Shown here: positions 1 to 64,000 of the stretch, in pieces
How the letters are laid out: every line of letters begins with the position of its first letter
Position numbering within the stretch: the first letter of the stretch is position 1
DNA from: an uncultured Acidobacteriota bacterium
GTDB taxonomy: Bacteria; Acidobacteriota; UBA6911
Reading direction: 5' to 3'
DNA length: 64,000 bases
NCBI GenBank assembly: GCA_963827655.1
Contig: CAWHCF010000038.1
Location: forward strand, 128,001 to 192,000
Position numbers and translations under genes: made by a program
Notes under the pieces: model-generated
Seen by the model: the letters and a program-made list of their open reading frames with translations, nothing else
Database searches by the model: none
What the model was told of the DNA's origin: nothing

Positions 1-1001
1 TTCGTAGACGTTCCCGACGCGGTAGTGCGACACCGACAGGTCGCATTGCCAGGAAGGTGTTGTCCGGGTCGCGCTGTGTGAGCCGCAGCCTGATCTGCTT
101 GGCGGCCTCGAATTCGCGGAGCGCCTCCGCCAGTCGGCCCTGGGCTTCGGAGATGGAGCCGACGCAGTCGTGCGCTGATGACAGTTGCCGTTGCCAGTCG
201 GTGTTGTCCGGGTCGCGCTGTGTAAAGCGTTTCGCAACTTGCTCGAAGGCATGATATTGGTCCAGCGCCCCAACCAGATTTCCCTTTTCCCTAAGGATGT
301 CTCCCAATTGGGCACGGGCGTCCATTTCACCCGGCTCGTCTTGAAGTTCATGAAACAGCTTTACTGCTTCTTGTGCCAATTCCTCAGCTTTTTGGAGGGG
401 AAGGCCGCCATGACGAATCAAGCCAACGCAGACCAGGGACTGAGCGCGAGCCAAGCGAGCCAATTGATCGGTGCCAATCAACTCTTGAAGCGCCACACCG
501 AGCGCCTGCAATGGCTCATAGCGTCCCGCCTCGTGCCACTCCCTCCAGAGTCGAACCAATTCGTCCGCGGCTTGGTCCGGCGCAGCCACCAACCGGTGAT
601 AAATTGCCTCGACACGCTGGTGGGGCTCCTCCCCTCCGAAACATCTCCTGGCTCGCGTCGGAGAGTTCGCGAAGCCGGTTGTGCGGTTCTCGCGCCATTT
701 CAGCTCGCAATACTCGTCGTGTGGCTTCGTGGACGTTACAGCCACCGCGCGCAGAGAATGCGTTCTACCATCGGCAGCTCGTTCGGAGCTTTTCCACCCA
801 GGCGCTGGCGGCTGCCTCGTCAGTTTCCATCAGGGCAGCAAGGATCTTGGGGGTAAACCAGTGTGGCACCGAGGCGGCTTCGAGGGCTGGGCGGAGTCCG
901 GGTTCATGGGCGGCCAGCACGATGTCCACCGTGGCCAAGGTAAGCTTCTGTGGGTCGCCCTGTGCGGCTTGAAGTCTCGTGATGGCGTCTTCAAAATTCA
1001 T
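1..1001 (-). CDS. Winged-helix + TPR-repeat protein (sensor half of a STAND/NLR-like system); frameshifted, runs off window start
   Basis: Starts MNFEDA at 1001 with an AASVPHWFTPKILAALM wHTH-like segment. Manual reading across indels near 780 and 630 continues into TPR-like repeats (RDPDNTDWQRQLS / RDPDNTxWQCDLSVSHYRVG). The DNA repeat GTGTTGTCCGGGTCGCGCTGTGT recurs at 57 and 201 (144 nt = 48 aa period). Confidence 0.75.
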
Positions 1002-2209
1002 TGCGCGGGGTCAGGGCTCGGGTTGGTTCGCAACCCCCGCACCATGGTCTCCAGTAGAGCGCTCACCTTACCGGGATCACCGCCGGTTGCCAGGGTGAGT
1101 GCTTTCACGTAGTCGGGCTTCACGTCCGGGCATTGCCATTTGCGCTGGCTGTATTCGAGCCAGTCGTCGACTCGCTGGATCGGCTGCAGGTCGTGGACTT
1201 CAGTAAGTGACTGCCAGGAATGCTTCCCGTGCTCCGGTATCTGCTGACCGCCAATGACGATGATCACGCCCGGAGACCGGTCCAGTCGCGGCAGCAACTG
1301 GCTCTCCAGCCATTTCTGAGCGTCCGATGATGCTTGCTCGTAGGTGTCGAAGACCAGCACGAGCGGCGAGGAGAGCTGCTGAAGATCGGAGATCAGAAGA
1401 TAGAATCTGGCCGTGCCACTGGCCGCATGAGCGTGCCGCAGAATTTCCTGGCCGAGATCCAAACGCAACGTTTCGAACAGGTCGTCCAGTAGCGGACAAC
1501 CTTTGAAGTCCAGCAAAACAGTGGGCAGCTTCGAGTGACGGGCGTAAGCGAGCAGTTCGGCGAGGAGAGCAGTCTTGCCGGTGTTGCTGGCGCCGCGCAA
1601 CAGGAGAATGCGATGCGGCGACTGGTTCGTGATCATTTTCTTGAAGAGAGCGAATTCGTCCTTACGGTCAGCGAGCTGCCAGCGGTATTCGACGCTCGGA
1701 CGGCCAGCGGATAACCCGCGGTTGGGGCGGAGGAACTACGATCGGCTCCGAACCGCGCAACCAGGCAAGGAGCTGGGCATAGCCGGCCTCCGCGTTGAAA
1801 AGCGTGGTAGCGTTTGAGCTGGTGCGGGATGTGGTCCTGGTCCGCCAGTTCGAAGAGGATGACCCGGACTCTCTCGTTGAAACCCGGCCTGGTCGAAGAT
1901 AAACTGGCGGATGGCGGCGGCTTCGCAAGCAGCGCCGAGCCCGGTGCCGGGTGCCTGGTTCCCTTCGTAGCGCTGGCTGTAGATTTCTGTGCACGCCACC
2001 AGCACCAGCTCGGCTTCTTTGACCTGGCGCTCGGACCATTGAGGCCAGCCCTCGGGTGGCCCGCCCGGCAGCATGTCGCGGTCGAGGATGACCGTCACGC
2101 CGTCGGTCCGGAGCCGGTCGGCCAGCGCGTGGACCCGCTCTTTGTGCTTTTCGCTATCGTGACTGTAGCTGATGAAAACCCGGCGCACAGCTTGAGTGTC
2201 TGCTATCAC
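998..2209 (-). CDS. SEFIR/TIR-domain + P-loop NTPase protein (frameshifted ~1650-1870)
   Basis: N-terminal RRVFISYSHDSEKHKERVHALADRLRTDGV (SEFIR/TIR). C-terminal Walker A GASNTGKT and Walker B LVLVFDTYE. The stop overlaps the next ATG (ATGA at 998-1001). Confidence 0.75.
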
Positions 2210-2308
2210 TTTTTGTTATTCAAGGCCAAAATCCGGCGGTTGTTTTCATCAATTTGTTGGATCGTGGAGGGCCACGAAGCACGCGGCCGGACTACCAGCC
2301 GACTCGCT

Positions 2309-2773
2309 TCACCCTGGTCCATGAAGGGTCACGAAGGCTCGAAGACTCCAAGGATCGTAGGCCCTCGTGAACAGGAGGGCGAGCGCGAAGTTGATCGCGT
2401 GCCCCGCAAGGCACAAGGGACACGGCGTCTTGATTATGAAGAAAAGCGAGTAGATTAAATAAACCCCCAGCGCTACCGTAAACCACGCTACAACCACGAG
2501 CATACTGAGCAGCACCGGATCAAACAGCAGGTTTGCGAACAGCAGGACAAGAATCAAAAGATAATAAATCACGCCTAGCAGCGAATTGGGCACGCCAAAT
2601 ACCCGCGCGAATCTCGTGTTCAAGACCGACTGGCAGGTGTGTTCTTTCATGCTGCAGAAGGCGGGCATGATCGAGTTTTCAGCCTGAATGACGCCGTAAT
2701 AGACCAGAGTAAAGTAGATCGAGATGTAGAGCCCGGCGGCGGACAGCGCGGCGATCAGGATTTCGGCTTGCAT
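2309..2773 (-). CDS. Vitamin K epoxide reductase (VKOR) family protein
   Basis: FCSMKEHTCQSVLNT loop cysteines, VFGVPNS, CPLC active site, 4 TM helices. Confidence 0.9.
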   Translation of the reverse strand: MQAEILIAALSAAGLYISIYFTLVYYGVIQAENSIMPAFCSMKEHTCQSVLNTRFARVFGVPNSLLGVIYYLLILVLLFANLLFDPVLLSMLVVVAWFTVALGVYLIYSLFFIIKTPCPLCLAGHAINFALALLFTRAYDPWSLRAFVTLHGPG

Positions 2774-2782
2774 TTCTACTCG

Positions 2783-3710
2783 TCAATCGTCAATCGAATC
2801 GTTCAATGCACGGACGTAGCGCCGTAGCGCGGTTTCGAGATCTTCAAACTTCATGCCGAATGCCTCCTCCGCCGCTCTGGGGTCTACTTTTTCTTGCATG
2901 AGCATGAACTCGACCGCCGCAGGCGACAGGGGCGGCTTGGGCAGCATCGATAACAGGCCTGCAATGAACTTCGCGTGCGCAACGGGAAGGTGGACAAGGA
3001 CGCGCTTCTTGCCCAGGACCTTCTGAATAGTGCGCGCGACCTGGTCTATCGTAAGTTCTTGCGGACCGCCCAGGTCGTAGGTCTGGTTTACTCCTGCTTG
3101 TCTTAGAGCCGCCTGCGCTGCAACTCTTGCGACGTCGAAGACAGAGACCGGCTGCAGTGTGGCCTTACCAGCGCCAATCACGGGAACGAAAGGGAGATGA
3201 CGCGTAAATCCGATCATTCGGTTGAGGCTTCGGTCCTCCGGGCCATAGACGAAGGAGGGACGCAGGATCACGTACTCCATCCCGCTCTCGCGGACCGCAT
3301 TCTCGGCCATCTTGCGGGCAGTGACCCAGGGCCGGTTCTCTCCGGCTGCGCCGCCGGCGCAGGTCACGTAGATAAAGCGCCGGACGCGCGCGTTTTTGCA
3401 AGCCTCGACCATGTTCCTGGTTCCTTTCCCATCCACTTCGAGGTATGTCCAACCCAGGGCGGGGTTTTCTACGGGATGGTTCGGGAACTGGACTGCATGG
3501 ATGACAACATCAACGCCGGCGACCGCTGAAGGAAGAGTGGCGGGCTTGGTAACATTCGCTTGCGTGAACTCCACTCTCTTTCCCCAGCGGTTTGCGGTCT
3601 GGGCCCGCCGCGTCAGAATGCGGATCGAGGTATCGGGATCGAGGGCAAGTAATTCACGGACGACGTGAGTTCCGATAAACCCGGTTCCCTCCCGCTACCA
3701 GTATCTTCAT
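2783..3710 (-). CDS. NAD(P)-dependent oxidoreductase, complex I NDUFA9-like SDR (indel near 3690)
   Basis: MKILVAGG..TGFIG start read manually at 3710; ILRPSFVYGPED and LQPVSVFDVA motifs. Confidence 0.85.
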
Positions 3711-3843
3711 GATGAACGATTGACGAATGTGGCTTGCCAGCCACTCGCGCATGCCTGAAGGCTCAATCGACAGTCGTCAATCTGAGCATGTGCCTACAGT
3801 CAAACAGTACTTTCTGGCAGCGAATGAAAGGGTCGACAGTACG

Positions 3844-3945
3844 TGCCCCGGCCACGAGGTCGCGGAAACTGGGTCTCACAACACGGGGTCTTGCAGTCCC
3901 CGTCCTCACGGGCGGCGCTATTCTCTGCCGGGCCTTCGGCCCTGG
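3844..3945. repeat. REP/REPIN-like composite palindromic element, copy 1
   Basis: The reverse complement of 3908-3945 matches 9592-9629 at 34/38 nt; contains GGGCCGAAGGCCC hairpins. Confidence 0.6.
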
Positions 3946-4032
3946 TTAACGGGATCGGACAAGAACTTTCGAGAAGCATCCGCTACTGCCTGAATCGCGC
4001 AGCTTAAGGCGGTCGCCTGGGGACTCGATCGC

Positions 4033-4064
4033 CAATCGTCAATCGTCAATCGACAATCGTCAAT
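4033..4064. repeat. Heptamer tandem repeat (CAATCGT)n
   Basis: caatcgtcaatcgtcaatcgacaatcgtcaat; same unit at ~2784, 3764, 44175, 44250, 45588 and 59408. Confidence 0.85.
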
Positions 4065-4065
4065 T

Positions 4066-5106
4066 CTACTGAAGTTCCTCCTGGGCTTTGGCGATCACGC
4101 GCTCGATACCTGTGAGCGTGTTCTGGTGCGTGGACCGGTAGAGATTATCCAGGTGTTGCTTGGCGGTTGAGGACAGCCGGGTCTTCAACAGATAAGTCTT
4201 GGCGAAGTTCTTCATCGCAAGGTCCACTTGTCCCTTTTGCCAGTAAGAATGAGCCAGGTGGTAGTAGGCGAGATCGTTCTTGCTATAGTACTTCAGCGTG
4301 TTTTCCAGATTCGTGATTGCCCCTCCATAATCCTGCTGCTCGTACGCGACGTTTCCAATGACGTTGTAGCAGGTGGCATAGGCGTGAGTCGTGTAATCCT
4401 TCCAGAGTTTATCCGTGGCGCCTTCAGGCTTCGCAGTCGATTGCAGGACTTTGATGGTCTGCCGGGCGTATTTCGCGGCCTGAGCGTTCTTCTTTGCTTC
4501 CCCGAATTTCTTGGTTAGTTCGAGCAGGATCTCGTGATTGTCCGGCAACAACGAGACCGTCTTCTCGCCCCACTCGATGAATTTGGCGTCGTTCTTGAGA
4601 TCCTTGTAGGCCTGGGCCAGGTAATAAGCGGTGGTCCCTTCCGGTTTCTTGGCGAAGACCTTTTCTCCGAAGACAACGAACTTTTTCTGATCTTTGGTTT
4701 TCTGATAACCCGCGGCCAGTGCGGAAACGGTGAGTTCGTCGTCGGGCACCAGAGTCAGAAAGCGCTCGCCCGCCGCTACCAGATCGGGCCATTTCTCTTC
4801 GCCCTGCAGCTTTTGCAACATGCCATAGTAGTCGGCCACGACATTCTGGCGCAGAGCCGACTGCGGACGATCCTGGAGGAACTTCGCGATCAGTTCCATC
4901 TTCTTGGCTGGATCGGCTTCCCCGGTAATCGCCTGGAAGGCTTTGTACTCCTCGGCAGTGTATTTGGCCGGTTCCTGTTTTGGGGGCTCTTGTTTCGGCG
5001 GTTCCTGAGCCTGCCCCGGTAAGTTCGCCGATATGGCTAAAATCCCCGAGACGAGGAGCAGGTTAGCCATGTTTCTCAGAAGCAATTGGACTGAACGGGG
5101 ATACAT
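4066..5106 (-). CDS. Exported tetratricopeptide-repeat protein
   Basis: AAGGAG RBS before ATG 5106, signal peptide, QEPPK linker repeats, TPR-like helices. Confidence 0.85.
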   Translation of the reverse strand: MYPRSVQLLLRNMANLLLVSGILAISANLPGQAQEPPKQEPPKQEPAKYTAEEYKAFQAITGEADPAKKMELIAKFLQDRPQSALRQNVVADYYGMLQKLQGEEKWPDLVAAGERFLTLVPDDELTVSALAAGYQKTKDQKKFVVFGEKVFAKKPEGTTAYYLAQAYKDLKNDAKFIEWGEKTVSLLPDNHEILLELTKKFGEAKKNAQAAKYARQTIKVLQSTAKPEGATDKLWKDYTTHAYATCYNVIGNVAYEQQDYGGAITNLENTLKYYSKNDLAYYHLAHSYWQKGQVDLAMKNFAKTYLLKTRLSSTAKQHLDNLYRSTHQNTLTGIERVIAKAQEELQ

Positions 5107-5472
5107 TTTGCTGGCTCCTTCTCTCTTGGAGCGCCGTCCGCTGCGATCCTTCCGCATGCTTCGGAGGACGCTCCTGCGATTTGCGGTGAATTGTCTGACC
5201 ATGGTCAGCGCTGAAAAACCTTATAACCAAATTTTGAAAAGCTGTCTAGTTCAATCGGCTTATTTACTTACCACCAGAGAACCGTCAGGTGCTCCAACGA
5301 AAAGCCAATCGCAACCACTCCCTCACGTGCACGTCAACGTAGACGACGTGGTGTGCACGTGCTCGTGGTCGGCTGTTGGGTTGTTCGAGAAACCACGTCT
5401 GATAACCTATGACAGGGACCGGGCATTCTTTAATCAGCCGGGCTCTCGGGCCTATCCGCTATCCTTCGCAGC

Positions 5473-6501
5473 ATGACCTTCAATAGAGTGACGCTCGAGA
5501 GCGTGGATTTCGAAGACCAGCGCTTCCGGATCAGTGAACAACTCGACTCCGCGCGGCTGCTCGAGTCCGTGCGCCAGATCGGCCAGCTTAGTCCAGTGTG
5601 CCTGCTGGCGCGCAATGAAGCGGGTCTTGCAGTCATCTGCGGCTTTCGAAGGCTGTGGGCTTTGAGGTCCCTGGGACATCCGGACGTCCTGGCTCGAATA
5701 TGGCATGAACGCGAACACACCGATCTGGAATTGTTCCGGATGGCCCTGTGGGAAAACCTGTCGCATCGGGAACTGAGTCCTTTGGAAAAGGCGAGAGTGT
5801 TGGCGTCCTTGAAGAACCATTGCGGTGTCCAACATGACCAGCTCGTGGAGATTTACCTTCCGGTCCTTGACTTGGCCCCTCACAAAAATACACTGCGGGC
5901 CTACCTGGCGCTGCACGATCTCCATCCGCAGCTGCGGGAGATGTTGAACGATGGGCGCATCACCCTGGCCAGCGCAGAACGCCTCGCGCGCGCCCCGCTG
6001 TCGCTTCAGAGCAGAATGAGCTCGGTGCTGGAGCGTGTACGGTGGAGCGCCAGCTTGCAGCGAGAGACACTGGACCTCCTCGAAGAGCTTGCTGCCATCG
6101 CCGAGTCGGATCCCGATGAGATTCTGAGTGGAAAAGAGATAACAGAAACCGTACACGACACGAGCCTCTCGCCATTTCAAAAAGGGGAGCGGATTCACAA
6201 GTTCCTTTATCGAAAGCGAAATCCGAGACTCTCAAAAACAGAGGAACAGTTCCGGGCGCGCGAACAGGAATTGAGTCTGCCGGCGAATATCCGTGTGTCC
6301 CCAACGCCGTTCTTTGAGTCGCCCGAGATACGCGTGGAATTCAGTGTTCGCTCACCGCGGGATTTCAGGGATACGTCGAAGGCTCTGGAGCGCGCGGCGC
6401 AAGCTCCCGCGCTCGAAGCCCTCTTCTCGATTTCGGATTGCGGATTGCAGATTGCGGATTGCGATTCGCTCGCAAAGGAAAAAGGGAGTGCTAAATCCTA
6501 A
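5473..6501 (+). CDS. ParB/Srx N-terminal domain protein
   Basis: LLESVRQIGQLSPV...VICGFRRLWA (ParB CTP-binding GxRR box), ENLSHRELSPLEKA. Confidence 0.85.
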   Translation: MTFNRVTLESVDFEDQRFRISEQLDSARLLESVRQIGQLSPVCLLARNEAGLAVICGFRRLWALRSLGHPDVLARIWHEREHTDLELFRMALWENLSHRELSPLEKARVLASLKNHCGVQHDQLVEIYLPVLDLAPHKNTLRAYLALHDLHPQLREMLNDGRITLASAERLARAPLSLQSRMSSVLERVRWSASLQRETLDLLEELAAIAESDPDEILSGKEITETVHDTSLSPFQKGERIHKFLYRKRNPRLSKTEEQFRAREQELSLPANIRVSPTPFFESPEIRVEFSVRSPRDFRDTSKALERAAQAPALEALFSISDCGLQIADCDSLAKEKGSAKS

Positions 6502-6597
6502 GCTTCTTTCGATTGCGGACCTTCCGATTGCGGATTGGAATTTAACAATTAGATGAGATTTATTTAAATCCGCAATCCGCAATCCGCAATCTGCAAT
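6430..6597. repeat. Head-to-head (GATTGCG)n / (CGCAATC)n heptamer cassette
   Basis: ggattgcggattgcagattgcggattgc at ~6436-6461 and aatccgcaatccgcaatccgcaatctgcaat at ~6567-6597. Confidence 0.85.
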
Positions 6598-7699
6598 GAT
6601 TATGTACCGGCCCGATCGAATCGTCGTTGAACAGGAAGCGTGGCAGGATTCCAGCACTTCTGAAATTCTGCAGCGGCTGCCAGGAATCCCGGTTACAACC
6701 ATCGAGCGGGTGGATGCCTTACTGCCTGAATTGAACCGCTCCTCGGATCCACACGCGAGCGGGAAACGGTGTTTGATCCTCACCCGGCACCGGGGACGCT
6801 TCATGAAAGACTGTCCCGGCGCCGGCGCCGAAGTCTGCTGCAATTATTTCGTGGTGAATTACGCTTCGAATTGCCATCTGGAGTGCACCTACTGCTTTTT
6901 GCAATCTTACCTGAATAATCCAGCGCTCATGGTCTTCACCAATCTGGACGATTTGCTTTCGGAGGTAGAAACCCGGCTCGGGCAGGCTCCCCAGCGCCTG
7001 TTCCGCATCGGAACAGGCGAAATATCCGATTCGCTGGCGCTCGATGACCTCACTCACTACTCGCGTCGCCTGGTACCCTTCTTCGGAGGGCTTTCGAATG
7101 GCATTCTCGAATTGAAAACAAAATCCGACCGGGTCGCGAACCTGGAGCGCCTCGATCATCGGGGACATACGGTGGTCTCCTGGTCGATCAATTCGAGGCG
7201 CGTTACTCGTGAAGAGGAGCTGAAGACAGCGAGCTTCGATCAACGGTTGGCCGCCGCGCGACAATGTCAGAAGTGGGGTTATAGAATTGGCTTCCATTTC
7301 GACCCGCTTATTCACTATGAAGGTTGGGAGACGGACTACAAGACAGCGGTGGAGGATATCTTTACCGCCGTGGACGCGTCCGGCGTAGCCTGGGTTAGCC
7401 TCGGGAGCCTGCGCTTCACGCCGCATCTCCGGGAAATCGTTCGACGCAGATTTCCCAAGTCCAAGATTCCCTACGGCGAGTTTGTTGCAGGCAACCATCG
7501 AAAGATCCGGTACTTCCGTCCCATCCGTGAGGAAATGTACACCAGGGTGCGAGGCTGGATTCGTGAGGCCGCTCCTCGAGTCTTTGTCTACCTTTGCATG
7601 GAAAACCGCGCCGCCTGGGAGCACAGTGGCGGCGCTGTGCCGCGAGATACCTCTGCGTTGTCCGATCAAATGGATTCCCTGGTCAAGCTCGAGTCTTAG
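6596..7699 (+). CDS. Spore photoproduct lyase (SplB)-family radical SAM protein
   Basis: CHLECTYCFLQSY radical SAM motif, RIGTGEISDSLALD, ELKTKS, GFHFDP, VYLCME. Confidence 0.9.
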   Translation: MIMYRPDRIVVEQEAWQDSSTSEILQRLPGIPVTTIERVDALLPELNRSSDPHASGKRCLILTRHRGRFMKDCPGAGAEVCCNYFVVNYASNCHLECTYCFLQSYLNNPALMVFTNLDDLLSEVETRLGQAPQRLFRIGTGEISDSLALDDLTHYSRRLVPFFGGLSNGILELKTKSDRVANLERLDHRGHTVVSWSINSRRVTREEELKTASFDQRLAAARQCQKWGYRIGFHFDPLIHYEGWETDYKTAVEDIFTAVDASGVAWVSLGSLRFTPHLREIVRRRFPKSKIPYGEFVAGNHRKIRYFRPIREEMYTRVRGWIREAAPRVFVYLCMENRAAWEHSGGAVPRDTSALSDQMDSLVKLES

Positions 7700-7792
7700 T
7701 GTTTCTTCGTGACTTCGTGTCTTCGTGGTTAGAGGAAGACTCAAAGACACGAAGACACACCAAGAATCTTCTTTCAATACGAAGACGCAAAG
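7700..7792. repeat. Inverted nonamer (CACGAAGAC-type) repeat cassette
   Basis: gtgtttcttcgtgacttcgtgtcttcgtgg ... actcaaagacacgaagacacacc; family recurs at ~12701, 15686, 23670, 25505, 39076, 41563, 45081 and 62303. Confidence 0.85.
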
Positions 7793-7905
7793 AATTGCTT
7801 TTTAGCCTTTAACATAGATAGACTCCCCTGCGAACAAAGGGTCTCGTGATCCTTTGCGCCTTTGCGGTGAGCACGCTAGACCTCGACCTCTTCGGGTATG
7901 TCCGG

Positions 7906-9432
7906 GTGAAATACGGCTTTGTGATTGATAACCGGCGGTGCATCGGATGCCATGCATGCACGGTTGCCTGCAAAGCCGAACATGAGGTGCCGCTCGGGAA
8001 ATTTCGCACTTGGGTCAAGAACGTAGAGAAGGGATCTTTCCCCGACGTGCGGCGTTACTTCACGGTCTTGCGCTGCAACCATTGCGACAACGCCCCCTGT
8101 GTCACGATCTGCCCGACGCGCGCGCTTTTCACCCGTCCCGACCGGATCGTAGATTTCGATAACGAACAATGTATTGCCTGCAGGTCCTGCATGGCCGCCT
8201 GCCCGTACGATGCCATCTACATCGATCCCCATACGGAGACTGCTGCCAAATGCAACTATTGCGCTCACAAGGTGGAGAGAGGATTGGAGCCGGCGTGCGT
8301 GACGGTTTGTCCGGAAGAGGCCATTGTTGCCGGAGACCTCGATGATCCGCTGAGCAGGATATCGCGTCTGATCGCTACCCAGCAGGTCACCGTGCGCAAG
8401 CCTGAAAAAGGAGCCTTGCCGAAGCTCTATTACATCGATGGCGACATGACTTCGCTCACTCCGGGCGCGGCTCCCAAGAGCGCCAGCTACATGTGTGCCG
8501 AGCGGCCGCCGGAGGAGGTAGACGCCGACTTCCGGATTCTGTCCGACACAGATCGCGCGCAAACCACGTATGACGTCGCGCACGAGAAGGCTTGGGGATT
8601 TCTCATACCCCTCTACCTGTGGACCAAATCGCTGGCGGCCGGGCCGATTCTTGTAGCGGCTCTGTTGATGCTCATGGGCTATGCCCGGGCGCCGGTGCTG
8701 TTTGGCCGCGTGGCTCCGCTGATGGCGCTGGTCCTTACCTTCATTACAACCCTTCTTCTGATCGGAGACCTCGAAAGGCCGGAGCGCTTTCTCAAGGTTT
8801 TGTTCCACCCCAATCTGCGCTCCTGGCTGGTGTGGGGCGCATACATTTTGATTCTCTTCTCCGGCATCGGGATGTTATGGCTGTTCGCCGGTTTCGTCGG
8901 CTCAGGGCCGCTTCTGGGTTTGCTTCTCTGGCCGGCTCTGATTCTTGCGGCCATGACTGCCGGGTACTCGGCTTTCCTCCTGGCTCAGGCCAAGGCGCGC
9001 GACCTGTGGCAGTCCCGGCTGCTCTTTCCCCACTTGATTGTTCAAGCTTTCCTCGCCGGATCCGCCGCGCTGGCGCTGGCATCGTTCTATTTTGAATCGG
9101 GGCGCTTCCTCACCGATCTGTTGCTCCGCTGCCTGTTGGTTGGGCTTTGCGTGCATGGCGTCCTCCTGCTGAGTGAGATCGCTCTACCTCACGGCAACCA
9201 GGACGCGGCGGGAGCCGTACAATACATGCTTCAGGGTCCTCTGGCCCGCCTGTTCTGGTTTGCGGCGGTATTCAGCGGAGTCGCAATACCGATTCACCTG
9301 CTGGCCTTCTATTTCGCGGACCCCTCCTCCGGCTTCGCCTTTCCCATGCTGGCTTCCGCGCTGTCCCTGATCGGGCTTCTGGCCTTCGAGGACTGCTTTA
9401 TTCGCGCCGGTCAGGCGATGCCGTTGACTTAG
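7906..9432 (+). CDS. 4Fe-4S dicluster subunit fused to NrfD/PsrC membrane anchor
   Basis: CIGCHACTVAC, CNHCDNAPC, CIACRSCMAACPY and KCNYC clusters followed by an NrfD domain (DLERPERF). Confidence 0.92.
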   Translation: MKYGFVIDNRRCIGCHACTVACKAEHEVPLGKFRTWVKNVEKGSFPDVRRYFTVLRCNHCDNAPCVTICPTRALFTRPDRIVDFDNEQCIACRSCMAACPYDAIYIDPHTETAAKCNYCAHKVERGLEPACVTVCPEEAIVAGDLDDPLSRISRLIATQQVTVRKPEKGALPKLYYIDGDMTSLTPGAAPKSASYMCAERPPEEVDADFRILSDTDRAQTTYDVAHEKAWGFLIPLYLWTKSLAAGPILVAALLMLMGYARAPVLFGRVAPLMALVLTFITTLLLIGDLERPERFLKVLFHPNLRSWLVWGAYILILFSGIGMLWLFAGFVGSGPLLGLLLWPALILAAMTAGYSAFLLAQAKARDLWQSRLLFPHLIVQAFLAGSAALALASFYFESGRFLTDLLLRCLLVGLCVHGVLLLSEIALPHGNQDAAGAVQYMLQGPLARLFWFAAVFSGVAIPIHLLAFYFADPSSGFAFPMLASALSLIGLLAFEDCFIRAGQAMPLT

Positions 9433-9501
9433 TGCGCGGTTTCATGAATACGGTGTCTTTATTTCCGGTGGCTCTTTCGGTGTCTGACCGTAGTCGAACC
9501 A

Positions 9502-9856
9502 GGCGAAGCAAGCTTCGCCCAACTAAGTTGGCTGGGGGCAAAATTACGGTAACGTATTTGGGGCGAGCGGTAGGAGTTGACTCTGTTGTCGCCAGGGCCG
9601 AAGGACCGGCAGTGAGTAGCCCCGCCCGTCAAAACTCAGATTCCCCTGGTAGGTGGCTCAGAGATTCTTCCGAGCGCCCTGTGGCGACGGTCCATCAGGC
9701 CCGTCGCAAACAACATAATCGAGATGACTCAGCCTCAAAAAGTTCATTTGTGCCGCCACTAGCCGACGGGCTTGATAGGCCGTCCGCACTTATTGGCAGG
9801 TTTTGAGACAATCTCTTAGGGCCGGGCCTTCTCTCTGTCGGCCTTTCAGGCCTCAA
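9502..9856. repeat. Intergenic cluster of REP-like palindromes with a MITE/IS-end remnant
   Basis: GGCGAAGCAAGCTTCGCC (reverse complement also at 27454); REP-like copy 9592-9629; IS-end-like GTTTTGAGACAATCTCT at ~9800-9817. Confidence 0.5.
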
Positions 9857-9885
9857 CTGCTCCCAAACGTTATAAAGATACCTCT

Positions 9886-12708
9886 ATGAAGGATTCGCCC
9901 GCGTATCTGCCGGAGGGGATGAGCATAGCCCCGTTGGAAAAGGCGCCGCCACCCGAACAGTGGGACGATTGGGTTGAGTTCGATGCCAGGGCGTGGCCGC
10001 GCAAAGTGGAAAATCATTACGTGGTGGTTCCCACCACCTGCTTCAATTGTGAAGCTGCTTGCGGGCTTCTCGCCTTCGTCGACAAGAAGGATTGGTCGGT
10101 TCGGCGCATGGAGGGGAATCCCTACCATCCGGCCAGCCGTGGCCGCAATTGCGCCAAGGGACCCGCGACCGTCAACCAGATCAAGGACCCCGAACGCATC
10201 CTCTATCCGCTGAAACGCACCGGTAAACGAGGCGAAGGAAAGTGGCAAAGAGTCAGCTGGGATCAGGTTCTGGAAGAGATCTCATCGGAGATTCGAAAGC
10301 TGATCCTGGCGGGGCGCCGCAATGAAATCATGTACCACGTGGGGCGACCGGGTCACGACGGATACATGGAAAGAGTCCTTCAGGCCTGGGGCATCGACGG
10401 CCATAACAGCCATACCAACGTCTGTTCTTCGGCTGCCCGGCTCGGCTATGACGTGTGGCAGGGACTCGACCGCCCCTCGCCGGACCACGCCAATGCCCGA
10501 TTCATTCTGATGATAAGCTCTCATCTGGAGACCGGGCACTATTTCAATCCTCACGCGCAAAGGATCATCGAGGCCAAGCTCAGCGGGGCCAAAATCGCCG
10601 TCATGGACACGCGGCTTTCCAATACCGCCAGCATGGCCGACTACTGGCTGCCGACCTATCCCGGGACTGAAACGGCCGTGCTTCTCGCCATGGCTCGCCT
10701 CTTGTTGGGCGAAGGTCTGATCGACAAGGACTTTGTCCGGCGCTGGACCAACTGGCGGCAGTTCATGTCTGAAGAGAAGGGGAAGGGCGACGCGAGCTTC
10801 GAAGAATTCCTCGCTGCCCTCCGGGAGATCTATTCTGAATTCACGCCGGCATTCGCCGAACAGGAGAGCGGGATTCCGGCGCAGCAGATCGTCGAGGTGG
10901 CTCGCGAGATTGGTCGCGCGGGATCAGCGTTCGCGACACATGTCTGGAGGAGCGCCGCCAGCGGCAACCTGGGCGGATGGCAGGTTTCGCGCGCCCTGGA
11001 GTTTCTGAACGTGCTGACCGGGAGCGTGGGGACGCGCGGTGGAACTTCCCCCGCCGGCTGGGACAAGTTCGTACCTGTGCCCTTCGCGGTGCCCGACGGA
11101 CAGGACGAATGGAACGAACTCATGTGGCCTCGCGAATACCCGCTGGCCCATCACGAAATGAGTTACCTCCTCCCCTATTTCCTCAAGGAGGGGCGAGGCA
11201 GGCTGGGTGTCTACTTTACTCGGGTTTACAACCCGGTCTGGACCAATCCTGATGGAGCTTCCTGGATCGAAGTTCTGCGCGACGAGGACAAGGTGGGGAT
11301 GCATGCCGCGCTCACGCCCATCTGGAGCGAAACTGCCTGGCTGGCTGACTACGTTCTCCCCATGGGGGTAGGCGGCGAACGGCACGACCTGCAGAGCCAG
11401 GAAACGCACGCCGCGCGCTGGATTGCTTTCCGTCAGCCGGTTGTCCGTGTGGCGCGCGAGCGGGGCGGCGAGAAATTCCAGTTCACCTATCTGGCCAATC
11501 CCGGCGAGGTCTGGGAAGAGGACGAATTCTGGATAAACCTCTCCTGGCGCATCGACCCTGACGGCGGAATGGGGATTCGGAGATTCTTCGAGTCCCCGTA
11601 TCACCCGGGCGAGCGCGTGACGGTTGAAGAGTACTATCGCTGGATCTTTGAAAACAGCGTTCCTGGTTTGCCTGAGTCAGCCGCCAGGGAAGGTTTATCC
11701 CCGCTGGAGTACATGCGCAAGTACGGCGCCTTTGAAGTCAAGCAGGAGGTCTATGACTTGCAGAACGAGCCGCTCAACTTCGAGCAATTCAAACGCGCAC
11801 GCGTGGACGAGTTTGATCGAGTGCTGGTCGAGAGGAACGGCAGAACGGAACCGGTGGGTCTGCTGGTCGACGGAAAGGCCGTCGTTGGATTTCCCACGCC
11901 CTCGCGCAGGCTGGAATTCTTTTCCGGCACATTGAAAGAGTGGGGCTGGGGGGAATACGCCTTGCCGGCGTACATCCGCAGCCACGTTCACTGGACTTCG
12001 CTCGATCGAGAAAAGGGTGAATATGTACTGATTTCCACCTTCCGCCTTCCTACTCTGATCCACACCAGGTCGGGAAATGCGAAATGGCTGAATGAGATCT
12101 CTCACAGCAATCCGCTTTGGATGCACCCGACCGATGCGCGTCGCATCGGCGTGTCGACTGGAGACCTGATCAAGGTCAACACGGCCATCGGCCACTTCGT
12201 CCTCCGTACCTGGGTCACCGAAGGTATTCGTCCGGGAGTGGTCGCGTGTTCCCATCACATGGGCCGCTGGCGTATCACCGAAGAGGATGGGACGGACCGC
12301 TGGTGCTCCGCGCTGGTGAAAATCGAAGAGGAAGCGAATGGAATCTGGCGCATCCGGCAGATTCACGGAGTCCGTCCCTTCAAGAGCGGAGATCCTGATT
12401 CAGAACGGATCTGGTGGCAAGATGCCGGAGTTCACCAGAACCTGACCTTTGCGTCCCAGCCCGATCCCGTCAGCGGAATGCATTGCTGGCACCAGAAGGT
12501 GCGCCTCGAGCTCCCGGGTTCCGATGAGACCTATGGCGATATCCTGGTCGACACCAACAAGTCCTTCGCCATTTACCAGCAATGGATTGCCATGACTCGC
12601 CCCGCTCCAGGGCCGGACCATCTTCGCCGTCCCCTCTGGTTCCAGCGTCCCTTTCGGCCCAGGGACAAGGCATTCTATTTCGATGGCGTGGAAAAAAAAT
12701 ACCACTAA
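9886..12708 (+). CDS. Molybdopterin-dependent oxidoreductase catalytic subunit (DMSO reductase superfamily, PsrA/TtrA-like)
   Basis: TTCFNCEAACG...GRNCAKG FS0 motif, HNSHTNVCS with putative Mo-ligand Cys, molydop-binding C-terminus. Confidence 0.92.
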   Translation: MKDSPAYLPEGMSIAPLEKAPPPEQWDDWVEFDARAWPRKVENHYVVVPTTCFNCEAACGLLAFVDKKDWSVRRMEGNPYHPASRGRNCAKGPATVNQIKDPERILYPLKRTGKRGEGKWQRVSWDQVLEEISSEIRKLILAGRRNEIMYHVGRPGHDGYMERVLQAWGIDGHNSHTNVCSSAARLGYDVWQGLDRPSPDHANARFILMISSHLETGHYFNPHAQRIIEAKLSGAKIAVMDTRLSNTASMADYWLPTYPGTETAVLLAMARLLLGEGLIDKDFVRRWTNWRQFMSEEKGKGDASFEEFLAALREIYSEFTPAFAEQESGIPAQQIVEVAREIGRAGSAFATHVWRSAASGNLGGWQVSRALEFLNVLTGSVGTRGGTSPAGWDKFVPVPFAVPDGQDEWNELMWPREYPLAHHEMSYLLPYFLKEGRGRLGVYFTRVYNPVWTNPDGASWIEVLRDEDKVGMHAALTPIWSETAWLADYVLPMGVGGERHDLQSQETHAARWIAFRQPVVRVARERGGEKFQFTYLANPGEVWEEDEFWINLSWRIDPDGGMGIRRFFESPYHPGERVTVEEYYRWIFENSVPGLPESAAREGLSPLEYMRKYGAFEVKQEVYDLQNEPLNFEQFKRARVDEFDRVLVERNGRTEPVGLLVDGKAVVGFPTPSRRLEFFSGTLKEWGWGEYALPAYIRSHVHWTSLDREKGEYVLISTFRLPTLIHTRSGNAKWLNEISHSNPLWMHPTDARRIGVSTGDLIKVNTAIGHFVLRTWVTEGIRPGVVACSHHMGRWRITEEDGTDRWCSALVKIEEEANGIWRIRQIHGVRPFKSGDPDSERIWWQDAGVHQNLTFASQPDPVSGMHCWHQKVRLELPGSDETYGDILVDTNKSFAIYQQWIAMTRPAPGPDHLRRPLWFQRPFRPRDKAFYFDGVEKKYH

Positions 12709-12790
12709 GACTCAAAGACACGAAGAAACACTAAGGTTGCCGAAACGCTGAGAATTCAGGTTAACATCCAGCCGAACTCAACTAGGGAGG

Positions 12791-13144
12791 ATGACTGTGA
12801 AAAGACTAACATTTGGGATTCTGGCACTCTTTCTGGCAGGCGCAGTTTCCAGCTTCGCGGCCGAAGCAACCTTGACCGGCAAGATCAGCGACGACATGTG
12901 CGGGGCGAGCCACAAGGGAATGGAGCACGGGGGCAAGCAGGCGAACGATCGGGACTGCACCCTTGCTTGCGTCAAGGGTGGTTCCAAATACGTTTTCGCC
13001 AGCGATGGTAAGGTCTACGCCGTCGAAAACCAGAGTTTCGCAGGCTTGAAAGAGCACGCGGGGCACACCGTGCAGCTCACGGGCGAGATGAGCGCCGACA
13101 AGAAGACGATCAAGGTTTCGAAGATCGAAATGCCTAAAAAATAA
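12791..13144 (+). CDS. Small exported OB-fold-like protein with Cys/His/Met motif
   Basis: GGGAGG RBS, signal peptide, GKISDDMCGASH...CTLACVKGG. Confidence 0.8.
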   Translation: MTVKRLTFGILALFLAGAVSSFAAEATLTGKISDDMCGASHKGMEHGGKQANDRDCTLACVKGGSKYVFASDGKVYAVENQSFAGLKEHAGHTVQLTGEMSADKKTIKVSKIEMPKK

Positions 13145-13183
13145 GAAAGCGGCGGACCAAGAGTTCGCGTGTTTGTTACAACC

Positions 13184-15635
13184 TCACAAAGCGACTTTCC
13201 GCAGGCGCAGAGCGTTCACAATGACTGACACCGAGCTGAAGGTCATGGCTGCGCTTGCAATCATCGGGCTGAGCAGGAGCCCGAAAAAGGGATAAAGGAT
13301 ACCTGCGGCGACCGGCACGCCCAGGGCGTTGTACACGAAGGCGAAGAAGAGATTCTGGCGGATGTTTCGCATGACCGCCTTGCTGAGGCGCCGGGCCCGC
13401 ACGATTCCGCGCAGGTCTCCCTTGACCAGCGTTATGTCGGCGGATTCGATCGCTATGTCGGTGCCGGTCCCCATCGCTATGCCGACATCAGCCTGGGCGA
13501 GCGCCGGCGCGTCGTTGATGCCGTCTCCTGCCATTGCCACCCTGTGCCCACCTTCCTGTAGCCGCTTGACGACCTGGTTCTTCTGCTCGGGGAGAACCTC
13601 GGCCTCGACCCGATCGATAGAGAGCGCGCGGGCAACGGCCTGCGCCGTGGGCAGATTATCGCCCGTGACCATGACGATCTGAATTCTCTCGCTGTGCAGC
13701 GTTCGGATGGCTTCAGGCGTCGAGTCCTTGATCGGGTCGGCGACCCCGAGCAGGCCTTCAACCCTTCCATCAACCGTGACAAAGATGACGGTCTGTCCTT
13801 TTTGACCCAGCTCTTCCGCGAGCTTCAGCAGATCTCCGGGAGAGACTCCGAGCTCGTCGAGCATCTGGCGATTGCCCAGCGCGACCGAACGTCCTTTTAC
13901 CTTGCCGATTACCCCTTTCCCGGTGAGCGACCGGAAATTTTCGGGTTCAACCGGATCCACACCTCGTTCCTTTGCGCCTTGGACAACGGCATTGGCCAGA
14001 GGATGTTCGCTGGCGCGTTCCAGGCTGGCCGCGAGCTGCAACAATTCCGCTTCTCGTTGTTTGTCTTCGGGCCCGGCGACCGAAACCAACCGCGGCTTTC
14101 CTTGAGTGAGCGTTCCCGTTTTATCCACGATGACGGTTTCGACCTTTTCCATGATCTCGAGCGTTTCACCGTTTCTGACCAGGACCCCGGCCTTGGCGCC
14201 GCGGCCGACGCCGACCATAATCGACATGGGCGTAGCCAGCCCGAGAGCGCACGGGCACGCGATTATCAGCACGGCGATGGCATTCAGTAGTGCGTATGCC
14301 AGGCGCGGTTCGGGGCCGAAGAGCGCCCAGAGCACGAACGTGAGCGCCGCTATGGCGACCACCGCCGGGACGAAGTAGGTCGAAATTGTATCGGCCAGCC
14401 GCTGGATCGGAGCCCGGCTCCGCTGGGCCTCTCCCACGAGCCGCACTATCCGGGCCAGGAGCGTGTCTGCCCCGACCCGCTCCGCTCGCATGATGAACCC
14501 ATGAGTTCCGTTGATAGTGCCTCCCGTGACTCGATCGCCCGGTTTCTTTTCAACCGGGAGCGACTCTCCGGTAACCATCGATTCGTCGAGCGAGGTCGTT
14601 CCCTCAAGTATCACGCCGTCGACGGGCACCTTTTCTCCGGGACGAACCCGGATGCGATCGCCGGGCCTTAGTTGATCAAGAGGGAGATCTTCGTCCCTGC
14701 CGTCGGGGCGGATGACCCGTGCAGTTTTGGGGGCCAGGTCCAGCAGCTCGCGGATAGCGCTGCGGGTCTGGTTCCGCGCCCGCAGCTCGAGCACCTGCCC
14801 GAGCAATACCAGCACCGTTATGACTGCCGCTACTTCAAAGTAGACCGCGATCTCTGCGCCATGGCTGCGGAAGGAGTGGGGAAAAATCTCGGGTATTACG
14901 GTGGCGACCACGCTGTAAAAGTAGGCAGTCCCGGTGCCGAGCGCAATCAGCGTGAACATATTGGGACTGCGGTTAATTATCGAGGCCCATCCACGGCGGA
15001 AGAAGGGCCATCCACCCCAGAGCACCACCGGAGTCGCGAGCGCAAATTGGATCCAGTTGAGAAGTCCTCCCGAAGTCTCGGGGAAGACTCTCCGGCCCAG
15101 GGCCATCTCCGTCATCGACAGGAGCAGAAGCGGGAACGTCAGGATGAGCCCGATCCAAAACCGGCGTGTCATGTCCAGCAGCTCGACATCGACCTCTTCT
15201 TCACCACCGATCGCGCGCGGCTCGAGCGCCATTCCGCAGATGGGACACGCTCCCGGCTCCCGTCGCACGATTTCCGGGTGCATTGGACAGGTGTAGTCCG
15301 TACTCGGAATTGCGGCGCGCCCCGCGCGCGGCTCCAGCGCCATGCCACATCGGGGACAAGGTCCGGCCTTCTCTTGCCTGACTTCGGGATGCATCGGACA
15401 GGTGAAATCGCCGCCGGGCTCGGTGGTCTTTGACGCATCTGCCGTCAACGAGAGTTGCACGAGGGGCTTGTTCAGGTAGGTCGTCGGGCCTTGCGCGAAA
15501 GCGCTCCAGGCAGTGCAGGCTGCAGAAGAAGTATTCCTGGCCCGCGTGAGAGTACGCGCCGGCGGCAGAGGCTGGATCGACGGACATGCCGCACACAGGA
15601 TCCTTCACCGCGGTTCGATTCTTGCTGTTGTGCAT
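13184..15635 (-). CDS. copA: Cu+-translocating P1B-type ATPase with YHS and YTCPMHP metal-binding domains (indel ~15470)
   Basis: DPVCGM YHS, TCPMHPE x2, [36 protein letters not shown]. Confidence 0.92.
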
Positions 15636-15816
15636 CCTTTCCATAGCGTTAACGGAGTCGGAGGGCGCAACCAAAATTGATCTTCGGGTTTCTTCGTGTC
15701 TTGGTGGTGGCTTTTGTTTTTACGCGCTAAACCGCCAAGACGCGAAGAGCCGCTCACATGTTAGTATGAAGTCGTCAAAGTTAGCCAAGGAACCTCACCC
15801 GAAGCCGGAGAATAGC

Positions 15817-17380
15817 ATGCGGCGCGTCAGACGTTCGCCTAAACCGATTGACCGGAGAAGCTTCCTGCGTGACACAGGACTCTTAGGGCTTTCTCTTGGT
15901 TTTCCTTATATCAACATCAGCACGGCAGGGGGCGCCCAGTTCTCGTCAAACCCCTTTGCTCTGGGAGTAGCTTCCGGCGACCCGCTGCCCGACGCAATCG
16001 TACTGTGGACGCGTCTCGCGCCCCAACCAATGCAAGGCGGAGGCATGCCCCCGGCCGCTGTCTCGGTGGAATGGCAAGTCGCCGCAGACGAAAAGATGGG
16101 CAAGGTCATTAAACGCGGGACGGCAACGGCGTCGACTGACATGGCGCACTCGGTGCACGTCGATGTGCGCGGTCTCGAACCCGCGCGCTGGTACTGGTAC
16201 CAGTTCAAAGCCGGATCTCATGTCAGCCCGGTCGGCCGAACCCGCACTGCTCCTGCAACCGGCTCCGAAGTCGACCGGCTGAAACTTGCCTTCGTCTCAT
16301 GCCAGCACTACGAGCACGGTTTCTTTGTTTCATACCGCCACATGGCCGCCGAGGATCTCGATCTGGTGATTCACCTCGGTGATTACATCTACGAAGGCGC
16401 AGCCCAGACTACCGGCGTCCGGCAACATCACGGCGGCGAGATCAAGACGCTGGAGGAATACCGGAATCGCCACGCGCAGTACAGGACGGACCCCGACCTG
16501 CAGAAGGCGCATGCGCTGTTTCCGTGGATTGTTACCTGGGATGATCATGAGGTGGACAATAACTACGCAAACGAAGCCGAAGAGCGGGGCGCGCCCAGGC
16601 AGGAATTTCTGGCCCGGCGCGCGGCTGCTTACAAAGCGTACTACGAGCATATGCCGCTGCGGCGCGCGTCGCTGCCGCGCGGGCCCAATATGGAGCTCTA
16701 CCGGCGTCTGACTTTCGGAAACCTCGCCGAATTTTCCGTCCTGGACACCCGGCAGTACCGCACCGACCAGCCGTGCGGCGATGGTAATAAACCCCCGTGT
16801 CCCGCGTCGCTGGATGCCGAGCGCGACCATGCTGGGACCTGCGCAGGAGCGATGGCTGTTTCAAGGATTGGATCGTTCGAAAGCCAGATGGAATGTCATC
16901 GCTCAGCAGGTGATGATGGCGCAGGTCGATCGTCGAGCCGGCCCCGACAAGATGTTCAGCATGGATCAGTGGAGCGGCTATGTCGAAGGCAGAAACCGCA
17001 TCCTGAGCTTTCTACGCCGCCGGAAGCCGGCAAATCCGATCGTGCTCACGGGAGACATCCACTCGAACTGGGTGGCAGATCTGAAGACGGACTTCAGCGA
17101 CCCCAAGTCGGAAACGGTGGGCACAGAATTTGTCGGCAGCTCGATCAGTTCCGGTGGTGACGGAGAGGATGTGCCTGCCGGCGTGCAGGCTTATCTCCCG
17201 GAAAATCCGCACATCCGCTTCTTCAATGGCCAGCGGGGCTATGTGCGCTGTGCCCTCACGCCCAGCCGCTGGCAAACCGACTACCGCATCGTTTCGTCGG
17301 TTACCCGCCAGGATGGAACCATCAGCACTCGGGCTTCGTTCGTGGTGGAAAACGGAAAGCCGGGAGCCGAGCGAGCCTGA
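15817..17380 (+). CDS. phoD: Alkaline phosphatase D, Tat-exported (indel ~16820)
   Basis: DRRSFL Tat motif, [29 protein letters not shown]. Confidence 0.92.
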
Positions 17381-17736
17381 GCGTCTTCATTCTGTGCGGC
17401 CGGTTGCCGCTTTGCCGTCGGCGTCCGCGAAGCCGAACGCGCCGGCGTGTGAATGCAGATCGAAGGGCGTTCCGATTGTGGTGAAGAGACTTCGGTTCTA
17501 TCCATCGGCAAAAGCCCACAAATCCGCCCGAGCAGCGCTTCTTGGCCATCGCGGGCGAGGGGTTTTTATGGTATCGTGCGCTCTTCACCGCGGCGTCACA
17601 TCAAGGAGAAACCAGAAACGAACATGAGACCATCCAGTCCCATTCGCGACCGAGACAGTTCACAGAACGATGAAATTCCCGGCACCCTCCCGCGGGAAGA
17701 GGGCGGCCGAGGGACAGCCGTCCCACGCGTCGGCGA

Positions 17737-19074
17737 GTGCGACTGCGGCGGCGCCGCCGGGTAAGAGGATCAGCAACCAGCGGAGCCACTACTAGGTTGC
17801 TCGCGGGTCATGAATCTGCGCCTCGACCTGTAAAGCGGCTGTCACGCGTCTTTGGGGCGTTGCTTGTGGGTACGCTATGCTTGCTTTCACTGGCATCTCA
17901 GCTCAAGGCCCAGGCTACCTCTCGTGAGGAGGAGATACGACAAGCGCGGACCGACAAACGGGCGCGTCTGTGGCCGGAGCGGACCTCCGGCATTGTCAAG
18001 CTGATCGACAAATATACGGACAGCGGTCTCCTTGAAGGCGCTCGCTTGAAGAGGGGCAATAACGGGATCCAATTTATGCTCGGCGGCATGCGGTCGGGCC
18101 ACGGCACGTCGGCTGGCATTGGCTACCGGCGTGTCGATTTATGGAACGAGAAACTAGCGTTCCGCGCTACGGCTCGTGGAACGCTGCAGGAAGCCTACAT
18201 GTTCGACCTGGAGATGGACTTGTCCCGGCTCACCAATCAACGTCGCAGCGAGCTGCGTTTCTACGCGAAATACGAAAACTCGCCGCAAATGGACTACTAC
18301 GGTCCAGGACAGGATTCGCGCAAAGAAGACCGCACCAGCTACCGGCTGGAAGATACCAGCATCGACTTCAGAGGCCGGTACCGGGTATGGAAGGGACTCT
18401 GGTTGGGCTTCACGGGCGGTTTCTACGCGCCGAACACCGGACCCGGAAAACGAGACGGCTTCCCCTCGACTGAAGAGAAGTTTACTCCTGACCAGACACC
18501 CGGTATTGACCATCAACCGAACTTTCTGCGGGCGGGGTTTACCGTGCAGTACGACTACCGTGACCTGCCTACCGGTCCGCGCTCCGGGGGGAACTACTAC
18601 GTCCACTTGAGGCGCTACTGGGATCAAGACCTCGGGCGGCACACCTTCAACAGCTGGGACTCGGCGGTGGAGCAGTATTTCCCGTACTGGAACAGGACCC
18701 GCGTCGTGGCTTTGCGTCTGGCCATGGTTGCCACCCAAGCCGGTGAGGGACAGACCATTCCGTTTTACTTGGAGCCCACTCTGGGCGGAAACGATATGCT
18801 GCGAGGGTTTGAACGGTACCGGTTCTATGACCAGAGCTCACTGCTGGCCACCCTCGAACACCGCTGGCACCTCTTCTCGGGCGGGCACGCCGCCATCTTT
18901 GCCGAGGCGGGGAAAGTGGCTCCGGCGGCCAGCCATCTCAATCTGGCCAAGGCGAAATATGCCGGTGGCATCGGGTTTCGATTCACGCTGCGAGAGGCTG
19001 TGATCATGCGCCTCGACAACGCGATCAGCAACGAAGGGTATCGGTTTATGTGGACCTTCTCAAACATGTGGTGA
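17737..19074 (+). CDS. Omp85/BamA-TamA family beta-barrel without POTRA domains (start uncertain)
   Basis: Signal peptide-like SQLKAQA, LGGNDMLRGFERYRF lid motif, GGIGFRF, aromatic C-terminus. Confidence 0.85.
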   Translation: MRLRRRRRVRGSATSGATTRLLAGHESAPRPVKRLSRVFGALLVGTLCLLSLASQLKAQATSREEEIRQARTDKRARLWPERTSGIVKLIDKYTDSGLLEGARLKRGNNGIQFMLGGMRSGHGTSAGIGYRRVDLWNEKLAFRATARGTLQEAYMFDLEMDLSRLTNQRRSELRFYAKYENSPQMDYYGPGQDSRKEDRTSYRLEDTSIDFRGRYRVWKGLWLGFTGGFYAPNTGPGKRDGFPSTEEKFTPDQTPGIDHQPNFLRAGFTVQYDYRDLPTGPRSGGNYYVHLRRYWDQDLGRHTFNSWDSAVEQYFPYWNRTRVVALRLAMVATQAGEGQTIPFYLEPTLGGNDMLRGFERYRFYDQSSLLATLEHRWHLFSGGHAAIFAEAGKVAPAASHLNLAKAKYAGGIGFRFTLREAVIMRLDNAISNEGYRFMWTFSNMW

Positions 19075-19084
19075 TGCGAAATCC

Positions 19085-21982
19085 ATGAACCTCAAGCGCT
19101 ATCGATGGAGCAAGCTCCTGCAATTAGCGGTGCTGCTGTGGGCGGTGCCGCTGCAGGCCCAGAAGTTCTATCCGGACGACCCTCTGACTCAAGATCCCGC
19201 TCCGTTTCCAGCTGACGCGGCTAATTTCAGGGGGCTGAACCCCCTTTACGAGATGGTTACTGGCCAGTTCGGGACGCCCGGCCAACGCCACCCGGCGAAT
19301 GGAGTGATCCCCGCCCTGAGTCCCAACACCCTCGGTGAGGTCATGGACGGCCTTTGGTTTGTGAATCGGCATGCCCGCCAGCGGCTCTCAGCCAAGGAAC
19401 TGCTGGAGGGTTCGGGCCGAGGCGAAGCTCCATCCCACCAGGAGAAGTGGCGAGTGCTGACAGTCCGAAAGTATGGAATCCGCCCCGGAATTTTGATCCA
19501 TGACGCCAAGAACCAACTCTATCTGCTGCGCTTTGATACTCCGCGGCGGCTGGAAATGTCCACCGGCGCCGAGATGATCGGCTCCCGCATTTTCCACGCC
19601 CTCGGCTACGTGGTGGCCGAGCACCATCTGGTCTATTTCGACCGCGCGCAACTCTTAGCCGATCCGGAGGGAGAAGACATAAACGCCGTCGGTCGGGCGG
19701 AGCGCCTCGAGGAAGAGGATATTGATCTTTTTCTGGAGAAAGTGCCGCGCGATCCGGCCAAGGGTTATCGGGCCGTAGTAATTTCGCCGCCGAAAGGAGT
19801 ACAAAAGCTGCTCGGACCTTACCAATTCCACGGCACGCGCAGCGATGATCCCAACGACGTGGTCCTCCATGAACATCGACGGGACTTGCGAGGCTTGCAT
19901 GTGATTTCGGCCTGGCTGGCAAACGACTGGATTAGTGCAGTCCAGACTATGGATATCCTGTTTGAGGAAAAGGGAGCGCATTTCATCCGGCACGGACTGG
20001 TCGACTTCTCCACGCTGCTCGGCAGCGGCTTCGAACAAGTCAAAGACGCGCGCGATGGTTACGAGCCATTATTTGATCTCCGGTCGACCTTGAAAAACTT
20101 TATGGGCATGGGGTTCTATGCCCCCGACTGGCAGCGAGCGCGCTATCCCGACATTCGCTCGGTTGGGTTGTTCGAGTCAAAGGTTTTTGATCCGGCTAAA
20201 TGGCGGCCCACGACCGAGTCAGCAGCACTGGCCAATCATTTGCCCGACGACGACTACTGGGCTGCCAAGCAAATCCTGGCTTTTACCGACGAAGATTTGA
20301 GGGTCGTGGTCAAAGCAGCACAATACACGGATCCGCAGGCAGAAGAGTGGGTCGCGAACTGCCTGATCGAAAGGCGCGACAAAGTTGTGCGCTATTTCCT
20401 CGATCGGGTTCTGCCGCTGGAGAACTTCCGAATAGAGGATGGAGTGCTCCGCTTCGACGACCTGGCAGTGCAGCGCGGTCTGCGAGGATCGCAGAACTAC
20501 TCGGTCCAATGGTCGGAGTTCCGCAATCTTCAGAAAGATCACCTGGATCTCGAGCGAGCGAATTCCTTCCAGGTTCCGGAGCGCGCCGTGGCTGCCGGCG
20601 CGGGATCCTACTACGCGGCCAGGATCTCGTCAGACGCGCCCGGCAAGACCTTGACGGTTTACCTTCGGAAAGGAGAAGCGGGTTTCAAGGTCGTCGGTAT
20701 TGACCGGGATTGGCCCGGAAAGGTAGTGGCAAAGGATCAACCGCGTGGAGGCAAACCACCCAAGACCTATACCGATCTTACACCTCGCCAGAAACAGCTC
20801 ATCGATACTTACGTGGCGGACTACAACCAGAAGACGGGCTTCAATATCACGACGGAAGTCGGCTATGCAGCGCTCAGCAATTCTGAGCGCACTACCTTTG
20901 ACGCGATAACCCACGCTCTGTCCAAAACTGAATTGACCGACGCGGAGGGCAAGAACCTGGGCACGGCACTGGATACGATCGTGGCGGTCGAACGCATCGC
21001 GGGCCAATACCAGGGCCGCGAAGGCGACGAGCAATTTCGCGTTTACTGCAAGTTGAAGCCCGGGACGCGGGAGATCATCGAGAAGAGCCGGGAGTTCAAA
21101 TTCGGCGAGGAGAATACAGTCTACCACGTCGGCTATCCCTATTCTTACCGCCAGCTAGGCAAGGTGCCGAACCTCCAGTACTCCATCTCCGAAGATGGTC
21201 TTCGGGCGGACATCGACGTGGACTACCGCTCCAGCAAGGTCCCGGCATCCATGTGGAACGGCCACCTGAGCTCCGCCAATTCTGACGTTCGAGCCGGCAA
21301 CAACCATAAACGCCACAACGATCGCTGGGCGGGCTTGGTTAACTGGTGGTCTGCGATACTGGGCAAAATGCCCGAGGAGGGTGAGCCGGCGGGCGACATG
21401 CTGGCCAAAGAGCCGCCGGAACCGGCCACTCCGTTGCCGCCGAACCGGTCTCCAGGTGCGCAGATCGCTGAAGTCTGGGAAGCCACTCAGGAATTTCTCA
21501 CCGACTGGCTGGTGCGGCGCAACGATGAGGCGCTGGAGTTCGTTTCAGACCAGGCCTTGGCATGCGCAAAGCTGGAAGATGGAACCGACCCGCGCACACT
21601 GACGTCCGCCGAAGCGCGCCGAAACCTGCAACAGGTCATGAAAGCGGTTTCGGATCGGGTCGGCACGGTCAACAGCCTGACCCAGGTAATCGATGCCGTC
21701 GTTCCGTGGAGGAAAGCCTTCCGTGTGGTGAAACAGCCTTTTGAAGGAGACTTCGCCATCGTCGAGGCCCCGGATGCCTTTGCCGAACACTTCCGCTGCG
21801 AAAGCCGTTCCAAAGAGAAACAGCTTCGGGTGCTGTCGGACGAGAACCTGCGCTACGGGACCTACTATGGGGCAGTGTTCCGGTTAACGCTTGGCCCCAC
21901 TCGAGGCAGCGTGCTGGCGCTGTTGTGGACGAAACAGGGCGGCGCCTGGCGAGTGATCGCGTGGGAGGTTCTGTCGTCCTGA
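19085..21982 (+). CDS. Large exported hypothetical protein (965 aa), probable partner of the Omp85 protein
   Basis: Signal peptide (VPLQA/QKFYPDDPL), long intact ORF 10 nt after the omp85 stop. Confidence 0.85.
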   Translation: MNLKRYRWSKLLQLAVLLWAVPLQAQKFYPDDPLTQDPAPFPADAANFRGLNPLYEMVTGQFGTPGQRHPANGVIPALSPNTLGEVMDGLWFVNRHARQRLSAKELLEGSGRGEAPSHQEKWRVLTVRKYGIRPGILIHDAKNQLYLLRFDTPRRLEMSTGAEMIGSRIFHALGYVVAEHHLVYFDRAQLLADPEGEDINAVGRAERLEEEDIDLFLEKVPRDPAKGYRAVVISPPKGVQKLLGPYQFHGTRSDDPNDVVLHEHRRDLRGLHVISAWLANDWISAVQTMDILFEEKGAHFIRHGLVDFSTLLGSGFEQVKDARDGYEPLFDLRSTLKNFMGMGFYAPDWQRARYPDIRSVGLFESKVFDPAKWRPTTESAALANHLPDDDYWAAKQILAFTDEDLRVVVKAAQYTDPQAEEWVANCLIERRDKVVRYFLDRVLPLENFRIEDGVLRFDDLAVQRGLRGSQNYSVQWSEFRNLQKDHLDLERANSFQVPERAVAAGAGSYYAARISSDAPGKTLTVYLRKGEAGFKVVGIDRDWPGKVVAKDQPRGGKPPKTYTDLTPRQKQLIDTYVADYNQKTGFNITTEVGYAALSNSERTTFDAITHALSKTELTDAEGKNLGTALDTIVAVERIAGQYQGREGDEQFRVYCKLKPGTREIIEKSREFKFGEENTVYHVGYPYSYRQLGKVPNLQYSISEDGLRADIDVDYRSSKVPASMWNGHLSSANSDVRAGNNHKRHNDRWAGLVNWWSAILGKMPEEGEPAGDMLAKEPPEPATPLPPNRSPGAQIAEVWEATQEFLTDWLVRRNDEALEFVSDQALACAKLEDGTDPRTLTSAEARRNLQQVMKAVSDRVGTVNSLTQVIDAVVPWRKAFRVVKQPFEGDFAIVEAPDAFAEHFRCESRSKEKQLRVLSDENLRYGTYYGAVFRLTLGPTRGSVLALLWTKQGGAWRVIAWEVLSS

Positions 21983-22002
21983 AAATGGGACGTCCCATTT
22001 TC
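21981..22002. terminator. Perfect 22-bp palindrome between convergent genes (terminator or REP-like)
   Basis: GAAAATGGGACGTCCCATTTTC; related AAAACTGGGACGTCGCCAATTTT at ~30478. Confidence 0.55.
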
Positions 22003-22004
22003 CC

Positions 22005-23570
22005 TCATTTCCGCAGCGCTTCGAGCGTACGGGCTACATTGTCCAGCAGCTCGCGTCGCTGCCCTTCATCGGCGAACGTGAGGTCGCTCGACCGGTAATA
22101 CTCGGCTTCGCGTTCCCAGCGCTCGACGACGGCGCGACGCGCCACGTCGACATGAACCGGCCTGCCGCCGCGCAGGATGTACACCGGATTCGTGTGGGCG
22201 CGAATCTCGGGCTCTCCCTCTCGCTGCGGACTCTGAGCGCGCGCGGCCACCCACACGCTCTCACGAACGGGGATCCGGAACGACAGCGCGACCTCCGTCG
22301 CCTTCCCGTCCCCCGCGCGCGCCGCCACGACCTGCCCGTTGACCACGACCTCCACGTTTGAGATGGGCCGGTGGAAGACGGCCCGGGCCTCACCCTCGGC
22401 TACATCGCTATCGAGGGTGGCTCCCGGGGCAGCGCCGTTCACCGACAGCTCGAGCAGCGGACCGTTGGACACCACGGCCTGACCGGCGCGCACGCCCGCC
22501 GCCCAGCTTTCGTACGCGGACTCGCCGGCGCGCGCCTTCACCAGAGTCCGCTCCGGACCAAGGAGCGGCAGCGTCCGCGGCCAGGGTTTGCGGCTATTCA
22601 GTGGCACCGGGAAATCGCTGCCGGCGATCCCGGTCACCCGCAGACCGGCGTTGAGCAGCTCGTACCAGGGCTCTGTCTTGAGCACGCCGAACTGAAACAC
22701 CTCGATGAAGTCGATCGAGCCCAGAGCAAGGTCCATCAACAGAGTCGAGTGCTTTTGGCTGCCGTCGAAGTGTGCGTAGCCGACCGTGGCGCCGAGCTCA
22801 CGGCCGCGGCGGAACAGGACCAGGGGAAAGGGGTAGGCTTCTGGCGAGTTCGCATAGACGCGACCGACGCTAAGCGGGCGCTGCAGCTCGCGCGGGCCGA
22901 GCAGGTTGATGTGCCCGTAGAACTCGCTGCGCGACTCGTGGCCCGGCCGGATGCTGCGGTCCTTGCGGCGCGCCTCCCCCGCCGGGCCGAAAGCGTACTG
23001 CACGGCCGCATCCATCTGCCGCTGGAGCTGCAGGAAGTTCCCGACCGAAAGGTCCTCGGCCTCGAGCCAGCCGAGAAAGATGTCGTCATCCTCGGGCGCG
23101 CGGGTCAGGTGGATATGGTCGTCGCCCGAGAGCCAGCCATCCTGAGGCAGCGGCCGGAGCTGCAGATCGACGCGCCGGCGCTCCCCCGGCCCGAGCTCGA
23201 AGTCTGCGGCGGCCGGTTCGTGGAAGAGCCCGCGGTAAGCCTCGAGCCGGTACCGCCCGGGCGGCACGACAAAGCGACCGCGCCCCCGGAGCAGGATGAC
23301 ATGAGATTGCTCGTTGCCCGTGACCTCGAGCGTCTCGGGCGACACCGCGCGCCGCCAAAGGCGCTCGCGGTAGAAGAGATCCACCTTGAGAGGCAGCAGC
23401 GCATCGACGGGGCTCAGGCGGAAGGGGTTCCCGTTCTTGAGCAGGTAAATGCGGGAAGGCTGGCCGGTGTCGACCTCGAGCTCGGCCTGGAGGCCGGGCA
23501 GACCGGACTCGCGAAACTGCACCCATGCGAGCAGGAGAAGCGAGCCGGCGAAAAGGCCTAGGCGCGGCAT
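22005..23570 (-). CDS. CehA/McbA family (PHP-like) metallohydrolase
   Basis: GWLSGDDHIH, GHINLLG, GYAHF, WYELLNAG, AGSDFP, AHTNPVY. Confidence 0.85.
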   Translation of the reverse strand: MPRLGLFAGSLLLLAWVQFRESGLPGLQAELEVDTGQPSRIYLLKNGNPFRLSPVDALLPLKVDLFYRERLWRRAVSPETLEVTGNEQSHVILLRGRGRFVVPPGRYRLEAYRGLFHEPAAADFELGPGERRRVDLQLRPLPQDGWLSGDDHIHLTRAPEDDDIFLGWLEAEDLSVGNFLQLQRQMDAAVQYAFGPAGEARRKDRSIRPGHESRSEFYGHINLLGPRELQRPLSVGRVYANSPEAYPFPLVLFRRGRELGATVGYAHFDGSQKHSTLLMDLALGSIDFIEVFQFGVLKTEPWYELLNAGLRVTGIAGSDFPVPLNSRKPWPRTLPLLGPERTLVKARAGESAYESWAAGVRAGQAVVSNGPLLELSVNGAAPGATLDSDVAEGEARAVFHRPISNVEVVVNGQVVAARAGDGKATEVALSFRIPVRESVWVAARAQSPQREGEPEIRAHTNPVYILRGGRPVHVDVARRAVVERWEREAEYYRSSDLTFADEGQRRELLDNVARTLEALRK

Positions 23571-24220
23571 AGCTCAGTTTTTAGTTCGAAGCTCGGAGAG
23601 GGTCAAGCAAATTTTGGGAGAGGTGCTTCTTCGAGGCTTCCTGTCTTGGAGGTGGGTTTTTGTTTCACTAACCACGAAGACACGAAGACACCAGGAAACG
23701 CGAAGCATCTATCGAATGCCGTCCCCAGGAACTCACGCCGTTCTCCATCGCCACAACTCTGCTGTTTCCATGAATTCAGAGACCCGACCCAAATCTAAGG
23801 CTTAGAAGCGGTTTTAGTTCGAAGCTAGCCGAGGGTCAAGCAATTTCTCGGGAAGGGGCTGCAATTTCGCCGGCCGGTCTCGGCGCGGCGCGCTATGTGA
23901 GGCTTTGAGGCGTTTTCGCGTCTTGCGCGGTTAATTTCGTTCGGCCCGCCTGCCGCCCGACTTCCAATTGACCGCGATGCGCAGTTGTCAGACGTCGACC
24001 TGTCAATTGACGGTGAATGCTGCCGATGCTTGTACCCAGTTGTTATTCAGCGAATTCTTGATTGCGACGATCTCTCACTTCCCTGTTTTCACCGGCTTGA
24101 ACACATACTGCCCCACAGAACTGGTCGTAAACCATCGTTTTAGGATACTCGCTCAGGTAGCTCGCGTCCCACACATTTTCGGGCGGGGAGGTACTGAGGT
24201 CGGACCTCATCAGCACCCAT

Positions 24221-25328
24221 ATGCGCGAAATGCTCTCGCGCGGACACCTGAAAGACGTGCTGCGCCAGCAGTCCGGTTTCGCGTCGATTGAGGCGGGAGA
24301 CGCGACCATCCGCTTCATCAGCTTGCCTCTCCCCCGCGACGCAATCACCCCGCAGTTTATTCTCCACCTGGGACGGTCAACGAATTCCCTGCGCAGCGTT
24401 CTCCAGGAGTACTTCATGATCTATGTCTCGTCGGTCCCTGTCATCCTGGCGGTTTCGGTCCTGGTCGGCTGGTTTCTGGCAGGGAGCGCTCTACGACCCT
24501 TCGAAGAGGTTACCCGAACTGCCCAGCAGATCACTTCCGAGAATCTGAACACTCAGATCGTCACTAGACGCAAGGAAGATGAAATCCAGCGGCTGGTGGA
24601 TTCTTTCAACGCGATGGTGAGCCGATTAGAGGAAATGCGGAAATTCAATGCCGACGTGGCCCACGAACTTCGAACTCCTCTTACCATAATGCAAGGCGAG
24701 AATGAGATCGCCTTGCGTTCCCCTTCTCTGCCGGAAGATGTCCGATCGGTCCTGGCCAGCAACCTCGAGGAGCTGGAGCGGCTGACCCGGATAGTAAACG
24801 ACCTGCTCGTTTTCGCGGAGGCCCAGGCGGGCGCTCAGATGCTGGTCAAGAAGCCGATCAATTTGAGAGCCCTTCTCGATGCCGTAGTAGACCACATCCG
24901 TCTTCTGGCTACCGATCGGTACATAGAGACAGACCTCGGCGGTCCCGCAAGTTATGATCGAAGGAGACGAGCTCTGGATTCGCAGGGCTTTCCTGAATCT
25001 ATTAGACAATGCCATCAAATATTCTCCTGATGGTGGAAAAGTCCGGGTATCGGCCCAGGTCGAGGCTGACATGGTCCGGCTGGGGGTGCGCGACCACGGC
25101 ATAGGAATCTTTTCAGCAGACATTCCTCATATCTTTGACCGGCTTTATTGTGCCGATCCTGCCCGTAGCAGGGGGAGTGGTGGGACGGGACTGGGCTTAT
25201 CTCTGGTCAAATGGATCGTGGAAGCGCACAAGGGGCACATTCAGGTAATTAGCCAACCGGAGAACGGAACCATCTTTGAAGTAAGCTTTCCAATTCTGCG
25301 TCGTGACGTCCTGGCGGCCAGTAAGTGA
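24221..25328 (+). pseudogene. 5'-truncated HAMP sensor histidine kinase (CusS-like)
   Basis: TM2-HAMP, ADVAHELRTPL, NLLDNAIKYS and GTGLGL present; lacks TM1, has a short deletion and a frameshift at ~24945, and no response regulator nearby. Confidence 0.75.
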
Positions 25329-25422
25329 AACATACGAACCGCGGGGAAAGCCGGGAAGCAGAGCGAGCGTTGTTTTGGTGTCTTTAACGACTGCGTCCCA
25401 CTGTCATCTTGTCAGTTTCAAA

Positions 25423-25455
25423 TCATCCAGGGTCGCCGGATTCGACCCTGGATGA
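25423..25455. terminator. 13-bp stem hairpin
   Basis: TCATCCAGGGTCG-ccggatt-CGACCCTGGATGA. Confidence 0.45.
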
Positions 25456-25504
25456 GGCATGATAACCCGCCACTCGTAGTTGCTTTCTTGCTTCTTTGGC
25501 AAAG

Positions 25505-25587
25505 ATTCTTGGTGTTTCTTCGTGTCTTTGAGTCTTAGTGGTATTGTCAGGCAGCTCTGACCACGAAGACACGAAGAAACACTAGAG
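25505..25587. repeat. Inverted nonamer repeat cassette
   Basis: ttggtgtttcttcgtgtctttgagtcttagtggt ... accacgaagacacgaagaaacactag. Confidence 0.85.
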
Positions 25588-25673
25588 CACTTCGATTGCG
25601 GCCGCAGGCCGCGTCAGACCCTTGTGTCTCACGCGGTCTAAGAATCAGAAAAAGAACTGATCGGGGAGGCGAC

Positions 25674-27437
25674 GTGGCAACGTTGGACTGGGTGGTAATC
25701 GCGGCTTATTTCGTCATCCTGCTGGGGCTGGCGTGGTGGGTCATTCGGAGAGGGCGGGACACCGCCGACGATTACTTCCTCGCCGGCCGCAATCTGGGCT
25801 GGTTTGTTGTTGGAGCTTCGATCTTTGCCTCCAACATCGGCTCGGAGCATCTCGTTGGTCTTGCAGGTGCAGGCGCGACCAGTGGCGTGGCGCTGGCGCA
25901 CTACGAGCTTCACGCGTGGTGCCTCCTGGTGCTCGGCTGGGTGCTCATCCCGTTCTACGCGCGCTCCAAGGTCTTCACGATGCCGGAGTTTCTGGAGAGG
26001 CGTTTTTCTCCCACGGCGAGGTGGGTTCTGTCGATCATCTCGCTCGTGGCATACGTCCTGACCAAAATTGCCGTGGGGATATTTGCGGGCGGCGTAGTGT
26101 TCGGCACGCTACTCCCGGAGATGCGGCTGGAGATCGGAACGACGACTTTCAACAGCTTCTGGATCGGGTCCGTGATGGTCGTCCTTCTGACCGGGCTCTA
26201 CACGGTGCTGGGGGGGATGCGCGCGGTGGCGTACACCGAGGCGCTGCAGACCTTGATTCTGGTTCTGGGATCGCTGATTCTCACGCTCTTCGGCCTGAAC
26301 CGTCTGGGCGGCTGGGATGAGCTGCGCCGCGTCCTCGACCCGGACATGTTCAACCTGTGGAAGCCGCTGGTTCCCACGGGAATGGAAGGAACATGGGAGC
26401 CGGTGAAGGAGGCAGGGAGGATTGCCTGGTACTTCAACGGCAACTATCCCTGGTTGGGAATGCTCTTCTGCGCCCCGATCATCGGGCTCTGGTACTGGTG
26501 CACCGACCAGTACATCGTGCAGCGCGCCCTGGGCGCCCCGAGCGAGCGTGAAGCCCGCCGCGGCACCATCTTCGCCGCCTTCTTGAAGCTGCTTCCGGTG
26601 TTCATTTTTATCATCCCCGGCATGATCTGGCTTGCCCTGGCCAAGACCGGAAAGGTGCCGGAGTTTGCGGCCATGATCGACACGAGCGGCCAGGCGGTTC
26701 CCGAGCAAGCCCAGTCGGCGTTTGCCCTCCTGGTGATGCATGTGCTGCCGGCTGGAGTGCGTGGGATCGTCGTAGCGGGACTCCTGGCGGCGCTGATGAG
26801 TTCTCTGGCGGGCGTTTTCAACGCCAGCTCGACGCTTTTCACCATGGACTTCTACCAGAAGTTCCACCCCCGCGCCTCCCAGCACCAGCTCGTATGGATC
26901 GGTCGCGTCGCCACTACCGCCATGGTCCTCATCGGGCTTCTCTGGATCCCCGTCATCCAGGGAGCCAAGGGTCTGTACGACTACCTGCAGGGGGTCCAGG
27001 GTTATCTGGCGCCTCCAATCTTTGTGGTCTTCTTTCTCGGCGTGTCCATGAAGCGCCTCAATGCGAAGGGGTGCCTGGCCGCGCTGATCGTGGGATTTAT
27101 TTTGGGCGCTTTTCGCCTCGCGGTGGACACTCCCGTCAGCCTGAAGCTGAGCGGATTCGAGCAGGGTTATCCTGAAGGCTCGTTCCTGTGGATCGTCAAC
27201 AACATCTACTTCCAGTATTACAGCCTGTTCATCTTCCTGGTTTCGGTCGCCGTCGTGATCGCCGTCAGTTACATGACCGAACCGCCCGGAACCGAGCGCC
27301 TGCGCGGTCTGACTTACGCCACCGTGACCGAGGCGCACCGACGGGAATCGCGCAGCAGCTGGAACCGCTGGGACGTGATCAATTCCTGCGTCGTGGTGGG
27401 CCTGATCTTCGTCGCGTATCTGTACTTCACCGGCTGA
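25674..27437 (+). CDS. Sodium:solute symporter (SGLT/SSS family, likely sugar)
   Basis: DYFLAGR, ASNIGSEHLVGLAG, WYWCTDQYIVQR; GGGGAGG RBS before GTG. Confidence 0.93.
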   Translation: MATLDWVVIAAYFVILLGLAWWVIRRGRDTADDYFLAGRNLGWFVVGASIFASNIGSEHLVGLAGAGATSGVALAHYELHAWCLLVLGWVLIPFYARSKVFTMPEFLERRFSPTARWVLSIISLVAYVLTKIAVGIFAGGVVFGTLLPEMRLEIGTTTFNSFWIGSVMVVLLTGLYTVLGGMRAVAYTEALQTLILVLGSLILTLFGLNRLGGWDELRRVLDPDMFNLWKPLVPTGMEGTWEPVKEAGRIAWYFNGNYPWLGMLFCAPIIGLWYWCTDQYIVQRALGAPSEREARRGTIFAAFLKLLPVFIFIIPGMIWLALAKTGKVPEFAAMIDTSGQAVPEQAQSAFALLVMHVLPAGVRGIVVAGLLAALMSSLAGVFNASSTLFTMDFYQKFHPRASQHQLVWIGRVATTAMVLIGLLWIPVIQGAKGLYDYLQGVQGYLAPPIFVVFFLGVSMKRLNAKGCLAALIVGFILGAFRLAVDTPVSLKLSGFEQGYPEGSFLWIVNNIYFQYYSLFIFLVSVAVVIAVSYMTEPPGTERLRGLTYATVTEAHRRESRSSWNRWDVINSCVVVGLIFVAYLYFTG

Positions 27438-27541
27438 GGGATTCGACCCCACTGGCGAAGCTTGCTTCGCCCAACAGCGGCAGAAGTCGCCAATGGTTTC
27501 TGGTCCGTATGAGGCCGCTCGCTACAAATAACTGAGCCAGG

Positions 27542-28957
27542 TCAGTTATCGACGTTTATCCTCCCTGCCGGCAACTGCTTCAGCAGCTCTTTCATTTCCG
27601 CCACGGTCTTCGCATAAGCGGGATCGCTGGCCAGATTTTTCATCTCCTGCGGATCGTTTGCGTGGTCGAAAAGCATGGCACCCGCCTGGCCGTCCTCCCA
27701 CTCGGCGTAGCGCCAGCGTTCGGTGCGCACAGATTTGCCGAGTTTATTCTGAAAGCGCGTCACGGTGAAGGCCGGATGGCTCCAGGGGGCATTCGGGTTG
27801 AGCAGCAGCGGTGCGAGACTGTGACCTTCCAGGCCGGGTAGCTTCGACAGGCCGCAGAGCTCGACCAGCGTGGGATACATATCGAGCAACTGCACCGTGC
27901 GCGGCGAACTCCTCCCGCCGGTCTTCGTTCCCGGCACTGCCAGAATCAGCGGCACCCGCGTTCCGACTTCGTAGAGCGAGTTGTGTTTCGACCACTTGCC
28001 TTTTTCGCCGAGATGATAGCCGTGATCGCCCCAGAAAACGATGATCGTCTTATCGCGCAGCTTGAGCCGCTCCAGCGCATCGAGCACGCGACCGATGTTG
28101 GCGTCAGTGAATGTCGTGGAAGCGTAGTAAGCGCGGATCACCTCGCGGGCTTCTTGCATCGAAGCGTCCCGCTCGATGAACAGGTCACTGTTGCGCGCTG
28201 GGATGGAAATCTCAGGGAAACCGGGCGGCGCGGCCGGACGCGGAGCAAAATCGGGCGGGAGCGGCATCTTCGCGGGATCGTACGAGTCAATATATTTCCT
28301 CGGTGCAGTCGGCGGACTGTGCGGTTTGGTGAAGCCGGCGGCGAGGAAGAACGGCTTGTCCTTGTATTCCTCCATCAGCTGTATAGCGCGAATCGATGTC
28401 TGGTAATCTGCGTGCGATTCGCCGTCTCCATCGAGTATCACGATCCGGTCGGATTGCGCAGCGACCTGGCCTCGGGCGGGACGCTTTGCGCCAGTGAAGT
28501 CGCGCGGCTCGCCGCCGACGGTCCAGGCATCGGCATCGTCAATGCCGCCATGAAAAATCTTGCCCATTCGCAGGGTTGCGTATCCGTTAGCCTTGAAGTG
28601 CTGCGGCAGAGTGGCGAATCCGGGGTGCTCCGCCCGAAACCACGTGACGTTATCCATCACACCGGTGGTGGTTGGATGGCGGCCGGTCAGCAGCGATGTG
28701 CGCGAGGGGTTGCACAGCGGGTACTGGCAATAGGCGCGCTCGAAGCGCACGCCCCACTTAGCCAGCTTATCTATGTTCGGCGTTCTGATGATCGGATTGC
28801 CGTAGCATCCCAGCGTCGGGCGCAGATCGTCTACGGCAATGAACAGCACATTCAACTTCTCAGCTGCGGCCGCGCTGGTTGCGACAGAATCCGATTGCCA
28901 GGGTAGAAAAGCTGACACAAACAACAACGCCGAAAAACCGAGACGGAGTTTCATCAT
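27542..28957 (-). CDS. Exported sulfatase (iduronate-2-sulfatase-like, Cys-type)
   Basis: NVLFIAVDDLR, CNPSR, GKIFH, GDHGYHLGE. Confidence 0.93.
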   Translation of the reverse strand: MMKLRLGFSALLFVSAFLPWQSDSVATSAAAAEKLNVLFIAVDDLRPTLGCYGNPIIRTPNIDKLAKWGVRFERAYCQYPLCNPSRTSLLTGRHPTTTGVMDNVTWFRAEHPGFATLPQHFKANGYATLRMGKIFHGGIDDADAWTVGGEPRDFTGAKRPARGQVAAQSDRIVILDGDGESHADYQTSIRAIQLMEEYKDKPFFLAAGFTKPHSPPTAPRKYIDSYDPAKMPLPPDFAPRPAAPPGFPEISIPARNSDLFIERDASMQEAREVIRAYYASTTFTDANIGRVLDALERLKLRDKTIIVFWGDHGYHLGEKGKWSKHNSLYEVGTRVPLILAVPGTKTGGRSSPRTVQLLDMYPTLVELCGLSKLPGLEGHSLAPLLLNPNAPWSHPAFTVTRFQNKLGKSVRTERWRYAEWEDGQAGAMLFDHANDPQEMKNLASDPAYAKTVAEMKELLKQLPAGRINVDN

Positions 28958-29066
28958 TTTTTCGTCTCCCAACGAGGTTACCGGGGAATGCTTGACGCTC
29001 GCCGGTCTGGCGTTGAAAGCTCAACGTCGACTGGAAAAGTAGACCGATGACGTAAAGCCGCGGGGG

Positions 29067-30428
29067 TTACTTCGTAGCGGGTGCGGGCCTGGGTAGCCAC
29101 ACCGGTTGCATCTGTTCCTTGCTCCAGGTATCCCACGCTGCTCTCAAGGCCTTCACCTTGTCAGGGTGATTGGCGGCCAGGTCTTTCGCCTCGCTCGGAT
29201 CTTTCGCCAGATTGAACAGCATTGCCTGGGTCACCTTGGTCTCGTAGACGGGTCCCTGTGTCCCGGCCGCATAATCGAAGCCCTGGACCAGCTTCCAGTC
29301 GCCCTGGCGGATCGCCCATTGAGGACCAAACCGCCAGTGTAGAGCGTCATGCGGCCTGCCCCGTTTCTCGCCCTTGAGGTACGGCAGCAGGTTGACTCCA
29401 TCCAGCTTCCATTCCGGCTTGACCTCGCCCCCGCTGGCGGCGATCGCCGTTGGGAGTATGTCGAGTTGGATCACCGGATGGTCGTAGAGCTTGCCCGCGG
29501 GCAATTGTCCCTTCCATTGCACGAAGAACGGCACGCGGATACCTCCCTCCCACGTGTCGCCCTTCTGGCCCCTGAGCGGCCGGTTGTTCGACCCGTTTTG
29601 GCCCATCTTGGTCATCGGCCCGCCGTTGTCGCTGCAGAAGAAGATCAGCGTTCTATCTTCAAGCTTCAAACTGCGCACTGCCGTCAAGACCCGGCCCACC
29701 GCGTCGTCCAGCGCCGACAGCATCGCTGCGTAGCCCCGCCGTTCCTTGTCTTCGACGTTCTTGAAACGGTCCAGATACTTCTCGGTCGCCTGAATGGGGA
29801 CGTGGCATGCGTTGAACGGAAGGTAGAGAAAGAAAGGCCTGTCTTTGTTCTTCTGGATGATGTCGACGGCGCGCTCGGCGTATGCGTCGGTCGTGTAGAA
29901 AGCCGCATCGTCGACGCGTTTCGGGTCCGGACTGAGTCGGGAATCTACCAGCTGGGGGTGGAAGAAGGGGGTGTTGGCCAGGGTGCCATAGAACTCATCG
30001 AAGCCGCGCTTCATCGGCCGGAACTCGGGTCCGTAACCCAGGTGCCACTTGCCGACAGCGGCCGTAGCGTAGCCGAGGATCTTCATCCGGTCGGCGAGAG
30101 TGGTCTCTCCGAGCGGCAGGCCGAAAATGTCGCGATTGCCGCCGCCCTCGTTGAATTCGTGGCCGAAGCGCGTCTGGTAGCGCCCGGTCAGCAGGCCGGC
30201 CCGCGTCGGGCTGCAATACGGGCCGGAGACGTAACCACGGGTAAACCGGATTCCGCCTTTTGCAATCGAATCGATCTGGGGTGTGGGGACGTCCTTCCCT
30301 CCCTGTACACCAAGGTCGGAGTAACCGAGGTCGTCGGCCAGAATCACGATGACGTTGGGTCGCTCGGCCGCCATTGCCGCAATCGAAACGAGACTCACAG
30401 CCAAAACCGAGATCAGCGTGCGGATCAT
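29067..30428 (-). CDS. Exported arylsulfatase (Cys-type)
   Basis: PNVIVILADDLG, CSPTRAGLLTGR, GKWHLG, SDNGG. Confidence 0.93.
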   Translation of the reverse strand: MIRTLISVLAVSLVSIAAMAAERPNVIVILADDLGYSDLGVQGGKDVPTPQIDSIAKGGIRFTRGYVSGPYCSPTRAGLLTGRYQTRFGHEFNEGGGNRDIFGLPLGETTLADRMKILGYATAAVGKWHLGYGPEFRPMKRGFDEFYGTLANTPFFHPQLVDSRLSPDPKRVDDAAFYTTDAYAERAVDIIQKNKDRPFFLYLPFNACHVPIQATEKYLDRFKNVEDKERRGYAAMLSALDDAVGRVLTAVRSLKLEDRTLIFFCSDNGGPMTKMGQNGSNNRPLRGQKGDTWEGGIRVPFFVQWKGQLPAGKLYDHPVIQLDILPTAIAASGGEVKPEWKLDGVNLLPYLKGEKRGRPHDALHWRFGPQWAIRQGDWKLVQGFDYAAGTQGPVYETKVTQAMLFNLAKDPSEAKDLAANHPDKVKALRAAWDTWSKEQMQPVWLPRPAPATK

Positions 30429-30602
30429 GATTGGTTTCCCTCAGGTTGGTATTTGGGGTTCGCTGTTTCCAGCGCGGAAAACTGGGACGTCGCCAATTTT
30501 TGCTCTTAGGATACCCGACAGGAGCATCTCGGGCGTCTGATCGAAGGCTACTATACGCGCCGGGCTTGGTGCTGTCCATCGCAACGCAGATTGTGGCTTG
30601 GG

Positions 30603-31424
30603 TCACGCCTCAAACATGGCGCTGATTTCCCGATAGCTTACAGCGTCATCGGCAAAAGTGAAGGTGCCGGTTTCTCGCATTTCCCGCGCAGCGCGAAGAA
30701 AAGCGCCGAGGGCGGCGCGGGAGAGCGCGCTGCCAACGCTGATGCGTTTAACCCCCAGTTCGGAAAGCGACGCAAGGCTCAGCTGAATGCCTTGCAGCCC
30801 CATCAGAACGTTCACCGGGCGATCGAGGGAACGGACCACAGCGGCGATGTCGTCCTTGCTCGTAAGTCCCGGCGCATAGAGAACATCCGCGCCCGCCTCC
30901 TGATAGGTCTGAAGCCGCTTGATCGTGTCTTTGAGATCGGGCCGCCCGACCAGGTAGTTTTCGGCCCGGGCCGTCAACGTGAAAGGAAAAGGAAGAGAAC
31001 GGGCCGCGTCCGCCGCCGCACGGACTCGCTCAACCGCCCGCTGATGCTGGTAAATCGGATCACTCGGGCGATTGGTGGCATCTTCGATCGAGCCGCCGAC
31101 AAGGCCAGCGTCCGCGGCAAGCCGGATGGTTTCTGCGACCGTTTCGGGATCATCCCCAAAGCCGCTCTCAAGATCGCCGCTTACAGGCAACTCGCTGCCC
31201 GATGCAATAGCGCCTACATGCCTCATCATCCTGTCCCGGCTAATCGTCTTGTCCCGCTGTCCGACAGAAAACGCATATCCGCCGCTCGTGGTCGCCAGCG
31301 CTTCAAAGCCCAGGTACGCAAGTAGCCGCGCCGTGCCAACGTCCCACGGATTGGGGATGATAAATGCGCTCTCCCGTTCGTGGAGTGCGCGGAAGGCGCT
31401 CCCTTTTTCTGCCTGAGTTCGCAT
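30603..31424 (-). CDS. Isocitrate lyase/PEP mutase family protein (probable ex-integron cassette)
   Basis: PNPWDVGTA, ALATTS, DLESGFG, GGSIED; begins 18 nt after an attC R' box. Confidence 0.9.
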   Translation of the reverse strand: MRTQAEKGSAFRALHERESAFIIPNPWDVGTARLLAYLGFEALATTSGGYAFSVGQRDKTISRDRMMRHVGAIASGSELPVSGDLESGFGDDPETVAETIRLAADAGLVGGSIEDATNRPSDPIYQHQRAVERVRAAADAARSLPFPFTLTARAENYLVGRPDLKDTIKRLQTYQEAGADVLYAPGLTSKDDIAAVVRSLDRPVNVLMGLQGIQLSLASLSELGVKRISVGSALSRAALGAFLRAAREMRETGTFTFADDAVSYREISAMFEA

Positions 31425-31442
31425 CCGATACCTCCGGCCCAA

Positions 31443-31506
31443 GCCCAACGTGCCAGCTCAGGCGTGCGCGTCGCTTTTACGCATCCCCTGCAGCGCCGGG
31501 TTGGGC
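31443..31506 (-). other. Integron attC recombination site
   Basis: Minus strand: R'' GCCCAAC, 5 nt, L'' GCTGCAGG (extra-helical G), ..., L' CCTGAGC, 6 nt, R' GTTGGGC. Confidence 0.8.
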
Positions 31507-31692
31507 GTCGCGTCGCAACCAGGCGAGAACGTCATCCGCGTTCAGGTGAATCAATATGACCAGGTCGTTCGCGTTCGTCGTCACAACCGACCCATCCAGA
31601 TTGGGTTGGGCATGATCCAGCCAACCGAATCATGCAAGGGCCTTGTTTCAGCGATCGGATCCCTGTCACCGACTCTTGCATCGGGCAGCGGG

Positions 31693-33891
31693 TCAAAAGA
31701 TATTGACTGTATACGTGACCCTGAAATTGCGGCCATACTCCGCCGCCAGGTCCTTGATGTACGAGAGATGGTTCCGGTACAGGCGGTCTCCTGCGTTGAT
31801 CAGCGCGGCGCTGATGGTGTGGCCGATCCGTCCGGCGTTCCAGGTATAGGCGGCCTTGAGGTTCACCACGGCGTAACCCGCAGTCCTGGTCTCCGGACCG
31901 AAAACCTCATCCTGGTCCGAGGCCATAACAAGCTGAGGCGCAAAACTGAAGCCTTTGTGGCGGAATTCCACGCCGGCGCGTCCGCGCAACGGAGGAATGC
32001 GCGGCAAGTGCTCGCCGCTGTCGGTCAGCTCGGCGTTCACGTAGTCCGTACCAAGGTCCAACCAGAGCCAGTGCGTCAGCCCCACCCCGAGGCCGATCTC
32101 GAAACCGGTAAAACGGGAGTTGCCTTGAGTGAACTCAAAGACCGGGAGATTGTCTTCGATCTCGCCGGTCGGAGCGCCGAAGATGAAGTCCTGAATGTGG
32201 GTGTAGAAATAGTTGACCTCTCCGCGGAAACGCTCGGTCTGATGGCGCAACGAGAGGTCGATGCCGTTCCCGAGCTCGCGGCTCAGATTGGGGTTGCCGA
32301 TCTCAAATCGCACCGTGCCAATGTGGGGGCCGTTGTTGTACAACTCCTCGAGCGCAGGCGCGCGGTACGCCAGAGCGTAGTTTGCGGCGAAGACGGTGCT
32401 GGGGCCCAAGTCCTGCAGGAGACCAACCGATCCCGAGAACCCAGTGAAGCTCCGGTCGATCAGGCCGTCGGGACTGTAACTCGTATGGTCAAGGCGCCCT
32501 CCGAACTGAAGCTTGGATCTTTCCCATGCCAATTCCTCGTAGGCGAAAACGGCGAAGCTGTTTTGCCTGGTCGGGGGAGCCAGGGCTTCTGCGCCAATGG
32601 TCTCGTAGTCGCGGTGCAGCCCCCAGATGCCGAGGGTTCCGGTGAGCCGTCCGGCCCTGGCCTGCTCGAAGAATCCCTGGTATTCGAAAAGGTTGTTATT
32701 GAATCGCGTCGTGACTTCGTCTTCCTCGAGTTCCGCGTGTTGGTAGTCGGTATATCCTGCCCGGAAGCGCAAGTTATTAAACGGACCCGCGAGGTTCTTG
32801 AGGCCGGCCTTGAACTGAAACACGTCGCGCTTCGTATCGATGTCGATTAGCGCGTCCTCTTCCCCCTCGAAAGTGCCGGCGAACGGAATCCCAAAACGCA
32901 AATCGTCGTGTCCATAGTTGAAGCCGAAGCTTCCTCGCTCCTTGACGAAGTCAAAACCGAGCTGCGCGGTTCCAGTGCGCGTTCGACTGTTCGGGACCGT
33001 CCCTTCCGGCGTATGGTAATCATCGGCGCGCCTTCCCCCTCCCCCGGCATGGAAGATCCAGCTCCCGGTGCCCAGGTCGATGTGGCCGTTGGCCGCCCCT
33101 TCCGAGTTGACCGTTCCCCCTTCAAAGCGCGCGTGTCCACTGACGCCCTTGAACGGCGCGGTGTGGCCGACGTCGGAACTTACCGTATTGATGACGCCGC
33201 CGATGGCATTGCTGCCGTAAAGCAGCGATGCCGGACCGCGCACGACTTCAATTCGTTCGAGGCTTGAAGGATCGATCGGAACACCATGGTCGCCTGACTG
33301 GCTGCTCAAGTCGGCCGTGCGGTTGCCGTCCTGAATCACCAGCACGCGGTCGCCATCGAAGCCCCGGATCACCGGACGGGCCGAGCCCGGACCAAAACTG
33401 CGCATATTGACGCCAGGCTGCTCCTTGAGCGATTCGGCCAGCGTGCCCGAGAGGTTCTGTTCCAACTTTATCCCTTCAAGGGTCGATGTTGGTTGATAGG
33501 TTCTGAAGGTTTCTTGAGTGTACGGGCTCGCGGATACGACAACATTCATCGCCAGTGGAGAAAGGGTCATCGGGATGTTGACCCTGGTCACGGCGTTATC
33601 CGTCACCTGAATCTTTTGCGAGCTGGTCTGGAAACTGGGGCCGCGCGCCTCGAGGAGGTAGGTTCCAGGCTGCACCCCCTCGATCTTGAACCCGCCGTTG
33701 TTGTCGGTAACAGCCGTTTGCCTGGTTTCAACGACCGTTAATTCGATGCCCGGCAGGGGTTTTTTGCTGCCGCCATGACTGACGATTCCTTCGACCGAAC
33801 CCGGTGCGGCCCAGGCCGGCTCAGCGCAACTCAGCAATAACAGAAGCAAAATCCAGTTCTGGATGGACTCGAAATAATTGCGGAAAATCAT
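31693..33891 (-). CDS. TonB-dependent receptor (ZnuD-like, metal uptake)
   Basis: Signal peptide, carboxypeptidase-like N-domain, ARPVIRG...DHG plug, IEVVRGPASLLYG, RNHLSY, terminal F. Confidence 0.92.
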   Translation of the reverse strand: MIFRNYFESIQNWILLLLLLSCAEPAWAAPGSVEGIVSHGGSKKPLPGIELTVVETRQTAVTDNNGGFKIEGVQPGTYLLEARGPSFQTSSQKIQVTDNAVTRVNIPMTLSPLAMNVVVSASPYTQETFRTYQPTSTLEGIKLEQNLSGTLAESLKEQPGVNMRSFGPGSARPVIRGFDGDRVLVIQDGNRTADLSSQSGDHGVPIDPSSLERIEVVRGPASLLYGSNAIGGVINTVSSDVGHTAPFKGVSGHARFEGGTVNSEGAANGHIDLGTGSWIFHAGGGGRRADDYHTPEGTVPNSRTRTGTAQLGFDFVKERGSFGFNYGHDDLRFGIPFAGTFEGEEDALIDIDTKRDVFQFKAGLKNLAGPFNNLRFRAGYTDYQHAELEEDEVTTRFNNNLFEYQGFFEQARAGRLTGTLGIWGLHRDYETIGAEALAPPTRQNSFAVFAYEELAWERSKLQFGGRLDHTSYSPDGLIDRSFTGFSGSVGLLQDLGPSTVFAANYALAYRAPALEELYNNGPHIGTVRFEIGNPNLSRELGNGIDLSLRHQTERFRGEVNYFYTHIQDFIFGAPTGEIEDNLPVFEFTQGNSRFTGFEIGLGVGLTHWLWLDLGTDYVNAELTDSGEHLPRIPPLRGRAGVEFRHKGFSFAPQLVMASDQDEVFGPETRTAGYAVVNLKAAYTWNAGRIGHTISAALINAGDRLYRNHLSYIKDLAAEYGRNFRVTYTVNIF

Positions 33892-33985
33892 GGTGGTTCT
33901 CCCAATCTCGGCGATATCTGCGCAAACACGTGGGCGTGCGAAGATACTCGATAAGCGTTAGCGATGGTTCCTGTGCGCGCGTTGG

Positions 33986-34367
33986 TTACGGCCAGGTGTT
34001 GGGAGGACCGCGGTTTTCTTCAGGATTGAAAGAAGCGTGAATCAGCCGCAACTCTGCCCGAATCGGCGTGTTCGATCGATCTGTGGACGATCGCCGGAAC
34101 ATTCTCTTTCGGGATTAAGCCATTGCCCAGAACCTTGTGAAAGAAGCAGGCGTTGCAGGGTTCGGTCTTGTGGAGAGACTCACATCGAACGAGATGGTAG
34201 ACCGGGAGTCCGGCGTCATCTTCGGAGTGGAGGGCGGGTCCGCGATCATGGAGTGAAGAATGATCCTGGAGGGCGTCAATTCCTGTGGATAACAAACCCA
34301 CCAGGAGGCTCAACAGCAAAGCAGCGGCACAATATCGTGCGGAGGATCGCGTGCCTGTAAGACCCAT
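33986..34367 (-). CDS. DUF2946/CruR-like leader ORF (CxxC + RGPP), one indel near 34065
   Basis: Signal/TM segment, His-rich region, EPCNAC; the shifted frame reads IRAELRLIHASFNPEENRGPPNTWP* ending at 33986. Confidence 0.7.
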
Positions 34368-34449
34368 GATTGAGTTAATCTATGCCAGCGGCACTTCCCT
34401 GTCAACTCCGCGAAAACGACCCCACCGCAAGGATGCGGCGCCCCGGAGT

Positions 34450-35436
34450 CTAAATATAATGTTTCAGATGTTCGCGGTAGAAGGCGAGGGTTCGCGCCAA
34501 ACCGTCCCTCAGCGACACTCTCGGTTCCCATCCCAACACCGATCGAATGCGGCTGAAGTCTGCGTAGTAGTCGCCGATGTCAATCTTTTTCCGATCAGCC
34601 GGGTAAGAACGAACAACGTACTTGCCGCCGCCGTTGACGTCGATAAGAAGCTCCGCCAGCTCCTTCAGGTTGATGACGCAAGTGCCGCCGAGATTGAAAA
34701 CCTGTCCGTCCGTCTTCTCGCTCGAGGCCGTGAGGAGGAGGGCATCGACGGCATCGTCCACATAGGTGAAATCCCTCACCTGATCGCCGTCCCAAACTTC
34801 GAAAGCCTGGTCCTCGAGAATCTGGCGGATCCAGATTCCTACGAAGGTCTGACGCGCATCCTTGACTCGCATGCGCGGCCCGATCGTATTCGTGAGGCGC
34901 AGGGCGCAGGCGCGAACCCCGTAGACGTTGTTGTAAACGATGTGGTACCACTCTCCTGCCATTTTGTTGATGCCATTCACATCGGCCGGGCGCAGCAGAT
35001 GCTTCTCGTCAACCGGAAGGTAGTCCGGCTTGCCATAAACCTGGCGTGTGCTGGCAAAGATGATCTTGATGTCGGGATTGTGCTTGCGACAGGACTCCAG
35101 GATCGAGAGCTGTGCCCGGCAGTTGATATCGAGGTCGGTGTAGGGATCCTGCATCGAATCCGCATGACTGGTCTGGCCGGCCAGGTTGAAGAGCAAGTCC
35201 TTGTGCTGGACCAGGTATCGTAGGCTATATTCGTCACGGACGTCGGAAACATTGACCTGGACGCGATCCTCGAGGCCGGCGATGTTAAACAGGTTCCCGC
35301 CGTACTCCGGGACGAGGCTATCCACCAGCGTGACGCGCGCCCCCAGGTCGACCAGGTTGCGGGCAAGATTCGAGCCGATGAAACCCAGACCTCCGCTGAT
35401 CAGGACTCTACGACCGGCGAATGTTTCTCTATCCAT
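34450..35436 (-). CDS. NAD-dependent nucleotide-sugar epimerase/dehydratase
   Basis: GGLGFIG, ASTRQVYG, NGINK, RDFTYVDD. Confidence 0.92.
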   Translation of the reverse strand: MDRETFAGRRVLISGGLGFIGSNLARNLVDLGARVTLVDSLVPEYGGNLFNIAGLEDRVQVNVSDVRDEYSLRYLVQHKDLLFNLAGQTSHADSMQDPYTDLDINCRAQLSILESCRKHNPDIKIIFASTRQVYGKPDYLPVDEKHLLRPADVNGINKMAGEWYHIVYNNVYGVRACALRLTNTIGPRMRVKDARQTFVGIWIRQILEDQAFEVWDGDQVRDFTYVDDAVDALLLTASSEKTDGQVFNLGGTCVINLKELAELLIDVNGGGKYVVRSYPADRKKIDIGDYYADFSRIRSVLGWEPRVSLRDGLARTLAFYREHLKHYI

Positions 35437-35483
35437 TTCTCAACGAGCCTGTACTCTAATGATGATTTAGATCTTAACACGCT

Positions 35484-36502
35484 GTGACTTATTCTCGTCT
35501 TTCGGAGGGCGCTACGATCCGCGACTTGCCTCGTATCCACCTGGCTTACCTTCCCACGCCCGTGGACTTCCTTTCACGTCTCAGCGGCGCATTGCGGGGT
35601 CCTCGCATCTTCATCAAGCGCGATGATCTCACGGGCCTGGCGGAGGGGGGAAACAAGACCCGAAAACTCGAATATCTGCTGGCCGAGGCGAAGGCGCAAG
35701 ACGCCGATACCCTGGTCACGCTGGGTGCGCGACAATCAAACCACTGCCGGCAGACTGCGGCGGCGGCCGCCAGATGCGGCCTCAGGTGTATTCTCGTTCT
35801 GCGCGGCGACCCGCCGGCGGCAGCACCGGCAATCTGCTGCTCGATCGCTTGTTGGGCGCCGAGGTGCTCTGGTCCGGCAGCCGCCCGCGTGAGACGGTGA
35901 TGGACGAAGTCGTCGCGCGCGAACAGGCGTCGGGACGGCGGCCTTACGCTATTCCTCTGGGGGGGTCCAGCTCGCTCGGGGCCGCGGCATACGCAATCGC
36001 GATGGGCGAGGTGAAGGACCAGATGGCCTCGCTCGAGAATCAGCAGGTCGCCCGATTCGATCGGATCATCTTTGCGTCGAGTTCGGGCGGCACGCATGGC
36101 GGGCTTGTCGCCGGGGCGTACTTGACCGGCTTTGAAGGCGAGATTCTTGGAATCAGCATTGACCAGGAGCTTGCCGAACTTAAAGAGGCCGTCTCGCGCA
36201 TCGCGACCGGCGTGGCCGGCTTGCTCGCCCAGCCGCGCGCGTTCGCGGCGCGCGAGATCTCCGCCAGCGCCGACTACCGGGGTGAGGGATATGGAGTCAT
36301 GGGCAAGCCCGAGCGCGAGGCCATTTCATTGTTTGCCCGGCTCGAGGGTGTTTTATTGGATCCGGTTTACACCGGGCGCGCGGCTGCCGGCATGATCGAT
36401 CTTATTCGCCGGCGAGTAATCGGCCCCGAGGAGACGATTCTCTTCTGGCACACCGGCGGAACCCCGGCTCTCTGGGCGTACGAGCGCGAGTTACTCGCTT
36501 AG
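35484..36502 (+). CDS. D-cysteine desulfhydrase / ACC deaminase family PLP enzyme (indel ~35820)
   Basis: [36 protein letters not shown]. Confidence 0.9.
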
Positions 36503-36546
36503 CTGTCTTCGCGTCTTCGCGGTAAGTAGGTTAGACTCCTTGGATC

Positions 36547-37548
36547 ATGCGATCCATGGTTCTGGAAACTCCGGCCAAGATCGAGGAACAACCCTTGAAG
36601 GCGCGGGAATACCGGGTTCCGGAGCCGCAGGGAGATGAAATACGAATTCGGGTGAACGCGTGCGGGCTCTGCCACACCGACCTGCACACGGTCGAGGGGG
36701 ATCTGGCGCTGCCCAGATTGCCGGTTATTCCCGGACACCAGATCGTGGGTGTCGTCGAGGCTCTTGGCCCCGATGCTGCCGGGTTTCGTGAAGGCGATCG
36801 AGCAGGCGTTCCCTGGCTCCACAAGACCTGCGGCAGGTGCTATTTTTGCCTCAGGGGACGTGAGAACTTGTGCGAACGGGCGCAGTTCACCGGCTTGCAC
36901 GCCGACGGGGGGTACGCCGACTACGTTGTAGTGCCGCACGATTTCGCTTATCCTCTGCCCGGCGCATTTTCGGACTTGGCAGCAGCCCCCTTGCTTTGCG
37001 CCGGCATCATAGGTTACCGCGCGCTGCGCCTGAGCGAAGTCCGTCGCGGGGAAAGACTCGGACTTTACGGGTTTGGAGGTTCCGCCCATATTGCCATCCA
37101 GGTGGCGAGGCACTGGGGTTGTGAGGTCTACGTCTTCACCCGCAGCCAGGAGCACCGCGGGCTTGCGCGTGCTCTCGGAGCATCCTGGACCGGCGGCGCT
37201 GATGAAGAGCCGCCGGGGGCGCTCGACAGCGCCATCATTTTCGCACCGGCGGGGAATCTCGTCCCAGAGGCCCTGCGTGTCTTGCGCCCCGGGGGAATGA
37301 TAGCGCTGGCCGGCATCTACATGAGTCCTATTCCGGAGCTGGATTATCATTCTATCTATCACGAGAAGGCGATCCGAAGCGTCGCTAACAGTACCAGGCA
37401 GGACGCCCGCGAGCTTCTGGAGCTGGCGTGCGAAATTCCGATACGCACCGAAGTAGAAACGTTCGCGCTTGTCGAGGCGAACGAGGCTTTACTACGATTG
37501 AAGCAGAGCCGCATCCGGGGCGCCGGCGTCTTGACCATGACCCAGTAG
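36547..37548 (+). CDS. Zn-dependent alcohol dehydrogenase
   Basis: CGLCHTD, GHQIVG, CGRCYFC..C, GLYGFGGSA. Confidence 0.93.
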   Translation: MRSMVLETPAKIEEQPLKAREYRVPEPQGDEIRIRVNACGLCHTDLHTVEGDLALPRLPVIPGHQIVGVVEALGPDAAGFREGDRAGVPWLHKTCGRCYFCLRGRENLCERAQFTGLHADGGYADYVVVPHDFAYPLPGAFSDLAAAPLLCAGIIGYRALRLSEVRRGERLGLYGFGGSAHIAIQVARHWGCEVYVFTRSQEHRGLARALGASWTGGADEEPPGALDSAIIFAPAGNLVPEALRVLRPGGMIALAGIYMSPIPELDYHSIYHEKAIRSVANSTRQDARELLELACEIPIRTEVETFALVEANEALLRLKQSRIRGAGVLTMTQ

Positions 37549-37609
37549 GTCCGGCGAGAAAAGGATACCGCTAAGACGCAAAGGCTCGAGGAAGAGAAGC
37601 TGGAGAGTC

Positions 37610-39061
37610 ATGAAACTGAGGTTTCTTCTTTATGGATTCGTCGGCCTGGCTGCTCTATTCGTCGCGGTCATGGCCTATCTGGTGTATTTCGGTGATGCCC
37701 CGGATGGCGCGGGCCTGTTTGACTCCGGAGGCATCGCTCAGCAGCTCGGGGGGGGATCCAGGACGGTCTCCGGCAAGCGTGGAAAACTGACGATCGCCTA
37801 CACCGGCGACATCACAGGAAGCCTGGATCCGTGCGGCTGAACCGAGCCCGCCATGGGCGGAATGGCCCGGAGGGCCACTGCAATTAAAGACTACAGGCGA
37901 CAGCATCCGGATCGACCTTTGCTGCTGGTTGAAACCGGGAATGCCATGAAACAGGGAGATAACCTGGATGATCCGGCCAGCCGGTGGGTGGTCGAGGCCC
38001 TCCACGCCCTGGGAAGTCACGCCGTCAACACCACAGTTGGCGATTTGCGCAGGCTGAACCGGCTAGCCGAGCTGGGCCAGGTCCCGCGTGAACTGCGAAC
38101 CACATATCTCGCGACCGCGATACAGCCTGCGTCCGCCAAGCATTTTCCCATCAAGCCTTATCTCGTCCAGTCGCTGCGGGCCGCGCAGGGGAACGAGGAA
38201 GTCCGCGCGGGCATCCTCGCGGTAAGCTCCGGCAACGAGGAGGCCTCCGGTGTCGGGCAAATCATTAACACGGATGAAGCACTGCGGCGCCATCTGCCGG
38301 AAGTGGCGGCGCAGTCGGATATTGTCGTCCTTCTGACCCGAGCCTCGGACCGGGAACTGGGAAGACTGGGACAGATGTTTCCAGCGATCGATGTGATCAT
38401 CAACGGCAGCGCACATGGAGAAGGGCGCGAATTCGAAAGGAAGGGCGGGACCGTCATGGTGGAGTCCGCTCACGGCGGCGTCGGGCTGGGCGTCTTGGAG
38501 CTCGAATGGGATGTCTCCGGAAGCATCGAAAAATCCAGCAATCATATCATTCCGCTGCCGCCACCCATGCCGGATGATCCCGAGATAGTCGCTCTAGCCC
38601 GGAAGGCCCATCTGGAATCGATCGATTATCTCGAGGAGGAGGCAAAGCGAAGCCCTCCCGTGACCGTTCCTTCCATGTTTGCCGGTGCGGGCGCCTGCAA
38701 GGACTGCCATGCAGCCGCCTTTCGGGTTTGGAAGAAGAGCGGGCATGCCCACGCGATCGATACGCTCAAGCGGACCCGCGACCACTTCAATCCGGCCTGT
38801 CTGGAGTGTCACGTCACGGGATTTGCCGACCGGGTCGGAGGATTCGTCAATATACTGCGCACGCCTGAACTGGCCGACGTCCAGTGCGAAGCGTGTCATG
38901 GGCCGTCCGTCAAGCATTCTCAGAATCCCCAAGATTTTCACCCCAGCCCGGCCGAGCACATGCGCAAGAGAGTAAGGAAGGAGTTCTGCCTGCGCTGCCA
39001 CACGTCGGAAAACTCGCCTGGTTTCAATTACGAGACCTATTGGCCAAAGATCCAGCATTAG
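37610..39061 (+). CDS. Membrane-anchored UshA-like selenoprotein fused to tetraheme cytochrome c (Sec at TGA 37838-37840)
   Basis: ORFs 37610-37840 and 37853-39061 are in one frame: YTGDITGSLDPCG-U-TEPAMGGMARRAT; four CxxCH motifs (CKDCH, CLECH, CEACH, CLRCH). Confidence 0.85.
37841..37875 (+). promoter_or_regulatory. Candidate bacterial SECIS hairpin
   Basis: CCGCC-ATG-GGCGG stem-loop starting ~8 nt after the in-frame UGA, G in or next to the loop. Confidence 0.55.
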
Positions 39062-39286
39062 CTCGGGGATGCTTAGCGTTTCTTCGTGTCCTCGTGTCTT
39101 AGGGAGCCCTTAGTGGTCGGTTTTTGTTCCGTCTTCTGGCAATGGAGTGCTGGCCTGGTTCGCGCGAAATAAGTCGCATTCTGCTGCGCAGCCGAGGTGC
39201 GATTCTCAGCCTGCTTAGCGAACAGAAACCGGTTCATGATTGACCACCGACTTGCGCCAGAATGTGAAGTTATTTCTGCGCGAGCC

Positions 39287-39835
39287 CTAAGGCTTCTTTT
39301 CCCAATCTGTCCGCAGCACGGCCATCACCAGCGTGTCGCGGTAGGCGCCGTCATGGAAGTTATCCTGGCGCAGGCGCCCTTCCAGTTGAAAGCCAACTTT
39401 CTCATAGCAACGGATGCCCCGCGGATTGTCGGCGTAAACTCGAAGGAAAACCCGGTTGAGGTTGAGGGTGCTGAACCCCCAAGCGACCAGTGTGCGGACG
39501 GCGTCGGTTCCGTAGCCCAGGTTCCAGTATTCTTTCACCCCGATCAGAATTCCGATCTCGCCGGAGCGGTTGCGCCAGTCGATTGCGTGATAACCACACC
39601 CGCCAATATGTTCCCAGCCCTTACTTTCGGTTCCTCCGGGAAGCGCATCAATGGCCCACGCCTGCGTGTCTTCTGCCGACAGGTTTTGTTCGAACCAGCG
39701 CTCTTCTTGCTCGAGACTCAAGGGTCTGTATTGAGCCAGATGAGTGCGGACTTCAGGATCAGCGAACCAGCGGACAAATCGAGGCAGGTCATCCCGGTCG
39801 ATGGGCCGCAAGCGAATATTCCTTCCAGGTATCAT
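39287..39835 (-). CDS. GNAT acetyltransferase, RimJ/RimL family
   Basis: IRLRPI, YWNLGYGTDA, NPRGIRCYEKVGF. Confidence 0.92.
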   Translation of the reverse strand: MIPGRNIRLRPIDRDDLPRFVRWFADPEVRTHLAQYRPLSLEQEERWFEQNLSAEDTQAWAIDALPGGTESKGWEHIGGCGYHAIDWRNRSGEIGILIGVKEYWNLGYGTDAVRTLVAWGFSTLNLNRVFLRVYADNPRGIRCYEKVGFQLEGRLRQDNFHDGAYRDTLVMAVLRTDWEKKP

Positions 39836-39935
39836 TGCGATTCTCTTCCTTCTTGCCGTTAATCCTCATCTTACCTTACTTTCTGCGGACTGCCTGAATT
39901 GCCGTTGTGGTATAGGTAGGGTTACCGAGGTGCAT

Positions 39936-41550
39936 GTGGGGACCAATCGCCAGGCATGGATGCAATTGCTCGATAGCTATGTTCGCGACGAGCAAGTCCT
40001 GTTCCAGGGAGGAGGAGCGCAGAATATCGAGAAGCAGCATGCCAAGGGACGACTGACTGCCCGGGAGAGAATCCGCGCAGCTGATCGACCCGGGAACCGA
40101 GCTGCTCGAATTGGGACTCTTCGCCGCCTTCGAAATGTATCAGGAATGGAGCGGGGCGCCATCGGCAGGTGTCGTAACAGGGATCGCCCCGGTCGAGGGA
40201 CGCCTCTTCATGATCATCGCCAACGATGCCACGGTGAAGGCCGGGTCGTTTTTTCCGATGACGGTCAAAAAAGTTCTCAGGGCCCAGCGGGTCGCCATGG
40301 ACAACCGTCTTCCCCTGATTTACCTCGTGGATTCGGCCGGCGTTTTCCTGCCGCTGCAAGACGAGATCTTCCCCGATGAAGACGACTTCGGCCGGATTTT
40401 TCGCAACAATGCGCGTATTTCTGCGCTCGGAGTGCCGCAGGTCGCGGCCATCATGGGAAACTGTGTGGCCGGCGGCGCGTACCTTCCCGTCATGTCCGAC
40501 AAGATCTTGATGACCGAGGGGAGTGGTCTGTATATCGCCGGGCCATCGCTGGTCAAGGCGGCAATCGGTCAGGACTTGAAGAGCGAGGATCTGGGCGGGG
40601 CGCGGCTGCATGCGGCCTTGAGCGGCACCATTGATTTTCGCGAGCCCGACGATGCCACGTGCCTTCGCAGGATCCGGCACATCGCTTCCCTGATGGGGAA
40701 TCGACCGCGTGCCCCGTTTCATCGCGCCCCTCCTCGCGATCCGGCCCATTCCAGCGACGAACTCTACGACTTGATGCCGGTCCATCCCTCGCGCGAATAC
40801 GATATTCGTGACATCATCGGCCGGTTGGTTGACGGAAGCGAGTTTACCGAGTACAAGGCCGAGTTTGGAAGAACTCTGGTATGCGGTTATGCCCGCGTTG
40901 GGGGCTGGGCCGCCGGGATTGTGGCCAATCAGAAGACCCACATCCGGGAACCAGGGAGACCCTTCGAGGTTGGAGGGGTGATCTACACCGAAGCCGCAGA
41001 CAAGGCCGCCCGTTTCATCATGGATTGCAATGAAAACCTCGTCCCTCTGATTTTCCTTCACGACGTCAATGGCTTCATGGTCGGGCGAGATGCCGAGATT
41101 TCCGGGATCATCAAATCGGGCGCCAAGATGGTCAATGTGGTGTCGAACAGCGTCGTGCCCAAGATTACCTTGATACTGGGTGGAAGTTATGGCGCCGGAC
41201 ATTACGCCTTGTGTGGCAAGGCCTACGATCCCCGGTTTGTTTTCGCCTGGCCTACGGCCCGTTATGCGGTCATGGCCGGCGCCTCGGCCGCCCGCACCCT
41301 GGCTGACGTCCGCGTGCGACAGGAGGAGAAAGCAGGGAAAAAACTGTCGGTCGAGGAACGGGACAAGATACTTCGAAGTGTCGAAGCGCAGTATGACTCC
41401 ACCCTGGACCCGCGTTACGCTGCCTCCAGGCTCTGGATTGACAAGATTCTCTTTCCGGCCGAGACCCGCGATGCGCTGATTCTGGCGCTCGACGTTGCGT
41501 CCCACAATCCGGAAGTTGAGCCCTTCCGCACGGGAGTCTTGCAAGTGTGA
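39936..41550 (+). CDS. Acyl-CoA carboxylase carboxyltransferase (methylcrotonyl-CoA carboxylase beta-like; indel ~40075)
   Basis: QHAKGRLTARERI, ANDATVKAG, LVDSAG, GGSYGAG. Confidence 0.92.
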
Positions 41551-41616
41551 CGTGGTGACCGTTGGTGTTTCTTCGTGTCTTTGTGCCCTCGTGGTATTTG
41601 TTTTGCAGCTCGCCTG

Positions 41617-42978
41617 CTATTTCCTGAAGACGCGTTGAGCCGCAAGCCAGACGACGCCCGGCAAGGCGAAGTAGATTCCGAGCAGACTTGCCACGGTTCT
41701 CGGACTGAATCCCACGACGTCGAGCCAGTATCCGGTGAAATAGTTGGATAATGCAATTCCAAGGGTCAGAAGGGCAAACTCAGCGGCGAACACCCGACCA
41801 CGAAATTCGTCGGGAACCTCGAGTTGAAGCATCACGGTCGAAAAAACCCAGGTGACGCTCCCTCCCATGTGAGCGAATATCAGGGCCAGGGCGGCTAAAG
41901 GAAGCGAGGGCGCCTGGCCGAACGACAGATAAAACAGACTCCCCATAAAGAATCCGACTGCGATCGCGTTTCTCATCGAAGCGGGCCTTTCTCCTGCCAA
42001 CCGCCGGGCTGCGATCGGGCCCAATGCGGTTCCAAATCCGCGAGAGGCATAGAGCACCCCTATTCCTGCGGCCCCGCTTCCCATGACCGGGAAGATCTTT
42101 TCCCCGAAAACGCTCAGCACGAGCAGAATCCCCCCGCCCAAACCCCAGCCCATTTTGACCAGGAGCAGGGCCAAGACGGGGGGATGAGCTAGCAGGTAGC
42201 GGAATCCATCCTGAATATCCCGCGTGGTCGCTTGGACCAACCCCATTCCTGTTGCTGGGCGCCGTTCCGCTGCGCCGGGACGGGTTGGATTGCTCACGCG
42301 GCTGATGAAAAGCGCGGAGATGACGAAGGAAACCGAGTTGAGGACATAGCAAACCTGGCGCCCGAAGATTGCAGCTACAAACCCGCCTACAGCAGCCCCG
42401 ATGGTTAACATTGCCGACCATGTGGCACTGCTGATGGCGTTAGCCGCTACCAGCTCGCGCGGGCGGCATATACTTGGCACCAGCGCAGTCCGGGCCGGCT
42501 CGAATACCGTCAGGATGGCAACTTCGAGCGTAGCCGTCAGGTAGACGATCCATATCTGATGCGCCTGATGAACCAGGAGGTAGCCGAGCACCAGGACCGC
42601 TCTTAGAGCGTCCATCCAGATCATCAAACGCTTCCGGTCGAGCCGGTCGATCAGGAGGCCGGCGACAGGCCCCACTATTACCGAAGGCAGATGGATGATG
42701 ATGAGGAACCAGCCTACCGACTGGGCACGATTCGTCAGCTGCAGGAGCAGATTGAAGAGAGCGATGATGCTGAACCAGTCGCCCAGCTCGCTGACGACCT
42801 GCCCCAACCACAGATTGCGGAAGTCTCGATTCGAACGCAGGAGCTCCAGGTACCCCACCCGGCCATTCGATTGCGGATTGTTTCGATTGCGGATTGCGGA
42901 TTTCAGATTGCGGATTGTTCCGATTGCCGATTTCCTCTTTTGGAATTCGAGAACCCATCCATGCTCCGTCTTTTTCAA
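41617..42978 (-). CDS. MFS transporter (true start may be GTG ~42858)
   Basis: FRNLWLGQVVSELGDW, DRLDRKRLM, 12 TM. Confidence 0.9.
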   Translation of the reverse strand: MKKTEHGWVLEFQKRKSAIGTIRNLKSAIRNRNNPQSNGRVGYLELLRSNRDFRNLWLGQVVSELGDWFSIIALFNLLLQLTNRAQSVGWFLIIIHLPSVIVGPVAGLLIDRLDRKRLMIWMDALRAVLVLGYLLVHQAHQIWIVYLTATLEVAILTVFEPARTALVPSICRPRELVAANAISSATWSAMLTIGAAVGGFVAAIFGRQVCYVLNSVSFVISALFISRVSNPTRPGAAERRPATGMGLVQATTRDIQDGFRYLLAHPPVLALLLVKMGWGLGGGILLVLSVFGEKIFPVMGSGAAGIGVLYASRGFGTALGPIAARRLAGERPASMRNAIAVGFFMGSLFYLSFGQAPSLPLAALALIFAHMGGSVTWVFSTVMLQLEVPDEFRGRVFAAEFALLTLGIALSNYFTGYWLDVVGFSPRTVASLLGIYFALPGVVWLAAQRVFRK

Positions 42979-43120
42979 ATCCGTCGTCCGAAATCGGTAT
43001 AATCTCCAGTTGCCTGCGATTGCAGGGTGATCCGATTGAGGATTATCTCCTCTGAAATTCGAGAATCTATCGATGTACGGTTTTTTTCAATCTGCAATCC
43101 GCAATCTGCAATCTGCAATC
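42870..43120. repeat. Head-to-head (GATTGCG)n / (GCAATCT)n heptamer cassette
   Basis: gattgcggattg...gattgccgattt 42870-42933 and caatctgcaatccgcaatctgcaatctgcaatc 43088-43120. Confidence 0.85.
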
Positions 43121-43136
43121 GAGAGGGGGGGCTTCA

Positions 43137-44174
43137 ATGAGATGCTTGCTTTCTGCCGTTATTCTTTCGCTTTTTGTTCTGGGTTTTGCCTCGAGCGATA
43201 CTGTTGAACCTCTTCCTGGTGAAAAACACCTCGCGAACATTCGACAGTTGACTTCTGGAGGAGAAAACGCGGAAGCCTACTTTTCCTTCGATCAAGCCAG
43301 GCTGATCTTTCAGTCCACGCGCCCTCCGTACGGTTGTGACCAGATTTTTACCATGAAGCTTGATGGAAGCAATACCCGCCTGGTGTCTACCGGCAAAGGG
43401 AGGACCACCTGCGGATATTTTTTGCCCGGCGACACCCACATACTCTTTTCCTCCACCCACGAAGGGAGTCCGGATTGCCCGCCCAGGCCCGACATGAGCC
43501 GGGGTTACGTGTGGGCGCTTTACCAGGATTTCGACATCTATACCGCAAAGGCCGATGGGAGCGAACTCAAGCCGCTCACGCGAACTCCAGGCTATGACGC
43601 GGAAGCGACAGTATCCCCCGATGGTAAACGGATCGTGTTTACCTCAGTGCGCGACGGGGATCTCGAGCTTTATTCGATGACGGTCGACGGGAAAGATGTC
43701 CGTCGGCTGACCAACGAGAAAGGATATGACGGAGGCGCGTTCTACTCGCCCGACAGCCGGCAGATTGTCTATCGCGCTCATCATCCTTCGCAGCCGAAAG
43801 ATGTCGAGCGGTACGAAAAACTTCTGCTTCAGGCGTTGATCGAACCTCGAGCGCTGGAAATCATGGTCATGGCCGCTGACGGTTCCAATAAGCGGCAGGT
43901 TACCTCCAACGGAAAAGCAAATTTTGCTCCTTATTTTCATCCTGACGGCAAGCACATCATCTTCGCCTCAAATCTACATGACCCGGGCGGCCGAAACTTC
44001 GATATCTACCTGGTGGGTGTGGACGGCAGCGGGCTCGAGCGAGTGACATTTAACGATACATTTGACGGGTTTCCGATCTTCAGTAAAGACGGATCGAAAC
44101 TGGTCTTCGCTTCCAACCGTGGCAGCAAGCAGGCCGGCGAAACCAACATTTTTATCGCCGACTGGAAACCGTAA
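43137..44174 (+). CDS. TolB-like PD40 beta-propeller protein, exported
   Basis: GENAEAYFS, SPDGKRIVFTS repeats, signal peptide. Confidence 0.9.
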   Translation: MRCLLSAVILSLFVLGFASSDTVEPLPGEKHLANIRQLTSGGENAEAYFSFDQARLIFQSTRPPYGCDQIFTMKLDGSNTRLVSTGKGRTTCGYFLPGDTHILFSSTHEGSPDCPPRPDMSRGYVWALYQDFDIYTAKADGSELKPLTRTPGYDAEATVSPDGKRIVFTSVRDGDLELYSMTVDGKDVRRLTNEKGYDGGAFYSPDSRQIVYRAHHPSQPKDVERYEKLLLQALIEPRALEIMVMAADGSNKRQVTSNGKANFAPYFHPDGKHIIFASNLHDPGGRNFDIYLVGVDGSGLERVTFNDTFDGFPIFSKDGSKLVFASNRGSKQAGETNIFIADWKP

Positions 44175-44281
44175 CGATTGACGATTTACGATTGACGATT
44201 GACGATTGCAACTCCGGCACGGTATTTCAATCGCGATTGAATGCGCAGGATCGTCAATCGTCAATCGTCAATCGTAAATCG
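44175..44281. repeat. Inverted (GATTGAC)n / (GTCAATC)n heptamer cassette between convergent genes
   Basis: cgattgacgatttacgattgacgattgacgattg ... atcgtcaatcgtcaatcgtcaatcgtaaatc. Confidence 0.9.
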
Positions 44282-45062
44282 GAAGTCGGCTTTGCATCAT
44301 TCGTTTGGCGGCCTTCGTAACCAGGTTGCGCGGCGCCAGCCAGGTGCCAAAAACCTGAAGCTTATTGCCCCATCCGGTGATACTGATCCGCTTTCCACGC
44401 TCGAAATCTTCCAGCCCGATACGCACACATTCTTCGGCGGTCATTGCAATCCGCGTCCGCATGGCGTCCTGCCTTACGCCGGCTACGGCCTGGAACTCAC
44501 TCTCGGTGGGACCAGGACAGAGCGCCATCACCCGAACGCCGTGAGGGGCGAGTTCTTCGGCGAGCCCTTCGGTGAAGCTCAAGACATAGGCTTTGGTTGC
44601 AGAGTAGACATTCAGGTAGGGAACCGCCTGGAAGGCCGCGGTGGAAGCGACGTTGATGAGACCCCCGGATCGCTTCCGGCTCATTATTCTGGCGGCTGAA
44701 TGGGAAATCTCAGTCAAAGCCGTGATATTCAGCCCGATCATGCCGGTTAGTCGCTCCAGGGGGCCGGTCCAGGTCGGGCCTATCAGGCCGAACCCAGCGT
44801 TGTTCACGGCAAGGGCAAGCCGGTCTTCGGATGCCTCCATCCGCGACGTCAGCGTTTTTCGTTCAGCCGGCAGCGTCAGATCAAGCGCCAGCACGTCGGC
44901 TTGTTTACCCATCGTCGAGTCTATCTCGGAGGCCAGGGCGCGCAGCCTGTCCGCCCGTCGCGCTACCAGCAACAGGTCATAACCGCGCCCGGCGAGTTGC
45001 CTGGCTAATTCCCAACCGATACCTGATGAAGCGCCCGTCACGACTGCAAGCTTTTTAGACAT
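44268..45062 (-). CDS. Short-chain dehydrogenase/reductase
   Basis: TGASSGIG, NNAG, YSATK. Confidence 0.93.
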   Translation of the reverse strand: MSKKLAVVTGASSGIGWELARQLAGRGYDLLLVARRADRLRALASEIDSTMGKQADVLALDLTLPAERKTLTSRMEASEDRLALAVNNAGFGLIGPTWTGPLERLTGMIGLNITALTEISHSAARIMSRKRSGGLINVASTAAFQAVPYLNVYSATKAYVLSFTEGLAEELAPHGVRVMALCPGPTESEFQAVAGVRQDAMRTRIAMTAEECVRIGLEDFERGKRISITGWGNKLQVFGTWLAPRNLVTKAAKRMMQSRLPIYD

Positions 45063-45115
45063 GGACTCAGGATTAAACGCTAGACACGAAGACGCAAAGG
45101 AAATTTTGCGGTTGT

Positions 45116-45571
45116 TCAGAATGGTTTCCAGAGCGAGAAAATGATCACGAACAGAAATGAGAGCAGGGTGACGGAGCCGATCACACTATGGTTTGCTTTC
45201 AGCGAGCTGAGGCGATCGCTGTCCTGGCTGCCGCACTGATCTCTCAAGGTCGAGATGTGAGTAGCGTTGCGAGACATCAGATGAGTGGCCAGCGCTATCC
45301 AGAAAACGAACAGAATCTTGAACTGCAGCCATCCTTGATCGAGCAAGTCCGGATCAATCAACCAGACCAGGACGACTCCGGTCACGATCGACAGGTAAAT
45401 GCCCGGTTTTTGGATAAGCGTCAGGATTGAGCCGGCGCAGCGCTCGGCCCCGACCCGTTCTCGCAAATCCTCGGACTTCCGGTATCTTGCCAGCAGGACG
45501 AGCTGGCAAAGCAGTCCACCCATTCCCAGGGCCAATCCGATAAGGTGCAACATCAGCACAAGTCGAATCAA
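45116..45571 (-). CDS. Small 4-TM membrane protein (DUF2269/CopD-like)
   Basis: LHLIG in TM1, W..FK in TM3, C-terminal WKPF. Confidence 0.75.
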   Translation of the reverse strand: MIRLVLMLHLIGLALGMGGLLCQLVLLARYRKSEDLRERVGAERCAGSILTLIQKPGIYLSIVTGVVLVWLIDPDLLDQGWLQFKILFVFWIALATHLMSRNATHISTLRDQCGSQDSDRLSSLKANHSVIGSVTLLSFLFVIIFSLWKPF

Positions 45572-45720
45572 ACCGACACCGTTGGAATTGACGATTTACG
45601 ATTTACGATTGACGATTGAACCTACATGGATCCATGGTTAGCTGGCAATCGTCAATCGAGATAGCTGATGCCGGAAAACTCCGATAATATAGCCTCGCGT
45701 TCTGCCCGTCATAGTGGAGT
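45390..45720. repeat. Left copy of ~331-bp direct repeat bounding the island
   Basis: Near-identical to 59210-59541 (two small indels and one substitution seen by eye). Confidence 0.95.
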
Positions 45721-47033
45721 GTCCCTACCAACAATTCCGTCCAGACGGAGAATATTGCACTTATAGATTTGGCCTGTTAGGCTCCCGATCTATGTGCCGC
45801 GTAGTTCGGACTACTCTCGTTGAGCTCGACCCTACAATTCGGCTTCCGCAGCCGAGCTACACTGTTGGCGGAGATCCTGGCCCTGCGACAGCAGATCAAC
45901 GTCCTCAGACGCTCCGTTCCCAACCGTCCCAGACTTCGACCATCGGACCGACTTTTCTGGACATGGCTGTTGCGCGTCTGGCCCGACTGGCGCTCCGCTC
46001 TTGTCCTCGTGAAACCGGAAACAGTCGTCGCATGGCATCGCAAAGGTTTCCGATTCTTTTGGACCTGGAAAAGCCGGCATGGGCGAGCCGGGAGACCTTC
46101 GATTCCCAAGGACGTCCGCGAGCTGATCCGCAGCATGAGCAAAGCCAATCCGCTTTGGGGAGCTCCGCGGGTTCATGGAGAAATCCTCAAACTCGGAATC
46201 GAGCTCTCGCAGGCGACCGTCGCCAAGTACATGGGCCGGCGTCCAAAGCCACCCTCGCAAACCTGGCGCACGTTCCTCAAAAATCACAGCAAAGAAATCG
46301 TTTCGATCGACTTCTTCACGGTTCCGACCATTACGTTCCGCATTCTCTACGTCTTCCTCGTCCTGGCTCACGACCGGCGGAAGGTGCTCCACTTCAACGT
46401 TACCGCTCATCCAACCTCAGAATGGGTTTCACAGCAGCTTGTTCAAGCCTTTCCATGGGACACGGCGCCACGATATCTCGTGCGCGACCGCGATGCGATC
46501 TACGGTGAGCGCGTGCGAGGGCAGTTGAAGGACATGGGAGTCAAAGAAGTCCTTACTGCCCCTCGATCGCCATGGCAATCTCCTTATGTCGAGCGCCTGA
46601 TCGGATCCATCCGACGCGAATGCCTCGATCACATCGTCGTGATCAGCGAAACCTCGCTCCGCAGAACACTACGCTCCTATTTCGCTTACTATCACAGAAG
46701 CCGCATTCACCTCGCACTGAATAAAGACGCACCAGACCCACGCCCAATATACCCTCCCGAACTTGGCACTGTCGTCGCGCTCCCAGAGGTCGGCGGCCTT
46801 CACCATCGATACGAAAGAAGAGTTGCCTGACACAGGGAACCGGGCTCTACTTCTTTCGCAAGGTTCCGAGCCAGCCGTGTGCCCGCTGTGCCAATTGATG
46901 CTGAATGCTCGCCTTGAAAATGCCCTCCGAGGGACCAAAATCGTGCCGCGTCCGAATCCCCAACTTCCCCCTCCGGCGATAACTGGGCGAAACGACCCCC
47001 GAGCCCTCTTGGTCGGAGTTTTTGGTAGGGACT
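45720..47033 (+). mobile_element. IS481/IS3-like insertion sequence with rve integrase-core transposase
   Basis: Left end TGTCCCTACCAACAATTCCG; right end CGGAGTTTTTGGTAGGGACT (17/20 inverted match); no TSD visible. Confidence 0.8.
45820..46830 (+). CDS. Integrase-core (DDE) transposase
   Basis: NPLWGAPRVHGE, SIDFF, RDRD, SPWQSPYVERLIGSIRRECLD. Confidence 0.92.
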   Translation: MSSTLQFGFRSRATLLAEILALRQQINVLRRSVPNRPRLRPSDRLFWTWLLRVWPDWRSALVLVKPETVVAWHRKGFRFFWTWKSRHGRAGRPSIPKDVRELIRSMSKANPLWGAPRVHGEILKLGIELSQATVAKYMGRRPKPPSQTWRTFLKNHSKEIVSIDFFTVPTITFRILYVFLVLAHDRRKVLHFNVTAHPTSEWVSQQLVQAFPWDTAPRYLVRDRDAIYGERVRGQLKDMGVKEVLTAPRSPWQSPYVERLIGSIRRECLDHIVVISETSLRRTLRSYFAYYHRSRIHLALNKDAPDPRPIYPPELGTVVALPEVGGLHHRYERRVA

Positions 47034-47460
47034 GGCACCTGATGCTGGCCGCGATCGGGGACGTGGGCCGTGACGGCATCGATCCATTCGAGCGGGTCGA
47101 AGATGCGGACCGTGGCGCCGGTGCGGGGATCCGGGGGGCGTTTGGATCTCGAAACGGCCGTCCTCGCGCCGGCGGATACTGTCGATCGCAAGCGCCGGGC
47201 GAGAGATGTAACGCGCGACGCGCTCGAGGCCTTGTCGGTCTTCGGTGGGAATAATATCGCCGGCGAAGACGGAAAAGCCCGGATGCACCCACCCGAGCAG
47301 GTTGTGCATGAAGCGCTCCGATAGGCGCTCTTGGGCGTGAAGGCGGCGGAGCAGGAGGCGGCGAAAGATCTCGCCTACGGCTGCCGTGTCGACCGAGGGC
47401 AACTCGAAGAACTCTCCTGCCCGAGTAAAGACTCCATCGGAAACAAGCAGGTGCAGGTGG
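47034..47460 (-). pseudogene. IS91-family (Y2) transposase, C-terminal fragment
   Basis: HLHLLVSDGVF, HPGFSV, RVARYISRP, FDPLEWI..VTAHVPDRGQH. Confidence 0.85.
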
Positions 47461-48237
47461 CGCAGGCGTTCACGAGTCCTGTACCTCGACCATGTCGAGG
47501 GTGATGGGCGGCTGCTGTTCGAGCAAACAGGTGTCAAGGTGATATTGTTGCTATCATGAGCCGAACGGGCTATCGTTCGACGCGAATCGTCCTCACGTTG
47601 ATTGTGGGCTAGGAACGTCGCGGGTTCCCCACTATCGATAGCGCGTCCGCCTATCTCGAAACAGGACTCCAGTTCGGCTCGCCGTCACCGGTCGTGGTCT
47701 ACGGACCATCACGAGCGTTTCCCATGCTGCACAACCGAATCAAGGCTTTACGCGTCGTTGCAGCACTGACGGTGCTGGTGCAAGCTTTCTGCTCGGCCGG
47801 TTTCGGTGCGATGTGTAGTCGCGAAGCTTCCCTTGAAAATTCCACCTGAGCCCGCCCTATCCTCCATCAGCCGTTCAAGCAAATTCCTATTGGTTTTATG
47901 ACTGTGATCTCTTCCGTGACGGCATATGTGATGCCTAAGCGCGATAGTTCGGCCTGCGTAGCTCGATAGCACGCCGATCTTAAACGCTCGTTAGCGTTAT
48001 CGCTCACGCGTTGTTTCCGAGTGTTTGCGATTCTTCTGCCGATCGAAAACGGTGCTGGGCTTACACGATCCATTTATTTTTTCTTTCAATCAGCAGTAAA
48101 AAGCATCTACCATGGTTCAATCCAGAATCTCTGAGAAACAGCCCTCACGAGGCCCATATTTACGTTTACCGTAAGTCTCGTCCCCGTTAGGCTTAGCAGT
48201 TTAGGTCAATCTGATGTGAGTCTCATGGAGAATAGAA

Positions 48238-51200
48238 ATGAAATTTGACTTCACTTCGGAAATCGGCCGTTCACGGATTGCATGGTCCGGCATCGGCTTT
48301 TTCGCGCTGGCGTTCCTTCTGGTGCCCTCGGTGGCGCTGGCTGAGAACGTGGTTATTCCGCAGGGCGTGACCGGGACGCTAATCCTAACGTTCAAGGAAA
48401 CCAATGGCGCGGCGTGTGAACGAGTTCGGTGTTATCAGGCGCGAAGGCCTGTCAATTGTCTACCAGAGGTTGATGGACACATCACCGAGTCGGTCCCCCG
48501 CGTCTTAGACTTCAATCCCCAGGTCCGCGGGGGCGAGACATTTGAGTTTTATATCCAAACCAACAAGCTTTTCATTCCGGATGTCACGCCGGCCACCTAC
48601 TCAAGTGACCCTAAGCAAAATGCAACTATTGATCCCGGCCTCCTGGACCACATTCAGCAGCCTCAGCAGCAATCGAACAATGTCTGGCTATTGCGTTGGG
48701 AGGATAAGAAGAGCTCGGATCCAGGCTTTGACAAGGACTTCGACGACCTGGTCGTGACCGTGCAGGTCCTACCGGCCCGCTGCGACAACGTGACGATTCC
48801 CTGCCCCGGCATCAACGATGTAACCTCGAATCATAATGCGACCCGCGTCGCCCCCGTGCTAGAACGCCGCTCTCGACCGCATCGAGCTGGCGATCGGTCC
48901 GTCTACGAAAACCAGCCAGAGCTTCCTAGTGCCGAAGGGGATAACGTCGTGCACCGGGTCTTCCGTGGATAACCTGCGGTTCAGCTTCATGCAGGAGAGC
49001 ATCGACTATCAGACAATGGTGCGGCCTCAAGTCGAAGGCTGCGCATCGTGCGGTGCCGTCCGAGGCGGGAACGTGGGTGGGCTCCCAGAGTTGACGATTC
49101 GCCGCTACCACCGACCGCGGGAGACGGCGGTCTGGTCCTCATTCGGACCGGGGGTGTTCAGCAACTTTGATACGAAAATCGAGCTCATCACCATGGGACT
49201 GGGCAACCAACCTAATGTCCGTCTCTTCGACGCCACCACCGATACCCCACTACTTACGTTTTTCGAGCTGAGCCCCGAGGATGGCGATGTGGCAGAGGAT
49301 GGTGTGTACCACGAGACCGCGACCCGAATCTGGAAGGCGCTGGAGCTGTTTAGCGACAGGGAGAGGCGCATACGCACGAGCAGCCAGAGCAATGCCGTGA
49401 CCGCGGTCCTGACCGCGCACACGGGCGAGCGACTGGTGTTTGAAGTCATCCGCATACAGCCTGCGGACCCCGCACTCTACGGCCGACTGATACGCCTCGA
49501 GGACCCAAACCAGAACGCCGTGATTGTTAGCTATGTGTACGGAGCTCAGGCCTCGAACCCGGCACCTGGAACGCGGTTATGGCAGATCCATACGATCACG
49601 GATGCTTATGGGATATCCGCGCGGTTCCATTATCGCGACGCATTAGTGGGGGGCCGCTGGGCGGTCAACCGGATTGAGCTCCCAACTGACGGACAGCTCC
49701 GACAGCTCCAATACCTGTATAGACAGGAGCTGCCCGCTCAGGTGGACGAAGGACCTTTCCTACAGGAGGTAATCCATCCCGACGGCACACGATCGCGTTT
49801 CACATTGCGCTTCGACCCGGCCACGAAGCTCGTGGCGCTGGGGTTCGATGACAGCGCCGAAGGTCCCGGACAAGCGCGGAAAGAGGTTTTTGTCACCCCG
49901 AGCCAGGCCTGTCCAATGGGACTAGCGTGAGCCAAACGCCGCACCTCGTCCGACTCATAGTCAACGGCGATGGCGAATTGGTTTACCGAAATTGGGAGGA
50001 CCCGGCCGACCCGCGCATCATCTATGTCTACGAGGGCGGGGTGCTGCATCGTCTGACGACACGCGATGATGGGTTTCCGGTTGCCTATGCTCGCGCGGTG
50101 TCCTACCGTGTGGATCGGGATCCGCGCAGCGCAACGTTCGAGACCATCGAGACGTACGACGCCAACTTGCAGCAGATGCTGGAGGAGCGGAAGGATGCGC
50201 TGGGACGCGTAGAGAAACTCACTCGTGATGACGCGAGCCGTGCTGTTAAGGGTCTGACGTTCTCTGCCGATAGCTCGACAGTTGTCGCCACGTACAACGC
50301 GTTCCGCAAACCGGAGAAGGTGACCGATCGATTGAAAAGAATTAATACATAATACCTATGACATCCGCGGCAATGTCCTGAGCAGAAACCGTCGCCCTAG
50401 GGACCCCGGACCAGGCGACGTGGCGGCGGGGGTACAACCCCAGCCGGGGCCAGCTGACATTTTTGACGGACGCCAATGGCAACAGCACCGAGTATAGGTA
50501 CGACCGGACGGGCCGGCTTGAATCTCAGATCGAACCGGCCCACGGCCCCGGTGAGCCAAAGGCGACTACAACCTTCGCATACGATTCCCGTAGGCCGCCT
50601 CATGTCGCGGAAGGACGCGGAAGGGCGAACGATCAGCTTCAAGTATGATCTCCGGAACAGGGTGATTTCGATTCACTACCCCGACGGCAGCGCGGAAAGC
50701 TTCGACTATGGCCAGGACAAAATGGTTGGGGGGAATTGCGGCCATCAGCCCGCCAACCTGCTCATCGCGTATACCGATCGCAATGGCAATGTGCAACGGT
50801 TCGAATACGACCGGACGAAGCGGCTCTGCGCCAAGATCATGGCTGCAGGAAGACCCGAAGAGGTGCGCGATCTTTACACATATGTTCCGGGGACGTCGCT
50901 GGTTAAGACCACGGTGCAGCGGGGTGAGCAAACCGACTATGAACGGGACGGGCGCAATCGGCTCACAGCCACTGTCGTACATATTTCTGGAGGCCGAGCC
51001 CTGAGAACCTCGACAATCTATGATGTGCTCGACCGCGTAGTCCAAAGCACGGACCCTTACGGCCGTTCGGTCTTGTTCGTTTACGACGTGAACGATCGCC
51101 TGAAGCGCACGATTACCGAGCTTGTCCCTAGGGGCGTTCCACAGGCAGCGAATCTAGAGATGCTGCCGCGCGATCAAAGCCTAAACCCGCCGTACGTCAT

Positions 51201-54200
51201 CTGGGACATCAATTCAGACAGCATGGGTCAGGTAAAGAGAGTTATCGATGGTCGGGGAATTGAGACAACGTTTGACCACGATGGTCAGGGGCGCCTGACG
51301 GAGCAGATCGAAGCCTTCGGAACTAAATGTGGCGGCCAGGACTAAGCGCGAGTACGACAAGCGTCGGGAACCTGATTCGCATGATCCATCCGCGGAACTT
51401 CACGGAAGGAGACGCCGTACGGCCCTTTATCACTCGGTACACACCACACGAATCGCAATCTACAGCGGTCAGTCACGGTCGCAGCCGACACGCCGGACCA
51501 GGCAACCACCACCAAGCACTACACCCTGACCGGAAAGCAAAAGGAGATCGAAGATGCGCGTGGCCATAAGACGAGCTTCCGTTACGAACCGTGCTGTGAC
51601 CGCTTGAAAGAAATGATTGATCCCACAGGCGCCGTAACCCGCTATGGTTACGATCCTTACGGCAATCGAACATCAGTCACCGATCCGAACGGGAACGAGG
51701 TGCGCTTCGAGTATGACGGCCTGCATCGAATGAAAGCACAAACCAACGCCGAGCGGAGAAACGACGCGCTTCGACTACGATGACGATCTGACCGACGGGC
51801 GCGGGCTGGATCAGCGTTTCCGAGAGCACATAAGGGATCTCGGCTTTTCGCGTGGGGCCGATGGCATGGCAATGTTGGTCACAAATCCGCTTAACGAGAC
51901 GACCCTGACTGTGATGGACAGCTTGGGCCGTGTCGTACGGACGGTCGACGGGAACGGCAACGCTACAACGATGAGCTACGATGCGGTGGTGGGTGGACTA
52001 GTTGAGACGACGCGCAGCGATGCTCTCGGACACACTTCGCGGTCCCGCCAGGACGGTCTCGGCAGGGAGAGGCAGCGCCTCGACGCGGAGGGGAAAGTGA
52101 CAACTGCGATGTTCGATGCGGCCGGCAACCGGAGGGCGGTCTTCGATCCGGACCTCGTGGGCGAGAGTTGCATGTTCGACGCTCGCAATCGCCCGACGAC
52201 CTGCATGGACACCAAAGGCGACACTCGGGAGACGAGGTACGACGCTCACTCGAACCAGACCTTCCTCCTCGACGGTCGGGGGGCGATCACGAGGATGGAG
52301 TTCGATGCGCGAGATCGAGTGACGAACCGGTTTGATCGTATTGGTGGTAATACGATCTTTGTCTACGATCAAAACTCGAATCTGGTACGTACTCAAGACG
52401 CCGAGCGCAACACGACCGTTTATGAATACGATGCCCGAAACTTGCGGATAAGAGAGACCTTTCCGTCCTCCGGGGGACGACTGGACACTAGGTCAATGGT
52501 CTTCGACCCTGGACGACGATTGATATTGCGCATCGACCAGGCTGGCGAAACCGACACAGTCGAGTACTTGAGTATGACCGAGCCAATCGGTTGGTGCGAC
52601 GACGCTACCGCGATCGTCAGGACGACATATTCGAATATGATGACGCATCTCGCTTAAAATCGGCGCGTTCGGAGCGCTACGGGACTTTGGTACAGCGGCA
52701 GTACTACCCCAACGGGCTTCTCAAGGAGGAACAGCAGGACGTGCTCGGCGAGCATCACGTGCTGAACTACACGTACGATCGCGCCAACCGACAGACGCAG
52801 GTGACTTACCCGGATGGGAGCGTGGTGGTACGAACGTTTACCGACCGCGATCAGCTGAAGACAGTGTCGCTCAACGGGTCGCTGATTGCATCACGGGATG
52901 AGTATTCCATTGGGATGCGGCTGCGTCTGGCGAGACTGGGCAACGGGCTTGTCGAACGCCGCGATTATTCACCGCGACGGGTCTGCTGTGCCCTACTGGA
53001 GGTTCCGGGCGTAACGACGTTTTCTTATAGCTATGACGCCAACAAGTGGAAGCAGGAGGAACGGGTAACGACAGCTCCCGACGAGAGCCAAAGCTTCCTC
53101 CGTGCTGACGGCACCTCGGGCTATGATGCCGAGGGCCGCCTCGAGTCCTGGGCCCGGGGCAGCGCCCAGACGCAGACGTGGACCCTGAGCCCCGTGGGCG
53201 ACTGGAAGCAGACACAGCGAAACGGCGCTGTTGAGGATTCGCACGCATAATCCCGTTCACGAGCTGACAGGGATCAACGGCAGGTCACTATCGTACGATC
53301 CGAAGGGAAACCTCGTCGGCGACGACCACGGGAACAGCTACGCCTGGGACTTCGAGAACCGACTGCTGCGGGCCCAAGGACTTCAGGGAGAGACACGCTA
53401 TTTCTATGATGCGCTCGGGCGACGACTCGGCAAGACAACGGGCATGACCGTGGTAAGGATGACTACGGTATTCGTGCACGACGGGGAGCAAGTGGTCGCC
53501 GAGTACGAGAACCAGCGTCTCGCTCGCCGCTATGTCTACGGCTCCTATATCGACGAGCCGCTAGCGCTTGCGATGGGTGAGGAGCTGTTTTTCTACACCG
53601 CGAATCACCTGTACTCGGTGGCAGCGCTCACCGACCGGAATGGTCGCGTCATCGAGCGTTACCGATACGACGCCTACGGCGCGCGGACAGTCACGGATCC
53701 GGGAGGGACCTCGCGCGCAGCATCGATCGTTGGCAACCAGATTGGTTTTACCGGACGCTATCACGATGAAGACTCCGGGCTTATCGATTTCCGTAGCCGG
53801 CAATATGACCCCCGCCTCGGACGGTTCATCGGCCGCGATCAGGGCTACACTGACGGCATGTCTCTCTATGCAGCCTACTTCGTGCCGAATCAGACGGACC
53901 CGTTCGGATTAGCCCGAAGCTGCGAAAATACCAAAGATCTTAACACAGTGGACCTTCCTGTGCAGCCCATGCCGAAACCCTTACTCAAAACCACCGAGTT
54001 CGCCACAGGTTGTCTGCTAAAGTGTACGGAGCACTATGAGAAGGGAGTGCGATTACATAGTAACAACTGTGACCACAGCAGACGGCAAGACTGTAACCAC
54101 CACTACCAAAACCTGTACTGAGTGGGAACTCGTCAGCATAACTTGCGGTAATGTGGAGTGTGTGGGTGATTCAGGTCCGGGAGCCGGTGGCCCACCGGGG

Positions 54201-54455
54201 CGAAGCCGTCTCGACTTTCCGGTTTCGGGGCTGACAAGAACCCAGTGCGAATGGATCTGTAGGAGCATCGGATTTACGTTGACTACCAGTTGCAAGCTCG
54301 AGGTGGCATTCTTCGCGTATGGTAGGCTTAAGTTGAGAGGAATGGAACTGGGGGCTATCGGGGTGGGCGTGACGGTCGGAGAACTTTGTACAGTCTTGTT
54401 TGGACCACGAATAAATGACTGCTTGAACGCATGCAGAAGTCTACCGAACAAGTGA
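48238..54455 (+). CDS. Signal-peptide RHS/YD-repeat polymorphic toxin with Cys-rich C-terminal domain (broken into ~9 frames)
   Basis: N-terminal signal peptide, many YD repeats, RHS core YFYDALGRR...GFTGRYHD..SGLIDFRSRQYDPRLGRF...PNQTDPFG. Confidence 0.85.
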
Positions 54456-54935
54456 GGTCGTTGACGACGGGGGAACGTTGTCGAGATCGCTGTCCCTACC
54501 AAATAGTTCATTCTCCCGTGGGGCGGCTTCGCCCAATTAGCGGGCGGAGGGGAAGGTGTGGAATCCGCGTGCCGCAAAATCTGTGCTTCCGTCATCAAGT
54601 GTTGCTATGCCGCCAGATGTAACGGATCGCGCTGTTCTGGACTGATATTCTCAGGATGAATCCCCGCGAGATTCTCGATTTCGCGCCGTGCAAGATGGCA
54701 GAGGTGAGGCGACCCGCTGTTTGCCTTCCAGGATAGGATATCTGCATGCATAGGCGGTGAAGTCTCCTATCCCGCCCACTGTCGATGGTCGGATCGATTT
54801 AATGGTGGGCCCCGACAAAAAGCGTCGGGGCCGGCGTCGCGTTTGATTCGCCGAGAGCCTCCGCTCCGAAAGCTGTTTTTTCCGGGGCAGCAGATTCCCC
54901 GAGCAAGGCTATGAGCACGGGTCGTGCTGATGACG

Positions 54936-55172
54936 CTACCAAGGGCGAGGCTGCGGTGTCTTGAAGCGATTGCAACGCTGCACTGCTCGGGCTATCCAGC
55001 GCCGGATTGCGACGCGCTGGGCCCCGGAGATGGGCTCGTTGTCGTGGTACCAGCGGAAGGTCTTGATTTCCTGGAGTAGGTCTGTTTCGGGAAAGTCCGT
55101 CAGTAACTCGTGGACGAACGGGATATCGATGTGTGCCTCGAAGCGATAGCACGGAGTCAGCTTCCGTCGCAT
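54936..55172 (-). CDS. Small hypothetical protein, co-directional with the AAA genes
   Basis: Protein-like composition; lies directly downstream of the AAA_25 gene. Confidence 0.4.
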   Translation of the reverse strand: MRRKLTPCYRFEAHIDIPFVHELLTDFPETDLLQEIKTFRWYHDNEPISGAQRVAIRRWIARAVQRCNRFKTPQPRPW

Positions 55173-56286
55173 CAGCCCTCGGGCCTGCCCGAACCGGCAG
55201 GCAGGTTTTGCAGCCGGCGCGACCCGGCTGCAAAGTCATTGAGGAGGCGATATTGGCCATTGTCTCGGACAATCCGGCCTTGGTGGCACGCGGAGGCAAT
55301 GGCGAGCTGTGCGGTGCGCTTGGAGCGGCGGAAGCAGGCTGCACACGACGGTCTCTCCAGGGAAGGGTAGGTATTCTGGAGGCAATCCGGGAACTCAGGC
55401 TCGAGCAAGCGGTGGCGCTCATGATGTGGCGTCGGAGTTCGTTGTAACCTGCCGCATGCCCGAGGCCGGCCAGAGCCTGTTCGACGTCAGATTTTTCCAC
55501 CTTGCGACGGGATTTGGCCGAGACAGCCGGGGCGCTACCAGCTGAAGAGAACCACAGGGGGTTGGGATCGAGCGAAAGCAGTTGCGGTTGGCGGGGCGCT
55601 GCATATCGGAACTGGAATCGCAGCTCGACGGTGTTGGGATCAGTGGAAGGACGCACGAGCAGTATGTAGCTGTCACCGACAGCATTGAGGGCGCCGCTAC
55701 CGCGGAAGGCGCTTCCGACCTCGTATCGGCCGACCGACTTGCGGACGTGGTGGATGACGACCAGGGCTGCCTTGGAGCTGTCACGCAGTCGCAATAGGGC
55801 CTGGCACAGCGCGGCCATTGCGCGCGTGTCGTTTTCGTCCTGGTCGTGAGCCGAGTAGAGGGGATCGAGAACGATGACCTCGGCCGAGGCTGTACGAGCT
55901 GCGGCAAGGAAGTGATTGAGGCCCTGCGGACTGTTGAGCAGGTGGCCGGCGGCACGGGTATCGATGAACAGATTCGAGTCCGCTGCCGCTCCTAAGGGTT
56001 TGCGCATTTGGGCCAGGCGCGCGGCAAACTGCTCAGTCGGGAGTTCGAACTGGCAGATGAGCACACGGCGGGGCTTCGGAATCGAGAAACCGATGCGAGA
56101 AGATCCGGCGGCGAGGGCGAGGGCCAAATTAGTAACGAGGATCGATTTGCCCGCTTTAGGTTCGCCGCCGCAAAAGAGAATACCCTGCGCAGGAAGTAAG
56201 CCTGGCTCGACGAAGCAAGGCTGGGGCGTGGGATTGGCCCGTAGAAGCTCGCCGAGCGAAAGGACGGTGGGAAGCTTCGTGCTCAC
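55172..56286 (-). CDS. AAA_25 / RepA-like helicase ATPase (disrupted near 55400)
   Basis: GEPKAGKS, VIVLDPL, VIHHVRK, FRGSGAL; start overlaps the ExeA stop. Confidence 0.8.
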
Positions 56287-57030
56287 AGGAAGGCCTCCTG
56301 GGTGGCATCGAGCATGATCGTTTCGTCGACCATGTTGGTTTTGCGGGAGGCCGCCAGCCGAAGCGCCGTCAGACAGAGCTTGTTGACCTTGCGGAGGATG
56401 CCCTTGGTCGCCTGGTACAGAGCCTGGCGGGCGGTATCGTCAAAGAGCGGCTGTTTGACGCCGGCGGCTTTCAGCTGATGAGCCACATAACCGTCCAGTT
56501 CCTCACGTGAGAGGCCTTCGAGGTGGTAATGGACAGCGACGCGCTGGCGCAAAGGCTCATGGATCTGCAGTGACAGCGTGCGCCGTAACAGCGGTTGGCC
56601 GAGCAGAGCCAGCGACAGGTACTGAGAGGAATCCATCTCGAAGTTCAGCAACAACGGGAGCAGTTCGAGAGCCTCGTGAGACAAGAGCTGGGCTTCGTCA
56701 CAGATGATGATGGGATGTTGTTTTTTGGTTTTATTGAGGCGGATGACGGCGGAGGAGATCTGGTCTACCAGGTCCGCGCGGCGGGGAGCGGGCTCGAGAT
56801 CGAGTTGGCGGGCGAGGGGTCTGAGCAGGTCCAACGCCGATCCCGAAGTCCAGTGCAGATAGACAACCTTGTAGAGGTTGGGGTTTAGAGTGGCTATGAG
56901 CGCACGAGCGGCAGTGGATTTCCCTGAGCCGACTTCGCCGGTGAACAGTCCCACGCCGCGATGGTCGACCAGAAACTGCAACCGTGCTCTTATTTGAGTC
57001 CAGGCGGCGGACTCAAAAAGGATCACCATG
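56283..57030 (-). CDS. ExeA/TniB-like transposon AAA ATPase, 5'-truncated
   Basis: TGEVGSGKS, IICDEAQ, LLGQP, LRQR. Confidence 0.85.
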
Positions 57031-57062
57031 CACACTGATGTACTTACGGCAGGCACCCAAAA

Positions 57063-57400
57063 AAGCAGGTGCAGGTGGGGATGAAAATTTGCTCCGAACG
57101 AACCGAAGCTCTAGATCGAAATGACGCCCCCGGGCGGACGTCCTTGCGGCCGAACAGTGTCTGGAAGCTTCCCTGGAGACGACCGCAGGCAAGAAACTGC
57201 TGGACACTTTCAGGCACAACGCGGCGCAGCGGTCCTGAGCGGGGCTCGAAGCGCTCCTCATAGGCGCGGACGTAACTGTCGAAGTGCTGCTCGAATGTCT
57301 GGTAGAAAATGGAAGCTTCAGGATGGCGAGGGCGATAAACAACCGGGGCATCGCACACCCAAACGCCCGCATCCGGCGTGCAGTAATGGGCGCACTCATC
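57063..57400 (-). pseudogene. IS91-family transposase, N-terminal fragment (internal deletion)
   Basis: VYRPRHPEAS...FLACG, then NFHPHLHLL in a shifted frame. Confidence 0.8.
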
Positions 57401-57619
57401 TCGAAGATAATGGGTGACAGTTGGCAGTAGAGAGCAATAAGCCATGGGCCGCAGTCGACCTCCTGCGGCCGAGGACCCACAAAAATTAGCACATAGTCTT
57501 CCCGAATCCCACCCATAGTTCTTTGCGCTTGGGCGGAAAGGATGACACCGCCGGAGAGGACCTGTGCCCCCTTCATGCTTGGTCTGTTTCCGCGAAGCTG
57601 AGAGCTTACGCTGTACGCC

Positions 57620-57874
57620 GATTGTCTTTCTGAACAAAGGAAACAGCTTGACTCGGTTGTCAAAGAACCTCTGATCGCCAATGGTCGTTCGCAGAAAAAA
57701 ATCATGACATATGCAGAAATGAAAAACTTGGAACGTCAGAACTTGATCGGCGCTTTGCAAGCTACGAATTATAGAATTTACGGCGCCGGCGGGGCGGCCG
57801 AGCTTCTCGGCGTTAAGTCGACGCTCGCCTCGCGCATCAAGACTTTGCAAATTCCGCTTCGGCCGAGCACATAA
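57620..57874 (+). pseudogene. C-terminal Fis-HTH fragment of a sigma54-dependent activator (FhlA-like)
   Basis: LERQNLIGALQATNYRIYGAGGAAELLGVK..TLASRIK read manually. Confidence 0.7.
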
Positions 57875-58230
57875 ACCCGGGCGAACGCTGATCGAAAAAC
57901 CCGCGGCAGAACCCGCCTTGCACGGGAATCGTCTCCGCTGTCGCCGCCGTTCATCAATCGCGCGCGACGGTTGACGCACACTCAGGTGCCAGCCGCGTCG
58001 GCAAGTTTCCGCGTCCTACCGCTGGTGGACCAAGCCGTCGATATAGCTTTCGTCATCTTCTGGGCCCACGAGCTGCGCGACGCGGAGTCAAGAGATCCGC
58101 AGATATCAACCTGACGGTCCTGCGCTCCGGCGCTTTTGGCGGCAACGCTGATATCTCCGCCTCATACCCGGGCTACAGCACGAGTGACACCACGACCGTC
58201 AACGTCTTCAACAGCACCGGCACACTGACA

Positions 58231-58812
58231 GTGCGGGCGCGCGCGGACGCCATGGCCGCGGAGTTCACCCGGCAGATCATCGCGAGCGGACAGCTCTACA
58301 GCACCTTTCTGCGCGACGAGAAGCCGTTGAGGTTCCGCATCGGTCATCTCTCCGGCCCATTCGCGCGCGCCACGTTTGCCGCGCGTGTCGCCGGAGACCA
58401 CGCCGTCGGGCCGGATGGTCAAACGACGTTGGACATCGACAACGGCCCGCCGATGACGCCGCGCTTCGAAGCGCGTTTCCGGCATCCGACGTTCACGCGC
58501 GGCGTCCCAGTCGGATTCGAACCGGGCGTTCCCGTCTCAGGCGGCGCTGGCTTCTGCACCACTGGTCGGACAGGTTTCGTGATTTCGGGCGGCAACGCGA
58601 ACACTGCGCACACGCTCACGCTGGTCCTGTTCGACGATATGTTCTCGCTCCACCCGTTCCCCATTCCCGCGAGCGTTCCCAACGGCACCGTCGTCACTCC
58701 TCAGGTCTTCTTCTCGCCCGACTGCGCAGTGCTCATCATGGTGGGTGCTGACATGCAGACGACTCGCCGCCGCGAACCTGCAGGCTTCGTTGGCAGCGCC
58801 GGTGGCGGATAA
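58231..58812 (+). pseudogene. Fragment of hypothetical beta-rich protein truncated by IS1-like element
   Basis: Coding-like ORF whose stop codon lies in the GGCGGATAACC IS end. Confidence 0.45.
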
Positions 58813-59212
58813 CCAGGAAACGATCAGTTCCAGTTTCGACAGGAGTCAGGAGTAATGAGAAGTCTCAGGTGTCCGAACAGGGAATGCCCAGTTAGCGAGC
58901 GTAGGAAACATCATTCGCCACGGCTTCTACCAGACTAGCTCGGGAAAGCGTCGTCGATATCTGTGCCGGAGTTGCCGAAAGACATTCTGCTCGAACACTG
59001 GTACGCCTTCCCATCGACTCCAACACCGTCGCGCAACGTTCGAGGAAGTTGTCAAACTCAGCGTCGAGGGCCTAAACAAGTCTGCTATCGCCCGAGTAAA
59101 GCGGATAGCCTGGAATACCGTCGATCGCTGGCTGGAAAAGGCTGCCGCTTTTTCTCGTCGGTTCAACCATCGAAAAATAGCTGCCCTCTCCGTCATGGAG
59201 CTTCAGGCTGAC
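58804..59212 (+). mobile_element. IS1-family remnant (5' part)
   Basis: ATG 58855: LRCPNREC...GKRRRYLCRSCRKTF...IAWNTVDRWLEKA...ELQAD, cut at the direct repeat. Confidence 0.8.
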
Positions 59213-59541
59213 AGGTAAATGCCCGGTTTTTGGATAAGCGTCAGGATTGAGCCGGCGCAGCGCTCGGCCCCGACCCGTTCTCGCAAATCCTCGGACTTCC
59301 GGTATCTTGCCAGCAGGACGAGCTGGCAAAGCAGTCCACCCATTCCCAGGGCCAATCCGATAAGGTGCAACATCAGCACAAGTCGAATCAAACCGACACC
59401 GTTGGAATTGACGATTTACGATTTACGATTGACGATTGAACCTACATGGATCCTGGTTAGCTGGCAATCGTCAATCTCGAGATAGCTGATGCCGGAAAAC
59501 TCCGATAATATAGCCTCGCGTTCCGCCCGTCATAGTGGAGT
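59210..59541. repeat. Right copy of ~331-bp direct repeat
   Basis: Contains the duplicated 5' half of the membrane-protein gene, the intergenic region and the first dinB codons. Confidence 0.95.
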
Positions 59542-60728
59542 CTTCCGTGAGCCGGACTATTTTACATGTCGACATGGATGCGTTCTTCGCGGCCGTAGAG
59601 CAGCGAGATCATCCCGAATGGAGGGGGAAAGCGGTGATTGTAGGAGCGGATCCCAAGGGGGGCAAGGGCCGCGGCATCGTTGCCACCTGTTCCTACGAGG
59701 CTCGGAAGTTCGGGGTGCATTCTGCGCAGCCGATCTCGCAGGCCTGGCGTCTCTGCCCGCAAGCGATCTACGCCCGACCCGACATGGCCAGGTATGCCGC
59801 AGCATCAGAGCGCATCATGACGATCTTTCTTGAATTCACGGACCTGGTGGAGCAAGTCAGTGTGGATGAAGCTTTTCTTGACGTGACCGGCAGCCACAGA
59901 CTCTTCGGAACAGGCCGCGAGATTGCAAAGAAAATAAAGCTTCGTATCCACGAGGATCAGCGACTGACCGCGTCGGTGGGGGTCGCCGGTAACAAGTTCG
60001 TGGCGAAGGTCGCCTCGGACCTCGAAAAGCCCAATGGGCTGGTGGAAGTGGAGCCGGGAATGGAGAGGGAATTTCTTCGCGACCTCCCCCTTCGCCGCCT
60101 GTGGGGAGTCGGCGCCAGAACCGAAGCTCTGCTCCTCGAGCAGGGAATTTCGCGCATCGGGCATTTGCTCGAGATCGGCAGCGCCGAACTGGCCCGCCGG
60201 GTCGGCCCTGGCCACGCCGAGCACCTGTGTCGGCTGGCTCGAGGAATTGATGATCGTCACGTTTCTCCCGAGGAAGGATACAAGTCGATCGGCCACGAAA
60301 CTACCTTCGAGGTCGACACCGTCGATCCCGGGTTGCTGCATGATACGGTGCTGGCGCTCTCGGAGAGAGTGGCGCAGCGCTTGCGTTCTAATCTGGTTCT
60401 CGCCCGGACCATCACGTTGAAGTTCCGCGAAGCCGATTTTTCCACTTATACCCGCCGCGTGACTCTAGGCGACGCGGTCGATACTGCCGACCGGATTTTT
60501 CCCGTAGCGCATCGTCTGCTGCAATCGCTTGCTCGCAAGGGAGTGGCTGTGCGGTTAGTCGGCGTGTACGGCAGCAATCTGGTGTCAGAAAAGGAAGGAC
60601 AACTTAGCCTGTTTGCCTCAAAACGAAGCAAGGACCGTGAACTGGCCGCGGCTGTGGATGATATTTCCCGGCGATTCGGAGATGGGGCCATCACGCGCGC
60701 CGCCCTGGTTCCTCGCAAGGAACATTGA
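59535..60728 (+). CDS. dinB: DNA polymerase IV
   Basis: ILHVDMDAFFA, SYEARKFG, SVDEAFLD, AKVASD..KP. Confidence 0.96.
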   Translation: MESSVSRTILHVDMDAFFAAVEQRDHPEWRGKAVIVGADPKGGKGRGIVATCSYEARKFGVHSAQPISQAWRLCPQAIYARPDMARYAAASERIMTIFLEFTDLVEQVSVDEAFLDVTGSHRLFGTGREIAKKIKLRIHEDQRLTASVGVAGNKFVAKVASDLEKPNGLVEVEPGMEREFLRDLPLRRLWGVGARTEALLLEQGISRIGHLLEIGSAELARRVGPGHAEHLCRLARGIDDRHVSPEEGYKSIGHETTFEVDTVDPGLLHDTVLALSERVAQRLRSNLVLARTITLKFREADFSTYTRRVTLGDAVDTADRIFPVAHRLLQSLARKGVAVRLVGVYGSNLVSEKEGQLSLFASKRSKDRELAAAVDDISRRFGDGAITRAALVPRKEH

Positions 60729-60800
60729 TCAGGATTCAGGATTTAGGATCTAGGATCCAGGATGAAGTCACAACCCCACCAGGTTAGATCCTAAATCCTA
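60729..60800. repeat. Heptamer repeat (AGGATCY/AGGATTY)n with inverted arm
   Basis: caggattcaggatttaggatctaggatccaggat ... agatcctaaatccta. Confidence 0.75.
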
Positions 60801-60819
60801 TCGATCCTGTATTGACACG

Positions 60820-62283
60820 ATGCCGGTTCGAATTTGCGTAGCGATTCGAGAGCGTACTACAGAGGCCGCGGTTTCGGCTGCGATGCGTGCCTCCGAATGG
60901 GCCGATCTGGTTGAGATTCGCGCCGACTATATCCGAAATCTTGATATCCGCCGCTTGCTGCGCGAAAAACCTTGTCCGATCATCTTCACTCTTCGAGGAC
61001 GCAGTGAGGGAGGAGTATTTTCCGGCCCGGAGAAGAGCCGTCTGGAGATTCTCCTGAGAGCCGCTGAGGAGGGTGCCGACTACGTAGACGTGGAGTTTTC
61101 GGCGTTCTGGAAGGCAATCACCGATCGTGTTCCCGGCGACCGCGTCATTCTTTCTTATCACGATTTCGTCACCACGCCGCAATCACTGGAGACAACGCTG
61201 GACGCCATGAGCCTGACGGACGCCGGTATCCTTAAAATTGCCACGCGAGCCCGCTCCCTTTCCGATAATCTGCGCATCGCGAAACTACTGGAATACGCCA
61301 AAGGGCGCCGTCGAAACGTCATCGCTCTGGCTATGGGGCGAGAGGGAATTCCCAGCCGGATCCTCGGACCCTACTGGGGTTCGTGGGCGACGTTCTCGAG
61401 CTTGCCGGGCGGCGAACCCACTGCGGACGGGCAGGTTCCGGCCGATGAAATGGTCCACCGGTACCGGGTCAGGCAGATCGGCGCAGAGACGCGTCTCTAC
61501 GGAGTCTTGGGAAGACCGTTGGGCCATTCCCTTTCCCCCCAGATCCACAACGCCGCTTTTGCCGAAAGAGAAATGAACGCCGTCTATTTACCGCTGGAGG
61601 CCAGCGGCCTCGATGATTTTCTTGAGTTTCACGAGCGTCATCCATTCGAGGGCGCCAGCGTCACGATCCCTTTCAAAGAGGAAGCCTACCAGAACGCCCA
61701 CAGTCTTTCCGTTTCCGCAGAAGGGACGGGGGCCGTGAATACTCTGCTCAGGAAAGAGGCAGGGTGGCACGGTGAGAATACCGATATTGATGCGTTTCTT
61801 GGGCCCCTTAGAAGAATCAGGCATCTGGCCAGAATACGCGCGGTGGTGCTAGGCTCAGGCGGAGCTGCAAGGGCGGTCGTGTATGCTTTACGATCGCAGG
61901 CGGCATCGGTGTGCGTCGTGGCACGCAATGCGGGGAAAGCACGCGGGCTGGCTGCGAGGTTTCAAGCGGACTACGGCCGCTGGGAAGAGCTCCACCAGAT
62001 GCGCTGGGACGTTCTGGTCAATGCCACGCCAGTCGGGATGTATCCGCAGGTCGACGAGTCTCCCGTTCCGGCTGAATGGCTCAACGGGGAACTGGTCTAC
62101 GACCTGATTTATAACCCCACCCAGACTCGATTGCTGAAAGATGCTGCCATGCGAGGCTGCAAAACCATTTCGGGCGTCGAGATGTTCCTGGGACAGGCAT
62201 CACGACAGCAGCAGCTGTGGCTCGGTTTTCCCGGGCCGGAGGACGTTATGCGAGCCGCGCTGGAGCAAGCACTCACAAAGTGA
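60820..62283 (+). CDS. aroE: Bifunctional type I 3-dehydroquinate dehydratase / shikimate dehydrogenase (AroD-AroE fusion)
   Basis: EIRAD, ILSYHDF, ALAMG; HSLSP, VTIPFK, AVNT, NTD, GSGGAA. Confidence 0.93.
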   Translation: MPVRICVAIRERTTEAAVSAAMRASEWADLVEIRADYIRNLDIRRLLREKPCPIIFTLRGRSEGGVFSGPEKSRLEILLRAAEEGADYVDVEFSAFWKAITDRVPGDRVILSYHDFVTTPQSLETTLDAMSLTDAGILKIATRARSLSDNLRIAKLLEYAKGRRRNVIALAMGREGIPSRILGPYWGSWATFSSLPGGEPTADGQVPADEMVHRYRVRQIGAETRLYGVLGRPLGHSLSPQIHNAAFAEREMNAVYLPLEASGLDDFLEFHERHPFEGASVTIPFKEEAYQNAHSLSVSAEGTGAVNTLLRKEAGWHGENTDIDAFLGPLRRIRHLARIRAVVLGSGGAARAVVYALRSQAASVCVVARNAGKARGLAARFQADYGRWEELHQMRWDVLVNATPVGMYPQVDESPVPAEWLNGELVYDLIYNPTQTRLLKDAAMRGCKTISGVEMFLGQASRQQQLWLGFPGPEDVMRAALEQALTK

Positions 62284-62302
62284 CGTGCGATTCAGACATT
62301 GT

Positions 62303-62379
62303 CTTGGTGTTTCTTCGTGTCTTCGTGTCTTTGTGGTTAACGCTCCGAAACAAATACCACTAAGACACCAAGAGCACCT
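62303..62379. repeat. Inverted nonamer repeat cassette
   Basis: ttggtgtttcttcgtgtcttcgtgtctttgtggtt ... accactaagacaccaagagcacc. Confidence 0.85.
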
Positions 62380-62396
62380 GAAAGGATCTGGCCGCT

Positions 62397-63335
62397 TTGC
62401 CTGTCAGAGGTGATTCGCGCGCAACGCGCCGGGCTGCAAAAATCCGCGTGCCGGCGACCACGTCGAACCTGGGATCGGGTTTTGACGCGGTCGGCCTGGC
62501 CCTCAAGCTTTACCTGGTGGTTGAAGTATTGGAGATCGATAGCGGTCCGAGCCGACTGGAGTTCAGCGGACTGGACTCCCACTTGATTCCTACGGATGAA
62601 TCCAACCTCGTGTGGCAGACTATGAGCGAAGTCGCTCAGTTGAAAGGCAAGAGTCTGCCGGATTTCTTGCTGCGGATTGAGAATCAGATTCCGATCGCAA
62701 AGGGACTGGGCAGCAGCGCCGCGGCCATTCTTGCCGGCGCCGCTGCCGCAGATTTCCTTTGCCGTCTCAACTTCGCGCGTGAGAGTCTGCTGGAGATTGC
62801 AGCGGAAAGGGAAGGGCATCCCGACAACGCGGCTCCGGCATTAATGGGAGGGCTGGTGGTTTCGATCGGCGGAGAAAAGACTCTGTGTTCCAAATCGCAG
62901 TTTCCGGAGGAATGGGCCGTGGTCGCCGTCACCCCCGACTACGAGTTGCAGACGAAGAAGGCCCGGGCGGTGCTCCCTGAACAGATCCCGCACCGCGACG
63001 CTGTCTATAATGTGCAGCGGGCGGCCTTCCTGATGGCGCAGCTCGCCCAGGGACGCCGGGAAGGGCTACGAGAGGCAATGGCCGATCGCCTGCACCAGCC
63101 TTATCGCTCCGCTCTGATACCTGGTCTGGCGGAAATCCTCGAATTGAAGGTCTCACAGGGAATGATCGGCGTGGCGCTCTCAGGAGCAGGATCCACCGTG
63201 ATAGCTTTTGCGGACTCACATGCCGAGGAAATAGGCGAGGAAATTCGTGGGATTTTCTCGCGCCACCATTTGACTGCCACGGTTCGCTTGCTCAAGGCCG
63301 ACAACGAGGGACTCGTCATAAGTAGTAGCCAGTAG
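62397..63335 (+). CDS. thrB: Homoserine kinase
   Basis: VPATTSNLGSGFD, PIAKGLGSS, EGHPDN, LSGAGS. Confidence 0.95.
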   Translation: MPVRGDSRATRRAAKIRVPATTSNLGSGFDAVGLALKLYLVVEVLEIDSGPSRLEFSGLDSHLIPTDESNLVWQTMSEVAQLKGKSLPDFLLRIENQIPIAKGLGSSAAAILAGAAAADFLCRLNFARESLLEIAAEREGHPDNAAPALMGGLVVSIGGEKTLCSKSQFPEEWAVVAVTPDYELQTKKARAVLPEQIPHRDAVYNVQRAAFLMAQLAQGRREGLREAMADRLHQPYRSALIPGLAEILELKVSQGMIGVALSGAGSTVIAFADSHAEEIGEEIRGIFSRHHLTATVRLLKADNEGLVISSSQ

Positions 63336-63380
63336 TCAGTAACCGGTAGGCGGAAGGCAACGGCGGCAGGCAGAGGGAAG

Positions 63381-64000
63381 ATGAACGAACAAAGAAGAAG
63401 ATTCACACCCATGATTCCCCGGGGCGTTCAGTGTTATTTCGGTGAAGAGGTAAACCGTCGCCGCAAAGTTGAGGCGATCCTGGCGGGAATCATGAAGAGC
63501 TGGGGTTTCCAGGAAATCATCCTGCCTTTTTTTGACTACGTTGAAGTCTTTTCTTACGGGCTGGGATCGGAGCTGGGAGATAGGACCTACCGTTTTATAG
63601 ACCAGGATGGATCGGTGCTGGCGCTGCGCCCTGATCTTACGACACTGGTAGCGAAAACCGTAGCCACGCGCATGACCGGTCAAGCGCTGCCGATCAAACT
63701 TCTTTACTCCGGAGAAGTGTTTCGCCATGAGCGGGCAGGCGCGGGGAGGCAGAAGGAATTCTATCAGATTGGTCTTGAGACGATGGGCATCGCCGAAATC
63801 TGGTCGGATATCGAGGTGATACTCCTGGCGATAGATTGCCTGTTGCACCTCGGAGTGGATGACTTCAAGATCGTCCTGGGTCACGTGGGCTTCTTCAACG
63901 GGATCGTTGAGGGATTGAGTCTCTCGCGTGAAAAAGCCGGCGCGCTGCGTGAAGCAATCGATCACAAGGACAGCGCCTGGTTGAAAGACGAAATCGCCCA
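63381..64000 (+). CDS. hisZ: ATP phosphoribosyltransferase regulatory subunit (partial; not in ORF track)
   Basis: Manual translation IPRGV...LALRPDLTT...GEVFRHE...EFYQIGLE; HisZ preferred over HisS but only the N-part is visible. Confidence 0.8.
   Translation, partial: MNEQRRRFTPMIPRGVQCYFGEEVNRRRKVEAILAGIMKSWGFQEIILPFFDYVEVFSYGLGSELGDRTYRFIDQDGSVLALRPDLTTLVAKTVATRMTGQALPIKLLYSGEVFRHERAGAGRQKEFYQIGLETMGIAEIWSDIEVILLAIDCLLHLGVDDFKIVLGHVGFFNGIVEGLSLSREKAGALREAIDHKDSAWLKDEIA

Follow-up and report, generated by a model that had tools for sequence, protein, structure and literature searches.

Receptors of the STAND/NLR class play a central part in the immunity of bacteria, plants and animals, and their modules usually take the form of one polypeptide, for which structures have already been solved. 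Avs/AVAST and other one-chain antiviral STANDs (census of Lee et al. 2026, PMC13581612) begin with an N-terminal effector, which is swappable, followed by P-loop NTPase, helical domain and winged helix, and carry a TPR-like sensor at the C terminus. A second described system, bSEFIR, is characterised in one preprint (10.1101/2024.02.11.579819, NARP1) as one protein whose N-terminal SEFIR domain brings about NAD+ depletion, and phage defence by it is reported in another (Millman et al. 2022, preprint 10.1101/2022.05.11.491447). We analysed a gene pair at the start of a 64,000-nucleotide stretch of a contig from an uncultured Acidobacteriota bacterium (hereafter the window). The pair appears to have the part order of the one-chain antiviral STANDs and, like them, varies its effectors, but the parts lie on two polypeptides, the first ending in the helical domain and the second carrying the putative winged helix. 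We propose that the two genes probably form a translationally coupled STAND (NLR-like) antiphage module split at its hinge. A full-text literature search returned no description of such a SEFIR-NTPase/winged-helix-TPR split, although clade tables in bioRxiv supplements may list the family, and the word 'SEFIR' was not found in PMC13581612 or six of its supplementary files.

Both genes are on the minus strand. Gene 1 (SEFIR-NTPase) spans 2209/2188..998, with candidate GTG starts at 2209 or 2188, and gene 2 (winged-helix-TPR) runs from 1001 out of the window at position 1 to a stop about 590 bases beyond (window -590, contig C38:127410). The features, with the source of each, are:

1736..2209, minus strand: 5' portion of gene 1 with the SEFIR/TIR-like effector domain (ORF list, Pfam)
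1690..1885, minus strand: frame breaks of gene 1, caused by three net +1 indels (three-frame translation, frameshift-aware alignment)
998..1699, minus strand: 3' portion of gene 1 with the P-loop NTPase and a short helical domain (ORF list, Pfam)
998..1001, minus strand: ATGA overlap of the gene 1 stop (TGA, 1000-998) and the gene 2 start (ATG, 1001-999) (sequence)
640..1001, minus strand: 5' portion of gene 2 with two helices at the N terminus and then the putative winged-helix domain (translation, AF2 model of a homologue)
1..640, minus strand: region of gene 2 coding for the helical spine and the TPR sensor, continuing past the window start (translation, Pfam, fold comparison)
1..223, no strand assigned: portion inside the window of an array of 144-nt (48-aa) tandem repeats in the TPR region (Tandem Repeats Finder)

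At the junction, TCAT on the plus strand (998-1001) reads ATGA on the minus strand; the TGA ends the P-loop ORF 1636..998 and the ATG opens the gene 2 ORF, whose product begins MNFEDAITRLQAAQGDP. An earlier note on this DNA described an effector-NTPase gene ending at this overlap. The ATGA, a SEFIR/TIR domain and an AAA_16 NTPase are all present, but the SEFIR domain and the NTPase do not share one ORF: as assembled, the frame of the effector part stops at 1738-1736, and that of the NTPase part is open from 1699 (listed ORF, 1636..998). The same note took both genes as intact, which does not hold in the window.

Gene 1 is interrupted by three small net insertions and gene 2 by four, seven in all. 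Frameshift-aware alignment against intact homologues placed them near 1879-1883, 1794 and 1694 in gene 1 (each net +1; frame 1->2->0->1) and near 780 (+2), 760 (+1), 656-686 (+1) and 52-58 (+1) in gene 2. Aligned in this way, gene 1 is identical to its closest relative, P0001, at 301 of 402 aligned residues, and with the breaks read through 89 of 90 family-invariant residues are kept (gene 1, 34/34; gene 2, 55/56). Frame changes also occur in rpoB and rpoC of the same assembly and, elsewhere in the window, in PhoD (Pfam profile positions 1-181 and 185-343), a PALP enzyme and an RHS protein. Since the essential rpoB and rpoC are frame-shifted too, indels in this assembly are no sign of decay, and given these shared frame changes and the retained invariant residues, the seven breaks are most likely indel errors of the assembly.

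The locus could instead be a true, recently decayed pseudogene pair, dead here while the family functions elsewhere. Its indel density, seven in about 2.8 kb, is some 19 times the contig-wide rate, itself a rough lower bound (29 candidate shifts in 217 kb, about 0.13 per kb), and sequencing error alone does not explain this excess. The locus is also accessory, having turned up in none of 40 relatives of the source genome and having no flanking genes in common with other loci. We nevertheless consider decay unlikely, because in-frame stops occur only where the shifts cause them, the shifted segments are as high in identity as the rest, and, besides the conserved residues and the broken rpoB and rpoC, the extra base at the only readable site is missing from two related contigs (runs X1 and X3), which have one A fewer in the AAA at 1880-1882. 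Contigs from four runs yielded fragments of related organisms only, resolving one of the seven indel sites; at the site near 1794, a contig about 90% alike shows a difference of +4 nt. No public sequencing run contained more than 13% of the sampled words of the locus. The direction of the 29 contig-wide candidates (19 net +1 versus 10 net +2/-1) is too weakly biased to name a sequencing technology. For the genome as a whole, the assembly is rich in indels and its broken ORFs should not be taken as pseudogenes.

The effector of gene 1 was assigned from ORF 2209..1736, which matched SEFIR (E 3.2e-10) and TIR_2 (E 1.6e-9) in Pfam, SEFIR being better by a narrow margin. The window copy has the family-invariant Glu of GLGxxCEA. 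A profile of the homologues matched the Bacillus SEFIR domain 5y8f (E 1.1e-13), and its sequence-level PDB matches were solved SEFIR domains only. An N-terminal SEFIR-type domain and a conserved Glu are common to gene 1 and bSEFIR, and the PADLOC bSEFIR model detected homologues of gene 1 at E 1e-32 to 6e-27. However, these matches cover only profile positions 40-190 of 412 and leave the rest of gene 1 unmatched, so that gene 1 lacks the full-length family match. It also departs from the single-gene form: bSEFIR is described as one protein, whereas here the SEFIR domain is carried on a STAND-type NTPase that may need, and in 16 of 17 testable loci accompanies, a separate winged-helix-TPR gene. 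Based on the likeness to bSEFIR, we predict that the module probably depletes NAD+.

The NTPase ORF (1636..998) matched AAA_16 in Pfam at E 1.4e-7, with 32.6 bits falling exactly at the cut-off, and NACHT at E 0.0012. Motifs named by eye comprise Walker A (GASNTGKT), Walker B (LVLVFDTYE) and DFKGCP, followed by a short helical domain with GGDPG at its end; G200/K201 and D277 are invariant across the gene 1 family. This combination of Walker A and B points to the P-loop NTPase, of STAND/AAA_16 type, that characterises the STAND superfamily. Among the Avs models of PADLOC-DB (2023), only Avs2 matched the window NTPase (E 0.005, residues 7-42, the P-loop), and none matched gene 2. The AF2 model of the homologue P0016 (pLDDT 89) had as best Foldseek matches the plant TIR-NLR RPP1 (7dfv_B, E 2.4e-8), CED-4 (3lqq_B, E 9.4e-6) and Cdc6. 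Gene 1 resembles receptors of the RPP1 and CED-4/Apaf-1 type in its NB-ARC-like fold and in the succession of a TIR-like and a nucleotide-binding domain, but the low TM-scores (0.31-0.36) and an identity of about 13-15% make this a likeness of fold and no more, and those receptors are one-chain proteins whose sensors are LRRs or of other types.

Among 1.84 billion representatives, the gene 1 family returned 667 matches at E<=1e-3, and AAA_16 was detected in 62 of the best 150 of these 667. N-terminal effectors in the same best 150 comprised SEFIR (42), TIR_2 (35), Trypsin_2 (5) and PNP_UDP_1 (2), with single cases of Pkinase, PIG-L, CHAT, Metallophos, EAD5, EAD8 and SMEK_N. While the effector of gene 1 varies, the partner belongs to the same winged-helix-TPR family in 16/16 loci, a pattern at odds with the exchangeable sensor proposed in the earlier note.

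The putative winged-helix segment of gene 2 carries PHWF, PMVE and NVHE motifs, and NVH is invariant in the family. In the AF2 model of the homologous gene 2 from locus L002 (pLDDT 93.3), the topology looks like that of a winged helix (H38-47, b53, H55-62, H66-76, b82-85, b90-93). The nearest named clusters to residues 1-130 in the Atlas were WHD_MalT (score 0.97), a match we treat as a lead only; Pfam WHD_MalT was detected in none of six gene 2 N-terminal pieces at E up to 10. A fold search with the model was in effect one of residues 118-508, being filled by TPR proteins (Z up to 31) on which VIA-align placed residues 110-508, and comparison of the sensor with MalT domain III (1hz4) gave Z 25.3 and rmsd 4.0 over 325 aligned residues. 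ORF 745..2 matched TPR families in Pfam (TPR_12 at 29.3 bits, just below the 30.1 cut-off), as did gene 2 of homologues. The 48-aa TPR repeats that had been read from the sequence of the second gene correspond to an array in which Tandem Repeats Finder counted 4.8 copies of a 144-nt unit (79% matches, score 756; L001 29-723, equal to window -471..223). The TPR region of gene 2 therefore supplies the C-terminal repeat sensor expected of a STAND protein. NCBIfam has a model for neither gene and gave sub-threshold TPR noise only.

Modelling of the two products as a complex, a check suggested in the earlier note, passed its controls, with a score of 0.73 versus 0.30 for the best of the three. The mark used for this score is reached by 58/80 solved complexes and 2/110 mismatched pairs, counts that hold here only roughly because custom alignments were used. 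Prediction runs agreed in at least 92% of contacts, with partner pLDDT of at least 89. On gene 1 the predicted interface is formed by the P-loop, by DFKGCP, which is invariant, and by the final helices of HD1; on gene 2 it is formed by helices 7-35, H51, residues 80-88 and N92/H94, with H94 beside the P-loop. As solved structures of one-chain STAND proteins exist, the result may mirror likeness to these rather than true binding.

We fetched 19 loci with this NTPase, all MAGs or metagenome contigs, of which 17 could be tested for a partner. A winged-helix-TPR gene lies directly downstream in 16 of these 17. Two contigs end at the NTPase gene, and in the remaining locus, L009, the gene is fused to Roc-COR-TIR; its 1054-aa ORF (SEFIR-NTPase-Roc-COR-TIR) contains no fused sensor and was rejected as a true sensor fusion. 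Several loci are close kin rather than independent (L003/L004, L006/L007, L084/L085, L010/L086, L012/L084). The flanks of 15 loci contained no conserved third gene, and recurrences were confined to near-identical loci, plus one sigma-54-activator-like ORF common to L002 and L003. We found no second copy or paralogue in the source genome and no match to the pair in 72,556 plasmid records.

Known defence genes adjoin some other loci of the family but were not found at the window locus: PADLOC-listed genes lie within 6 kb in four of five other loci examined (L003, L010, L088 and L009), and PADLOC models matched 0/20 ORFs flanking the window locus at 1e-5. An immune role is plausible given the SEFIR/TIR effector, the variable effectors on one NTPase and the known defence genes that adjoin some of the loci. 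The pair might instead be a STAND of the MalT or AfsR kind with a signalling or regulatory rather than an immune role, which would fit the MalT-like sensor, the resemblance of the winged helix to WHD_MalT clusters, and the window locus without an adjoining known defence gene. We consider it improbable, since unlike MalT-type regulators the pair has no LuxR-type DNA-binding output; its outputs are effector enzymes, the set found on gene 1 (SEFIR/TIR, trypsin-like peptidase, PNP, CHAT, kinase and effector-associated domains) is the usual one of conflict systems, and defence genes lie near other loci. That the TPR gene is merely an independent neighbour is part of the same improbable alternative, and is opposed by the co-occurrence in 16/17 loci, the existence of fusions and a predicted interface that passes through motifs invariant on both sides.

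The conservation of the junction sets the pair apart from the usual one-chain STAND. A stop codon separates the NTPase and winged-helix genes in 16/16 paired loci, and six of them (L003, L004, L008, L010, L084 and L085) have a 4-nt ATGA/GTGA overlap; across homologous loci, the start of gene 2 falls between 20 nt ahead of and 13 nt beyond the point where the gene 1 stop ends. Relatives found among proteins of 372-2000 aa have lengths of 381-521 aa and terminate where the window NTPase terminates (32/32). Of the best 150 of the 667 family members, only five extend more than 100 aa beyond the NTPase (table read by eye), and two are one-chain fusions: P0066, a SEFIR-NTPase followed by gene 2 sequence from residue 378, and P0072, its Trypsin_2 counterpart (hhalign probability 100 for each). 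That the split is an artefact of an indel or assembly error at 998-1001 in a single-chain SEFIR-STAND-TPR gene is hardly credible: this assembly has many indels, P0001 (406 aa) continues about 11 residues across the junction in another frame and the two one-chain members are known, but the stop recurs in every paired locus, short-read assemblies from several phyla included, all 32 close relatives end at the junction, and TPR families occur in only 2/150 (best 150 of 667). Judged from these comparisons, the two-gene split is real, as the earlier note had argued from the overlap, and is conserved in many bacteria.

For a hinge-split STAND module, we propose the following mechanism. The gene 1 product begins with an effector of SEFIR/TIR type, continues with a P-loop nucleotide-binding domain and closes with the first helices of helical domain 1. 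The gene 2 product consists of two more helices, a putative winged helix with a conserved His (NVHE), a helical spine and the 48-aa-repeat TPR sensor. Together, as a heteromer, the two proteins could rebuild the STAND core in trans, held off by the winged helix lying over the nucleotide pocket. Binding of a phage protein to the TPR arm would then move the winged-helix/sensor subunit, allowing the NTPase subunits to oligomerise and bring together the SEFIR domains, which may degrade NAD+ and so cause abortive infection. While the domains, the conserved split, the co-occurrence, the rare fusions and a predicted interface come from the analysis itself, we infer that the two proteins bind each other in the cell, what triggers them, that they act as an NADase and that they defend against phages.

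More tentatively, the cut between HD1 and the winged helix could turn the autoinhibitory hinge of NLRs into a protein-protein interface. The winged-helix-TPR protein might then be a separable trans-inhibitor and sensor whose displacement by a phage protein frees the effector-NTPase to polymerise, and a single sensor scaffold could be shared by many genes for effector-NTPases (SEFIR, trypsin, PNP, kinase, CHAT). This is a possibility we would not yet favour; if true, the pair would be a natural two-component NLR, with the autoinhibition step open to study by mixing two proteins.

The split also affects annotation, since tools that look for one-chain STANDs, or that require a sensor of at least 400 aa on the NTPase chain, will overlook the sensor of such systems, and gene 1 may be labelled simply as a SEFIR protein. 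The finding bears on the standing question of how the winged-helix/sensor half of these receptors keeps the nucleotide-binding half off. In this large and widespread family (667 representative clusters, E<=1e-3), the receptor is cut at or beside the hinge and its halves are translationally coupled, which offers a ready-made system of separate proteins for studying autoinhibition, activation and effector swapping.

The split into a SEFIR-NTPase gene (gene 1) and a separate winged-helix-TPR gene (gene 2) is real, conserved and widespread. In the window (C38:128001-192000, on one contig of an 8.18-Mb, 53-contig genome), every feature of the pair lies on the minus strand and four ORFs span the region:

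2209..1736, minus strand: SEFIR ORF, 157 aa, N-terminus MIADTQAVRRVFISYSHD; Pfam SEFIR 3.2e-10, TIR_2 1.6e-9
1636..998, minus strand: NTPase ORF, 212 aa, contains GASNTGKT; Pfam AAA_16 1.4e-7, exactly at the cut-off
1001..765, minus strand: third ORF, the start of gene 2, 78 aa, N-terminus MNFEDAITRLQAAQGDP; no Pfam match
745..2, minus strand: TPR-rich ORF, extending beyond the window; Pfam TPR families

The TCAT on the plus strand at 998-1001 is ATGA on the minus strand, where the NTPase stop codon and the following start codon overlap as the earlier note had described, and the 48-aa TPR repeats it saw in gene 2 are borne out by a 144-nt period (4.8 copies, 79% matches) and by the Pfam TPR families. 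Further contig sequence places the end of the TPR gene at -590, before the window start. The observation is partly confirmed: the split pair stands, but the genes as the note read them do not, the copy being broken as assembled. The SEFIR and NTPase ORFs share an identical frame with a stop in between, and three-frame translation reveals pieces of the SEFIR-NTPase protein across all three frames. Frameshift-aware alignments of intact homologues to the window DNA called for three net +1 shifts in gene 1 (near 1879-1883, 1794 and 1694) and four shifts in gene 2 (near 780 (+2), 760, 656-686 and 52-58), and brought no further in-frame stops to light in either gene. The gene 1 read-through is identical to its closest relative, P0001, at 301 of 402 positions and retains 34 of 34 invariant residues (set from 29 homologues); that of gene 2 retains 55 of 56 (set from 10 homologues). 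Since the C-terminal tail of P0001 (406 aa) fits the other frame of the window where the two genes meet (975-1030), gene 1 of that organism would, judging by sequence, either overlap gene 2 by more bases or carry a shift of its own.

The window copy is most likely broken through assembly indels. A codon-usage Viterbi pass detected 53 same-strand frame switches in the 217 kb of the contig, 29 of which (our count) are over 30 nt away from the upstream frame's stop, and Pfam confirmed as real the frame breaks of three other window genes:

15907-17368, plus strand: PhoD, frame change mid-domain (Pfam profile 181 / 185)
35499-36487, plus strand: PALP enzyme, frame change mid-domain (Pfam profile 60 / 86)
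51472-54001, plus strand: RHS-repeat protein, four frame pieces (Pfam)

A technical origin of the indels is indicated most strongly by the essential genes rpoB and rpoC (C8:77700-86155, on another contig of the same genome), which contain one frame switch each, near C8:80968-81014 and 83757-83819. As the whole assembly is indel-bearing, a broken ORF here is no evidence for a pseudogene. The locus of the pair has 7 indels in ~2.8 kb, far exceeding the contig background; shallow read coverage at this accessory locus with its repeats would fit the excess, and real recent decay would fit it too. None of the public sequencing runs holds the locus, the best containing 13% of sampled words. One of the seven sites was readable in contigs of related organisms from runs X1 and X3, which have one A fewer in the AAA at 1880-1882, a loss that would restore the frame at that site.

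The next large gene downstream of the TPR gene, on the minus strand at ~-4310 to -2470 (L168 ~7690-9530, in contig DNA of the region), looks by eye like one for a membrane protein that ends in TPRs, and it too runs through three successive frames. Elsewhere in the window, a large, frame-broken RHS/YD-repeat locus (48235-54001, plus strand), which may be of toxin-delivery type, follows ORFs of unknown family that show a weak match to DUF4114; inspection by eye also revealed a transposase-like fragment over two frames (46901-47469, minus strand) and an ORF whose N-terminus resembles ParB (5473-6501, plus strand).

The idea that the split itself is an indel is contradicted by relatives of the NTPase. 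Among proteins of 372-2000 aa, 32 of 32 relatives measure 381-521 aa, 29 with a SEFIR domain and three (519-521 aa) with another N-terminal domain. Scanned in full with HMMER, 1.84 billion representatives yielded 667 relatives at E<=1e-3, and only 5 among the best 150 extend more than 100 aa past the NTPase (our count). True fusions occur in P0066 (918 aa), where SEFIR-NTPase is continuous with gene-2 sequence from residue 378, and in P0072 (983 aa), which has a trypsin-like N-terminus; the gene-2 profile matches each with a probability of 100 (hhalign). DNA from genomes and metagenomes provided 19 loci with this NTPase, in 16 of which the next gene has the same N-terminal sequence as gene 2 of the window; the contig stops after the NTPase in two, and one (L009) has a Roc-COR-TIR fusion. 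These 16 loci, from Acidobacteriota, Gammaproteobacteria, Betaproteobacteria and Gemmatimonadota-type MAGs, some of them assembled from short reads, are not independent, several being close kin. A stop codon lies at the junction in every one of the 16, with ATGA or GTGA overlaps in six. Where a canonical start occurs near the expected place, gene 2 begins between 20 nt before and 13 nt after the end of the stop; in L082 the closest start sits farther upstream, and L005 has no ATG, GTG or TTG near the expected start. Therefore, a single fused ORF is not the norm, and the two genes do co-occur elsewhere.

In the L009 protein (L009:6001-9165, Methylomonas MAG; 1054 aa) the NTPase has another partner: SEFIR-NTPase is fused to Roc, COR-A, COR-B and, at the C-terminus, a ThsB-like TIR. 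Patatin-like and TIR effector genes adjoin this gene.

That the two products work together is supported by the P0066 and P0072 fusions and by structural models consistent with a complex. An AF2 model of a gene-1 homologue (P0016, pLDDT 89) comprises a TIR-like domain, a P-loop domain and three helices, with the plant TIR-NLR RPP1, CED-4 and Cdc6 as top Foldseek matches at low TM-scores. The gene-2 model (from L002, pLDDT 93.3) begins with two helices, followed by a canonical winged helix (H38-47, b53, H55-62, H66-76, b82-85, b90-93) and, from ~residue 118, an all-helical TPR solenoid, which aligns with MalT domain III among other TPR proteins. Gene-2 residues 1-130 adjoin WHD_MalT clusters in the Atlas, a lead only, and Pfam did not detect WHD_MalT in gene 2. 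Predicted together, the NTPase half and gene-2 residues 1-320 reached a score of 0.73 versus 0.30 for the best control, with at least 92% of contacts in agreement between runs and partner pLDDT of at least 89. Of 80 solved complexes 58 reach the mark for a pass, as do 2 of 110 mismatched pairs, counts that are rough since we supplied our own alignments. In the predicted complex, the last gene-1 helices pack against the first two gene-2 helices, and invariant PHWF, PMVE and NVH of gene 2 lie opposite invariant DFKGCP and the P-loop of gene 1. Because one-chain STAND structures have already been solved, this result may merely mirror likeness to them.

Relatives carry different N-terminal domains on gene 1, a swapping pattern typical of conflict systems. 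The best 150 of the 667 representatives include SEFIR (42), TIR_2 (35), Trypsin_2 (5) and PNP_UDP_1 (2), and single occurrences of kinase, PIG-L, CHAT, Metallophos, EAD5, EAD8 and SMEK_N. The sensor partner stays within one family, so it is the effector that is exchangeable, not the sensor as had been proposed. Genomic context gives mixed support for a defence role: PADLOC identified defence-type genes within 6 kb at four of five other loci examined (L003, RtcR-like and mad2; L010, DpdF-like; L088, IetA-like; L009, patatin and TIR), but none near L005 or in the 20 ORFs flanking the pair in the window. A conserved third gene does not accompany the pair. A sigma-54-activator-like ORF lies upstream in L002 and L003 (39% mutual identity; 2 of 15 loci only), and the L003 copy, the one scanned, matches PADLOC RtcR_PspF2 CARF_AAA_HTH at 3.4e-112.

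By inference, the module works like one-chain antiviral STANDs (Avs-like, TIR-NLR-like), whose single-polypeptide feature is absent from the split pair. Avs models do not match it, and the sole PADLOC model that does, bSEFIR, does so over its SEFIR domain only, the effector of gene 1. Phage defence by bSEFIR has been reported in Bacillus (10.1101/2022.05.11.491447), as has depletion of NAD+ through its SEFIR domain (10.1101/2024.02.11.579819). Full-text searches, word searches of individual papers and the 2026 STAND census supplements turned up no account of a STAND divided at the point where the winged helix follows the helical domain; as figures and bioRxiv supplements lay outside this search, an uncommented listing of the clade may exist.

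The immune-receptor interpretation is partly supported, by the two-gene split and the predicted complex, with the exchangeable sensor falling away. From the swapped effectors, the mixed defence context and the bSEFIR match, we propose a resting heteromer, itself predicted, in which the winged helix would close the nucleotide pocket in trans. For the later steps, we infer that a phage protein would bind the TPR arm, the NTPase would then drive oligomerisation, and the clustered SEFIR domains would finally break down NAD+.
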